IMG/VR virus record: IMGVR_UViG_3300042275_000518
Span: 1 to 64,000 of that record
Source of the DNA: a virus
Taxonomy: Duplodnaviria; Caudoviricetes
Direction: 5' to 3' (one strand)
Length of the DNA stretch: 64,000 nucleotides
Shown here one piece after another: positions 1 through 64,000 of the stretch. A model generated the notes under the pieces. That model saw only the letters and a list, made by a program, of their open reading frames with translations. It was not told the origin of the DNA and ran no database searches. The translations under genes and the position numbers were made by a program. The first letter of the stretch is position 1; every line of letters begins with the position of its first letter.

Positions 1-10989: not shown

Positions 10990-13029
10990 TTATTCGTATT
11001 CTTGTTTCAGTCTTACTGAAAGGTCTGACACTGGGTCTAAAATATCATCAATGATATTGACACTTTCTGTGTAAAATTTACTTCTTATGATTTTATAGTC
11101 TTTTATTATTTTTTGGTTTATTGTATCTATTTCTGTATCATTTATATAAGAAATAATAGGTGTTATATCTTTAAGTATAGTCTGTTTACCATTAGCATAA
11201 TTTACTATTGCTGACACGGCTTTTCTAACTATCATTTCAATAAATACAGACTTGAAGTTATTTCCTCTTACTGAATAGATTTCCAGTAATTTGAGCAAGT
11301 TTTCATTTAGATACTTTTTATTTTCTAGAAGTGCTTCTAGCGTGTTCACATACATCGTATGAATAAAATTGCTAAATTCTAATTGCCCTTCTGTTGGAGA
11401 AACTATATCTATCCAACTAGTTGTATATTCTCTCCAGGTATCATCTGATAGATTATAATAAGTCATTCCACTAACACTTTCGAAATCGCTGTCATTATAA
11501 CCTATATTATAATCTAATACAGTACTTATATCGACCATATCGATTATTCGCAGTTTTTTGAATAGATTCTTTAAACTTGGTGATATCAATTCTTTGGTTA
11601 TATCTTTTCTAATATAAATTTCATAGGTTTCAGCAAGATTCTGTTCTAATTCCTTAGTTGTATTGAAATCAGCTACATTAACTTGACTTTCTATAATAAT
11701 CTTTTTGTTAACTAAATTATATAAAGGGTAATTTATATAACTGTAATTAGTATAAGTCAGATTCTTTTTAAGTAATTGTAAACCTAGATAAAGCATCAGC
11801 ATATTTGTAATATCTTTATATTGAAATACGAGTTCATCTGCTACTACCATTTCCATCATATCTTCTATGAATAGCTTAATGTCAGGTTGGTTTGAGTCAA
11901 CAGAAATCATATCCTCATTTACTATATCTTCGTCAAAATATTCTCTATCTTCATCTGAAAGATTCTCTTTGAAATTAGGTAAAACTTCATCTATAGTATT
12001 TGTAATATTTCTTATAGTATCTTCTGGCAGTCTTAGAAATACTGAATAGTTTTCAAAGAAGCCATTGATTTCTTTTATAGATTTGATAGTTTCATCTAAA
12101 AGGACATTTATATCATTTCTTATTTCTTGTGCACTTATGAAGAATAGTGCGTAACTTTCGTCTTCTTTTATTTCTTCAATTGTTTTGTCTGTAATACTAG
12201 AAAATATACTTATATTGTATTCATAAACTTCTATCTTTTCTAATAATGATTGAAGATATTTTCCTGTATAAGCCGCATCATTTTCTGCTCGATATTTGTC
12301 TATAATTATAAATCTTCTTAACGCCGTTTTCATTGTAGTAACTATTTCTTGAATTCTGTCAAAAGTTATTCTACCTAAATTACTATTGCTTGTAGAAACA
12401 AAATCTATAATAGAATTTATTGTATCTTTATAACCATCGTCATCTACTGCCATATAAATAAATCCTAATGTATATAATAGATAATCTTCTGGTCTCTCTG
12501 GATTTTCAGGTTCTATATCTTCATAACTAGTGCCAGTATTCTCTTGAAGAGTTGGCGCTTCGTCTGTTTCTTTATTCATTCTAATGTCTCTGAAAGGAGC
12601 CAGCAATTCTTTTAGTTCATCAAATCTTTCCCTAAAATATGTCTTAAACATATCTACTGAAGAATCGTCTATTCCTCGTCTTAGAGTTTCTAACATAGTA
12701 ATAAACTCAGATGACCTAGAAAATTCTAGAAGTCTAAACCAAACTGTCGCATTATAAATTTGATTTTCAACGTCATTAAAATAATGTGTTAGATACACTA
12801 AACTTATAACTGTTTGATATAATTCTAATCTTGCTTGTAGCAATTTTTCAGTTTCACCGAACATTTCTTGACGGTCTTCCATAATAGCTGCAAATTTTTT
12901 CCTTAGTTCAATTTCTTCTGCAGTTCCATCTTGAATATTTCCTATAATATCATTTACTTCATTTTTCTTAACTTGGTCAACTTTTGCCTTCATAGCCTTT
13001 TTAAGTTGTTCATAGATATTCTCAGCCAT
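10990..13029 (-). CDS. Hypothetical helical protein (late operon leader)
   Basis: Long ORF; start moved to MAENIY, downstream of the late promoter at 13058-13069. Confidence 0.6.
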   Translation of the reverse strand: MAENIYEQLKKAMKAKVDQVKKNEVNDIIGNIQDGTAEEIELRKKFAAIMEDRQEMFGETEKLLQARLELYQTVISLVYLTHYFNDVENQIYNATVWFRLLEFSRSSEFITMLETLRRGIDDSSVDMFKTYFRERFDELKELLAPFRDIRMNKETDEAPTLQENTGTSYEDIEPENPERPEDYLLYTLGFIYMAVDDDGYKDTINSIIDFVSTSNSNLGRITFDRIQEIVTTMKTALRRFIIIDKYRAENDAAYTGKYLQSLLEKIEVYEYNISIFSSITDKTIEEIKEDESYALFFISAQEIRNDINVLLDETIKSIKEINGFFENYSVFLRLPEDTIRNITNTIDEVLPNFKENLSDEDREYFDEDIVNEDMISVDSNQPDIKLFIEDMMEMVVADELVFQYKDITNMLMLYLGLQLLKKNLTYTNYSYINYPLYNLVNKKIIIESQVNVADFNTTKELEQNLAETYEIYIRKDITKELISPSLKNLFKKLRIIDMVDISTVLDYNIGYNDSDFESVSGMTYYNLSDDTWREYTTSWIDIVSPTEGQLEFSNFIHTMYVNTLEALLENKKYLNENLLKLLEIYSVRGNNFKSVFIEMIVRKAVSAIVNYANGKQTILKDITPIISYINDTEIDTINQKIIKDYKIIRSKFYTESVNIIDDILDPVSDLSVRLKQEYE

Positions 13030-13092
13030 ATTTCCACCGCCTTCATTTTTGTTCATATAAAGTATTGTTTCAGCTATATCTTAATATTAAAA

Positions 13093-13123
13093 AAATATAA
13101 AATGGCTAGGCCATTTTATATTT
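13093..13123. terminator. Intrinsic terminator; similar hairpins at about 17383-17412, 20068-20099, 27945-27973, 28184-28211, 37118-37146, 45728-45752, 58119-58150
   Basis: Inverted repeats flanked by A/T runs at gene ends. Confidence 0.75.
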
Positions 13124-13127
13124 AGTG

Positions 13128-13481
13128 TTATTGCATCTTAGCTTGCAGTTTTTGTAATTTCTTTTCTGCTTTGTATTTCTTGTAGCGTTTTCTTAAAGAT
13201 ACACCTTTATTACTTGGGCAGGTACATCTTTCTAATGTTCTACCACATCTTGGACAGATAGTGTTAGCCATTTTTCTTTTTCTCCAACCAACAAGTTTCT
13301 TAGCATGTTTCCAGCTTGTTTTTGCACCTTGCGCTGAAACAACAAATAGTTGTTTAAGAAGAAGGAATAGGAAAAATGAGAAAATTGCTAATACGAAGAA
13401 TTCAAGTGGTGTCATTTGCATTAGCGGTTGATTGCTAATAATGTCCCAAAAATTTTTAATGATGTCGATTAATTCTTGCAT
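13128..13481 (-). CDS. Single-TM membrane protein with CPRCG..CTC zinc ribbon and basic C-terminus
   Basis: Hydrophobic stretch FFVLAIFSFFLFLLL; four-Cys motif. Confidence 0.55.
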   Translation of the reverse strand: MQELIDIIKNFWDIISNQPLMQMTPLEFFVLAIFSFFLFLLLKQLFVVSAQGAKTSWKHAKKLVGWRKRKMANTICPRCGRTLERCTCPSNKGVSLRKRYKKYKAEKKLQKLQAKMQ

Positions 13482-13499
13482 AATATGCCTCCTCTATTC

Positions 13500-15134
13500 T
13501 TATATATTTAATTTTTCTAATGCTCTTATAATAGGTTGTTCATTCTCATCTATATCTATAACAACTTTATAGGTAGATGCTCTCGGATCGTCCTCTTGGA
13601 CTAGTCCTATAAATCCAATTCCATATGCAGTGTATACACGGAGAACATTACTACGCCATTCTCCATTTACTTTACTTGCAACTGAATATAAATCTTTTTC
13701 GTTTGTAAATGCATATATTGGAACTTTGATTTCTTGTGCAGTATCATCGATTCCGTCATCATTTGTATCAATATATTCATTTAATCTTAGAACAGCAAGT
13801 GAACTGTCGCTGAAGAAGAATTGGTCGTTTTCTATTGCTTTTTCTAATGATGCGAATAATAATCTGTCTGCATAAACAGTTACAGCAATATCTTGTGCAT
13901 CGTCAGTAAGTAATTGAATAGTCATTGTTTCATAGTCAATGGTTACTTTATCTTCACCTAATAGTCCATATCTATTATTCACCCTGACATTCAGTAAATC
14001 CCTAATGTCAAAGTTTTTCTCAATCATATAAGCATGGATTTTCTTTAAATCAGCTTTTAAATATTGCATTATATCTATTTCTTCAAGGTCCATATCAATA
14101 TTATAAGTGAAAATATTATGGAAAATTTCCTCACCAATAACTTGCTGACCTGTCGAAGTTTCAAAATATACAGCTTTGTCTCTATTTAACTTGAAGTTAG
14201 GAATAGATAGTGAGTAGAAACCTTCATCTTGCTCTTGATTTGTGTCATCAATTGCCATTTTTATAATATCAGCGTCCAAAGAAAAAAATTTGCTTTGGTC
14301 TATTGACATGATAAAAGCATTTGGAAGCCAAGTTGAGACCTGAACCCTAAAAGTAATTGTATACTCACCTTCTGACATTCTGTCCCTTACAATTGACGGC
14401 GGAGCATCTAAATCTATAACATTTATAAGGAAATTAGCTTTATCGTTAACGAAGAAACCTGGTTTTCCTGTGAAAGCGTTTATTTTCTTTCTAATAAGGT
14501 CTTCACTTGTACCAGTTGAAATCAGATAAAGTCTTAAATCGTCCATTTCCTCTTGATTGTTTAGGTCTAAACCTAAGATAGACGCTATGATTCTTATATA
14601 AGTCTTTGGAATTTCTGTATTCAGATATCTATCACTTAAATACTGAAACATTCCGATTTGAAATCTTGATTTAATATAATAAGCCAAGTCAATATTCTGC
14701 ACAAACTTATTTGTTGTTATCTTAAAATTGAAATTAGTTGTAATATAGTCACTTGTATAATAAATTGAGAATTTTGATTCTGGGTCTTCTACAAGGTTCT
14801 TATAATTTCGTCTCATATCTTTTCTAAGATATAAATTCGGACTTGACATGTGCATGCTCTTTTCCATTCCTCCGATTGGGTCATCAAGAGAAATTTCAGG
14901 GGTTATTGCAATATTAGGAAATTTTATCTTATTAAGATTTTCATTGTGCTTTCTGTTACGAGCTTCTGCATGTATTGTTTCAGCTGTATCGATGTATACT
15001 GATTTGAAGAACCCTCTTGGAAACTTTGAAGCAATATGTTCTTTAATTTCACCTGTCACTGAGCTGATTAGTGTTGAGGCTGATGCAACTGATTGTACAA
15101 GTTTAATATCGTTTTCCTGTGTATATATTTTCAT
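13500..15134 (-). CDS. Putative virion structural protein
   Basis: Late promoter at 15159-15170, AAGGAG RBS before MKIYTQ; beta-rich sequence; function not recognised. Confidence 0.45.
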   Translation of the reverse strand: MKIYTQENDIKLVQSVASASTLISSVTGEIKEHIASKFPRGFFKSVYIDTAETIHAEARNRKHNENLNKIKFPNIAITPEISLDDPIGGMEKSMHMSSPNLYLRKDMRRNYKNLVEDPESKFSIYYTSDYITTNFNFKITTNKFVQNIDLAYYIKSRFQIGMFQYLSDRYLNTEIPKTYIRIIASILGLDLNNQEEMDDLRLYLISTGTSEDLIRKKINAFTGKPGFFVNDKANFLINVIDLDAPPSIVRDRMSEGEYTITFRVQVSTWLPNAFIMSIDQSKFFSLDADIIKMAIDDTNQEQDEGFYSLSIPNFKLNRDKAVYFETSTGQQVIGEEIFHNIFTYNIDMDLEEIDIMQYLKADLKKIHAYMIEKNFDIRDLLNVRVNNRYGLLGEDKVTIDYETMTIQLLTDDAQDIAVTVYADRLLFASLEKAIENDQFFFSDSSLAVLRLNEYIDTNDDGIDDTAQEIKVPIYAFTNEKDLYSVASKVNGEWRSNVLRVYTAYGIGFIGLVQEDDPRASTYKVVIDIDENEQPIIRALEKLNI

Positions 15135-15205
15135 AGATTCAGCTCCTTTCGTCTCATATAATTTATTGTTCAATTTATCATATTAAGTTAGAAAAAAAAA
15201 AGAAA

Positions 15206-15346
15206 CTACTTTTCAATAGTTTCAATTTCAAAAGCGCCTACACCGAAGTTTTGGCCAGGTTCAACCTCTGCCAATGCTTCTCCGCGTGCTTCAAGAGCTT
15301 CTTTGTAAGTATCGTATTCGACACCTTGGAATAAATATTTTGTCAT
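15206..15346 (-). CDS. 46-aa protein missed by ORF track (MTKYLFQGVEYDTYKEALEARGE...)
   Basis: GAGGAGG RBS, own early promoter at 15378-15386, stop followed by hairpin and T run. Confidence 0.7.
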   Translation of the reverse strand: MTKYLFQGVEYDTYKEALEARGEALAEVEPGQNFGVGAFEIETIEK

Positions 15347-15430
15347 TTCAATGACCTCCTCTTTCTTTATTCACATTTATAATATATAGTTAAAATCTAA
15401 TCATTTCCAAAATAAAAGAATAGTCATCGA

Positions 15431-15880
15431 CTATTCTTTTTTATTATCTTTTTGTTCTTCTTGCTCTTCTTGTCTAAAATCATTTAACTTATTAAATACA
15501 GCTTTCATTCTAATTTTAGTGTTATTCTTATTTACAGCCGCAGATGTTAAATCAACATAGAAATCCTCTGTGATAAATTTTATTAATTCTGCGTCACTAC
15601 CAAAATATTTATCCACTAAATGCTGTCTGTATCTTCCACCAATTTCTGTGAATACTTCATATACACTTTTTTCTATTTGCTCCGTTATATCTTCATCTCT
15701 AATATAATCCGTATCTTTAACTAATTGTGTATCATAAATATCAATGAAAAATGATTTAATAATATTCTTTTTACGTTGCATCTTTGTGAATAAAAATCCC
15801 ATCTCTTTCTCCCATTCAGTGAAAGTTTCCTGAGGTTTTAATGGTTGTACTTCTTCTTTCTTTTTACTAAATAATCCCAT
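15431..15880 (-). CDS. Hypothetical protein
   Basis: 149 aa, GGAGG RBS, N-terminus MGLFSKKK. Confidence 0.6.
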   Translation of the reverse strand: MGLFSKKKEEVQPLKPQETFTEWEKEMGFLFTKMQRKKNIIKSFFIDIYDTQLVKDTDYIRDEDITEQIEKSVYEVFTEIGGRYRQHLVDKYFGSDAELIKFITEDFYVDLTSAAVNKNNTKIRMKAVFNKLNDFRQEEQEEQKDNKKE

Positions 15881-15894
15881 AGTTTTCTCCTCCT

Positions 15895-16002
15895 TTATAA
15901 CTTTTTTACACCCTCGCCTGGAATATAATCATTTTCTGATATAAATTTTTTAAAGGAATCACTTAAAGTATATTTTTCTTTTTTCTTTCCAAATCCAAAC
16001 AT
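15895..16002 (-). CDS. 35-aa protein missed by ORF track (MFGFGKKKEKYTLSDSFKKF...)
   Basis: Fills the gap between flanking genes; AGGAG-like RBS lies inside the upstream gene end. Confidence 0.5.
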   Translation of the reverse strand: MFGFGKKKEKYTLSDSFKKFISENDYIPGEGVKKL

Positions 16003-16003
16003 A

Positions 16004-16240
16004 TTACATACGCTCCAATTCTAATCTTTGATTGGTAACATTAACTATTAAATTAAATGCTTCAGTTCCATATGTATTTAATGTATTATCTGGTTCCACT
16101 AATTTAAAATTATTAAATTTTGATTTTCGAATAATACGTCTAAGAACTTTATTATCTACTTCGAATTCAAATATCCCGAATTCAATATTATCTTCTTTAA
16201 ATAATGTATTTAATTTTTCAATTATTTCTTTTTCTGTCAT
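16004..16240 (-). CDS. Hypothetical protein
   Basis: 78 aa, AAGGAG RBS. Confidence 0.55.
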   Translation of the reverse strand: MTEKEIIEKLNTLFKEDNIEFGIFEFEVDNKVLRRIIRKSKFNNFKLVEPDNTLNTYGTEAFNLIVNVTNQRLELERM

Positions 16241-16316
16241 TATTATCTCTCCTTAATTTGGTTTAATTTTATTTGTTTGTCCCTACAGTTAGACTAAAAC
16301 TCCTAAAAAAGAGGGT

Positions 16317-17336
16317 TTATACTACAACCCGTCTTAATTTGATTCTATCTTTCGGAACTCCAAAATCTTTTTCAATATTATTATAAAATATTGTTAACCT
16401 AGAATTTTTTAAATATGGTGAATTGTCTTTCAGGTTCTTAAAGAAATATTGATTCACATCAGCATCAGAATAAATTATAACTTTTAAGTTCAAAAATCCC
16501 ATACGTATATAGTGGGAAATGACCGCACCATAACCTTTTCCAGCTGCTGCTGCAAATATATGGTCGTTGTCAAGCTCCTTATCTTTGTAAAAAGCTTCAT
16601 AAACTCCAATAATATCAAATGCACCTTCTGTAATGACAAGAGTTATTTCATCTTTCATTATATCAACTGAACTTTTGATATTGTATAATTTGTTGCTTGT
16701 ATCTATATCGTTATTATACAGATTCAAGTTGAAGTATCTTTTTCTTTGCTGATTAGTTAGGTCTCTGAATATAACATGAGAACCATCTGATGATAAAAAT
16801 CCGATACTATTATTGAAATCGTATAGTGGACGTCCTTGGTTATCGACAGGAATTCTTATATTATTTTCTTCAAAGAACTTTTGTGAGTTTGTAATTGCTT
16901 TGAATCTAGTGATAATTTCTTCATTATTATAATTTGAATTAAATCTACTATTGAAATAGTTCACTGCATTTTGTGTGAACTGATTTTCCTCTGTTACTAA
17001 ATCAGGTTTTTTCGAATATATTTTGAATTTGTGGCTGTCATTTTTCTTTATTGTCTTATTTGCATTTATAATATTTGAAGATATTTCTGTGCTGTATATA
17101 TTCAGGTCTCTTAAAGTTTGCATATTAAGAACTCCTGAAGTATCGCAACGTTGACAATAGAATTTAAACGGTGGCTTCATTTCAATATATAAATGAGCAT
17201 GTGTGGAGTCTTTTTTACTATCGCCACAGTAAGGGCAACGTACTCTGACCTCTTTTTTATTTGTTGTCTGATATGAAGGTCTCTTATTTTTTAGTATAAG
17301 GTCTCTTACAAAATCAACTTCATTATTTTGATTCAT
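16317..17336 (-). CDS. DNA primase (T4 gp61-like)
   Basis: RCPYCGDS..FYCQRC zinc finger; TOPRIM ITEGAFD and YSDAD. Confidence 0.8.
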   Translation of the reverse strand: MNQNNEVDFVRDLILKNKRPSYQTTNKKEVRVRCPYCGDSKKDSTHAHLYIEMKPPFKFYCQRCDTSGVLNMQTLRDLNIYSTEISSNIINANKTIKKNDSHKFKIYSKKPDLVTEENQFTQNAVNYFNSRFNSNYNNEEIITRFKAITNSQKFFEENNIRIPVDNQGRPLYDFNNSIGFLSSDGSHVIFRDLTNQQRKRYFNLNLYNNDIDTSNKLYNIKSSVDIMKDEITLVITEGAFDIIGVYEAFYKDKELDNDHIFAAAAGKGYGAVISHYIRMGFLNLKVIIYSDADVNQYFFKNLKDNSPYLKNSRLTIFYNNIEKDFGVPKDRIKLRRVVV

Positions 17337-17413
17337 ATTATCACCTATCTTTAATTATATGTTATTATATTTTTAATCAAATAAAAAAGAAAGAGTCCTA
17401 AGACTCTTTCTTA

Positions 17414-17531
17414 AATGATAGACTATTGCGAACCTGCCGTCTATCAGGGCGACCTGTTTTTAAAGAGGTGGCATCAACGACCCTCTAAAATCCCCTAAAA
17501 AAGGGGTGCCATGGGAACAATTCCCAGGAAC
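17414..17531 (-). ncRNA. Unidentified GC-rich structured element, possibly pseudoknotted
   Basis: Nested stems plus a crossing TGGCA/TGCCA pairing, between a stop codon and a terminator. Confidence 0.45.
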
Positions 17532-17532
17532 T

Positions 17533-19101
17533 TTAAATCAAATAAGCTAAATCAATTAACTCATCTGCAACTTTTGCTACTTTAACACTACTATCAAATA
17601 ATTCTTCACCATCATCATCCATAAATACAGATGCGTAGGTTGAAGCAATGATAGATGAAAGAGGTTTTTCAACTTCTTCTGAGAAGCTATTATACTTCAT
17701 TTCAAATAATTGAATATACTTTTTACTACCCTGTATCATTGGACGGATGCGTTTACCAGAGATAGTTGTTCTTTCTTTGTGTTTTTCACATCTTGCCATC
17801 AGAATTTGTGGCAATAATCTGAACTTATGTTTGTCAAGATATTTGTGTACAGCTAATACTAAAAATACATATTGATAAGCAGACAGAAATTTAACTGCCA
17901 TTTTATCTTCAAAGTATTTATAAGTCATCATACTAACTAGTTTCTCTTGTGTTTCGTGTCGATAGAATGTTTTGATAGTTTCCTTAACTTCATCATCTGT
18001 TACTTCGACTTCTAAATATTCAGGAATCTTTTTAAGTACATTAACGATATTAAGTTTTCTTAAACTATACAAACCTTCATCTTTACGTAGCATTCGAATT
18101 TCCAAACGTTCATATTCAGATGTGTCTTCATCGTCATCAGAGTATTTCTCATGGCGATCTCCAAGAATGATAAATCTGTTCTTGAACTTATTTTGAAATA
18201 AGAAGTTGATCTGATTGATAATAACTGCTTGAAAGAAACTGATAAGGTTTTTATCAGCATCGATAGATAGTTTCGGAATTGCATTTGTCAGAAGTTTCTT
18301 GTATATTTCTAGCGTTTCAGTATCTTTTGTAATCCCTTGATTCTTAGCCGCAGCCCAGAATCTTTTATCAGAATATACAGTTTTACTTACTCTGCTCAGA
18401 GTTAGTTTATACAATTTATTTCTGATTGCATCTGCATTGTCAGCGAATTTCTCAAATAGATAATTAAATATCTCAGAGTTAATTTCGCCGAACTTTAAAT
18501 CTTCAAAGTCATCGTCATCACGTTGATCTTCATTTTTAGCAAACGATTGCTTATTATAGCTAAAGTATACTGAAATAATCGGAATCATAACACGGAATAG
18601 ATAAGCAATTTTGATTAAAGCTCTTGCATGAGCATCTGAAAATTGCAATTCTTCATTAATCTTTTTCTTCTTACTCTTAGTTTGATCTGTGATCTCATCT
18701 AAGTTAAGCGCATAATTTTCCTTAACATAATTATTAATAGTTTCAATTAATAAAGCATCGTTTGAATCTGTTACCAGATCAATCATTTCCAAAAATTGTT
18801 CATAGCTTGTTTCGCCGTCTTGAACTTCCAGGTCAGATTTTACTTTAAGTATATTGAACATAATAATAGCAAGGTCTTCATTAAATCTTTCTCCATCATT
18901 TAGAAATATCTCTTTATATGTCTCAATGATTGAAGGTACAAGATTCTTGAAGTTTCTTTTGGAGTTCATTTCAAAGAGATTATAAATTTCAAGTTCTTCC
19001 CGTCCGAAGAGCTCGTCAAATGATATCCCGAAGTTATTTCCTCCGTCAGTAGCATAGAAAGTATCTCTGCTAACTTTTTCGATTTTGTTTTTCTTTGGCA
19101 C
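17533..19101 (-). CDS. Putative non-virion RNAP promoter-specificity subunit (AR9 gp226 / phiKZ gp68-like)
   Basis: About 520 aa helical protein with LIKIAYLFRVMIPIIS segment; early promoter upstream; close to the chaperonin gene as in AR9 (gp226/gp228). Recognised from memory, not searched. GTG start after AGGAGG. Confidence 0.5.
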   Translation of the reverse strand: MPKKNKIEKVSRDTFYATDGGNNFGISFDELFGREELEIYNLFEMNSKRNFKNLVPSIIETYKEIFLNDGERFNEDLAIIMFNILKVKSDLEVQDGETSYEQFLEMIDLVTDSNDALLIETINNYVKENYALNLDEITDQTKSKKKKINEELQFSDAHARALIKIAYLFRVMIPIISVYFSYNKQSFAKNEDQRDDDDFEDLKFGEINSEIFNYLFEKFADNADAIRNKLYKLTLSRVSKTVYSDKRFWAAAKNQGITKDTETLEIYKKLLTNAIPKLSIDADKNLISFFQAVIINQINFLFQNKFKNRFIILGDRHEKYSDDDEDTSEYERLEIRMLRKDEGLYSLRKLNIVNVLKKIPEYLEVEVTDDEVKETIKTFYRHETQEKLVSMMTYKYFEDKMAVKFLSAYQYVFLVLAVHKYLDKHKFRLLPQILMARCEKHKERTTISGKRIRPMIQGSKKYIQLFEMKYNSFSEEVEKPLSSIIASTYASVFMDDDGEELFDSSVKVAKVADELIDLAYLI

Positions 19102-19178
19102 CAAATTACCTCCTGTACAATCGAAAATATAAAATAGAAAGAAATGCCTATTGTCCATAGGTATGGTTCTTTCTATTT

Positions 19179-19187
19179 TATAATATA
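19179..19187 (-). promoter_or_regulatory. Early promoter TATATTATA (virion RNAP-type). Other copies on minus strand: 15378-15386, 20639-20647, 28152-28160, 32071-32079, 36025-36033, 42850-42858, 57741-57749
   Basis: Identical 9-mer upstream of non-structural genes; resembles the phiKZ early motif TATATTAC. Confidence 0.7.
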
Positions 19188-19209
19188 TTATTTATTATTT
19201 TTTTAACTT

Positions 19210-20010
19210 TTAAAGAGATCTTTTTGCAGATCTTGCTGTTATTTTAGCTCTTGGTTTTCTTGCCATAATTTTACCGCTACCTCTTGGGGCAGTCTTCTTA
19301 GCATGTTGAACGAAATCTCTTTGTAACTTTTCTCTTTGTTTGGTTCTTTGTTGTGAAATTTTACTTTCTTTTGCTTGTAATTGTCGACCCAAAGCATAAA
19401 TCTGTTCAACGTCACCTGGGTCAGCGATTTTATTTAGAAGGTCCATTTCTACAAGTTTATTCATTTTTTTACCATATTTTTCAATATACTGGTCTGTAAG
19501 AGCATGTCCATCTATTATATACCTAGCTGCAAAATAAGTTGACTTTTCATAACCTAATGATTCAACAGGGTTTCTAATTTCAGGCGCAACTGTAAGAGCC
19601 ATTATTGGAAGTTTAGATGCAAACTCGTCAATTACAATATGGTCATGATAATAAACATAAGCATATGTATAAATAAAACTTGGACTGTTACTGAAAAATT
19701 CAACGTTTCTTAAAGCATATCTTCTCGCTGGATCTGCTTTGATTTTGAATAAAACGTCATAGTGTAATTTGTTATATTTATATTCAGTTGAAGGGACTCT
19801 AACATGGAATAAAATATCTCCATTTGTATAGATGTATGGAACTGCAAAGAATTTCATCCTATCTCTTCTTAACAACTCTATAAAGTCTTGATTAAGACCT
19901 TGTTTGATTGCCTTACGTGAAGCTAAGAATGCCGATCCACGATATGGATTGGATACATATTGACTCAGGCTAATACTAAGTGCTCTGTTCTTTTTTACTG
20001 GCAATGCCAT
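19210..20010 (-). CDS. Hypothetical late protein with basic C-terminus
   Basis: Late promoter at 20038-20049; FFSNSPSFIYTYAYVY segment. Confidence 0.6.
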   Translation of the reverse strand: MALPVKKNRALSISLSQYVSNPYRGSAFLASRKAIKQGLNQDFIELLRRDRMKFFAVPYIYTNGDILFHVRVPSTEYKYNKLHYDVLFKIKADPARRYALRNVEFFSNSPSFIYTYAYVYYHDHIVIDEFASKLPIMALTVAPEIRNPVESLGYEKSTYFAARYIIDGHALTDQYIEKYGKKMNKLVEMDLLNKIADPGDVEQIYALGRQLQAKESKISQQRTKQREKLQRDFVQHAKKTAPRGSGKIMARKPRAKITARSAKRSL

Positions 20011-20105
20011 ATTATCACCTCTCATTTAAATTTCATATAAAGTATTGTTGAGAATATTTTAACTAATAAAAAAATAAAGCTCAATTAAGAGCTTTATTTG
20101 ATTTT

Positions 20106-20597
20106 TTATGCTAATGGCGCGTATCCACCTGGTGGCATGCGTCTTTGAGATTTTATATATCCATATTTATTATATGCATCCATCTCTTCTAATTTAGCAT
20201 CGATTATTTCTTCTGCATAGTCATCATCAATATTTGGTTGATGATAAAAATATCTGCGAAGATTTGATACCATAACATTCAGCTTTTGTTTCACTGGGGT
20301 CGGTTTAGTCTTTGGAGACTTAGTCCCACCAGCAGAAATTATATTGAAGTATATACCAGATTTAATAGTCTCAACAGTTTTTTCGCTAATAAATCCAGTG
20401 TTAGTATTTCCATCTGTATAATTCATAAAAGATGGTTTTTGCGACTGTATTACAATAGATTCTGGAATCAGTTGTAATAGTCTTTCTTGTCTTTCCTCTT
20501 CAGTTTCAGAATTGTCAGTTGACAATGCTTTATGCATAATCACTGCTAAAACTAAGACTAACGTTATTCCTAATACGATTAAAATTGGATCTGGCAT
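20106..20597 (-). CDS. N-terminally anchored membrane protein
   Basis: TM helix ILIVLGITLVLVLAVIM; early promoter at 20639-20647. Confidence 0.6.
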   Translation of the reverse strand: MPDPILIVLGITLVLVLAVIMHKALSTDNSETEEERQERLLQLIPESIVIQSQKPSFMNYTDGNTNTGFISEKTVETIKSGIYFNIISAGGTKSPKTKPTPVKQKLNVMVSNLRRYFYHQPNIDDDYAEEIIDAKLEEMDAYNKYGYIKSQRRMPPGGYAPLA

Positions 20598-20681
20598 ATT
20601 TAATTCCTCCTTATATAATTTATTTAATACACCAGATTTATAATATATGTTTATAAAGAAAAGAATACCATAAGGTATTCT

Positions 20682-21692
20682 TTATTTTAGATTTATAACA
20701 GCAATACTGTTTGGCGAGAATATTTCTGTCGAAAGTCTTCTCTCTACCATGAGAGATGGAAGTGTTGGATTATTTCTATCAATATAAGCTGTTTCTATTC
20801 TAAGCGAGTAAAGATAAGTTGATATAGTTTTGCTTTCAACTTTTGATGTCATAAATGTGACTAATATTTCATCATCAGCCATAGCCTCTGAAATTACAAG
20901 GGACACCGTTTCTTCTTCAGATAGTTTTTGCGGTATCTTCTTAGAAGTCTCTTCATTTGAAATTATAAAGAAAGTACCTTTTGGTAAATATGTTTTATCC
21001 TTAATCTCTGTAAACACTGAATCCAGATGTTCAGTTGAAAGTTTACTAAAAGTCTTTTTTGTTCGAGCAGATTCCATAAGTTGGAATACTACATCTAATT
21101 CTAATTTCTGAATAGCAATTGAAGATAGTTGCTCTATAATTTCAGTGGTGTCTGTCCCTGATACAATTTCAATAGGAAGTGGCATGTTTAGATGTGTACC
21201 AACTAATTCTATATTTCTTCTTTTAATATCAAATACTATGTTTCTTAGATCTTCCAATTGAGTAATATCATCATTAACTGAGACTTTTCTAGAAAAATCA
21301 TCAGAAGCTAGACATATATCCATAAATGACACTGCAAATCTAGGTGATTTAGCTAGTTCTAATCCAATAGCATTTTTTAAAGATAGTTTTTTCCAGACAT
21401 TCTTAGCAACACTCAAAGATATTTCTGAAAGAAATTTGCTACCAGGGAAAAATATAAGCTTTGTATTTTCTTTGTGTATATTTTTTAGCAGTTGAAGTAA
21501 ATCTGGATCACCTTCTGCTATCCCTTTAAGATATTTATCTAATTTGTGCCCATATTCTAGTGGATACGATAATATCTTTTCGTATGTTGTCATACCTTTT
21601 GCATTGTGTTTTCTTATCCTCTTAGCTCTTCTAAACTCTTTTTTTAAAGGGTCTCGTTTAAATAAGAGTATAAACATTTTAAAAATATTCAT
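20682..21692 (-). CDS. Hypothetical protein; C-terminal half possibly a degenerate major capsid paralog
   Basis: C-terminus TYLYSL..YIDRNNPTLPSLMVERR..FSPNSIAVINL recalls jumbo-phage capsid C-termini (weak, from memory). Confidence 0.4.
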   Translation of the reverse strand: MNIFKMFILLFKRDPLKKEFRRAKRIRKHNAKGMTTYEKILSYPLEYGHKLDKYLKGIAEGDPDLLQLLKNIHKENTKLIFFPGSKFLSEISLSVAKNVWKKLSLKNAIGLELAKSPRFAVSFMDICLASDDFSRKVSVNDDITQLEDLRNIVFDIKRRNIELVGTHLNMPLPIEIVSGTDTTEIIEQLSSIAIQKLELDVVFQLMESARTKKTFSKLSTEHLDSVFTEIKDKTYLPKGTFFIISNEETSKKIPQKLSEEETVSLVISEAMADDEILVTFMTSKVESKTISTYLYSLRIETAYIDRNNPTLPSLMVERRLSTEIFSPNSIAVINLK

Positions 21693-21771
21693 AGTTTCTC
21701 TCCTTTTAATGGTTATTTAATAATAAACTGTTATTTCCTATTTAAAATAAAAAAGAGAAATTATCTCTTTT

Positions 21772-23619
21772 TTATTTTTTAACTTGGTCATTTACACTAA
21801 GATTTAGTGTTATCATTTGATTACTTGTTGCCATAATACCAATAATTGATACAACACTTCTAAGAATTTGAATATCAGTATCAACACTATTTATGACATT
21901 TGTTTCATTCATTTTTTCATATGTGTGTTTTTTAAGATTATAGAAAAGGTCTTCTTTGAGACATTTTTCGATAACTTCATCAACTTGTTCCTCATTAAAA
22001 TAACTATTGCTCAGAACATGATAATAACTTTCTAAGAATGCATTTTGAACTAGTTCAATAAAGTCCTTAAAAAACATTTCTTTGTCTAGGACAGGAATAT
22101 ATTCATATTTATCCATTAATTGTTTCATTAACTCACTATCTCTCCAAGAAACTTCTTTACCTTTTTTATTCGGATAATTCTTGATATAGCTTAGTGATTC
22201 TCTAAGAATTCTTGGAATCATCATATTGCCGCCAGATATAACTCCGTATTTAATTGCAGATTTAGAAGCCAAAATAGCATCTTCTAATAATCTTTCTCTT
22301 GTCATACGTTCAGTCATGCTCTTACCTGCAACATGAATAATTGCTGTTGAGTCTGTTAAAGATGATAATCTTCTACGGAAAATATACTTATCAAACTCAT
22401 CTTCTCGTGTTGGATTCTCTAAATCTAACTTTTTCTGCAATTTTTCACGAATTTCTGCAATTGCTTCGTCTTTTCTTTGCTTATGCTCATCACTTCTGTC
22501 CTTGCCAATGATTTGAGTATTCTTTTTAGTGACGATAACTTTTTCAGCACGTCCCAAGAATGCTTCTGGATCGGCTAGAATTTCAGCAGGTTTATTTTTA
22601 AACTTGTCATAAACTTTACAGTCCAATAATATTCCAAGATCTTCGAGTGTATATCTTCCACTCTCAGTCACTTGTTCGATATCTACAACAGTAAAAGTTA
22701 ACTCAGTTTTCTTAGCTGTTCCTAGATGTTGAGTTCTATTTAATTTGAAGAAATTTCTAACATCATCATCATAGTCATTAGCAACGATTAATAATTCTGC
22801 TTTTTCTCGACCACATGCTTGGCCAATCATTGGTGACAAAATAGGCTCAATATCATTATACGTTAGTTGAGACTTCGTTAAAAATATTCTTGGCTCTTGG
22901 TCATGAATGATTTTCTTGCCTTCATAACCTTTTGCAAAGTATTCATCGATATAACCACGTTCCCACTCAATTCCTTGTTTAATTTCATATTCATCAGCTT
23001 CTTTCTTCTCCATAATATCTGTGGAAATAAAGCCGAATTCTCCGATTTTATCGTATATTTCTTTAATAAGTTTACCAGTTTTTTCATCATTATTGGTTGC
23101 AATCATTGCAACTGTTTCGATCTCTCTTAAATCATCAGAGACTGGCAGTGCTTGTTCTTTAAGTTGTTTTTCAAGATATTCAGCAATATCGTTTAGAATA
23201 TCCAGAACATCTTTTGGTGCAACTTTATCAAACAATCTCATTTCTGAATCTGTTAGTTCACTATACATTGAGTTTGCAACAACGATAGCCGATGTTGAAC
23301 CATCACCAACAGATAATACTTGTGAACTTGCAACTTGACGAACCATATCTAATACAGTACGAGAAACCTCTTCGTTAAAAGAGATCTTGTTCATTAAATC
23401 ATATCCATCCTTAGTTGCAAAATGTTTCATTTCTCTATCTTGAATAATAGTAGTTGTACCATAAGGTCCAAGTGTTCCTACTAGAATTTTTGCAATGATT
23501 TGCAGTGTTGCCCTAATTTTTGCTTTGGTATTTTTCTCTTCCACAACGTTCGTTAAAAACGTATAATTAATACCATTCTCTTCACATATCTCTATATTTG
23601 TTTTGTCTCTTAACTTCAT
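21772..23619 (-). CDS. GroEL-like phage chaperonin
   Basis: GTLGPYG, TKDGY, VGDGSTSA, EDAILA..GVISGG motifs. Confidence 0.92.
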   Translation of the reverse strand: MKLRDKTNIEICEENGINYTFLTNVVEEKNTKAKIRATLQIIAKILVGTLGPYGTTTIIQDREMKHFATKDGYDLMNKISFNEEVSRTVLDMVRQVASSQVLSVGDGSTSAIVVANSMYSELTDSEMRLFDKVAPKDVLDILNDIAEYLEKQLKEQALPVSDDLREIETVAMIATNNDEKTGKLIKEIYDKIGEFGFISTDIMEKKEADEYEIKQGIEWERGYIDEYFAKGYEGKKIIHDQEPRIFLTKSQLTYNDIEPILSPMIGQACGREKAELLIVANDYDDDVRNFFKLNRTQHLGTAKKTELTFTVVDIEQVTESGRYTLEDLGILLDCKVYDKFKNKPAEILADPEAFLGRAEKVIVTKKNTQIIGKDRSDEHKQRKDEAIAEIREKLQKKLDLENPTREDEFDKYIFRRRLSSLTDSTAIIHVAGKSMTERMTRERLLEDAILASKSAIKYGVISGGNMMIPRILRESLSYIKNYPNKKGKEVSWRDSELMKQLMDKYEYIPVLDKEMFFKDFIELVQNAFLESYYHVLSNSYFNEEQVDEVIEKCLKEDLFYNLKKHTYEKMNETNVINSVDTDIQILRSVVSIIGIMATSNQMITLNLSVNDQVKK

Positions 23620-23634
23620 TATATTCTCTCCTTA

Positions 23635-23988
23635 TTAGAATAAGTAAAATGTTAAAACGTCGTCTTCTAATAAAACGTTCTCACACAGATTACTCATAAT
23701 TTCTTTAATCTTCTCTTGAACTTCATCTTCGAGAAACAAAGATGATTTTACTTTGAAGACCTTCATCTCGTTCTCTTTGTCTGTTGCCGAGACACCCAAT
23801 TTTTCAACCGTATATTTACCTTTAAATGAGGGGAGGAATTCAACTTGTTTAAGTGGGATTGCTAATTTCAAAGCATTCATAAAATTATATAAGTTGGATA
23901 TAAAACCAATACCCTCCATATAATTCTCTGCATTGACTTCAGCGTCATCTGATATTCTCGTTATGACACTACATGCTTTAATTAACAT
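23635..23988 (-). CDS. Hypothetical protein
   Basis: 117 aa, AGGAGG RBS. Confidence 0.55.
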   Translation of the reverse strand: MLIKACSVITRISDDAEVNAENYMEGIGFISNLYNFMNALKLAIPLKQVEFLPSFKGKYTVEKLGVSATDKENEMKVFKVKSSLFLEDEVQEKIKEIMSNLCENVLLEDDVLTFYLF

Positions 23989-24002
23989 AATATCATCCTC
24001 CT

Positions 24003-24284
24003 TTATCTAGGTCTGTTTTTTCTATTAACTTCTTCATTTATTTTTTGTTTGGCAGTTCTAAGGTGGTTAAGCAAAGGAATTTCTAAATTTAATATTTCTG
24101 AAAGAGATAGTTTACCGTCAAATAAATCGAGCATATAAACTACCTCTAACATTTTTTCGTCAATAGTAGATTGCAAACGTAAAAAGTTTTCCTCTACTTT
24201 GTTTAGTTTTTCCTGAGCTTCTTCCCTAGTATCCGTTTCTTTAATTATTGGGCTTTCTCGAAGATCAGTGTAAAAAGTAAATTT
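24003..24284 (-). CDS. Putative -1 frameshift extension (91 codons) of the gp26-like gene
   Basis: Slippery heptamer A AAT TTA at 24284-24278; -1 frame open to TAA at 24003-24005 with no upstream RBS/start of its own. Confidence 0.55.
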   Translation of the reverse strand, partial: KFTFYTDLRESPIIKETDTREEAQEKLNKVEENFLRLQSTIDEKMLEVVYMLDLFDGKLSLSEILNLEIPLLNHLRTAKQKINEEVNRKNRPR

Positions 24285-25597
24285 TCAATTGAGATTGGGA
24301 TATCTTTAACTTCTTGTCCGCATTCAACACATTTAATATTTTTTAGAGAGTATGTAATTCTGTTTTCGTCAACTCTTTCGTCAACTGCATCTTTAAACTC
24401 ATTTGCGTCATCGATTGGAAGGTTGTCAATGATACGTAAAATTGATGATTTACTATTTTCTTCATAATATCCAGATTCATCTTTTGCTGGAATATATACT
24501 TTATTAACATATAACATGTAAACGATACTTTCAGCATCTCTATTGATAGTCTTTTCTGGAACTGTACGAAGAATTTCTAACAAGTCAAATAAACTTGGAG
24601 TTCTTAGTTCAACGATTAGTCCACTATCGCCAAGTTGAATTGCCTGAGTTTTACCAATAAGTGAAAACTCTTTCATTTTTTCCATAGTATTTGCATCTCT
24701 TGAAACTTTTGCAATAAGTTCTTTCATTTTATCTTTATCAGTTGTTTTGATAAGATTTCCATGACTAACCTTATAATCATGTTCAGCTCCACAATGAGGA
24801 CAAGTATATCTAAATGAACCTTCATTTGGGAATGTTGATGCATATAAACCATAGTAGAATGTTTCGATATCTTCTACTGATGTATTACGTAACCATTGTT
24901 CAAAACTCATTTTGCCGACTGATGTGTCATGAATCTTGTCCCAGATTACTCTGTATAAACTCTTTTGATGTTCAAATCTATTAACATTTTCACGAAGAAT
25001 ATTAATAATATCTTTATGAACAAGTGGTAGAACCTTTGCCATATAACCAGATTGAGCAGCAACAATTTGGTAAGCCGCTTTATTTCCGTATAATGCATTT
25101 CTAAGGTCTCTTTCTTTGTCCATTTCTGTTTTATTGATAACGTGAAGACTCTCTAAATCAATAACCTTAGCTCTACGTTTTGGAGTTTCCTCTTCTGCGT
25201 CTTCTAGTAGTTCATCAATCATAGTTTCTTCTTTTAAATCTTCAAAGTAATCAACTTCTACTTCTTTTTCGATGCTTTCATCTTCAACCAATGGTGGAAG
25301 GTCATCATCTTCACTAAGGTTCTCGTCAAGTAATTTTTTTGCTAGTTTGAAAGTTTTAGTTTCCTCAGGTTCCTTAACCTCAGCAACTTCTTCTACTTCT
25401 TCTGAAACGATAGACTCTTCAATCGTTTCAATTTGTGTCGATTCTTCTTGAACCGTTTCTTTTTCTTCACCTAATTTAATAGTAGGTGGTAATTCTTTCA
25501 TCATTTCTGCTTCTCTTTTAGCTAATTCGATACTATCGAATGATTCGCCTTCACTAAGATAAACAGTTTGTCCTGGTACTAATTTTTTATCTGCCAT
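24245..25597 (-). CDS. Baseplate hub / tail assembly chaperone (T4 gp26-like) with acidic N-terminal extension
   Basis: YTCPHCG and KCVECG zinc ribbons, ELRTPS, ends ..IPISIENLLF; adjacent to gp25-like gene. Confidence 0.65.
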   Translation of the reverse strand: MADKKLVPGQTVYLSEGESFDSIELAKREAEMMKELPPTIKLGEEKETVQEESTQIETIEESIVSEEVEEVAEVKEPEETKTFKLAKKLLDENLSEDDDLPPLVEDESIEKEVEVDYFEDLKEETMIDELLEDAEEETPKRRAKVIDLESLHVINKTEMDKERDLRNALYGNKAAYQIVAAQSGYMAKVLPLVHKDIINILRENVNRFEHQKSLYRVIWDKIHDTSVGKMSFEQWLRNTSVEDIETFYYGLYASTFPNEGSFRYTCPHCGAEHDYKVSHGNLIKTTDKDKMKELIAKVSRDANTMEKMKEFSLIGKTQAIQLGDSGLIVELRTPSLFDLLEILRTVPEKTINRDAESIVYMLYVNKVYIPAKDESGYYEENSKSSILRIIDNLPIDDANEFKDAVDERVDENRITYSLKNIKCVECGQEVKDIPISIENLLFTLIFEKAQ

Positions 25598-25620
25598 AAT
25601 TTATCTTCTCTCCTTCATAG

Positions 25621-26040
25621 TTAGTGTGTTTCATTTAGTATTGCTATTTCTCCATTTTTTTCATACAATAAAAAACTACTTGATATTGACTCTGCATTGA
25701 TTTTTGATGCTATTGAAATACCTAGCATATTTCTTCCTTCATTTACTACTCCTGATTCGTCATTGACAATTTCTACACTTATACTCACAGAACTAATATC
25801 TGGAATATACTCTGCAATGTGTCGTGACAATTCAGCCTTAATCGCTTCAATTTGAACGTCATCTAATAAATCGAACTGATACTTTTCTATATTCATCCCA
25901 AAGGCTGGAGTAAATGGAAAATTACCCTGTCTGGAAAGTAGAATATTTCTTATAGCTAAGATAATAGCCGAAGTATCTGTATACTCTTCTGCTTTAATAA
26001 AATTACTTTGCTGAAACATAAAATCCCTGTATTTTGCCAT
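25621..26040 (-). CDS. Baseplate wedge subunit (gp25/gpW-like)
   Basis: AIRNILLSRQGNFPFTPAFGMNIEKYQF matches the gp25 pattern; late promoter at 26064-26075. Confidence 0.8.
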   Translation of the reverse strand: MAKYRDFMFQQSNFIKAEEYTDTSAIILAIRNILLSRQGNFPFTPAFGMNIEKYQFDLLDDVQIEAIKAELSRHIAEYIPDISSVSISVEIVNDESGVVNEGRNMLGISIASKINAESISSSFLLYEKNGEIAILNETH

Positions 26041-26162
26041 AATAAACTCCTTCCTTTTTAGTATAATTATATGTTAACAGCATTATTTTATTTTAAAAGT
26101 TAAGAAGTTATATAATAATAAGTGAACAATTAATTATATGAATAATTCTAAGGAGTGATATT

Positions 26163-26645
26163 ATGGCACTATTTAAAAAACTTAATGAACAAATGGAAGT
26201 TTCTAAGATTAAGAGGGACAATGAAATCTCTTTAGAAGAGAGAGAATTAATAGAAAATGAAATAATATTCAATAATCTTGTAGAATCTCTTGAAAGAAAT
26301 CAAGATATTGTTGCAATGTATGGTGAGCATTTCAAGAAAGAGAAAACTAAAAAGAAACTAAAAGAAACAAAAGTAGTTTCTGCTAATGGTGAACCTTTAG
26401 AAATGAGACAAGCTATGGATTATATAACGCCATCTGGAGAAATAACAGATGAGGGCAGAGAAGCTGAAAAAGCAGGTAAAGTGAAATTTGTTACAGAAGA
26501 CCTCGATCCAGAAGCAATGGACAACCCAGAAGATGAAAAACAAGTGGAAGATTTTGACCAGAAAGAAACAGGGGCTACAGAAGAAAAAGAAGAACAATTC
26601 GAAGATAAAACCGAAGACATTGTAGTCGCTGTAGAAAAAGGGTAG
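26163..26645 (+). CDS. Acidic hypothetical protein, possible internal head protein
   Basis: Late promoter at 26125-26136; repeated L/I-x-E motifs. Confidence 0.5.
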   Translation: MALFKKLNEQMEVSKIKRDNEISLEERELIENEIIFNNLVESLERNQDIVAMYGEHFKKEKTKKKLKETKVVSANGEPLEMRQAMDYITPSGEITDEGREAEKAGKVKFVTEDLDPEAMDNPEDEKQVEDFDQKETGATEEKEEQFEDKTEDIVVAVEKG

Positions 26646-26653
26646 GTGATATT

Positions 26654-27337
26654 ATGAAAGCTTTAAATGAAAAGAAATTAGATTTGATGAATGAAGAAGA
26701 AAAAGTTGAGTATAATATAGCTGTTTCTGACTATGATATAACACTTGCTTATATTGAAAGTGAGGAAGACCTAACTGCTAAAACAATCAACTATATTGAG
26801 AGACAAATTCGTAATTCTTATGAGTATCGTGCCTATGTGCAGTATCTTAAGAATGAATTAGATTTAACTCAATGTGCACTTCTTCCAAATATTGACACTA
26901 AAGAAATTAATGTGTCACTAGAATTTCATCATTTCCCTTTAACTCTATTTGATATAACAGAGACTGTTGCCAAAAGCATGCTTAAATATGCAACTGGTAA
27001 GCCAGTATCTACAATGGATATCGCTGAAACAGTTGTTGGTGAGCATTATAGAAATACAATCGGACTTGTTCCATTAACTGCAACTCTTCATGAAATGGCA
27101 CATAACAATGCAATTGTTATCCCAATGAATAAAGTAAATGGCGAATATAGAGAATTCATCCGTGAGTATGGACTATTCCTTGGTGAAGATAAATTAGAAA
27201 AAATAAACGTTATCGAAGCGTATAATAATCGTGAAGATGCTTTAGCTTATAATAAAGAAAAGCTAAGAAAACGTATAGTCAATTATAATATTGAATACGT
27301 TAAAGAAGGAGATGAAGGGGATGTACAAGAAACTTAA
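26654..27337 (+). CDS. Hypothetical protein with HNH-like His motifs
   Basis: LEFHHFPLTLFDI...GLVPLTATLHEMAH. Confidence 0.5.
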   Translation: MKALNEKKLDLMNEEEKVEYNIAVSDYDITLAYIESEEDLTAKTINYIERQIRNSYEYRAYVQYLKNELDLTQCALLPNIDTKEINVSLEFHHFPLTLFDITETVAKSMLKYATGKPVSTMDIAETVVGEHYRNTIGLVPLTATLHEMAHNNAIVIPMNKVNGEYREFIREYGLFLGEDKLEKINVIEAYNNREDALAYNKEKLRKRIVNYNIEYVKEGDEGDVQET

Positions 27338-27947
27338 AGAACAGATTTCTCAAAATAAAGAGAAGTATATTAAGTTATCAGAACAATCTGAATATGAAAA
27401 AGAAACATCTTCTCTTACTAAAATTCTTGAAGAAATCGATAAGACTGTCAGAGGTGGACTTGCCGATACTCATACAGTAGAAAGCATTGCTAAAAAACAT
27501 GGTGTGAGTGTTAAAGATATCGAAAAAGAAATTGAAATAGGCAAAAAAATTGAAATGGAACATACTAACAGCAAAGAAGAAGCTGTAAGAATTTCAATGG
27601 ACCATTTAGTAGAATTTCCAGATTATTATACAAGACTTGTTAAGATGGAAAAAGAAGCTGAGGCTGAGTTGAAAGAATATTACCAACTATATGAAGAAAT
27701 TCTAGCTGAAGAACAACTACCTGACAACCCTGAATATGGTTTACCTGACGACAAAGCTTATCCTTTATATGATAAAGTTCATGTTTTAGCCGCAATTAAA
27801 TTATTTGCACACGTTTCTCCACTAAAAGAGAAGAAACTTGCTAAAGCAATTATAAGAAAAATGCGTTACTATGGAATGAGAAAAAGCAATGTTGGTGAAG
27901 GAAACAAATTAAAAAAATATGTAGATGAAAGCAATCTACCAGAATAA
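27321..27947 (+). CDS. DUF5661-like domain protein
   Basis: EIGKKIEMEHT..AVRISMDHLVEFPDYYTRL; C-terminal YGLPDDKAYPLYDKVHV motif. Confidence 0.6.
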   Translation: MYKKLKEQISQNKEKYIKLSEQSEYEKETSSLTKILEEIDKTVRGGLADTHTVESIAKKHGVSVKDIEKEIEIGKKIEMEHTNSKEEAVRISMDHLVEFPDYYTRLVKMEKEAEAELKEYYQLYEEILAEEQLPDNPEYGLPDDKAYPLYDKVHVLAAIKLFAHVSPLKEKKLAKAIIRKMRYYGMRKSNVGEGNKLKKYVDESNLPE

Positions 27948-27964
27948 AAAAAGATAACCAATGG

Positions 27965-28123
27965 TTATCTTTTCTTTTTGTTGTAAGCTTTCTTTGGTTT
28001 GTACTCAAAATTCATATTTTGAGTTTCAAAGAATTTTCGAAGATTATGTTTCTCCTTCGAATTTTTTTGTCTTTCTTTGACTGTGGTCGTATCATAACGA
28101 CTATCTTTGAAAGTTTTTCCCAT
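27965..28123 (-). CDS. 52-aa basic protein missed by ORF track (MGKTFKDSRYD...)
   Basis: AGGAGG RBS, early promoter at 28152-28160, stop inside terminator. Confidence 0.65.
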   Translation of the reverse strand: MGKTFKDSRYDTTTVKERQKNSKEKHNLRKFFETQNMNFEYKPKKAYNKKKR

Positions 28124-28203
28124 ACTAAATTCCTCCTATTCTTTCTATATTTATAATATATAAATAAATAATTAGAAAAAACAAAAAAGATAAACCCGAA
28201 GGT

Positions 28204-29901
28204 TTATCTTTCTATCTTCATTTCATAAACCAAATTCCCACAATCCCAAATTCTTGAATAGTTTGTTTTGTCCATAATTTGAAATTCTGTTAAATTTTTA
28301 TTATAATACTCTGGGAATTTTTCTTCTAATATATTTTTTCTGAAGTTAAATCTGTGATATCTAATGTTATTATATGAATAGTAATAATTCGGTTTGCTAA
28401 TATGTGATAATATAAAACTATTTGTTTCATAAACATTATTTTCAAAATCTGACCATCTTAAGTCTGCAAATGTTTTTATATGATTAATATCATAATTTTT
28501 GATTGCATACTTTAGCATTTTTGAAAAACCACCCACAACGTTTTTAGATGTTGCGAATCTTGATAGTTCGTATTGACCTGGCTCTGATTTCCTTGAACCT
28601 AAAGATCTTCTTAGTTTTGTAAACGTCATAACCGCAACTAGCTCGCCATTATAGTACTCTCCTAATTTAATATTAGCTTGGTCCGAACCTTGAATATGAT
28701 ATTTTTCTAGAAACGGTGTTTTTTCTTTATTTGTGATTTCTTTGATAATAGTTTTTCTGGCATATATTTTTTTCTGGTTCGAAACATTTAGAATATGCTT
28801 TAACTTTGACTGAACTATTTCTTTTTTATTTATCCACTCATCTTCAAAAATATGGATCAGTCTTATACCCTTTTCTTTAAAGAAGTTAGTTTTATTTATA
28901 TGATAATTTTTGTCTTTATATTTATCTGAGTGCCAATATAAACCATCAAATTCTATACCAATCTTTAAGTCTGGAAGATATATATCTAGTTCTTGAAAGC
29001 TTTTATTTTCTCCATACCATCGTTTATTCTCTTCTATTTTGTTATTGTATACAGACTTTATAAAATTGAATACTTCTTTTTCCAGTTTGGAACTTTGAGG
29101 ATTACAATGTGGGCAACCTTTTCCAGATAAAATATTTGTTCTACTAATTTTATAAGGTTTTCCACAGATTTTGCATTTTACATCTAATAAACTATGCGTA
29201 TCTTTATACTCATTTGATATAATTTCTATATCAAAACTTCCTTCTTCTACTTCTCTCCTAACGCGTTCTATATCTATAAATTTACTATGTATCCCACATA
29301 TAGGACAATTCATATGGTTATTTTTATCCTTTTTACTCATAGCCCCATCAATTGATATTTTATAAACATGCCCACAGTCTTTATTTTTAACCAGATGTTT
29401 TTTATTTACATCTGTAAACTCTTCCATCAATTCTATATTATATCCTTTTCTTTTAAATCTCTCATTTATAATATCGTTATTATTATGAGTTCCTTGAGTA
29501 CAAATTGGACATTTTCCCCCAGAATTATTATCAATAAGGAATTCTGCCCTTTCTATTTTGTATTTATAACCGCATGAGTGTTCTATTTCTATTGGTTTTT
29601 TTCTTCCAAGATATTCAGAAACTGCGTTGTAATCACCTAAATATTTATTATTTAAGTAATTGTTGTATTCTTGCGTATTCTTAATTAATGCGTTTTCTCT
29701 TTTTCTTAAACATGAACACCTTTGTTCTTTTTTTATAAATTTATTAATAGAAACATCATATTCTTTTCCACATAAAAGGTGTTTAACTGTTATATACCTA
29801 TCTTTTTTTTCCACTTTGGACTCGCCAAGATATTCATAATCATCTAATTTTGAAAAATAATCTATTAAAAATGTCTCATTATATTTTTGCGGTGCAGCCA
29901 T
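28204..29901 (-). CDS. Free-standing homing endonuclease, Hef-like (zinc-ribbon repeats plus PD-(D/E)xK/DUF559 nuclease and GNAT-like C-terminus)
   Basis: Repeated H..CG / CP.C; ELDIYLPDLKIGIEFDGLYWHS; IHIFEDEW; YELSRFA; RIWDCG. Confidence 0.8.
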   Translation of the reverse strand: MAAPQKYNETFLIDYFSKLDDYEYLGESKVEKKDRYITVKHLLCGKEYDVSINKFIKKEQRCSCLRKRENALIKNTQEYNNYLNNKYLGDYNAVSEYLGRKKPIEIEHSCGYKYKIERAEFLIDNNSGGKCPICTQGTHNNNDIINERFKRKGYNIELMEEFTDVNKKHLVKNKDCGHVYKISIDGAMSKKDKNNHMNCPICGIHSKFIDIERVRREVEEGSFDIEIISNEYKDTHSLLDVKCKICGKPYKISRTNILSGKGCPHCNPQSSKLEKEVFNFIKSVYNNKIEENKRWYGENKSFQELDIYLPDLKIGIEFDGLYWHSDKYKDKNYHINKTNFFKEKGIRLIHIFEDEWINKKEIVQSKLKHILNVSNQKKIYARKTIIKEITNKEKTPFLEKYHIQGSDQANIKLGEYYNGELVAVMTFTKLRRSLGSRKSEPGQYELSRFATSKNVVGGFSKMLKYAIKNYDINHIKTFADLRWSDFENNVYETNSFILSHISKPNYYYSYNNIRYHRFNFRKNILEEKFPEYYNKNLTEFQIMDKTNYSRIWDCGNLVYEMKIER

Positions 29902-29988
29902 TTATATCCCTCTTTCATTGCAGTAATATTTTAATAAATAATTGTTAATTATTTTTTTAATAAAAAGGTAAATCATAACGATTTACCT

Positions 29989-32900
29989 TTATTCTTCCAT
30001 AATTTCTTTAATACGTTTCCCTACTTCAATAAGGACTTTATTACCGTATAACATTGAATATATATCACCAGTCATACGCGAGATAACACCTGTTGGAGTC
30101 AGAATAGCTTCAACATGTTCATCTTGACGATACTCACTAATTGGCGATTCATCAATTGACACAACTTTTGCGATAACAGCTTTTAACGCTGTGTTAAATG
30201 TGAGTTTGTCTCCGGCCGTCATAAGATCTTCGTACTCCACAAAAACCTCAATCATAACACCGTCGTATTTTTCCTGACCGACTTTCTCACCCTTTTGTTG
30301 CTCAAGTGGTGGAATATGTACACTGTCAGTTTTAATATCGCCAAGTGCTGACTTTCTCTTTTGAATCTTACCTTTATATTTCTTAATAAGTTTAACAAGA
30401 CTGTCGCTTAATTCAGTTAACGGCTTGTTATAGTATATCTTAATATCGACAATTTCACCTGTATATTTAGCTTTGATTTGCTCATTACCAACAGTATCAG
30501 CAACGTCGCTACCAAAAGTTCTACTTAAATCCGCTAAGAATTCAGCAGTTGCAGGGTCTGCAAAACTTGTTGTAAAGTCAAGTAAACTATCACCAGTCTT
30601 AACTTTTTGACCAACTTCTGCAATATTATGAATAATAGTGTTCGGTCCAAGAGCAATTTGTTTTTGCATCGTCACCCTACTCTTAGCTTTTTTAGAAAGA
30701 GACTCTGAAATAACAGTTGAATCTTCATAAGAAAGGTCAATAGGTGAGATAGCAATTTTAGCGAGTGTTCCTGGTTTATAATCTATATCTTTTCCTTTTC
30801 CATTAAAGAAACTTGGGTTATATGCAATTGCATCACCTTTTCTAAATTTCTCACCTTCACTGAAAGCGATAAGGAATTTTTGTTTGATATAGAAACCACT
30901 ATTTGAGTTCTTAACAAGTGTTTCGGCTAAATTAATTGCATCTTTCTTGCCACTTACATACGTAAGCAGAGCAAGTTTATTTTCAGTATCGATTTTTTCT
31001 ATGATCCCGTCTTCTTTTGCTTTGAACACAAAATCATCTGAAATCATGAAAGCCATTGTCTTATTTACACCTGAACCTATAAGTTGCTTGTGTGTAGTTT
31101 CAACTGGCATTGTGTGTTTGGTCTGCAGTTTTGTTCAGTATAAGTCGTTAATTTATACCCGTCTTAAAAAGACTGCTTATATTCTCATATAAGACCAGAC
31201 TATATCATCACCTTTTAAGGTGTCTCGCGCTGTCCCTACGTTTTTAGGGCGCCTAGTCGTTGAACTTTTCTAATATATTTTTGATTATTTTATTTATATT
31301 TTTCTTATCAGTATAAGGGATTCTAATAAGATTTATATTATTTCTTTGACAGTACTCATTTTTTCTACTATCATTCTCTTGCTGAATTAAAAGAGCTTTT
31401 TCTTTTTCTTCCTGGGTACCTTTTAAAGGAAAGGTTGGAATAAAATGAGCTTCCCCATCATATTCAATAAGAAATTTTAATCTATTTTCCTTATCAAATA
31501 TTGCAAAATCAAATTCAAGTATAGCTGTATTATTTTTTATTTCATAAATCTCTAAATGTGTACTCTCTTGAGAATGTTATATTACTTTTAAGAAGAATTT
31601 CTTTTATCTTTCTTTCTTCTCTGGATTCATAGCAATTAGGACACCTTGTTCCAGTATTTAAAAAATGGCCAGGAAGAACGTAATATTCATTTCCGCATTT
31701 GTTATGTCTTAATTTAACTTTTTCTTTACTATTTTTATATTCAGATAATAATGTATATTCATTACCTACAATATCAAATATTTCTTGTTTAAAAATATCT
31801 GTTGTTTTTAAAAAGTGTCTATGTTTTGAACAAAAAGGGCATCTATTTTTGCTACTTAAAAAATGGTCTGGTGTTACCGAATATATATTACCACAAGTTT
31901 TATGTAGAATTTCTATTTTTGTTTTAACATTTTTATAATCTTCTTCCTTGGTTAATACTAGATATTCATTATTACCAGAATCATGTATATCTGTTATAAC
32001 ATTAGTATAACTTCTTTTTGCTGGCATAGTTTCACCCCCTTAATTTTCAATTTTCCCTTATATTTAATACTATAATATATTAGACTTAGCTGCGGATCGT
32101 CCAATCTTTAACCTTTTTACTATATATGGGCTGCAATTAACAGCTTAAGTTAGTAGTTAAAGCTCTAAGGAGTTTCCCGCAATTCACGAGATTTTAAATC
32201 TCCCAGTTTGTTAAGAGATTTGCATCGCCTGCATTAATTTTCTTCAGCTAAATTCGTTAAATTTAACCCGCTTTCGCTGCTGCATATTTCTATGCAGATG
32301 AGACTATATCTTCATCTTTCGATGCCTTCCGCTTCCACTCACTTGAGTGTACTCTCTCTCGAGATAGTCGTTGAACCTTCATCTCACTGAGATGCTTGGC
32401 TGCTGATTGCCCAATCTTTCAGATTTTCAAACCTTCACGATTACCTTTGCAGGTTGCGTTGTGGTTCTGAAAGCTTAAGGGTGTTCCAGCAATTAAAAAG
32501 GTTTATACCGCGCCAGACAATTTTAACGCGGTGGATCAGCCATTGTACTTGTAAAGCTTGAAATCATTTCAGCAGGGCTTAGAATATTTGTTGGTTCTAA
32601 CGCAGCTTTATTGTCAATATCCGGAACATAACCACGAATTGAGTTAAGTTTTGGATTATATGATAAGCCACGAGTTACCCCTGAATTTGGCCCAAATGGT
32701 GTTGCATTACCTGCAACTATTCCAACCATTGAGTCGTCATAAGCTCGAAGTTCTAGTGTATATGCACTTCCAAGATTTATTCCACGGAATCCCTTGGCAC
32801 TTACAGCTGCAATTTGTTCCATTTCTAACACAGGGTTAAGTGTTGAATGGTCATTAACATTTGGCTCTGTCAACAATCTACTTACAAGTATTTCACGAGG

Positions 32901-35486
32901 AATATCTAGACTTTCGACATTACGTCCATTTAGTTTACCTCTTTGATATCTAACATAAGCATCTGCTAATATTTGATACATCATTGCATTAACAATTTCA
33001 TTTCCACGAACACGGAAGTTTCTAATGTCATTTTGTGGACGATAACTGTTATTTGTCAACATTGTATTTGCTAATAATAACAAATCAATTGGGTCAGTTG
33101 GAAGTTTAAGATCTTTCAGAACTTCTTTTGTGATTGGGTCGATCATAACATTCAAGTTAATACGCAATGTATTTCGAATATAAATTGGTTGGTCTAGTTT
33201 TTCAATAAAGTAGTCTGTATATGGACCATCTGTATCGAAGTCAGCAAATTCATAAGTTTCAGTTCCCATTGTATAAAGAATATTTAACAATAGTGTATTC
33301 TTAATTGTATCTTCATAGTACAAGAACTTGTCTTTAAATTCAACCTCAACATAATTTGGATCTTTCTTTAATCTTGTTGGACTAAGTTTATATTTCACAT
33401 TATATCGTTTAAGAATATCTGTGATTCCATTCATTAAACCAACAACGACAAAGATTGGATAAGTTTCACCAAGAATTTTCATCTTAGAATAGATATAACT
33501 CTTACCAATTGTTGGAAGAGATTCATTCTTAGTTTTCCCAAGTATATTTTCATAGATGAATTCAAATAAACCTTCGGCTAGTTGGCCTCCGCCCTGATTT
33601 GGAATATACTCATAAACTTTCTTATCTTCTAAATATAATAATCCATTCTTGATTTTATTTAAACCGATTGGTGTCATATTTTCATTGAAGAAAGCATCAT
33701 CAATATCCATCATATCGATCTCTTCTTTTAATTCTTTTCTATTGAAAATAATTTCATATTTTGGATTTGAGATTCTGCTTAGGCTATCAGCAAGTTCTTC
33801 ATACTCGAAGTCACTTGTAAAACCAGCGTTAACAATTGAATTAGATCCAAACTCAATTTCTATATTTTCATTTTTGATATCTTTTAGCGTTTTTAATAAA
33901 TAAGCATTCTTTCTTGAAAGTTTACCATTAGTTCTTTCAATTGTGATTTTATTATAATTGGTTGTAATTTCAACACGATCTTGCTTAGTTTTAACAATTG
34001 GCAAACGAACTAATTGCTTAGTCATTACTTTCTTATTACCACCAAGGTAGAAGTATCTTTTATCAACAATTTTTGGAATATCTAATGCAAATGAAAGAGT
34101 TTTTCCTTCATCTGTTTTGAATCTTACAAAGATAGTTTCTACTTGTTTAAAATCATCGCTCGTATCTTCAATTTTAAAACTATCAATTGTTAGTGGAAGA
34201 TAGTATGAACTCGAAAATCCAGCCAATATATTCATCATATCTTTCTTGAATTGTTTCTTGTTATATTCTTCATCTAGACTTGAAAGTTTACTTTCTTTAA
34301 CACGCTCATCAACGCCTTCAACTTCAAATCTGTCAGCTTCGATTATATCTTCACCAGCATCTAAATCTTCAATACTACCAACGACTTCAACCTCTTTTTC
34401 AAGGTTTTTAGATAATTGTGCTAGTCTCTCAGCCGCAGCTTTTTTAGTTTCAACATATCTGATCGCTTTTACTTTAACTTCTTGATCGTTTTCTATTTCA
34501 CTAACAAGTTCAGAGAATGGTTTATCAAGATTAAGTGGGTTTTCAAGATATTTATCGATTTTTCTATCAATTGCTAACATGATATCTTGCTCATCTTTAT
34601 TAGCTGCCTCAAAGTCAGTTAAATTATCTGCTTTAATTTTCTTAGCCATTTTTGATAAGACAAGTTGTTTAATTTCTTCTTTTGTATTTTCTATTTCATC
34701 CTCATCAGATAGATCAACAGCATCTGCTGTCACATCGTCAAGAGCATCTGTTCCATTATTGAAATTATTCAAACGGTTGATTCTACTGAACATAATTGTA
34801 TAATCTTTTTCTGGATCAAATTTCTTCATATCTAATGGATAGAGCGCATCTGCGTTTGGATTATAGAAAATAATTAGATCAAATTTCTTATATAAATCAT
34901 AATCTAAACTATTTCTCTTAATGCCACGTAGGAATAATAATAACGGATTAATAGTATCATAATCTGTTAGAACTCCTGCTTTAAAGGCTGGAATATAATC
35001 AACCATTGGAAAGATGAGATATTTCTTTTCATATTGAACTTCTTCCATTTTTTCATTAAGAAGATCTTCAAAATATCCGTATAAATATTTTTGTAGTAAT
35101 ACACCCGATTTCATTCTTCCTGCTAATTTTGCAGTTTGAGCATATTCAGGAACTGTATTGTATATCATGTTTAATCCGTTATAGATATTTGGATTGATTT
35201 TTCCAATTTTAATCTTTCCATTTGTTTTTGCTTTAACATCTGTATAGTATTCTTTTTGATTTAATCTCATTGGTTTTCTTCCCATAGGACGAATTATACG
35301 AGGAATAAAAATACTCATCATTTGTTGTGGACGGAACAGTTTACTTGTAATAACAGCTTCTAGTGCAGTGTTATTATCTGCTCCGATTAATACTAAGTTT
35401 TGATGAGTTTTTCTCGTTGTCTCAAAATTTAGAGTACGATTCTTCACGATTCGTTCTAAGTTAAGTTTGCTTGGAGATACTAACAT
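29989..35486 (-). CDS. Multisubunit RNA polymerase beta subunit (probably virion RNAP), spliced join(35486-32526, 32231-32214, 31125-29989), 1371 aa
   Basis: Splicing restores DPPR-QAMQIS-QTKH (beta DxxRxxMxxxQ motif); also YEDS, GDKLT..KAVI, GVISRM; late promoter at 35514-35525. Confidence 0.9.
31126..32213 (-). ncRNA. Group I intron 2 (1088 nt) carrying a homing endonuclease gene
   Basis: 5' splice UCU|UAA, terminal G; P AATTGCGGGAA, Q GATCCGCAG, R TTCAACGACTA, S ATGATATAGTCT; P1 AATCTCT/GGGAGATT. Confidence 0.92.
31253..32027 (-). pseudogene. Intron-encoded zinc-ribbon + DUF559-like homing endonuclease, interrupted by TGA and a +1 frameshift near 31533-31544
   Basis: N-half has H..CG/RCP.C repeats; +1 frame continues NNTAILEFDFAIFD..LIEYDGEAHF..NLIRIPY and ends in TAG within the intron R element. 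Confidence 0.75.
32232..32525 (-). ncRNA. Group I intron 1 (294 nt, ORF-less, IA-type)
   Basis: 5' splice after U (CGU|UAA), terminal G; P AATTGCTGGAA, Q AATCAGCAG, R TTCAACGACTA, S AAGATATAGTCT; P1 ACCGCGT/GCGCGGT. Confidence 0.92.
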
Positions 35487-35574
35487 ATTATCACTCCTTT
35501 AAATTTCTTCATATAAATAATTGTTCAGTATAGAAAAATAACTTAGAATTATAAAAAAAATCTAGAATAATTAT

Positions 35575-36000
35575 CTAGATTTTTACTAATTCTTTTTCTT
35601 TTTTATTATTTTGCTTTACTATTTTATTACCTTTTTTAGTATTGCATCTTTCACACATAGTTTGCAGATTATCCAAATCGTCAGTTCCTCCTAATGATTT
35701 TGGAAATATATGATCTTTTGTCATCAATCTCTCTGAACCATTTGGTGCTATACCGTACAGATTAAGATGGTAAGGATCTTTTGGACTTGTTCTTTCCTTT
35801 GCAAAATAAACACCTTTTATCCCACAATTTACACATTCTAAATTTTTTACAAATGTTTTGTATCTGAGGCTTGATGCTTTCATCCTGTCACCATCTAGTT
35901 TAAAGTGACCTTGGAAATTTAATCGGCTTAAAATAGAAAATATTTTTTCTAATGAGTAAACTTGTTTTCTTTCATAGTGATTCTTTTTCTTCTTTTTCAT
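35575..36000 (-). CDS. HNH endonuclease
   Basis: CVNCG...TKDHIFPKSLGG..NLQTMCERCN; early promoter at 36025-36033. Confidence 0.8.
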   Translation of the reverse strand: MKKKKKNHYERKQVYSLEKIFSILSRLNFQGHFKLDGDRMKASSLRYKTFVKNLECVNCGIKGVYFAKERTSPKDPYHLNLYGIAPNGSERLMTKDHIFPKSLGGTDDLDNLQTMCERCNTKKGNKIVKQNNKKEKELVKI

Positions 36001-36075
36001 AATTAAACTCTCCTTTTCTATATTTATAATATATAAATATAAAAAGACAAGTAACAAAAAAGAATAACCCTAAGG

Positions 36076-37050
36076 TTATTCTTCTGTCCATTCATTATTA
36101 TCAAAATTTTCGACTATGGTTTGTACAATTGGGTGTCTTACAATGTCACTAGTTTCGAATTCTAAAATACCAACATTCTTAACATCTTTAAGTGTTTCAA
36201 TGGCTTGCCTCAAACCAGATTTAACATTACGAGGTAAATCAACCTGAGTTATATCACCTGTAATAACCATTTTACTTCCAAAGCCTAATCTTGTTAAAAA
36301 TAGTTTCATTTGACCTTTGGTTGTATTTTGCGCTTCGTCTAGAATTATAAATGCGTCATCGAGAGTTCTACCTCTCATATAAGCAAGTGGTGCAACTTCA
36401 ACTTTACCATCTTCAATTAGTTTTTCAATTTCAACTGGTGTGAAGATTTCTTGCAATCCATCATATAAAGGTCTTAAATATGGATCAACTTTTTCCATCA
36501 TATCGCCTGGAAGAAATCCAAGTTTCTCTTCAGCTTCTACAATTGGCCTTGTTAATATAAGTCTTTTAATTTGATTTGTTTTTAGGAGATAAGCCGCCCT
36601 AACTATTGGAATAAAAGTTTTACCAGTTCCAGCTGGACCAATTCCAAACACAACATCATTATTCTCAATTAACTCAAAATATTTCTTTTGATTCATTGAT
36701 TTAACGTATATTCCATTTTGTCGACTTTTTGCTATTTGTGTCTTATTTATATAAATATCTATAATGTCCCTGCAACTCTTACTTTCTGCACATTGCTTAA
36801 AGACATATATGATATCTCGTTCTCTTAGTATATTATTATTTGCTGCGATTTCTATTAATGCTTTCATTACCTTCTCAATTTTTTCTACTGCAATTGAGTC
36901 TTCATTTAATTTTACATTTACATATTCTCCTTTTGTAAATATCTTAGTTTTGGTCAATGTTTCTAATACTTCTTTATTAGAATCACCTGGCCCCATCACA
37001 TTCCTAAAATTCTCTGAATTTTCAAACTTAATATTTAATTTCTCAGTCAT
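36076..37050 (-). CDS. phoH: PhoH-family ATPase
   Basis: GPAGTGKT, LGFLPGD, YMRGRTL, ILDEAQN, TGDITQVD, VRHP. Confidence 0.95.
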   Translation of the reverse strand: MTEKLNIKFENSENFRNVMGPGDSNKEVLETLTKTKIFTKGEYVNVKLNEDSIAVEKIEKVMKALIEIAANNNILRERDIIYVFKQCAESKSCRDIIDIYINKTQIAKSRQNGIYVKSMNQKKYFELIENNDVVFGIGPAGTGKTFIPIVRAAYLLKTNQIKRLILTRPIVEAEEKLGFLPGDMMEKVDPYLRPLYDGLQEIFTPVEIEKLIEDGKVEVAPLAYMRGRTLDDAFIILDEAQNTTKGQMKLFLTRLGFGSKMVITGDITQVDLPRNVKSGLRQAIETLKDVKNVGILEFETSDIVRHPIVQTIVENFDNNEWTEE

Positions 37051-37146
37051 ACATTCACCCTTTCTTATTAAGTATAATAAATTGTTAACTATAATTAGAA
37101 AGTATTAAAAATCTAAGAAAAAAAAAGAAACCCGAAGGTTTCTTTA

Positions 37147-37737
37147 TTATTTATTCATTACATATTTGATTAAATTAATTAAATCGCCTTTACGAATTCC
37201 ATTAGGAATTGGTATATTGTAGCGATTTGTTGCAAATTCTTCTAACTCTGCAACTGTCATTGATTGTAAATCAATTTCTTCTACTTCAACTTCAACTGGT
37301 TTTTCACCAACTAAGATTTCTTCAAAGTATTCAGACAATAAATGATAGTTACGTTGAGTTCCATAAATATTCTTTTTAAGAATTGCCATGGCAATACCTT
37401 TTTCAAGGTCGTATACTTCGCCTTCTGCGGCTGTAACACGAGTTTTCGTACCATCATCCCAAGTAATTTCAGTCATTGGTGGTTGAGAGAAAATCCTTAC
37501 AGGTTTTTCAAACCAGCAGAACATATCATTAATCTTTTCAGATTTTTCGATAAATGCTTGTCTTTCAACATCGATGGAAAGTAAATCATCTTGTAACTCT
37601 CCTGCTTTTCTATGGACTTTGCTTCTTAATCGTCTAACTTCTGAGTTATAGATATTTTCAAGCTTTTCCATTTCTTTTTGAACTAATTGTTCTTTTCTCT
37701 CAAATTGAGCCACAATTTTTTGTTGCCGTCTATCCAT
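37147..37737 (-). CDS. Hypothetical phage protein with C-terminal SAP/Rho-N-like helix pair
   Basis: ITWDDGTKTRV..YDLEKGIAMAI phage motif; LQSMTVAELEEFA..RKGDLI. Confidence 0.5.
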   Translation of the reverse strand: MDRRQQKIVAQFERKEQLVQKEMEKLENIYNSEVRRLRSKVHRKAGELQDDLLSIDVERQAFIEKSEKINDMFCWFEKPVRIFSQPPMTEITWDDGTKTRVTAAEGEVYDLEKGIAMAILKKNIYGTQRNYHLLSEYFEEILVGEKPVEVEVEEIDLQSMTVAELEEFATNRYNIPIPNGIRKGDLINLIKYVMNK

Positions 37738-38282
37738 TATTTTTCCTCCTTTTTAAATTGGTCTTCCCAAATTTTTTCTTCATATTTTGTAGTATCAAAT
37801 GCTTCTTCTTCTTCTGGATTTAACCAATGGTAATACTTATCACCTGTGAATTTGTTGCTTCCGAATACTGCAATATTTCCATTTGTACTAAGAGTATAAC
37901 TCTCAATAACAATATCTTCTTTGACATTATGCCAATCTGAACCTTGTAATCTTTTCATATATCCTCCTTAAAAATAACATTTTTCTTCCTTCTTTTGTAT
38001 CTGTATTCCAAAAGACTCTAATGCTTCTATAGTTTGATCTCTTTCCATACCTTCCATAAAATATATCATCCGATCATCATACTCCGGAAGTAAATCGCTA
38101 TCCTCTAATGCCTCTGCGAAATCTGGATAGTTTTCATAGAATTTATCTATATCGTCATCATCGTTTGCATCTTTGCAAAAATACGTTATTATTTCTTCAT
38201 TAATTTTAAAATAAACAAAACCACAGTCTTTAATAAAGACTGCAGTAATATTACTAAAATTATTTCTTGATAGATTATACAT
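37737..38282 (-). CDS. Two small hypothetical proteins (37737-37958, 37968-38282)
   Basis: Translationally coupled ORFs with RBSs. Confidence 0.55.
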
Positions 38283-39400
38283 TATTTGTCATCTTCTTCT
38301 AGTAAGAACTCTGGATTAATTACCTTAAATGAAGTTTTATAATCAAATGTTCTTAACACAAGACCTTCACGTTTTTGTTCTGGTCTAACAACAGATTGCC
38401 CCTTACTAAACTCAACTAATTCTTTAATAGTTGCTGGTAAAGTATAGTCTGCTTCAATTAATGGAACTACTAATAGTTCACCAAAAGCTGCTTTCAGTCT
38501 TTCTGTTATCAATTGTTCCATGTCACTATAATTAAGTTTAACATTATCTATGATAACGTTAAAGATAAATAATTTTAGTTCATCAAATTTGTATTTATTT
38601 CCTTGAACTCCTGGTCCACAAATTTCACCTTGAATTACAACTCTTTTAGCTTTATATAAGTTCTTAATTGCTTTCAACACCTTTTCAAGATTGTATTTAT
38701 GAAATACTTTTGCATAATTTGAGTCACCAGCAATTGGAACACTAAGATTTCTACTGCACACACCATAATGATTTTTATCATCGATATATGCTGTACAACT
38801 TTGTCCATCTAGTTTCTCAGTTACAAATACTTTTGATTTGCTTTCTAAAAGTTCATTGAATACTCTAACGATATTTTGAACTCTTGTCTCATCTGTCTTT
38901 GAAATCCAACCTGGAAATGCTGTTTGTTTGAACTTTTTCTTGCGCATTTCTCTATACCATTTAAATCGCATTAAGAATTTTCCTAATCTTGATTTTGGTT
39001 TAGGGATATGAACTTCACGCTCAATTTCAGCTTCTGGGTCATATTTCATAATTCCTAACTCTTTAGTAACGTCATCACCAAGTTTGTATTTCTTACCATT
39101 TAAAATGCTCAATGGAAGAACTAGACCTTGTGAGATTTGCTTTCTGAGTTTAATTGTTCTGACTCTGAATTTTCTGTCTCTTAGAAACTCAAATTCGGGT
39201 CTATCTGGGACAATACTGTCAATTTCGATGTATACAACAAGGTCTCCCACGTTTATATTTTCATCTTTTTTGACAACACATTCCCAACCATCAACCATAA
39301 CCATTTCAATTCTGTCAGCACCTTCAATTGGATGCTTAGCAGCAATTTCACGAATGGTCGCTAATTTTCTTTCTGATTTAATAAATTTTGGATTTGCCAT
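38282..39400 (-). CDS. RNA ligase, Rnl2-like with N-terminal OB fold (DRB0094 family)
   Basis: HPIEGADRIE, VYIEIDS, ISQGL, KTDETRVQN, EKLDG, QGEICGPGVQGN, REGLV, SFKVIN. Confidence 0.9.
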   Translation of the reverse strand: MANPKFIKSERKLATIREIAAKHPIEGADRIEMVMVDGWECVVKKDENINVGDLVVYIEIDSIVPDRPEFEFLRDRKFRVRTIKLRKQISQGLVLPLSILNGKKYKLGDDVTKELGIMKYDPEAEIEREVHIPKPKSRLGKFLMRFKWYREMRKKKFKQTAFPGWISKTDETRVQNIVRVFNELLESKSKVFVTEKLDGQSCTAYIDDKNHYGVCSRNLSVPIAGDSNYAKVFHKYNLEKVLKAIKNLYKAKRVVIQGEICGPGVQGNKYKFDELKLFIFNVIIDNVKLNYSDMEQLITERLKAAFGELLVVPLIEADYTLPATIKELVEFSKGQSVVRPEQKREGLVLRTFDYKTSFKVINPEFLLEEDDK

Positions 39401-39415
39401 ATTTAATACTCCTCT

Positions 39416-40308
39416 CTATCTTAATTTCATCAATGTCATAACTTCAACGATATTTTCTTCTGCGTACTTAATGATTTCTTCCATTACTTTCTCTGGAATA
39501 TAAGTTGGTTCAATTTCAATTTCTTCATACTCAACTCTATATCCAGATTTATCTTCGATACCAATTGATATCAAATCAACTGGGTCGTCTTTCCGCAACT
39601 TATAACTTAGATTATAGTATTGTACTTCAAGAAAATCTTCTCTTTTTAATAATGATAACATTTTCTCAGGAGTATGGTCTTTATAAAAATTGAATTCCAA
39701 TCTCATAATTATTCTTCCAATTTTTTTAACAGTAATAAGTCTGGAACTATGTCATCATATTTGCAATGGATTTCTTCTTCATACTTTTCAATCCAATCTA
39801 AAACAGTTTCTCTTGACCATCTACTTTGATTTGTAACTATTTCTAACATTTTTTCAGACTCTTCTGTACCTGTTCTAAGTTTATAAATAATATCAAGTTG
39901 TGAATCTTCTCTTAATCTTGATAGCCTTAACTTAATAGATGATGTGATTCTTCTTTTTGAAGAAGCATCATCCGTAGACATTTCGAATCTTGAATCCTCT
40001 ACTACTAATGTTTTGCTAAGATATGTGTTGCTAAATATCTCACTGTCTAGTCCTTCTAAAACAACTATATCGTATGTAAGAAACATAAATTCTTTTGTTA
40101 ACGCCTCTGGAATTCTAATTTCTAGGTCTATTCCATATCTTCCATCACTTGATATTGAAAAATTTTTTAACTCATCTAGTTTTAGTGTAAATATCTGAAC
40201 CCTGTCCTCAAATTTTTCTCTTACTGCCATTTCTGAATCCATATGTGGTATAATCATCCTTCCTGGTTGTGTTATTTTTATTATAGGTCTTTTATTGTTA
40301 TTGCTCAT
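39416..40308 (-). CDS. Two hypothetical proteins (39416-39706, 39709-40308)
   Basis: Tightly packed minus-strand ORFs. Confidence 0.55.
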
Positions 40309-40855
40309 CTTTTCTCACCAAAAGTGTATGTGTTTTCAGTATAGTTTCAAATAACAATAACTCTGAATTTATAAGATAGTCAAATGGAATTTCAGCAAAA
40401 TGTGTTTTGTCTCCATAGATTCTCTTATCTCTGACTTCAATTGGGTCTCCTCGTTTTTCAAAACGTTCAAGTAACGTATAGTCGTTCTCTTCCATTTTGA
40501 TTACAATTATTTCGAATTGGTCTGCCATTTTCTCTTTAACTTGTCTTAAACCATTTGGTTCAATAATTGCGATATTGACCTTTTCAGTATTAAACGCAGC
40601 TTTTGCTAAACCATAATAATTTCCATTATAAAAGACATGCTCAACTAATTCGTCATTAGCTAACATCTCTTCAAATCGTTCACGGGTAATGAAATTATAA
40701 TCAATTCCTGGTATTTCTCCTGGTCTTGAATCTCTACTTGTCACACTGACTGCCTCGTGAATTTGGTCTCCATATAAATCTTGAATCTTTCGAACCATTG
40801 TTGTTTTTCCAACACAGCTCCTACCAAATAATATGATTAGTAAATTTTTCTCCAT
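40298..40855 (-). CDS. gmk: Guanylate kinase-like protein
   Basis: GRSCVGKTT, SVTSRDSRPGEIPGIDYNF, GNYYG. Confidence 0.85.
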   Translation of the reverse strand: MEKNLLIILFGRSCVGKTTMVRKIQDLYGDQIHEAVSVTSRDSRPGEIPGIDYNFITRERFEEMLANDELVEHVFYNGNYYGLAKAAFNTEKVNIAIIEPNGLRQVKEKMADQFEIIVIKMEENDYTLLERFEKRGDPIEVRDKRIYGDKTHFAEIPFDYLINSELLLFETILKTHTLLVRKDEQ

Positions 40856-40883
40856 GTTCTTTCTCCTTCTTGTCTAATCTGTT

Positions 40884-41020
40884 GTGTCATACATTAAAGT
40901 AAATAGTGCGTTCAGGAAGCTCAGAGAGTAGCTAAGTTCTCTGAGCTTCACGTTTAGCCATTTAAGAGTTCCTGTTTTTAAGATGATATATTAGCGAATC
41001 ACTAATAGTATCTATGACAC
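40884..41020 (-). ncRNA. Retron-like (msr-msd) unit 3
   Basis: GTGTCATA-G...G-TATGACAC terminal IR; TATTAGTG-ATT-CGCTAATA hairpin; 12-bp GAAGCTCAGAGA/TCTCTGAGCTTC hairpin. Confidence 0.6.
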
Positions 41021-41026
41021 TTTAAT

Positions 41027-41188
41027 ATCTTTTATACATTAGTAATAATAGAGAGAATCGGGCTATCATAAATGTTTATTTTTCTTGACGGAAAATAAAA
41101 TTTAGGTGTGCCGGATTCACGGTATATTATATTAATTTGTATTTCCCAATTTTTAGTCTAGCGTAACACTAGAATTTCTATAAAAGAT
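41027..41188 (-). ncRNA. Retron-like (msr-msd) unit 2
   Basis: ATCTTTTATA-G...G-TATAAAAGAT terminal IR; TCTAGTG-TTA-CGCTAGA hairpin; long imperfect hairpin capped by CCGTCAAGA. Confidence 0.6.
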
Positions 41189-41189
41189 T

Positions 41190-41318
41190 TCCTTATACTA
41201 TCACAAAACGCATATTTTGGCCTGCGAAGTTTCTCGACGGAACTTCGCGGTAAATATATGCGTTTAAAATTTTTTTAAGCGCATAATTTTAGCGTAACAC
41301 TAAAATGGTCTATAAGGA
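41190..41318 (-). ncRNA. Retron-like (msr-msd) unit 1
   Basis: TCCTTATA-G...G-TATAAGGA terminal IR; TTTTAGTG-TTA-CGCTAAAA hairpin; AAACGCATAT/ATATGCGTTT plus GCGAAGTT/AACTTCGC hairpin capped by CCGTCGAGA. Confidence 0.6.
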
Positions 41319-41323
41319 TTTAA

Positions 41324-41854
41324 TTAGCAGCGGTCATGTTCTGCATAAAATCTTGCCAATGTAAATAGATAATCAGACAAACGATTTAAGAACTCTAAAA
41401 TATTAGGTTGCTTAACCATAAGTGACTTTCCGTCCTGTGAATAACACTGTTTAATAAACTCCCTCTCAAGTTTTCTAACAGTTGTTCGAGCTAAATGCAA
41501 TTGAGCGGCAATTGGGTGTCCAATAGGAAGAATAAAATGGCCTAGCGGGTCTAAAAGAACATCAATTTCATCTATCCATTTTTCCATTCTTTGAACTAGC
41601 ATGTTGTCTGCTAAGTCTTCTTTCTTATATAGACTTGCTGAAATTTTATAGAAGTGTCTCATAACTTCTTCTAGCTGTCTTTTGAAAAATACTGCTTCTG
41701 GTGATATCATTTCATAGATAACTCCCAGCATTGCTTGCGCCTCATCAATAGTCCCGAATAATGTGAAAATTGGGTCTGATTTCAATTTTCTTCCATCTGG
41801 ACTCTGACTAAAACCTTCATCGCCTGTTTTTGTGTAAATTTTGGCTTTGCTCAT
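41324..41854 (-). CDS. pduO: ATP:cob(I)alamin adenosyltransferase, PduO type
   Basis: KIYTKTGDEG, GTIDEA, FILPIG, LHLARTTVRKLER, FLNRLSDYLFTLAR. Confidence 0.92.
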   Translation of the reverse strand: MSKAKIYTKTGDEGFSQSPDGRKLKSDPIFTLFGTIDEAQAMLGVIYEMISPEAVFFKRQLEEVMRHFYKISASLYKKEDLADNMLVQRMEKWIDEIDVLLDPLGHFILPIGHPIAAQLHLARTTVRKLEREFIKQCYSQDGKSLMVKQPNILEFLNRLSDYLFTLARFYAEHDRC

Positions 41855-41863
41855 AATTCCCCC

Positions 41864-44800
41864 TTATTGTAATTTAGCCCATAATTTTAAATCTTCTGAT
41901 GCTTTTTTGTTTAATTCAGTTAACCTGACTATTCTTTCAGGCCACCAATTTGTTTTGTCATCACTATTTTGAATATAGTCCAATATATCTACATCCACTT
42001 TGCACTTCACTAATAGATAGTCTGCTATTGAGAATATCTCTCCAGTGCTTGTGTTAAATGATATAATATCAAAGATATTAATATCTTCTTTTACTATTTT
42101 ATCAGCTATTTGTTTCCTGGTCCAACTGAATCTAGGTCTATCAGTATTACGATAGTGAAATCTTATATTATACGAATCTTTATATTCGAGAAAGTCTGTG
42201 AAACTTCTCAAATGCCCATAAAAACTTGAAGGCTTGGCTCTCAATAGTTTTAATATTTCTTCTTTATAATATTGATAGTTATCCATTATTCAAGATCCCC
42301 GTTATTAAGTTTATATAATAGAATGATAGCATCATCATCCATCCCATTTACAACATCTTGCTTGATATATTTTGAAGTTAGTGCTTTATGGTCACCTGTT
42401 AAAAATTTAACAAGTGCCTTTTGACCTTTATGTTGTATGATAGCGTAGTCGCTATATTTCTTCTTTCTATTTTTCAACAATTCGTCATCGGTGCTTTGTC
42501 GTATAAGTCTCAATTTTTTATCTGCATAATATCCAGTTTTTAACTCATATTTTCTAGACTTAAAATAAAACTCAACTTCGATAAATCTATAATTTCTTTC
42601 AAACGATAGTCTATTTCCCCATCTTTTGTCTGTTTCAACAATACGTATATTGTCGTAAAAAGATGTCTTACTGAATAGATACTCTAATGTGCTTTTCTTA
42701 GCCGTCTTTTCGTCACTAGAATTTAAAACTTCAAAGTAGTGATTTTTAATCTCATCTGAAAAGAATATCTCATTAATTTCTTCATGAAACAGTTTTCGTT
42801 CTTTTGGTGTAAACTCATTTTTATTTGCCATACTTAACCTCCTCTATTTTATAATATATTTTCATTTTATTATTTATAGAGTTTCATCAATAATTTTAAC
42901 TCTTCATTTCCCTTTTTTCGTAGGTCTAATCCTTTGAAGCGGATACGCTCTCTATCTTGACTACCCCGTCTTAGATAATAATAATTGAAAGCTTTATAGA
43001 AACTATCATAATTCTCTAATATATAGCCTAAATCCAATTCAAAATTAACTGCCATCATTTTAAGTAGAGATAACTTTTCAAACTCAGTGTCGTCACTAAG
43101 TCCCTCGTCATCATATCTTTGCACACGCTCTTTTATTTTCTCTATAATGAAACTATCCTTAGAATCTACTTGTCGTTTTATGACTTGATAAAATTGCAAA
43201 GAGTCAATCTTGTTTGCAATAGCCAGCTCAGTCAATTTATGAATGAAACTTGTTTCTAAATCTTTTCTGTTAAAGACATAAGTTCCAAGTTCACTGAAAA
43301 GAGCCGCTCCCTTATACTTATAAATATTTACTTCGCCGCTATATTTATAATAACTTATTGACATATCTTTGTTATAGTTTTTAATAGATTCTTTTAATAA
43401 GTTTTCTATAAAACCTAGCGATAACTCTTCTAGATTGTTTTTTACTACTTTTAACAGGTCTAGGTGTTCCCTGTATTTCTTGATAAATTCTTCTGAGAGC
43501 TTCTTATTAGAAACCTTGTGCCAGAAATTTTTATCTATATTCTCCTCAAATATATTGAGAAATTTTTTCTCTATCTTCATTATTTGCCACCTATATATTT
43601 TATAAGGAGTTTCGCTTCCACAGGTGTGCTTTGCATTCTGCCACCTTCTCTGTCTCCTGCTGACACTGAGATACCTTGTGATGCAGCTGACATTTGAACA
43701 TCTAAAACTGAACCACCTTCATTTTCAAGCTTATTCAGAAAAGAATCTAGTTCATACTCACTAATAATTTTATATTTTATTTGCCCTGACAGATTATTTA
43801 AATTAGCATACAGAAGAATTTCTTCTATAAGTTCTATCTGCCCTTGACTATGAAGAGAACCTTCATTTTCAAGTTCTTCTTTCTTCATCTGCAGGTACTT
43901 TACTAAGTTCATTTTTTCGCGTTTTTCCTTTCTATGTTGTTGTATTCGTATCCTTTTAATACTAAAAATAATTTAACTGATTCATCTAGATTTTCCTCAG
44001 TTGCCCAAGGATTGAGTTCTAAATTTATAACAGAAAGGGGATTGAATCTCTCAACGAGTTTCAATCCCTTATTAACCCTCATATAATTATTAAAACCCTC
44101 ATGCATTCTGAGACATGCATCTTCAATAGCTTCAAAGTTCTCTATGAAGTACTCAGGAGTTATAGATGTTTTGGTTATATCATCATAATAATCTCTGAAA
44201 TCTTTCATTTAGAACTCTTCTTCACTATAAAATTCTTCTTTTACTTCATCTGTTAAATTTTCTTTTGAAATTGATATAACCAGATTTCCTTCTTTGTCTA
44301 TCTTGGTTAACTGTCTTGAATTTTGTCCAAATGGCTCATCATCGTCATTCCAGTCTAAATGAAAATGCTCAGTTGTTTCATCTTCATAATAAAAGGTTAC
44401 TTGAGTTAAATCTTGGAAATTTAATACTCTGTCCTTTACAAATAAGTCTTTGTTATCTTCATAAATATCAAACTCAGTCTTAGCATTTTCTAGATATTTA
44501 CTAGAAATAACAAAATTAGCGTTTTCTGCATGAATGAATGTTTGCATTCTTGAATCAAAATTCATAAATTTTTCTGTACTGAAACCTCCCGCTGATACTA
44601 ACAAAACATACTCAGCTGGTACCGTGAAACCGTCACAGTTTTCTAATGCAAAATCTATTTTTACTAATCTTTTATACATGTTCTCCTCCTAAATATCTTT
44701 CCAGATGATGTCTATTTCTTCAATAGTTTCATGAATAAACATCTCTATATCATACTTTGCCTCTTCCATTGTGTCAAAAGCATAATCTTTGACAGCCTCT

Positions 44801-45535
44801 GGTGCCCAAGCATAAGTCTCTTCATCTGCAAATTTTTCCAGATTTTCTAGTTCTCCAAGGAGTATAACTGCGTCTAAATCTTCTAAATAACTTACTATTG
44901 TTAGATTATGACGTTTAGCTGATTCATTCCAGCTGTCAAAACCTCTTTTACCGTTGTCGGCAATTACTCCAAAGTATTTCATTATTCTTTCCACCTCTAA
45001 TGTAAATCTAATGTCAATTTTCTAATTCTATAATAAGCTTCATGCCCACGTTTTTTATTATTTATTTTCAGTTCTTTAACTCTTTTTTGTGCCAAAGGTT
45101 TAGTTGAATATCCTTCAACTATTTTATCAGTTTGATATTTTCCACCATCGAAATAAGTTTTTAATATAATAAATACTTCCATTATTCTTCCCCTTCGTAT
45201 AATTCAATAATTTCTAAAATATTGAGCATATCAGTATCTGGTTCTAAATTGTATTCTTTTATGAATTCATCGGTTATCCACACAAAATCTATTTCATTTG
45301 CATGTTTAATAATAAATTCTTTACTGTCAAGAACTTTTTGCTTATTATTTAATATATAATACGAGTAAATATCTAGATTTTCTAGTGGAAGTATTTCTTC
45401 AAATGTTAGTGTGTCTAATAATTTTTGGAATTTTTCATCCCGACACATTTCAGAGACAACATCCCAATAATCGTCACAATCTAAATTTTTAGAGAATTGT
45501 TTTAATATAAATTCTAATAATTCTGCAGTGTTCAT
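41864..45535 (-). CDS. Cluster of nine small hypothetical early proteins (41864-42286, 42286-42831, 42870-43580, 43580-43912, 43909-44208, 44209-44679, 44689-44994, 44997-45182, 45182-45535)
   Basis: Abutting ORFs with RBSs; several end in a degenerate D/E..L..KL tag; 42870-43580 has a Trp-repeat-like N-terminus. Confidence 0.6.
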
Positions 45536-45753
45536 AATTTCCTCCTTTTTTAAAAGAAGACAACTCTTAATTGAGTTATCTTTATTTTTTACTGAAATGA
45601 ACTGACCTTGAAAGTCACTATATCGTTTATTTGCATATTCATTAAACCATAAAATGGCGTCTTTGTCATTTTCATCTTATTTATTCCCCTTCTTGTATTT
45701 TATATAAATTTTAATTATTTTCAAATTAAAGACCCAGATTTCTCTGGGTCATT

Positions 45754-46626
45754 TTATTTCTCAAACAAAGGCACTACCTTAATATCGTTTAATTTCAATA
45801 GCAGCGCAATAGTTTCGTTCTTCATTTCTATTTCCAAAAAGTCACAGTCCTTCATTCTCTCATTCATTCTCAGATAATGAAAATTTATCTTGAAAAGATT
45901 TTGTATAAAGAACTCTTCTGAAAACTCTTGATACTTTGATATATTATCCCACATATTCGACTTAAAACTCCCAGAATTTATAATAATATTTAACATATCC
46001 TCTGTAAGTTGTTTGCTAGTCAATATATAAGCTAAATCTAATTTATTAGAGAACTCTTTTAAAAGTTCCTCAGTAATTTCATTATTTTCGACATAAAATC
46101 TAGTAAATGATTGCCAATTAATTTTGTTAGAATATTTCCTTGCAAAGTCAAGCGTTATTATTTCTTTTTGCATGTCATAACTCCGATAACTATGAGGAAT
46201 AATTCGCCAGTTTAGATAATCTTCATACTTCTCAATTAAGTCAACTGTTATATTTTTTAATCCTATATAATCTCTGCCTTTTAAGAAGGATATTACATCA
46301 TTTTTCTTAAACAATTTTTCAAGTTGCTCACCTGTTAAAAGAATATTAAATATAGTATATAGTCCAATCTTTTTACGATTTTCAACTATGAAATCAAATT
46401 CCTTATTGAAAAATTGTTCGCCTTCATATGAACTAAAGAAACTGCTCCAATGTATGTGTTCCGCAATTTTCTTAATTTCACTGACAGGAAGCATTCCTAC
46501 TTTCCATGAAAGACTATAAAAGTCAAATCTATGTGGATACTTCAATATTAAATCCGCTCCATATTTAGGAGAAGATGTAAGACCTTTCAAACTAAGCAGT
46601 CTCTCTTCATTGTATTCTATTTTCAT
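45754..46626 (-). CDS. Tryptophan-repeat family protein
   Basis: Periodic I/L-x-W units with helical spacers (HIHWSSF, YLNWRII, KINWQSF, MWDNISKYQEFSEEF). Confidence 0.6.
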   Translation of the reverse strand: MKIEYNEERLLSLKGLTSSPKYGADLILKYPHRFDFYSLSWKVGMLPVSEIKKIAEHIHWSSFFSSYEGEQFFNKEFDFIVENRKKIGLYTIFNILLTGEQLEKLFKKNDVISFLKGRDYIGLKNITVDLIEKYEDYLNWRIIPHSYRSYDMQKEIITLDFARKYSNKINWQSFTRFYVENNEITEELLKEFSNKLDLAYILTSKQLTEDMLNIIINSGSFKSNMWDNISKYQEFSEEFFIQNLFKINFHYLRMNERMKDCDFLEIEMKNETIALLLKLNDIKVVPLFEK

Positions 46627-46627
46627 A

Positions 46628-49600
46628 TTATATACCCCCTGTTTGAAGATATTTATCTATCTTTTTCTTAATAGTACCGTACGTATTCTGTACGTTATGT
46701 CTAAATATAATCTTGTCATCTTGCTCATCATAAATATAATACTCAGACTTTTTTCCAAATACTTTTCCAGAAACGGGGCGGTCATTATGAAACACACCAT
46801 ACCAAAATCTCTTCTTGTGTATTAAATTCATAATATGTGCATTGACTGCCATATATGCTCTTAAATCTGACATTGCCATAATTTCTCTCCTTAATTTAGT
46901 ATCATGTATAAATCAATTGCATCATCATCCATATCATTAAATATACTAAAATCATTAATTCCAAACAATTTAGCATATATTGGGTCAGTTGAATAAACAC
47001 AAAAGCGTTGAATATCAGTTGGGTTCAATAAACCTCTTTGATATGCTCTAATCAGCGATTTATAGTCAGACAAAGCTTCAAGAATAGCAGCATAACTTCT
47101 GTTTTCCCTGAAACTTTGTATAATTTGTTCATCGCTATATTTTTTATACTTTTTAACCATACAAAACTTCTCCAAATAACGCATACTGAATAATCATATC
47201 ATGGTCAGCAGCATCCCAGTCGTCTGGGTCTAAGCTAATCGAATTATTATCCAATGCTAATTGAATTCCCTTTTTAATATCCTCTTTATATAATACTCTC
47301 ACATCGTCTTCATCAGTAATTTTTAGCCAGTCTCCTCTTTCGAGTAATTCGGTCAGTACTTCTTCAAATGCTGGGTCTTCTAATGATTCTTTGACTTCGA
47401 TATATCTATCTGCGTGCCAATCTAAAAGTTCAACCCAATATCCAGAATAGGAATAAAATCCTGACAAAATGCTTACTAAATCTTCTTTTGTAACTTCTGT
47501 TACTTCTGCTTTAAATTTCATAATTTCCTCCTAATTAAATCTCATCCATAACTCAAATGCTTCATCATCCATATCCATAAATACTTGTGGATATGATATA
47601 AATAGCTCACTAGTCATAGGTGCAAAACTACAATTTCTGAGATTATCTGCAGCAAATTTCATCATTTCACCTTGTACAGCAGTACTCATTTGAATAAAAT
47701 TTCTTCTTTTCTCTCGCTCAACAGACATAATAACTTGATTGTTATCTATATCTATTGCATAGTTGTATTTGTATTCTAAACCACTACGTTCAACTAGTGA
47801 TTTAACTCGTTCTAATAGTTTTTCTAAATCCATATATCCTCCTTAGAAATTTAACTTGAACCACAACAATGCGGCTTCATCGTCTTCAAATTCAGCTATA
47901 ATATCTAATACAAACTATACTCATAGCCAGCATCTCTTAGTCGACTCCACATAATATCTAATTCAACTTCTTTTTCGTTAACAAAGAATTTGTCATTTTC
48001 GATATCATATTTATGAACATAACTGTTTTTATAATCAGAACTATAAGTTGTTATAGAGTTATCATGAATTCTGAAAAAATCAACTAATCTTTTCTTTTTT
48101 CGTTCATATTCTTTCTGTTTTTCTTTTCGTTCTTCTAATATAAAAATCCCGTCTTCTAAACTTTCGAAATATTCATCATTTATAATAATTCCATTTTTAA
48201 CTTTTTGGATATTGTACTCTTCTAATAATCCCATGCCAGCTTTTAATAGATATTCTTTTACATATCTCTTAGAATCAGAAGAATGAATATTCAATTTATC
48301 TATTTCAGGCATTTCAATATATACATCATGTTCTCTCCAACGACCGTTATCGATTTCAATATAAAAATAGAAGTCTTTTCCATGTTCAACCAAAAATGAA
48401 AGAACGTTATTTTCGGAAAACTTCATTTCATAATATATACCATTCTTTTCAGCTGTTTCTATAACTCCTTCGAAATAGCCGTTAATAATCATTTGAACCG
48501 TTTCAACATCTTGTTTCAAAAGATTATTCAGAGCTAATAGGGAAAATAAATTCTCAAAATCGGTTTCTTCAATATTAGAAATTTTGTAAGTTCTGTCACT
48601 TTGTTCTTCTATTCTACAAATTATATATTTTGACCTCGTATAGTAAAAACCATTAGTTTCACTTATAATATATAACTCATTACTTCTCATAGAATTTGTT
48701 ATAGTTCCTCGTTTACAAGAGCAATATTCTAATAGTTTGCCTATTTTTAATTCGCTTTCTCGTTCTTCTGTTATATGGTATAATTTACCATATTCGTTTC
48801 TTGTCATTCTTTCACCTTCTTAATTTCCATAATTTAGTTTAAACCATAAATCAAATGCTTCATCATCCATATACATAGTCTGAACAAATTCAGCAGGTAA
48901 ATATCCTTCAAATAAATCTTTATTAAAAATTATAGTTTCAGCAAGTATGTCTATGAATATGTCATCTTCATAACTCATAAACATTGAAAAGCCTTCACCA
49001 TCTTTGTAATACTCATGATGTGATGAAAATAACGTAGAAAATCTCTCGCTAATAAAATAATGAAGATCTAGATAGTCTATTTTCATTCCTTTAACATCTG
49101 AATAGGGGAATATTGATATTCGTTCATTATCCATCTCAACGTCTACAGTAATATCTGGTAGACTCTTTCTTTCTAGAAACACATCCATTATTTTATAACT
49201 TAGTCGCACAACATGTTCTATTACCATTTTTTCTGTTATTATTCCCATATTACCCTCCATAATTCAATTTAAACCACAATAAAGCATCTTCATCGTCGTT
49301 AAATTCTTTTATTTCTTTCTTTAAATCTTCGGCAAATAAGAATGCCATATATTCCTTTTCTTCTATATCTTCATCATCTTTATAAATATATTTATCGATG
49401 GAAACTGAGTAAAAACCCATTGATGATAACACTGCATCATATCCGTTCTTGTCCATTTTAACTCTCACAAGATTTCTACCTCGTTTATCATCATAAATGA
49501 TTGTAAAATATTTTGGCACTGTTATTGCCTCCTTCCTAATAGTTCAATTTAAACCATAATAATGCAGTTTCATCATCTGGAAATTTTATTGTTTCTACGA

Positions 49601-51006
49601 AAATTGTACTTATTGTTGCTTCCCCATGCATTAAAGAGAGAGTGCTACAATTTTTTCCAGTTGGTATTACTTTATAAAGGCTATAACTTTTAGAAGAATT
49701 ATTATCAATATTTTCTCCTACTCGATATATATTCATATATTCCTCCCTAATAGTTCAATTTAAACCATAGTATTGCATCTTCATCATCTTCAAATTCTAT
49801 TAATTTATCTTCACATTCTGATTCGAATATCAAGCCTACAAAATAAGGATCATCGGTAGAATCTGATTTCCACTTCCAAGAAATAGAATCTTCATTTCTT
49901 GTTTTGCGAATTTTTATAGGAATGTCTTTTTTAGGTACATTCGCTATTAAAAATTTTTTAAGTCTTATTAATTTATTGTCATCATCGATTTCTAGTATAT
50001 CTTGGTCTATTGCAAATAGAATGAAATAATCTCCAAGTTCATCACTAAAATGTCCTACATAATAAGTTTGCATATTTCCTCCTTAGAATCTTAATTTAAA
50101 CCATAATTCAAAAGCTTCGTCATCCATATCAATAGTATTATGAAATAAAAATTTCTTAAAATTTGCAGCCTCTTGATACAGATTTCTCATAATATTAACA
50201 CTAATATTTCGTATAAATCCGTTCGTAAATTCAACTTTTATCAGTTCACCATATACGTTATTTATGTATTCTTCTACTTTTTCAAAATCTATTTCTAAAA
50301 AATCATAATTTGTTGTAAGTATAGCTCTAACATACTTCTCATTGAAAGAATATCTCACTTCTAAATTTTTAGATAGTGCATCATCATATTTAAATATCAA
50401 TTTAAATATTCGCTCAACATGATTCTTTATTTTCTCATCTTTTGGTCTCATATTATCAACTCTTTCTTAATAAAGTAAGAGGGAGAAATTCTCCCTCTTT
50501 TAATTTAGTTATTCTTCTTTAATCTTTTGTAAATCATTCATCATCTTAAAAATAGCTGTTGCTTCCCAAAGTTCTAATCCAAGTCTATGTTTTATATTAA
50601 GTTCAGAGCGTGAATCCCAGATGATTTCTTCATCATCAAAGAGTGCTTCTCCTTTTTCAATTTCTTCCAAAGTATCCTCATAAAATTTGATTAGTTCATC
50701 TGTTTCTAATGGCATACATGCTCTTCCACATCGATATTGAATCGGATAGTCTGAGAATTCCTTAATTCTTGCATGATTTAAAAGTTCTTCTAATCTTACA
50801 ATAACCCATTTATATTCTTTGAAAATCTGCCTCCAATTATTTTGATGTAAAACGATTTTTCCATAAGAGTTATTTTTAAGTGCTTCATGTTCAAAGTCTT
50901 TATATTCTTTGTCATTCCATGAAGTTCCATGACCATGAATTGCCTCATATTCTTTTCTTACTTCTGATTCACTTCTACCTTTATAATATTCTACTGTTAT
51001 AGACAT
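46628..51006 (-). CDS. Cluster of eleven hypothetical early proteins (46628-46879, 46891-47160, 47153-47521, 47531-47833, 47905-48807, 48820-49248, 49250-49519, 49536-49736, 49747-50073, 50083-50451, 50509-51006)
   Basis: Abutting ORFs with GGAGG RBSs; most end in the shared DDE..LWFKLN(Y/F) peptide. Confidence 0.7.
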
Positions 51007-52061
51007 TATATCTTCTCAGGCACCTCTCTTTTCTTAAATTTCACATCTTTAAGTTTCTCAACTGAGTCTGCCATAATAATACAACCATGGCCAATCAAGT
51101 TGATAACTTCAAAATCTGTTTTCCAATTTCCAATGACAGACAGAATTTCCTGAACTTCTTCTAATCCACCACATGGCACGTTATTTTCTGTATAAGTTGC
51201 AGTTTCTGCATATACATGAGCGTGGACCATATAGTTGATATTTGGAAGTGCCTGATAAAGTCTTAATTGAATTGGTGTATCGACAGATGGCTTGTTATCG
51301 GAATAATACACAATATGGCCATCATCTGTTATTTTAGTTGGCACGAAACCTTCGGGTCTAATGTATCTTTTGTCAATATTTCTTTGAGAAACATAGACTA
51401 AGCCATTGTGACGAAAGCTTGGAAAACCTTTTGAGCATCTGAAAGAACTATTTCCTAAGAAGCGAGTGGTTGGCGCTGGGTTCACTAATTCATGGAAGAC
51501 CTCAGCTGTTCCCTTAACATAATCAAAGAACTCTTCTTCATTTGGAACTTCATATCTTTCTTTTCCTTGTATAGTTCCCTGACGAGATACTTTTGAAAGG
51601 AAGCTTGCTCTTTTCATTAGAACCTGAACCATTTCTGCAATGTCAGTTCCTTTATAATAATAATTTGCGAGTGGATCGAATATCATCATTTCATAAGGCT
51701 TCTCTAATGTATTGAATTCTATTGTAAGATTTGCCTTTAAATCCAAAGCGTGTTTAACTAGCTCCATGAAACTGTATCGTCCATTATTGACTTTTGAAGT
51801 TATAAATATACAACGTGGGTTATAGAATTTGATGTCACGATATTTTTCTTCTTCATTACCTACATTAGGAAACCACATAACGACGTCATAATCCACAGTT
51901 TCTTCGATATAGTTTTCTAGCTCATCAAATTGACCGCCATTGTGCATATCTACTTTATCTATTTCTTCACTTTTAATAATTTCCTCATACATTTTTGTAA
52001 TAAGACTTGATGGTTTCCCACCGTCTCTACTGTATGTTCCACCTACCAATAATATTCTCAT
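51006..52061 (-). CDS. Protein with C-terminal class II aldolase/adducin-like domain
   Basis: GNSSFRC, KPSVDTPIQLRLY, YMVHAHVY, LIGHGCII. Confidence 0.65.
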   Translation of the reverse strand: MRILLVGGTYSRDGGKPSSLITKMYEEIIKSEEIDKVDMHNGGQFDELENYIEETVDYDVVMWFPNVGNEEEKYRDIKFYNPRCIFITSKVNNGRYSFMELVKHALDLKANLTIEFNTLEKPYEMMIFDPLANYYYKGTDIAEMVQVLMKRASFLSKVSRQGTIQGKERYEVPNEEEFFDYVKGTAEVFHELVNPAPTTRFLGNSSFRCSKGFPSFRHNGLVYVSQRNIDKRYIRPEGFVPTKITDDGHIVYYSDNKPSVDTPIQLRLYQALPNINYMVHAHVYAETATYTENNVPCGGLEEVQEILSVIGNWKTDFEVINLIGHGCIIMADSVEKLKDVKFKKREVPEKI

Positions 52062-52825
52062 TAAAGTTCTCCTTTGTCTTTCTGATATTGTTTCAAGTCT
52101 CTATATGCAATAGAGGTTCTGTTAAATATTTCCCTTGGTACTTTTTTAATATGTTTTTCTACTACCTCAATTAATTCATCGTAATTTTTATAAGTTCTAG
52201 AAATAATAATATTTGCATACTCTATGAAAGACTCTCTCTCCATTGAAAGAAGTTTCTTGTACTCTGGCGGAGTTATTGTAATAGAATGGTCTAAATAAAT
52301 ATAAGTTGACTCGAGTAAACTATGATTATCTATTGATAAATTTACTTTTAGTCTATACGATAAATCGTATCTATTCATAAACTCATAATGTTCCAAACTA
52401 ACTTCAAACCATATGCTGTCAATTGTAAGCCTTTCGTTATAATTAGGGCTCTCATATTTCTTATATAAATCTCTTATACTAATAGAGACAGACCTAGTTA
52501 AAATTTCGCTTGCTCTATAAGGAATATCTAGTATAGGAATTTTATATTCTTGCAATTTGAAGAACAGTTCCGTTTCTTCCTTCATATTAGTTAGCCAATC
52601 TTGATTTAGTAGAAGATTTCTTAAAAAATCTTTATTAGATGTCTTGCTAAATAATTCAATAAACTCTTCTTCGTTTAATCTAATATTTTTTAATAGTTTG
52701 CTATAATCCTCCCCTGTACTTTCCAAATAGGGAACATAATCAAGTAATTCATCAATTGTAGGAAAATTGTTTCTAAAATATTTTTCCCAATCTACTATAT
52801 TATAATATGCTTTGTCAATCTTCAT
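52061..52825 (-). CDS. Hypothetical protein
   Basis: 254 aa; internal EETELFFKLQ copy of the tag. Confidence 0.55.
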   Translation of the reverse strand: MKIDKAYYNIVDWEKYFRNNFPTIDELLDYVPYLESTGEDYSKLLKNIRLNEEEFIELFSKTSNKDFLRNLLLNQDWLTNMKEETELFFKLQEYKIPILDIPYRASEILTRSVSISIRDLYKKYESPNYNERLTIDSIWFEVSLEHYEFMNRYDLSYRLKVNLSIDNHSLLESTYIYLDHSITITPPEYKKLLSMERESFIEYANIIISRTYKNYDELIEVVEKHIKKVPREIFNRTSIAYRDLKQYQKDKGEL

Positions 52826-53063
52826 AATCTTCTTCCTCCATTACTTCTCGGATATCTAAACCATCTTCTGAATACCATTCACACCATTCGCCATTTTCAT
52901 AAACTTCTAGTCCGCCAGCATTCCAGATAATATCTTCATTGTCAACTTCTGCTTGACCAAAGCCTTTTAAACAACCTTTGGCCTCGTCAATATTTTTCAC
53001 ATCTACACGTTTTTGTTGTCCATTACTTGTCCACCAAACTTGTAAATCTCCTTCTTTTGGCAT
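52815..53063 (-). CDS. P22 gp17-like protein (family usually annotated superinfection exclusion)
   Basis: LQVWW...VKNIDEA...NAGGLEVYENGEWCEWY matches the L.VW..V....E...N..GLE...W..WY pattern as I recall it. Confidence 0.5.
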   Translation of the reverse strand: MPKEGDLQVWWTSNGQQKRVDVKNIDEAKGCLKGFGQAEVDNEDIIWNAGGLEVYENGEWCEWYSEDGLDIREVMEEEDYED

Positions 53064-53074
53064 AAAAATACCTC

Positions 53075-54136
53075 CTATTTCTTAATATTTATTTTCTCAA
53101 TAATTTGAACAGCTCTTGCTACATTGATTTGTTCATGTGACATTGGATCGACAACATACCAGCCTTCTCCTAAGAAATAATCTGTCATTACCTTAACAAA
53201 CTCTGCGTCTGTCATAGGTTTTGGGAAGATATTTTCTTCTGGGTCGTTACTGTACTTATCGAGGACTCTGTCTAAGAATTTTTCTTGTCTTTCTGTTTTC
53301 TTATTCTTTTTTCTCATATTTCCTCCTATATTTCTAGATAAGATTCTGTTATTTCTAATACTTCAATATCTGACAGTTCAGCATTATACCAACTTCTAAG
53401 ATAAGCACTTTCTGCTTTCTTTTTACTCATATAAGTCTTGATAGAAGTATCTCCGATTTCAGAGATCTTTTTAAAAGTATAATTTCTAGCTAACCCACAA
53501 AATATTTCTGTTCTTTCTTTTCGAGTAATAACAAATCGTGCTCTTTCTATTTTTAATTTTTCCATTCTACTTATTTTCATCCACCTTTTCTATTGGTTCT
53601 AAAACTAGATTTGCAATATTTCTTCGTTGTATTTCCTTCTCAATTTTCTCCATAAGTTTTACTAGCTCTTTATCCGTAAGAAATGTAAGAACAGGAGTAT
53701 TTCCACTTTTTAATATATCATAAGCCATTCTAATAAACCCCCAAATAACTTCTAACATCTAAAAATATCCATTTTTTATTCATATACACACTCCTCACTG
53801 TAATTTATTTAGTAAAACGTAATGTTCCTCTGCCTCAGTTGCAATTTCTTCTAACATATCTCTTAGTATTGAAATCTCACCAGGTATAACAACTTCTACC
53901 TGTCTAGTTAGAAATTCTGTTCTCTCAAATGCTTTGCGTCCTTGATATCTCAATAGACATACTTCTTCAAGAGTGCGGTCTGGATAGTCATAGGCATTAG
54001 TTTTATGAGCATTTGCAGCTATGGAAATATTGTTTATTTCATTTCTAGCTGTCCATCTTTGATGCAACAGGTCTTCTATTTCTTTTTTAATACTTTCATA
54101 TTCTTCATTTAATTCTTCCAGTGTTTTGTCACTCAT
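53075..54136 (-). CDS. Four small hypothetical proteins (53075-53317, 53326-53580, 53567-53783 frameshifted at a G5 run, 53795-54136)
   Basis: RBS-preceded ORFs; the RBS-linked ATG at 53783 is out of frame with track ORF 53567-53758. Confidence 0.55.
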
Positions 54137-54178
54137 GTTGCTTCCTCCCTTAAAAAGAAAGGGGAATTAATGATTCCC

Positions 54179-56170
54179 CTAATTATTCAACATTTTTAAT
54201 AAATGTAAACTGTCACACATTGTAAGCATTTCTTCTTCATTTATGATTGGAATGCCCAATTGTTGTGCCTTCAAGTTCTTGCTTGTTCCAGTTGTTTTAT
54301 CATTTGTAATCAAATAGTGTGTATTCTTGCTTACACTTCCAACAACTTTCCCACCAAGACTTTCAATTAAATCAACATAATCGTCTCTCTTTAATGACAA
54401 TGCGCCCGTAATACAGAAGTTCTTTCCGTCTAATGATAATGCATCTGTTTTATCGCTTATATCTCCTTCTTGAAGTTGTAAACCATAATCATCAATAAGA
54501 GTTTGAATCATTTTCTTATGCGCAGGGTCTCTGAAATATTCATATAAAGATGTTGCAATTGTTTCACCAATATCATCCATTTCTAAGAATTCTTCTTTAC
54601 TTGCACCCATGATGAGTTTAAGAGTTCCGAATTGCTTAACAAGGGCTTTACCGACTGTTTTTCCAACATTCCATATTCCCAAACCTGCAATGAATTTTTC
54701 TAATTTTTGTGTTTTAGAATCTTCAATATTTTTCAATAGTCGATCGACTAGCTTTTCACCAACACGTTCTAATTTCAACATTTCTTCTTTATGAGACTTC
54801 AAGTTATACAAGTCTTCAAAGGAACATAGAAATCCTGCGCTGTAAAGTTTCTCAACCATGATTTCTGCAAATCCATCAATTTCCATATCTGTTGTAAACT
54901 TAACAATCTTTCCAACTATTCTTGCTGGACAGTCATCGTTTGTACAATAATAATCTTGATGGTCATCATTTAATTTCTTTAATTTAGTATTACATTCTGG
55001 GCAGAATTGAGGAAAGATAACTTTCGTTCTAGTTTGTCCGTCTCGAATACGCTCTTCAACAACAACATGGTTGATGAACGGAATAATTTCTGCAGCCTTT
55101 TTAATATTGACTTTGTCACCAATCATAATATCTAGGTTCTTCATATACTCTTTATTATTAAGAGTTGCCTTTTGAACTGTTGAGCCAGATAAAAATACAG
55201 GTTGTAAAATTGCAACTGGTGTAATTTTTCCAGTTCTTCCAACCCAGAATTCAACGTCTTTTACAGTTGTAATTGCTGTATCTGGTTCATATTTATATGC
55301 TTTTGCCCAATGCGGAAATTTAGATGTTCCGCCAATTGCTTGCCATAAACCTCTGTGGTTTACTTTAATAACAGCACCATCAATTTCGTATTCAAGGTCT
55401 TTCTTTTTATTTTCAATTGTTAAAATATGGCCCCAAAGAGTTTCGAAATTTGATGCTGTATAATATTGACCAACATTAAATCCAACATTTCTAAGATGTT
55501 CTAAACTATCTTTATGAGTTAGAAATTTACTGTCTTCAAGCCAATAAGTATATGCTCTCAATTTTCTCTCTTTAAATCTTTCAACATCTAATAACTTCAA
55601 AGTTCCAGAAGTAAGATTTCTTGGATTAGCGTATTTTCCATCTGTATTTAATCTCTCAAATTCAGATTTCTCCATAAGAATTTCTCCACGAACTTCACCA
55701 GTGAAATCGCTAGTTCTACTAAGTTGAAGATCTTCGATAAGTTGAAGATTTTGTGTGATATCCTCGCCATATTCTCCATCTCCACGAGTTAAACCACGAA
55801 CTAGTTTTCCATCTTCATAAGTTGCTGAAAATGAAACGCCATCATATTTGTATTCTACGATAACATCTAAAATTCCAAACTCGATACGCATTTTATTAAA
55901 CCATTCTTGCAATTCTTCTTTACTATAAGTATTTTGAAGAGAAAGCATTGGTCTATTATGTTTAAATTTTTCACCCATTGTAGAAATTCCTGGGCGTTTT
56001 GTAATACTGTCGTCTCTGACCCATTCTGGATGGGCTTCTTCGATTTCTTCTAGTTCTTTCAAAAGCATATCAAATTCTCGATCTGAAATCAATGAAATAT
56101 GTTCATTGTAATAGGAATTTGAGTAAGCGATGAGTTTATCTAAAAGTTCGTTGTAATATTGTTGTGTCAT
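54179..56170 (-). CDS. ligA: NAD-dependent DNA ligase
   Basis: PMLSLQN, EYKYDG, TRGDG, EVRGE, NPRN, IDGAVIK, VGRTG, zinc finger, HhH repeats, BRCT. Confidence 0.97.
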   Translation of the reverse strand: MTQQYYNELLDKLIAYSNSYYNEHISLISDREFDMLLKELEEIEEAHPEWVRDDSITKRPGISTMGEKFKHNRPMLSLQNTYSKEELQEWFNKMRIEFGILDVIVEYKYDGVSFSATYEDGKLVRGLTRGDGEYGEDITQNLQLIEDLQLSRTSDFTGEVRGEILMEKSEFERLNTDGKYANPRNLTSGTLKLLDVERFKERKLRAYTYWLEDSKFLTHKDSLEHLRNVGFNVGQYYTASNFETLWGHILTIENKKKDLEYEIDGAVIKVNHRGLWQAIGGTSKFPHWAKAYKYEPDTAITTVKDVEFWVGRTGKITPVAILQPVFLSGSTVQKATLNNKEYMKNLDIMIGDKVNIKKAAEIIPFINHVVVEERIRDGQTRTKVIFPQFCPECNTKLKKLNDDHQDYYCTNDDCPARIVGKIVKFTTDMEIDGFAEIMVEKLYSAGFLCSFEDLYNLKSHKEEMLKLERVGEKLVDRLLKNIEDSKTQKLEKFIAGLGIWNVGKTVGKALVKQFGTLKLIMGASKEEFLEMDDIGETIATSLYEYFRDPAHKKMIQTLIDDYGLQLQEGDISDKTDALSLDGKNFCITGALSLKRDDYVDLIESLGGKVVGSVSKNTHYLITNDKTTGTSKNLKAQQLGIPIINEEEMLTMCDSLHLLKMLNN

Positions 56171-56485
56171 TTATAATCCCATCTCCTCTAGAATTTTATA
56201 AACCATATCTTTATGAGTTTTCATAGCTTCTTCGTCTTTATATACACCCTTTATGCTATCTCCATTAAACCAGATGCTTATGAGAGTTGTATATTCTGAA
56301 GTATTCTCATCTAACATTATAAAATATTTTTGTTTTTGAGGTATTACTACAATCTTAGCGTCAAGTAATTCTGATAATGAGTTTCCTATGTCCTCCATCA
56401 TTTCTCGTTCAGTACTCCAAACTTTTTCCTCAGCCTCTTTAACTCCTCTTTTGGCATCTATTAGTTTCTTAAAATAGTCTTTCAT
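56171..56485 (-). CDS. Hypothetical protein
   Basis: 104 aa coupled ORF. Confidence 0.55.
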   Translation of the reverse strand: MKDYFKKLIDAKRGVKEAEEKVWSTEREMMEDIGNSLSELLDAKIVVIPQKQKYFIMLDENTSEYTTLISIWFNGDSIKGVYKDEEAMKTHKDMVYKILEEMGL

Positions 56486-57063
56486 TATTCCTCTTCCTCT
56501 TTCTTAATTTTTCCATTCCATCCATATTGAGCTAAAAGATAAAGTAGTTCACTTTCAACAAAGTCTTTATCCAACCACTCTTCAACTTCTATTTGAAGAT
56601 TTAGTTCAATATTTTTTGTTTCATTTGAAATTTCTCCTAGTTCTAAATTTCTATTTTTAATAGTATCTTCCAATATTGGAATTGCATCCATAAAATATAA
56701 ATCATACTTTCTAAAAGCCGAATCTATTGTTTGGAACATACATCTTCCTTTGTGAAAGAATAATTCTCTTCCTTCAAGAAATTCATCTAAATATTTTTCT
56801 AACTCATCAGCTTTAATTGAAACTGTTGTTATTGCAAAAAGATCTCCTTTTCGAATAATTTGTCTTTTTACACCATCATCTTCAATATCAATTACTGGTT
56901 TATCAATTAAAAATTTTTTCAATTCATAATAAGTATCTTGAAACATTTTTCTTCCAAATTTTGTTTTTAGTAGTGTAGATGAATTTTTAAGATCTAATAC
57001 AAATAATGTATACAGACCGCTTTGTTCTTTTTGAACTTTTTTATAAACCTCTTCTATCGTCAT
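56485..57063 (-). CDS. Class III nucleotidyl cyclase / SatD-like palm-domain protein
   Basis: FVLDLKNSS and IIRKGDLFAI motifs. Confidence 0.45.
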   Translation of the reverse strand: MTIEEVYKKVQKEQSGLYTLFVLDLKNSSTLLKTKFGRKMFQDTYYELKKFLIDKPVIDIEDDGVKRQIIRKGDLFAITTVSIKADELEKYLDEFLEGRELFFHKGRCMFQTIDSAFRKYDLYFMDAIPILEDTIKNRNLELGEISNETKNIELNLQIEVEEWLDKDFVESELLYLLAQYGWNGKIKKEEEE

Positions 57064-57292
57064 TATCTTTCACCAGCCTTGGGCAATTAGTCTCTGTTGC
57101 AATTTCCCAATCATCCTCTGCAATATTAGAAAGTGTAAAAATAATATCATTCGTATCTTGAAGGTCTAAGTTATCTCCTTCTTTAAGATGAATAATAACT
57201 TTCTCTTCTTCTTTGATCCAATATCCTTCCCAATATTTTCTTTTGATAGGAAGACCTTGTCGTAAATATTTTAAAGCTTCTTTAAAATTCAT
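57041..57292 (-). CDS. DUF2829 / Tad2-like protein
   Basis: MNFKEALKYLRQGLPIKRKYWEG...IAEDDWEI; start moved to ATG after GAGGAGG. Confidence 0.6.
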   Translation of the reverse strand: MNFKEALKYLRQGLPIKRKYWEGYWIKEEEKVIIHLKEGDNLDLQDTNDIIFTLSNIAEDDWEIATETNCPRLVKDNDDRRGL

Positions 57293-57434
57293 ATTAATCC
57301 TCCTCTGGATCTTTCTTTTTAAGTTCAATTTTTTTATGTGATTTCTTTCTCATTTCATAAAAAGTATCGACTTGTTCTTGTGTAGGTTGTTCCATTTTTT
57401 CAGCCCATTCCTCCCAGAATTCCTGCGCTGTTTG

Positions 57435-57695
57435 CTACTGTTCTTCTTCAATATTTTCTTCTGTGTTTTTATTTTTATCCTGTAATATAGCCAAAAGAAT
57501 AAATATTGGCCATCCAATAGCAAATAATACTAGTGCTTTCTTAATAGCCGTTTCTGACATCATTCTTGGTGAGACATCTAACTTCTCCCTGATTTCTTCA
57601 TCATTTAGTGCTTTCCAAATAGTTAATGATATCAAAGCCCCAATCGTTAAATAAATAATTCCAATAATAATTAAAACTTGTTGTGTTGCATCCAT
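57435..57695 (-). CDS. Two-TM membrane protein
   Basis: Two hydrophobic helices (YLTIG, GWPIF); early promoter at 57741-57749. Confidence 0.65.
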   Translation of the reverse strand: MDATQQVLIIIGIIYLTIGALISLTIWKALNDEEIREKLDVSPRMMSETAIKKALVLFAIGWPIFILLAILQDKNKNTEENIEEEQ

Positions 57696-57907
57696 TTTAT
57701 TCCTCCTTTTATTTTATCAACATCTACATATACTCAATCTTATAATATATAATCAATACAATTTTTAGATTTTAAGATTAATTTTTTCTAATTATTTTTA
57801 AAAGAAAAAAAATTTTAGTTTAAACATAGAACAAAAAATTATAGGATATCAAGTAATAACACCATTTCCTATATATAAATCTAAAAATTAAAGGAGGTAT
57901 AAGAAGC

Positions 57908-58120
57908 ATGATGACATTATCGAGAGATTATGGTAAACAATATGCCCAACTCAAACGCAGAATTAGCGCCTTACGTATAAAGCTTCTTTATGCCGCTATG
58001 ACTGACACGACTTTATTGTATGCAGAGATACTAGACAACTTGGCAAAAGAGCTTGATATACTATATTCAGATGGACGATATTTTGACGAAATTGAGAAAA
58101 AAATTGAAGAACTAGAATAA
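57908..58120 (+). CDS. Hypothetical 70-aa protein, lone plus-strand gene in this block
   Basis: AAGGAGG RBS, late promoter at 57830-57841, terminator at 58119-58150. Confidence 0.7.
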   Translation: MMTLSRDYGKQYAQLKRRISALRIKLLYAAMTDTTLLYAEILDNLAKELDILYSDGRYFDEIEKKIEELE

Positions 58121-58152
58121 AAAAAAGATAACCTTTTGGGTTATCTTTTTAT

Positions 58153-58338
58153 ATTATCACACATTATAAAATTGAACAGCAGCCGAATGCAATTCGATTC
58201 CGATTAGTAGTCCCCTTTTTATTCGATAGAAAAAGGGGCTACTTTTGGACCGATTGATGTCGGCTGAGGCTCCATTTATAAAAACTGAAATTTATTACAA
58301 TATTAATCTAGCGAAACACTAGAAATTTCTGTGATAAT
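58153..58338 (-). ncRNA. Retron-like (msr-msd) unit 4
   Basis: ATTATCACA-G...G-TGTGATAAT terminal IR; TCTAGTG-TTT-CGCTAGA hairpin; about 120-nt imperfect hairpin (CAGCCGA/TCGGCTG, AGTAG-CCCCTTTTT/AAAAAGGGG-A-CTACT). Confidence 0.6.
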
Positions 58339-58430
58339 TTTTAAATTTTATTCATCTTCAAGAAGTTCTTCTTCGGTCATTTCACTAATGCGTTTTATTT
58401 CGTCTATAGTTTTCCTTTCTTGTTACTTTC

Positions 58431-58919
58431 TTAAAAATTCAATTTAAACCACAATTCAAAATCCTCATCGTCCATGTCAATTGTTTGATAGAATAACGGA
58501 AATCTGTTTTTCATGGTTTCATAAGACATTGGGTCTCTGTATATTGATAAATCTAGTATAACAAAGTTGTCTTCTTCTACATTCATTATCAAGGATCTAA
58601 ACCTTTCATTTAAGGTTCTAATAGCATGTTTTGTAAGTCTTAAAGTTCCATCGTTGATGATTATTTTAAACTTATGACCATTATATATATTGCTAACTTC
58701 TATTTTGCTATTATCTCCTATAACGTTTTTAAGAGCCGCAATATAAACACGTTTTAGGTGAGATTTTATATCTAGGCTTCTTATTTCTTGTCGGATTTTT
58801 TCCATTTCTTTTTCAAAGTCATTATGAACTTTGTGAAGTTCTTGAAGGAAATTGACATCATTTTCACAGTATTGAGATAACACTGGTTCAACTATTTTTT
58901 CCTTTTTAAATGGCCACAT
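58431..58919 (-). CDS. Hypothetical protein with C-terminal MDDEDFELWFKLNF tag
   Basis: 162 aa, GGAGG RBS. Confidence 0.65.
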   Translation of the reverse strand: MWPFKKEKIVEPVLSQYCENDVNFLQELHKVHNDFEKEMEKIRQEIRSLDIKSHLKRVYIAALKNVIGDNSKIEVSNIYNGHKFKIIINDGTLRLTKHAIRTLNERFRSLIMNVEEDNFVILDLSIYRDPMSYETMKNRFPLFYQTIDMDDEDFELWFKLNF

Positions 58920-58962
58920 ATAATTCCTCCCTTAAAATAAAGAGAACCCTAAGGTTCTCTTA

Positions 58963-60996
58963 TTATTGTTCAAATGTTGCTTTGTATTCTTCTTCGCTAT
59001 AAGGTGTCTTACATTTTGGAAAATTATTACAAGCATAAAATGCTGAGCCCGCAGATTTTCCAGTTTTAGCAATCTTTTTAACGATTTTACCTTTTTTGCA
59101 TACAGGACATGTTGGAGCAGTTTTTAGTTGCTCTTCACGCTCTGCTTTTGCTTGTTTTTGTTCATCTGTCATAATTGCTTCTGTAAATTTACAGTGTGGA
59201 TATTTAGAACATGCTTTGAACTTTCCGTATTTACTTTGCCTAATCAATAAAGGCGCTCCACATTTTGGACAGACTTCATCTGTTTCCTCAGCAAAATTAT
59301 TCCCTTTAAACTCACGATTAGCTTTTAATACTAGTGGATTAAATTCTTCATAGAATTTTTTAAGCTCAGCAAGTTTTTCAACTTCACCATCTGCAATTTT
59401 ATCAAGCTTTGTTTCAAGCTCAGCTGTATATTGCACATTTAAAACAGAGTCATTAAAATACTGTTCAAGCATATTGATTAACTCAATTCCTTTATCTTGT
59501 GCAACAAGTGTCTTACCTTCTTTTATAGTATACTCACGGTCTGTCAAAGTGTTCATAATACTTGCATAAGTGGAAGGTCGTCCAATTCCGAGCTTTTCTA
59601 ACGTTTTAACTAAACCAGCTTCTGTATATCGTTTAGGCGGTTGTGTTTCTTTCTTTTCAAATTCAAGTGGTTTTGCATTTATAACTTCTTGCAATTTAAA
59701 CGCAGGAAGTATTTGATAACCTTTGTCATCTTCATTATATTCTTGATAAACTGCAAAGAATCCATCGAATACAATTTCGTTTCCAGAAATTCCAAATTTG
59801 TGCTTACCATTCTTGATTAGAACTTTTGTATCTTTAACCTGAGCATCAACCATAAGCGCTGCAAGTGTTCTTGCATATATAAGTTGATATACTTTATATT
59901 GCTCATTTGATAGAAAAGGTTTAACATCATCTGGTGTAAGTTCTAAATGTGTGGGACGAATTCCCTCATGAGCATTTTGTGCATTATCTGCAACTGCACC
60001 ATTAACTTTACCAGTGAAATATTTCTTTCCATAATCTTTTTCAATCTTCGTCTTGCACTCTTTAATAAAATCATCTGAAAGACGTATGCTGTCAGTTCTC
60101 ATATAAGTAATTAAACCATAATGAGTTCCTTTAACAACCATTCCCTCATATAATTCCTGAGCAATTTTCATTGATTTTTTCGGATTATAATTTAATTTAG
60201 CCGACATTTCTTGTTGAAAGCTTGAAGTTGTATAAGGCGGATTCGCTTTAATTTTACGAGTTTTTTGATTAATATCATCAACGATATAATCTTTGCCTTC
60301 ACAATCTTTAATAACTTTGTCAACTTGTTTTTGAGTTGATAATCTCTTTTCAACTTTTGTTCCTGAACCTTCATATTGAGCTTCGTAATTCTTTCTACTC
60401 TTAGTGAAGGGTAAGAAGATTTCAAAGTATGTTTCAGGTTTAAAAGCACGGACTTCTTTCTCTTTGTCAACTAAAATTTTAAGTGCTGCACTCTGAACTC
60501 GACCTGCAGATTTTGCATTTAACTTAGATAGTGCAAGTCCAGATAGTCTGAAACCAGCAATTCTGTCAATAAATCGTCTTGTTTCCTGACTCTCAACCAT
60601 TTTTTCATCAATATCTCTTGGATTTTGCAAGGCTGCAAGTACTGCTTTTTTTGTAATCTCATTAAAAGTAATTCGTTTTAATTTTTTTGCAGGAATTGAT
60701 AAAACACGTTTAAGAGATTCTGCGATTGCTTCACCTTCTCTATCTCCATCCATGGCTAAAATAACTTCCTCAGCTTTTTTTACAGATTCTTTTAATTTTT
60801 TTACAACGTCTTTTTTCTTTGGATCTATTTTATAACTAGGTTTGAAATCATTTTCGATATCTAATCCTAAATTGTATTTACCTTTTTTTTCTAAAATTTC
60901 AACATGCCCAATAGATGCCATTATTTGATATTCGGGGCCTAAGAATGATTTAATTGTTGAAATTTTCCCTGGTGATTCTAAAATTATAAGTTTCAT
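58963..60996 (-). CDS. topA: DNA topoisomerase IA
   Basis: ILESPGK, ASIGH, DGDREGEAI, SAGRVQS, ITYMRTDS, AHEGIRPT, GIGRPSTY, C4 zinc ribbons. Confidence 0.97.
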   Translation of the reverse strand: MKLIILESPGKISTIKSFLGPEYQIMASIGHVEILEKKGKYNLGLDIENDFKPSYKIDPKKKDVVKKLKESVKKAEEVILAMDGDREGEAIAESLKRVLSIPAKKLKRITFNEITKKAVLAALQNPRDIDEKMVESQETRRFIDRIAGFRLSGLALSKLNAKSAGRVQSAALKILVDKEKEVRAFKPETYFEIFLPFTKSRKNYEAQYEGSGTKVEKRLSTQKQVDKVIKDCEGKDYIVDDINQKTRKIKANPPYTTSSFQQEMSAKLNYNPKKSMKIAQELYEGMVVKGTHYGLITYMRTDSIRLSDDFIKECKTKIEKDYGKKYFTGKVNGAVADNAQNAHEGIRPTHLELTPDDVKPFLSNEQYKVYQLIYARTLAALMVDAQVKDTKVLIKNGKHKFGISGNEIVFDGFFAVYQEYNEDDKGYQILPAFKLQEVINAKPLEFEKKETQPPKRYTEAGLVKTLEKLGIGRPSTYASIMNTLTDREYTIKEGKTLVAQDKGIELINMLEQYFNDSVLNVQYTAELETKLDKIADGEVEKLAELKKFYEEFNPLVLKANREFKGNNFAEETDEVCPKCGAPLLIRQSKYGKFKACSKYPHCKFTEAIMTDEQKQAKAEREEQLKTAPTCPVCKKGKIVKKIAKTGKSAGSAFYACNNFPKCKTPYSEEEYKATFEQ

Positions 60997-61928
60997 TCTA
61001 TCAACTCTTTCTGTAATATCTTTTCGATATTATCATAATCTGTATATTTTATTCTTATTAATTTTATATTATTTTCTTTACATAGTTTATCTTTATATTT
61101 ATCTCTTTTTTGCTGATTTTTAAATTTTTGAATTGATCTTTTTGAATTAGAAAAAGATTCAAAATGTAAACGACCATCATATTCAATAAATAGATAATCA
61201 TTAATTTTAAAGTCAAAGGTTATATATTTAAATTTTTTATCTATTTCTCCATCATATCTAAAATTAAAATCAAAATCTATTTTATTAGAATTTAAAAATC
61301 TCATTATACGAGACTCACCCTTTGAAATCTTATTTGAGCATTGCGGGCATCTATTAGGTTTGTGCTTTTTTAAAAAATCTACAGGTCTAACATAATATTC
61401 ATTCTTGCATATATTATGCCTATGAAGAATAGGTACGTTAGCGTTTATATAATCTTCTAAAACTGAGTATTCATCTTTAACTAAATTATATATTTCACTT
61501 TTATATTCTTTTGTAGATTTTAATTTAGTACCATAGCATTTTGGACACCTTCTTCCTCTTATAAAAGAATCTGGTCTGACCTTGTATTCATGACCACAGG
61601 TATTATGCCTATGAAGAATTTTCACTTTATTTGTTTTATAAAAACTAGATAATACTGTATATTCATCTTTAACTAAATTATAAACATCTTGTTTATAATT
61701 TTTTAATGTTTTAGTTCTCTTTTTTATTTCTTCTTTTTTTGAACATTTTGGGCATCTCTGTCCATTTAAAAAATTATTAGGTCTTTTTTTGAATTCGTAA
61801 CCACATATATTATGTCTATGAAGAATAGGTGTATTAGTGTTTATATAATCTTCTAAAACTGTATATTTTCCTTTAGTTATTATTTTTATTCTTACCTTAT
61901 ATTCTTCAGTTGTTAATCTTTTTGGCAT
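60993..61928 (-). CDS. Free-standing zinc-ribbon-repeat + DUF559-like homing endonuclease
   Basis: Three ILHRHN.C...RCP.C repeats; SKGE, FDF, IEYDGRLHF, LIRIKY; same family as the intron 2 ORF; late promoter at 61959-61970. Confidence 0.8.
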   Translation of the reverse strand: MPKRLTTEEYKVRIKIITKGKYTVLEDYINTNTPILHRHNICGYEFKKRPNNFLNGQRCPKCSKKEEIKKRTKTLKNYKQDVYNLVKDEYTVLSSFYKTNKVKILHRHNTCGHEYKVRPDSFIRGRRCPKCYGTKLKSTKEYKSEIYNLVKDEYSVLEDYINANVPILHRHNICKNEYYVRPVDFLKKHKPNRCPQCSNKISKGESRIMRFLNSNKIDFDFNFRYDGEIDKKFKYITFDFKINDYLFIEYDGRLHFESFSNSKRSIQKFKNQQKRDKYKDKLCKENNIKLIRIKYTDYDNIEKILQKELIE

Positions 61929-61990
61929 TTTAAGTCCTCCTTTATATCTCTATTAATATAAAAGATTGTTATCTTTTGCAAAATATATTT

Positions 61991-62554
61991 TTAAAGTTCT
62001 TGTATTAGCATCTGACATGCATAGTTAATATATGTATCATTTTCTTCTTTAAATACTCTTCTTAATTCACTAATAAATCTGCTTCCTGCACCATTATATT
62101 TATTTTTTGCCGCTCTGTATTGGTTTATTAATGGAATAGTGTACTGTAAATTTTCAGGCCTATTGTCTTGTTTATTTCCATTTATATGGTCAACATCTTG
62201 ATCAACTTTTTTCCCATCTAAATATATCTTATTATAATAAGAGAATGCAACTACTCTATGAGCAGCATCCCAATATCCAACTTTTGAGCATTCAATTTCA
62301 ATATAACCATTTGCATCTACTCGTGCTTTTACTGGCTCTAATAGAATTTCATTTGTATTTGGGTCTACAATAAGGCAGTCTTCATTTTCAATATATTCAA
62401 AGATATCTGTAATTAGTCCATAAGAATTTCTTCCAACAATTAGACCATAACCTTCATTTAGCCTGTAAGTTCCAATTGTATTTATTAAATTGTTTTTTAT
62501 AACATATTCAATTCTTCCATCAACTTTTGTAGTTGATAATACTTCATATTTCAT
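61991..62554 (-). CDS. HNH endonuclease (HNH_3 type)
   Basis: AHRVVA...VDHINGNKQDNRPENLQY. Confidence 0.85.
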   Translation of the reverse strand: MKYEVLSTTKVDGRIEYVIKNNLINTIGTYRLNEGYGLIVGRNSYGLITDIFEYIENEDCLIVDPNTNEILLEPVKARVDANGYIEIECSKVGYWDAAHRVVAFSYYNKIYLDGKKVDQDVDHINGNKQDNRPENLQYTIPLINQYRAAKNKYNGAGSRFISELRRVFKEENDTYINYACQMLIQEL

Positions 62555-62571
62555 AATATTCCTCTATTCTT

Positions 62572-62985
62572 TTAATAATTTAATAGTAAAAATAATTTAA
62601 TTTCTTCGCTTTGTAAGTTTTCATTATTTTTAATAATACTAATAAGTTTTTTTAAGTAACTTGGAAAAGAAATAAATGGGGATAATATAGCAGATATAAC
62701 ACCAACATTAATAATCTTTTCAGAACCAAACCTAAGCAAATAAAAAATTAATGGAACTTCTAATAACTCAACGGGACTTACATGTACCTCTAAAACTCTG
62801 TTTAATTCGCCATCCAAAAGGAAAAACCAATCTTTATTTGAAATAGTCGTTCTATTAGTAAGCATTTTTTCTGAAATTTTGTGAGTAGAAGTAGCTTCAG
62901 GAAAAGTTTCATATATTAATTCTTTTAATTTTTTCTTATCAATGTCATCTATCTTTATATTTTTTAATACTTCATAAAAATCCAT
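62572..62985 (-). CDS. Hypothetical protein with degenerate C-terminal tag (SEEIKLFLLLNY)
   Basis: 137 aa, AGGAGG RBS. Confidence 0.6.
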   Translation of the reverse strand: MDFYEVLKNIKIDDIDKKKLKELIYETFPEATSTHKISEKMLTNRTTISNKDWFFLLDGELNRVLEVHVSPVELLEVPLIFYLLRFGSEKIINVGVISAILSPFISFPSYLKKLISIIKNNENLQSEEIKLFLLLNY

Positions 62986-63003
62986 ATAATTTCCTCCTTA
63001 TAA

Positions 63004-63578
63004 AACAAAAAAGATAGTATCCGAAGATACTATTTTTCATAAGTTTACCCCCTTACTTCTTTAAGAAGTTTTTCAGATTCTTTAATTTTCTTTTTCAAAT
63101 GTTCTATTCGTTTTTTAGAATCCGTAATATATCCTTCCAAATTCTCTTCTAAAGACTGTGCCAGGTCTTCAAATTTTATATATTGTACTTTATTTTCTAA
63201 TAACCAATGACCATAATATATAAAATACTCTTTATCAAAATCTGGAATTAAAAATCCGCAACCAAACATTTGATAATCAACAACATAAAAAGTTCCTTCA
63301 GAATCTATAAATGATTTACAATAATCAATCTCACCTTTTGACAGTCCATAACTTTTAGTTAATTTTTCTTTAGCAAGTTCCTGAGCCTGACTTAAAAAAT
63401 CATCGTCATTAATATCTCCATAATCTTCTATTAATTCTAAGTTTTTTATAGGTAATGAGGCTCCTTTAACATTCTTATGAAGGACCATAGGCACCTTAAT
63501 TAATTTTACTATCTTTTCGTAACTATCCATCTTATTTTCTCCTTCAATAACAAAAAAGATAGTATCCGAAGATACTAT
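63004..63578. repeat. 30-bp direct repeat (terminator hairpin) flanking 63045-63530
   Basis: AACAAAAAAGATAGTATCCGAAGATACTAT at 63004-63033 and 63549-63578. Confidence 0.9.
63045..63530 (-). CDS. Hypothetical protein
   Basis: 161 aa, flanked by duplicated terminators. Confidence 0.6.
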   Translation of the reverse strand: MDSYEKIVKLIKVPMVLHKNVKGASLPIKNLELIEDYGDINDDDFLSQAQELAKEKLTKSYGLSKGEIDYCKSFIDSEGTFYVVDYQMFGCGFLIPDFDKEYFIYYGHWLLENKVQYIKFEDLAQSLEENLEGYITDSKKRIEHLKKKIKESEKLLKEVRG

Positions 63579-63608
63579 CTTATATGCGTTATTTATATTT
63601 GTTTTATT

Positions 63609-64000
63609 TTAGAACCCTAAATCTTCGTCTTCTTCAAGTAGTCTTGCTTCAACGGTTTCGATTTTCTTAGGTTCTTCAAACTTCATATAGATTATTGTTA
63701 AACCATCTTTTACTTCATATGCTAATTTTTTAATTTCATCATCGAACAGTAATCTAATTGAGAAATCGACTTTATTACTAAAATCAATCTTTTCCATTTC
63801 AGTTGTACCTTTTACATTAAGATATCTGTATGGGTCTCCTTTTTTGTTAGCGATTTCAATTGTTAAATCATCTCTGCTTATACCGAGCGTATTTAGAACA
63901 AAGATAATTCCGCCATCTTTTCTTACAACCTTGTATGGTTGCATGTCTTTTACTGGTCGATTAAAATTACTGAATACTTGTTTAAATAAATTGTTGATGT
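63609..64000 (-). CDS. Small heat-shock protein (Hsp20/alpha-crystallin-like), 5' end beyond the window
   Basis: LGISRDDLTIEI..LNVKG..AYEVKDGLTIIYM; frame stays open to the window edge. Confidence 0.6.
   Translation of the reverse strand, partial: INNLFKQVFSNFNRPVKDMQPYKVVRKDGGIIFVLNTLGISRDDLTIEIANKKGDPYRYLNVKGTTEMEKIDFSNKVDFSIRLLFDDEIKKLAYEVKDGLTIIYMKFEEPKKIETVEARLLEEDEDLGF

Follow-up and report, generated by a model that had tools for sequence, protein, structure and literature searches.

The window analysed here is a 64,000-nt stretch of a 189,901-bp record, 74% complete, from an uncultured AR9-like giant (jumbo) phage. A series of its small genes end in similar peptides. A sequence-only reading of the window had quoted nine such C termini, and all nine are present at the ORFs named, on the minus strand, in proteins of 66 to 181 amino acids (aa). 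In these nine strong carriers, the stop codon is TAA or TAG and is followed by the RBS of the next gene. The carriers are listed below together with genes bearing weaker tails; F, M, and R denote families defined by the protein bodies, and genes are referred to by their first coordinate.

41864–42286, minus strand: gene with a weak tail, 140 aa, ASEDLKLWAKLQ; loose pattern match, insignificant with the tail HMM (i-E 1.4)
42286–42831, minus strand: tailed gene, 181 aa, tail GMDDDAIILLYKLNNGDLE; tail HMM i-E 3e-8
42870–43580, minus strand: gene with a weak tail, 236 aa, GNEELKLLMKLYK; loose pattern match, tail HMM i-E 4e-5
45754–46626, minus strand: R-family helical-repeat gene, 290 aa, weak tail MKNETIALLLKLND 10 aa before the stop; i-E 4e-6
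46891–47184, minus strand: singleton-body gene, 97 aa, tail DMDDDAIDLYMILN; tail HMM i-E 6e-8
47531–47833, minus strand: gene with an M-type tail, 100 aa, tail DMDDEAFELWMRFN; tail HMM i-E 4e-10
48820–49260, minus strand: M-family gene, 146 aa, end YMDDEAFDLWFKLNYGN; external M-body HMM E 6e-4
49250–49519, minus strand: F-family gene, 89 aa, end FNDDEDALLWFKLNYGG; tail HMM i-E 9e-9, body HMM E 0.03
49536–49736, minus strand: short F-type gene, 66 aa, end FPDDETALLWFKLNY; tail HMM i-E 8e-10
49747–50073, minus strand: F-family gene, 108 aa, end FEDDEDAILWFKLNY; body-only external-F HMM E 2e-8; the modelled protein
50083–50451, minus strand: M-family gene, 122 aa, end DMDDEAFELWFKLRF; external M-body HMM E 1e-5, the best of 740 ORFs
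58431–58919, minus strand: gene with an M-type tail, 162 aa, tail DMDDEDFELWFKLNF; tail HMM i-E 3e-9
62572–62985, minus strand: gene with a weak tail, 137 aa, SEEIKLFLLLNY; loose pattern match, undetected by the tail HMM

A C-terminal motif selected as peptide

The motif comprises 13 to 15 residues, acidic and then hydrophobic, with the helix consensus D-D-E-x-[A/F]-x-L-W-F-K-L-N-Y(-G). When all ORFs of the 189,901-bp record were searched with a tail HMM, 22 scored as strong members (i-E <0.003), every one of them on the minus strand; 0 to 5 aa, or 10 aa in one case, separate the motif from the stop codon. The best score in a reversed-sequence control was 0.18. A loose regular expression matched within 12 aa of the C terminus in 28 of 294 genes, compared with three internal matches in 50,749 positions and a mean of 0.19 matches in shuffled sequences. 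An unbiased all-versus-all comparison of the last 16 aa gave 199 high-scoring pairs and 36 genes with at least three partners, compared with 16 pairs and no such gene for internal segments and 37 pairs and two such genes for an unrelated 218-kb phage. The motif is real and far above chance. Its carriers number some 30 to 36, roughly 12% of genes (about 1 in 8), and it is always C-terminal in them; their median length is 115 aa, and their charge is unremarkable (median pI of 5.0 versus 5.3 in other small proteins).

Comparison by position bears out the two tail subtypes, MDDEAFxLW and FxDDExAxLW, that had been distinguished in the sequence-only reading. Among the weaker versions proposed alongside them, those at 41864, 42870, 45754, and 62572 belong to the C-terminal class, whereas the one at 43909 went undetected and the internal site in 52061 is insignificant (tail HMM i-E 19). 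The sequence-only reading had also placed selection on the peptide, given DNA copies that differ at synonymous positions, and this proved correct. Codon identity at identical tail residues is 0.61, and codon usage alone predicts 0.50; since synonymous sites are near this expectation, purifying selection acts on the tail peptide, not on the DNA. We also considered whether the tail DNA had recently been homogenised or had undergone gene conversion; the codon identity does not support this. Tails within one contig are more alike than tails of different contigs (0.685 versus 0.636; p 0.03), and bodies show no such difference (p 0.21). Met11 occurs in all five L037 F-type tails compared, other L037 tails also reading M-N-Y or K-M-Q, and Asn10 is present in all L040/41 tails. 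We take this marginal signal as a hint of concerted tail evolution.

A profile search of 1.84 billion representatives returned 33 sequences at E ≤1e-3, all with the motif at the C terminus. Judging from these matches, the motif appears to occur only in the source phage and its close metagenomic relatives. Related contigs contain tandem arrays of carriers, and L029 and L035 are syntenic, with 56 to 74% identity in core genes. Other searches extended this distribution little: one with a profile of F-family sequences (A5) added few members, the DNA pattern for DDExxxLWFKL found in IMG/VR only a chance antisense match in a T4-like contig, and a peptide-pattern scan of IMG/VR found none, the mixed-tail alignment being too variable for use in such a scan. 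A word-indexed search of 5.8e9 sequences with the last 40 aa of 49747 recovered only the query itself, tail-only scores being unable to reach significance there; among isolated phages, tblastn with 49747 turned up nothing above noise, and a literature search found the motif nowhere described. G001 to G003 were rejected as tagless relatives: G001 shares only three ORFs with the phage, so the absence of the motif is uninformative.

Promoter motifs give mixed indications of when the carriers are expressed. The motif nearest to a carrier gene is of the early type in 14 cases and of the late type in 20, many of them at kilobase distances. Several carriers lie directly behind AR9-type early-promoter motifs, such as the one at 42858, which is 27 nt upstream of the gene at 42286–42831.

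Body families and predicted folds

The carriers had been described as having no other visible similarity. This does not hold: 49250, 49536, and 49747 form one family, united by an N-terminal MxxYxV hairpin and whole-domain homology, and 48820 and 50083 belong to a second. Profiles of bodies with the tails removed distinguish at least five families, namely F (all-beta), M, R (helical repeat), and two small ones, R and the two small families being defined by body-only jackhmmer; about 12 carriers remain body singletons. By these profiles, most carriers belong to multi-copy families of paralogs instead of being unrelated. The alternative raised in the sequence-only reading, a single divergent paralog family, is right only in part, in that paralogs exist but in several families. 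Leave-one-out body HMMs built within the genome linked no members, and homology surfaced only when external sequences were included; leave-one-out and external body HMMs connect members within families only. The F-body HMM found no match among M bodies (E >4), and hhalign of the F and M profiles, at a probability of 94.6% and an E of 7e-8, aligned only 15 helix columns, which leaves the helix as the sole element common to these families.

F is the largest family, with 10 genes and two decayed remnants. The top matches of an external F-body HMM, tails removed, were the phage's own tailless F bodies (5.5e-15 to 5e-3), and the body-only F HMM recovers 49747, 93946, 82353, 138679, and 139058; body-HMM support covers only 5 or 6 of the 10 F-type genes, the others being assigned by tail subtype and N-terminal motif. 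MxxYxV is found at the N terminus of 9 of the 10 F-type genes, compared with 10 of 284 others. In the A5 alignment of 36 sequences, the family displays the MxxYxV hairpin, a central W-x-W hairpin, and a C-terminal hhEF-x-DDE-x-A-x-LWFKLNY. The short 49536 has the N-terminal motif MNIYRV and a body too short for the body HMM (E 3.5), and the body tree pairs 49250 with its sister P0023, an external protein, at a support of 99/83. The F body tree as a whole is a weakly resolved star; a lineage-specific paralog burst was considered, and the star shape is uninformative in this respect.

The external M-body HMM, likewise without tails, placed 50083 and 48820 first and second among 740 ORFs, and jackhmmer ties the latter to L035 and P0009. 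Full-length BLASTP aligns 58431 with the M protein L035_4988 (46% identity over 59 aa, E 6e-10), and body-only tests against M gave E values of 0.07 and 0.45; it is a probable M-family member. The body of 47531 is orthologous to that of the external protein P0031 (E 1e-7), which has the same tail, and the body ortholog of 42286, L035_7165, bears a matching tail. Body-only jackhmmer ties 45754 to 79750, 114492, and external members; the terminal tail is weak in every one of these, and in some external R-family members it is degenerate. For the body of 46891, a body-only search found no relative. All significant F- and M-body matches bear the helix, and no body family was seen both with and without it in this small sampling of F- and M-body profile matches.

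An AF2 model of 49747, based on 36 F-family sequences, is compact and confident (pLDDT 92.4, pTM 0.83). It consists of seven strands (residues 2–11, 14–28, 33–44, 53–57, 64–68, 80–84, and 90–94) and a C-terminal helix (97–107; pLDDT 98), which follows the last strand after a two-residue turn. In the F family, the "tag" helix belongs to the predicted fold, with no linker, and the model gives no flexible tail outside a folded domain. The ESM Atlas model of 50083 is of low confidence (pTM 0.48); its residues 1 to 100 resemble an alpha/beta sandwich, and by this model the M body may differ in fold type from the all-beta F body.

Comparison of the F model with PDB and BFVD by Foldseek, and by VIA-align in its wide and second-look modes, gave no convincing match. 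Foldseek E values were at least 0.57, with PH, EVH1, and RanBD entries at 1.2 to 2, and the best structural match, to Tubby (1i7e; Z 4.6, 61 residues, rmsd 2.8), is weak. Feature searches of the ESM Atlas were uninformative for fold identification. No Pfam family, PRANC included, reached the cutoff for 20 proteins of the window and genome or for the 36 F sequences; PHROG gave at best an E of 7e-4, to a single member, and a PDB sequence profile search returned 0 matches. The F family is a new, unnamed domain without a known relative.

The "tag" is best explained as an amphipathic alpha-helix, N-capped and often also Gly-capped, that forms the last structural element of several expanded small-protein families. 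Families hardly differ at the polar residues D1, D2, E3, K10, and N12, a pattern consistent with a common interface. Positions −1, 0, 5, and 6 are family specific: they read F, E/P, A, and L/I in F proteins and D/E, M, F, and a charged residue in M proteins. Such differences would be expected of a helix packed against its own body. Conserved hydrophobic residues form two stripes, A5/F9/Y13 and L7/W8/L11, and cover about two-thirds of the circumference; with so wide a cover, the helix may simply lie buried in the core, in agreement with the weak match to a Tubby-like barrel. As a counterpoint to a connector role, a helix that is simply buried in the core needs no shared partner.

Orphan tails and gene turnover

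Two tail sequences in the window stand without a body.

45635–45676, minus strand: decayed tail remnant, DENDKDAILWFNEY, in the intergenic gap after 45754–46626
47846–47896, minus strand: orphan F-type tail with no body, AEFEDDEAALLWFKLNF and a stop; profile E 9e-9

Both are directly upstream of an RBS. The remnant at 45635 starts right after a stop codon, lacks a start codon, and is joined to the tails at 47856 and 49760 by a DNA repeat family. The orphan tail at 47846 lies in the −1 frame directly after a 300-aa ORF (47905–48807), in an open frame of only 23 codons. A programmed −1 frameshift that would tag this ORF was rejected, since its ortholog in L029 (56% identity) is full length and ends at the same residue untagged. 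The comparison therefore identifies the orphan tail as the remnant of a truncated F gene, not as a frameshift product.

Readings of the helix and known systems

Our preferred reading, to which we give a little less than an even chance, is an integral capping helix that combines a family-specific packing face with a universal face serving one shared interaction. The family-specific face would pack on the helix's own body, leaving D1 D2 E3, L7 W8, and K10 L11 N12 exposed for one common protein-protein contact; a common binding surface across carriers is plausible. The partner might be a single phage or host protein, or the paralogs might bind among themselves. The families would then represent sets of small binders that diversify in their loops, keep a fixed scaffold, and have one connector in common, and they would turn over fast between conserved core genes, like accessory host-interaction genes. 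That the helix is a true modular connector, acquired at the C terminus by at least five unrelated folds and plugging into one hub, seems unlikely; candidates for such a hub are a host machine, a phage scaffold, and a mixed oligomer of carriers.

A core or capping helix conserved for folding only, with no common partner, is a serious contender, if a somewhat unlikely one. It would fit the integral, high-confidence helix of the F-domain model with its two hydrophobic stripes, the best (weak) structural match being a barrel wrapped round a C-terminal helix, and the F- and M-body searches, in which no family lacking the helix was seen. The tails might then derive from one ancestral C-terminal strand-helix unit or from 3'-end exchange by recombination in tandem arrays; M and F genes are indeed adjacent in arrays, and the orphan tails reveal 3'-end rearrangements. 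Yet D1, D2, E3, K10, and N12, presumably exposed, are nearly invariant across differing folds, diverged bodies are about 20% identical while tails retain about 65%, and all-beta and alpha/beta folds are unlikely to need an identical 13-mer. The sequence-only reading had instead proposed a docking helix that addresses diverse effectors to one receptor. Its peptide-level selection and its bodies without detectable homology (between families) stand, whereas the notion of a label appended to unrelated effectors does not, and we consider a portable address label of this kind, whether docking helix, degron, or capsid-loading or compartment signal, quite improbable. Such a label would account for one strictly C-terminal, peptide-selected 13- to 15-mer common to many singletons and no fewer than five unrelated body families, and T4 internal proteins are a precedent for a diverse set with only a short targeting sequence in common (PMC3012670). 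However, the helix lies inside the predicted fold in family F, with no linker; only short N/G/P loops precede it in the other carriers; and its variable distance of 0 to 10 aa from the C terminus argues against recognition of a free carboxyl group. No phage ClpP, AAA+ unfoldase (above the cutoff), or tubulin was found in the 74%-complete record, and carriers behind AR9-type early-promoter motifs fit virion loading poorly (PMC5312081).

A role of the nucleic acid or nascent chain, as a recombination anchor for cassette shuffling, in translational coupling, or as a termination-modulating peptide, is very improbable. Tails adjoin the RBS of the next gene, orphan tails persist directly upstream of an RBS, and families of 56- to 61-nt DNA repeats with 60 to 87% identity cover the tails, all of which such a role would explain; but synonymous sites are near random (0.61 versus 0.50), the DNA or RNA sequence thus not being conserved, the tail may end anywhere from 0 to 10 codons before the stop, and untagged genes have the same RBS arrangement.

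Jumbo phages have hundreds of small orphan genes, and here about one gene in eight is grouped by one structural element, the largest group being a new, confidently modelled domain without a known relative. If the preferred reading is right and the helix is a common interface, a single pull-down could reveal where in the cell about 30 orphan proteins are sent, and the set would show how phages build diversified binders on a fixed connector. A true connector would make this an "adaptor plus variable binder" system like PRANC or the T4 capsid targeting sequence (CTS), achieved through an integrated helix coevolving in each genome. A helix with a structural role only would offer a clean case of lineage-specific expansion and rapid turnover with tail-only remnants in AR9-like phages.

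Several known systems resemble this one in part. Poxvirus ankyrin/PRANC (F-box-like) proteins are a viral multigene set in which variable binding bodies share a conserved C-terminal helical element plugging into one hub, as may be the case here. The PRANC, however, is a three-helix domain of about 50 aa that occurs on one body type only, ankyrin repeats, and has eukaryotic Skp1 as its partner, whereas the phage proteins have several body types and no Pfam match to PRANC. SSB-Ct (DDDIPF) and the T4 clamp-binding tails are hub-binding sequences in which, as in our motif, an acidic run precedes aromatic or hydrophobic residues at the C terminus. Those tails follow flexible linkers and end exactly at the carboxyl terminus; the phage helix is capped at both ends, directly follows a beta-strand in family F, and may be followed by up to 10 further residues. 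The predicted F domain, with seven strands and a C-terminal helix that has an invariant Trp, may recall the Tubby-like and PH-like beta domains, which are closed by a C-terminal helix, but Tubby has 12 strands, no sequence relationship was found, and the structural match is weak.

Among phage systems, the T-even CTS is a short conserved peptide that is the only common feature of diverse, fast-turnover small internal proteins (PMC3012670), and in this respect it is similar to the motif described here. Unlike our motif, the CTS is an unstructured N-terminal peptide of about 10 aa that the prohead protease cleaves off after Glu; the phage helix is exclusively C-terminal, retained, and part of the predicted F fold, and its carriers include probable early genes. 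Bacillus phage G, with about 35 zinc-ribbon copies, provides an example of the lineage-specific expansion of a small domain (PMC7824862) and has in common with our phage many divergent, tiny paralogs of obscure role in one jumbo-phage lineage. In contrast to that single copied domain, what is shared here is one terminal helix, carried by at least five body families unrelated in sequence.

The C-terminal motif

All nine strong C-termini named in the sequence-only reading are present, in minus-strand ORFs of 66 to 181 aa. The record comprises 189,901 bp at ~30% G+C, is an estimated 74% complete, and contributes its first 64 kb as the window. A profile of the tails was searched against every ORF of 40 aa or more in the full record (740 in total) and matched 22 with an i-E below 0.003, every one on the minus strand, with the motif ending 0 to 5 residues before the stop (10 in one case); the best score among reversed sequences was 0.18. 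About 10 further C-terminal matches rank below these. Two of the weak cases proposed earlier dropped out, since 43909 has no tail-profile match and the match inside 52061 is not significant. In all tag-bearing ORFs except one weak case, the stop codon is TAA or TAG and is followed by the ribosome-binding site of the next gene.

A loose pattern ends within 12 residues of the C terminus in 28 of 294 non-overlapping genes; over 50,749 internal positions it matched 3 times, and shuffled proteins gave a mean of 0.19. When the last 16 residues were compared all against all, with no pattern imposed, 199 pairs scored high and 36 genes had three or more partners, as against 16 pairs for internal segments and 23 for N termini (no such genes in either) and 37 pairs with 2 such genes in an unrelated 218-kb phage. 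The shared C-terminal helix is a real, lineage-specific feature. It occurs in two main forms:

F-type tails (n = 48): E(-2) F(-1) [E/P/N](0) D1 D2 E3 [S/T/A]4 A5, then [L/I]6 L7 W8 [F/Y]9 [K/R]10 [L/M]11 N12 Y13 (G14); A5 is invariant (48/48)
M-type and allied tails (n = 16): [D/E](-1) M(0) D1 D2 E3 x4 F5, then [E/K/D]6 L7 [W/L]8 x9 K10 L11 [N/R/Q]12

Carrier families and structure

The carriers had been described as unrelated proteins. Their bodies are indeed not one family, but several paralog families exist among them (F, the largest; M; the helical-repeat family R; and small groups). Nor do these amount to a single divergent paralog family, as singletons remain and the families have only the helix in common. 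When the search was confined to this genome, bodies stripped of their tails showed almost no links by BLAST or by leave-one-out profiles. However, an HMM was then trained solely on external F-type bodies, each trimmed of its tail and the four residues before it. Run against the 740 ORFs, it ranked the tail-less 93946 (5.5e-15), 49747 (2e-8), and 82353 (5e-8) highest, followed by 138679 (2e-7), 139058 (5e-3), and 49250 (0.03). F-type proteins share a central W-x-W hairpin, and 9 of 10 have an N-terminal MxxYxV strand, a pattern picked post hoc, compared with 10 of 284 other genes. An M-type HMM, made from the bodies of three external proteins, put 50083 (1e-5) and 48820 (6e-4) in the top two places; 58431 is a probable M-family member. 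The F-body HMM detected no M bodies (E > 4), and full-length M and F profiles aligned over just 15 columns (DDE...LNY), with a probability of 94.6% and an E value of 7e-8.

Body-only jackhmmer searches assembled the R family (45754, 79750, 114492, and external members), a small family (140198, 139769, and the metagenomic L032_7542), and a pair (139428 and L032_8669). They also found body orthologs for 42286 and left ~12 carriers as singletons. Repeat-family proteins lie at 45754-46626, 42870-43580, and 52061-52825 in the window and at 79750-80313 and 114492-115097 elsewhere in the record. Their helical repeat unit is ~25 aa, [LM]-S-E-[ED]-F-[IM]-x-x-Y-x-x-x-[LI]-[DN]-W, and their weak tag resembles the first helix of one additional repeat. 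If a gap of one residue is allowed, LSEEFIxKYxDKLDW of the repeat is similar to the strong tag MDDEAFELWFKLNY. The helical repeat could be the origin of the tag helix, judging from this resemblance; the tail HMM gives no score to the internal repeats.

With nine in-genome paralogs, AlphaFold2 was confident solely for the hairpin at the N terminus and the strand-helix at the C terminus. With 36 F-family sequences, 49747 was modeled at a mean pLDDT of 92.4 and a pTM of 0.83, as seven strands and a C-terminal helix (residues 97 to 107). This helix is the tag; it has a pLDDT of 98 and starts two residues past the last strand. In family F, the tag is thus predicted to be integral to a compact domain rather than a tethered peptide. 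Fold searches with this model gave no convincing match (best Foldseek E value, 0.57). The top VIA match, weak at Z 4.6 with remaining rows below 3.9, was the Tubby C-terminal domain, a barrel wrapping a C-terminal helix. Pfam, PHROGs, and PDB sequence profiles gave no match. The ESM Atlas model of the M protein at 50083-50451 has low confidence (pTM, 0.48) and resembles an alpha/beta sandwich over residues 1 to 100, a lead that the M body may have a fold type other than that of F. Over those residues, its nearest structural neighbors are histidine-kinase HATPase_c-like alpha/beta sandwiches (TM, 0.5 to 0.58), likewise a low-confidence lead.

Distribution, turnover, and expression signals

A 30-position tail profile matched 33 of 1.84 billion representative proteins at an E value of 1e-3 or less, always within 2 residues of the C terminus; ~22 came from other samples. 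The tag-carrying metagenome contigs are AT rich (26 to 30% G+C) and bear tandem arrays; L037 (Ga0066599_100005334, 1-3271) is 3.3 kb made up almost entirely of seven tandem tag genes. Other samples contain strain variants nearly identical to 47531, 138679, and 152403 (P0004, P0005, and P0020, respectively); P0005 lacks 7 internal residues of 138679, and the P0004 tail has the conservative changes E to D and M to I. Pattern scans did not find the motif in other IMG/VR contigs, nor did a tblastn search with 49747 in isolated phages. It is also absent from three IMG/VR records retrieved via a 351-aa protein, which is uninformative because at least the largest shares just three ORFs with this phage. 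That Aldolase_II-like protein (51006-52061) is 72% identical to its counterpart in contig L029 and 37 to 38% identical to those in the three records. Since the largest record, G001 (218 kb), has so little in common with this phage, the gene seems to travel among jumbo phages that are not related to each other.

Contigs L029 and L035 share synteny with the window and have 56 to 74% identity in core genes (the 351-aa aldolase-like protein, topoisomerase I, NAD ligase, and a 300-aa ORF), between which F- and M-type genes sit at variable positions. Directly after the 300-aa ORF, the -1 frame encodes an F-type tail (47846-47896) that is intact and 17 codons long. A frameshift extension of that ORF was rejected: its L029 ortholog, which is untagged, stops at the same residue, so that the tail is, on this comparison, what is left of an F gene that was truncated. 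Another remnant, at 45635-45676, has decayed (DENDKDAILWFNEY). These remnants, and the differing number and position of tag genes between syntenic relatives, show rapid gain and loss of the tag genes, which lends limited support to the earlier remark on cassette shuffling.

The early-promoter motif of phage AR9 is AAATATATATTAT-N6-G (PMC5312081). Motifs of this type lie 27 to 45 nt upstream of 42286, 140585, and 153690; across carriers, the expression timing indicated by promoter motifs is mixed. Early-type motifs and AACA-N6-TA are each 3- to 4-fold enriched in intergenic DNA of the whole record. Candidate terminators at four sites would punctuate a long codirectional gene block.

42858, minus strand: AR9 early-promoter-like match, TATATTAT-N6-G/A in A/T-rich context, directly upstream of gene 42286-42831
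57749, minus strand: AR9 early-promoter-like match, TATATTAT-N6-G/A in A/T-rich context, directly upstream of gene 57435-57695
45700-45753: terminator-like G+C-rich hairpin and T run, after 45754
50452-50508: terminator-like G+C-rich hairpin and T run, immediately upstream of the RBS of tag gene 50083
58920-58962: terminator-like G+C-rich hairpin and T run, immediately upstream of the RBS of tag gene 58431
62986-63044: terminator-like G+C-rich hairpin and T run, immediately upstream of the RBS of tag gene 62572

Possible roles of the helix

Positions -1, 0, 5, and 6 of the helix are family specific, which fits contacts with different bodies, while D1, D2, E3, L7, W8, K10, L11, and N12, five of them polar, are universal. 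The helix may therefore have a body-facing side that varies by family and a constant side. We favor the possibility that the constant side serves a single common contact between proteins, be it with a shared partner or of paralog with paralog, because folding alone seldom keeps polar surface positions invariant and because tails are ~65% identical and bodies ~20%. Moreover, tails are slightly more alike within contigs than between them (0.685 versus 0.636; permutation P = 0.03), and bodies are not (P = 0.21). The body tree is a star and does not decide on concerted evolution. Met11 occurs in all five L037 F-type tails compared, and other L037 tails read M-N-Y or K-M-Q; overall, the seven tag genes of this contig have Met, not Leu, at position 11. 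Asn10 occurs in 3/3 tails of L040/41; for contig Ga0172378_10002623, residue 10 is Asn in 3/3 tails.

The chief alternative, a core helix with a purely structural role, is supported by hydrophobic residues conserved on two stripes and by the finding of no body family without the helix. A free address label, such as a degron or a capsid-loading or compartment signal, fits poorly: the helix belongs to the fold in family F, its distance to the C terminus varies, and neither ClpP, tubulin, nor an AAA+ domain above the cutoff is present in the record, which is just 74% complete. The modular adaptor proposed from sequence is weakened but may yet hold. A role at the nucleic acid level is unlikely, as synonymous sites are near random: at identical tail residues, codons agree in 61% of pairs, versus 50% expected from codon usage. 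As originally claimed, the conserved unit is therefore the peptide, not the DNA.

These are new small-protein families, one with a new, confidently modeled domain, and the only segment they share is a C-terminal helix under strong selection. We found no published description of this motif. Lineage-specific expansions of tiny domains are already known in jumbo phages (PMC7824862). The closest functional analogy is the capsid targeting sequence of T4: the internal proteins of T-even phages are a diverse set with this peptide as their sole common feature (PMC3012670). Unlike the tag helix, however, the T4 sequence is N-terminal, unstructured, and cleaved.
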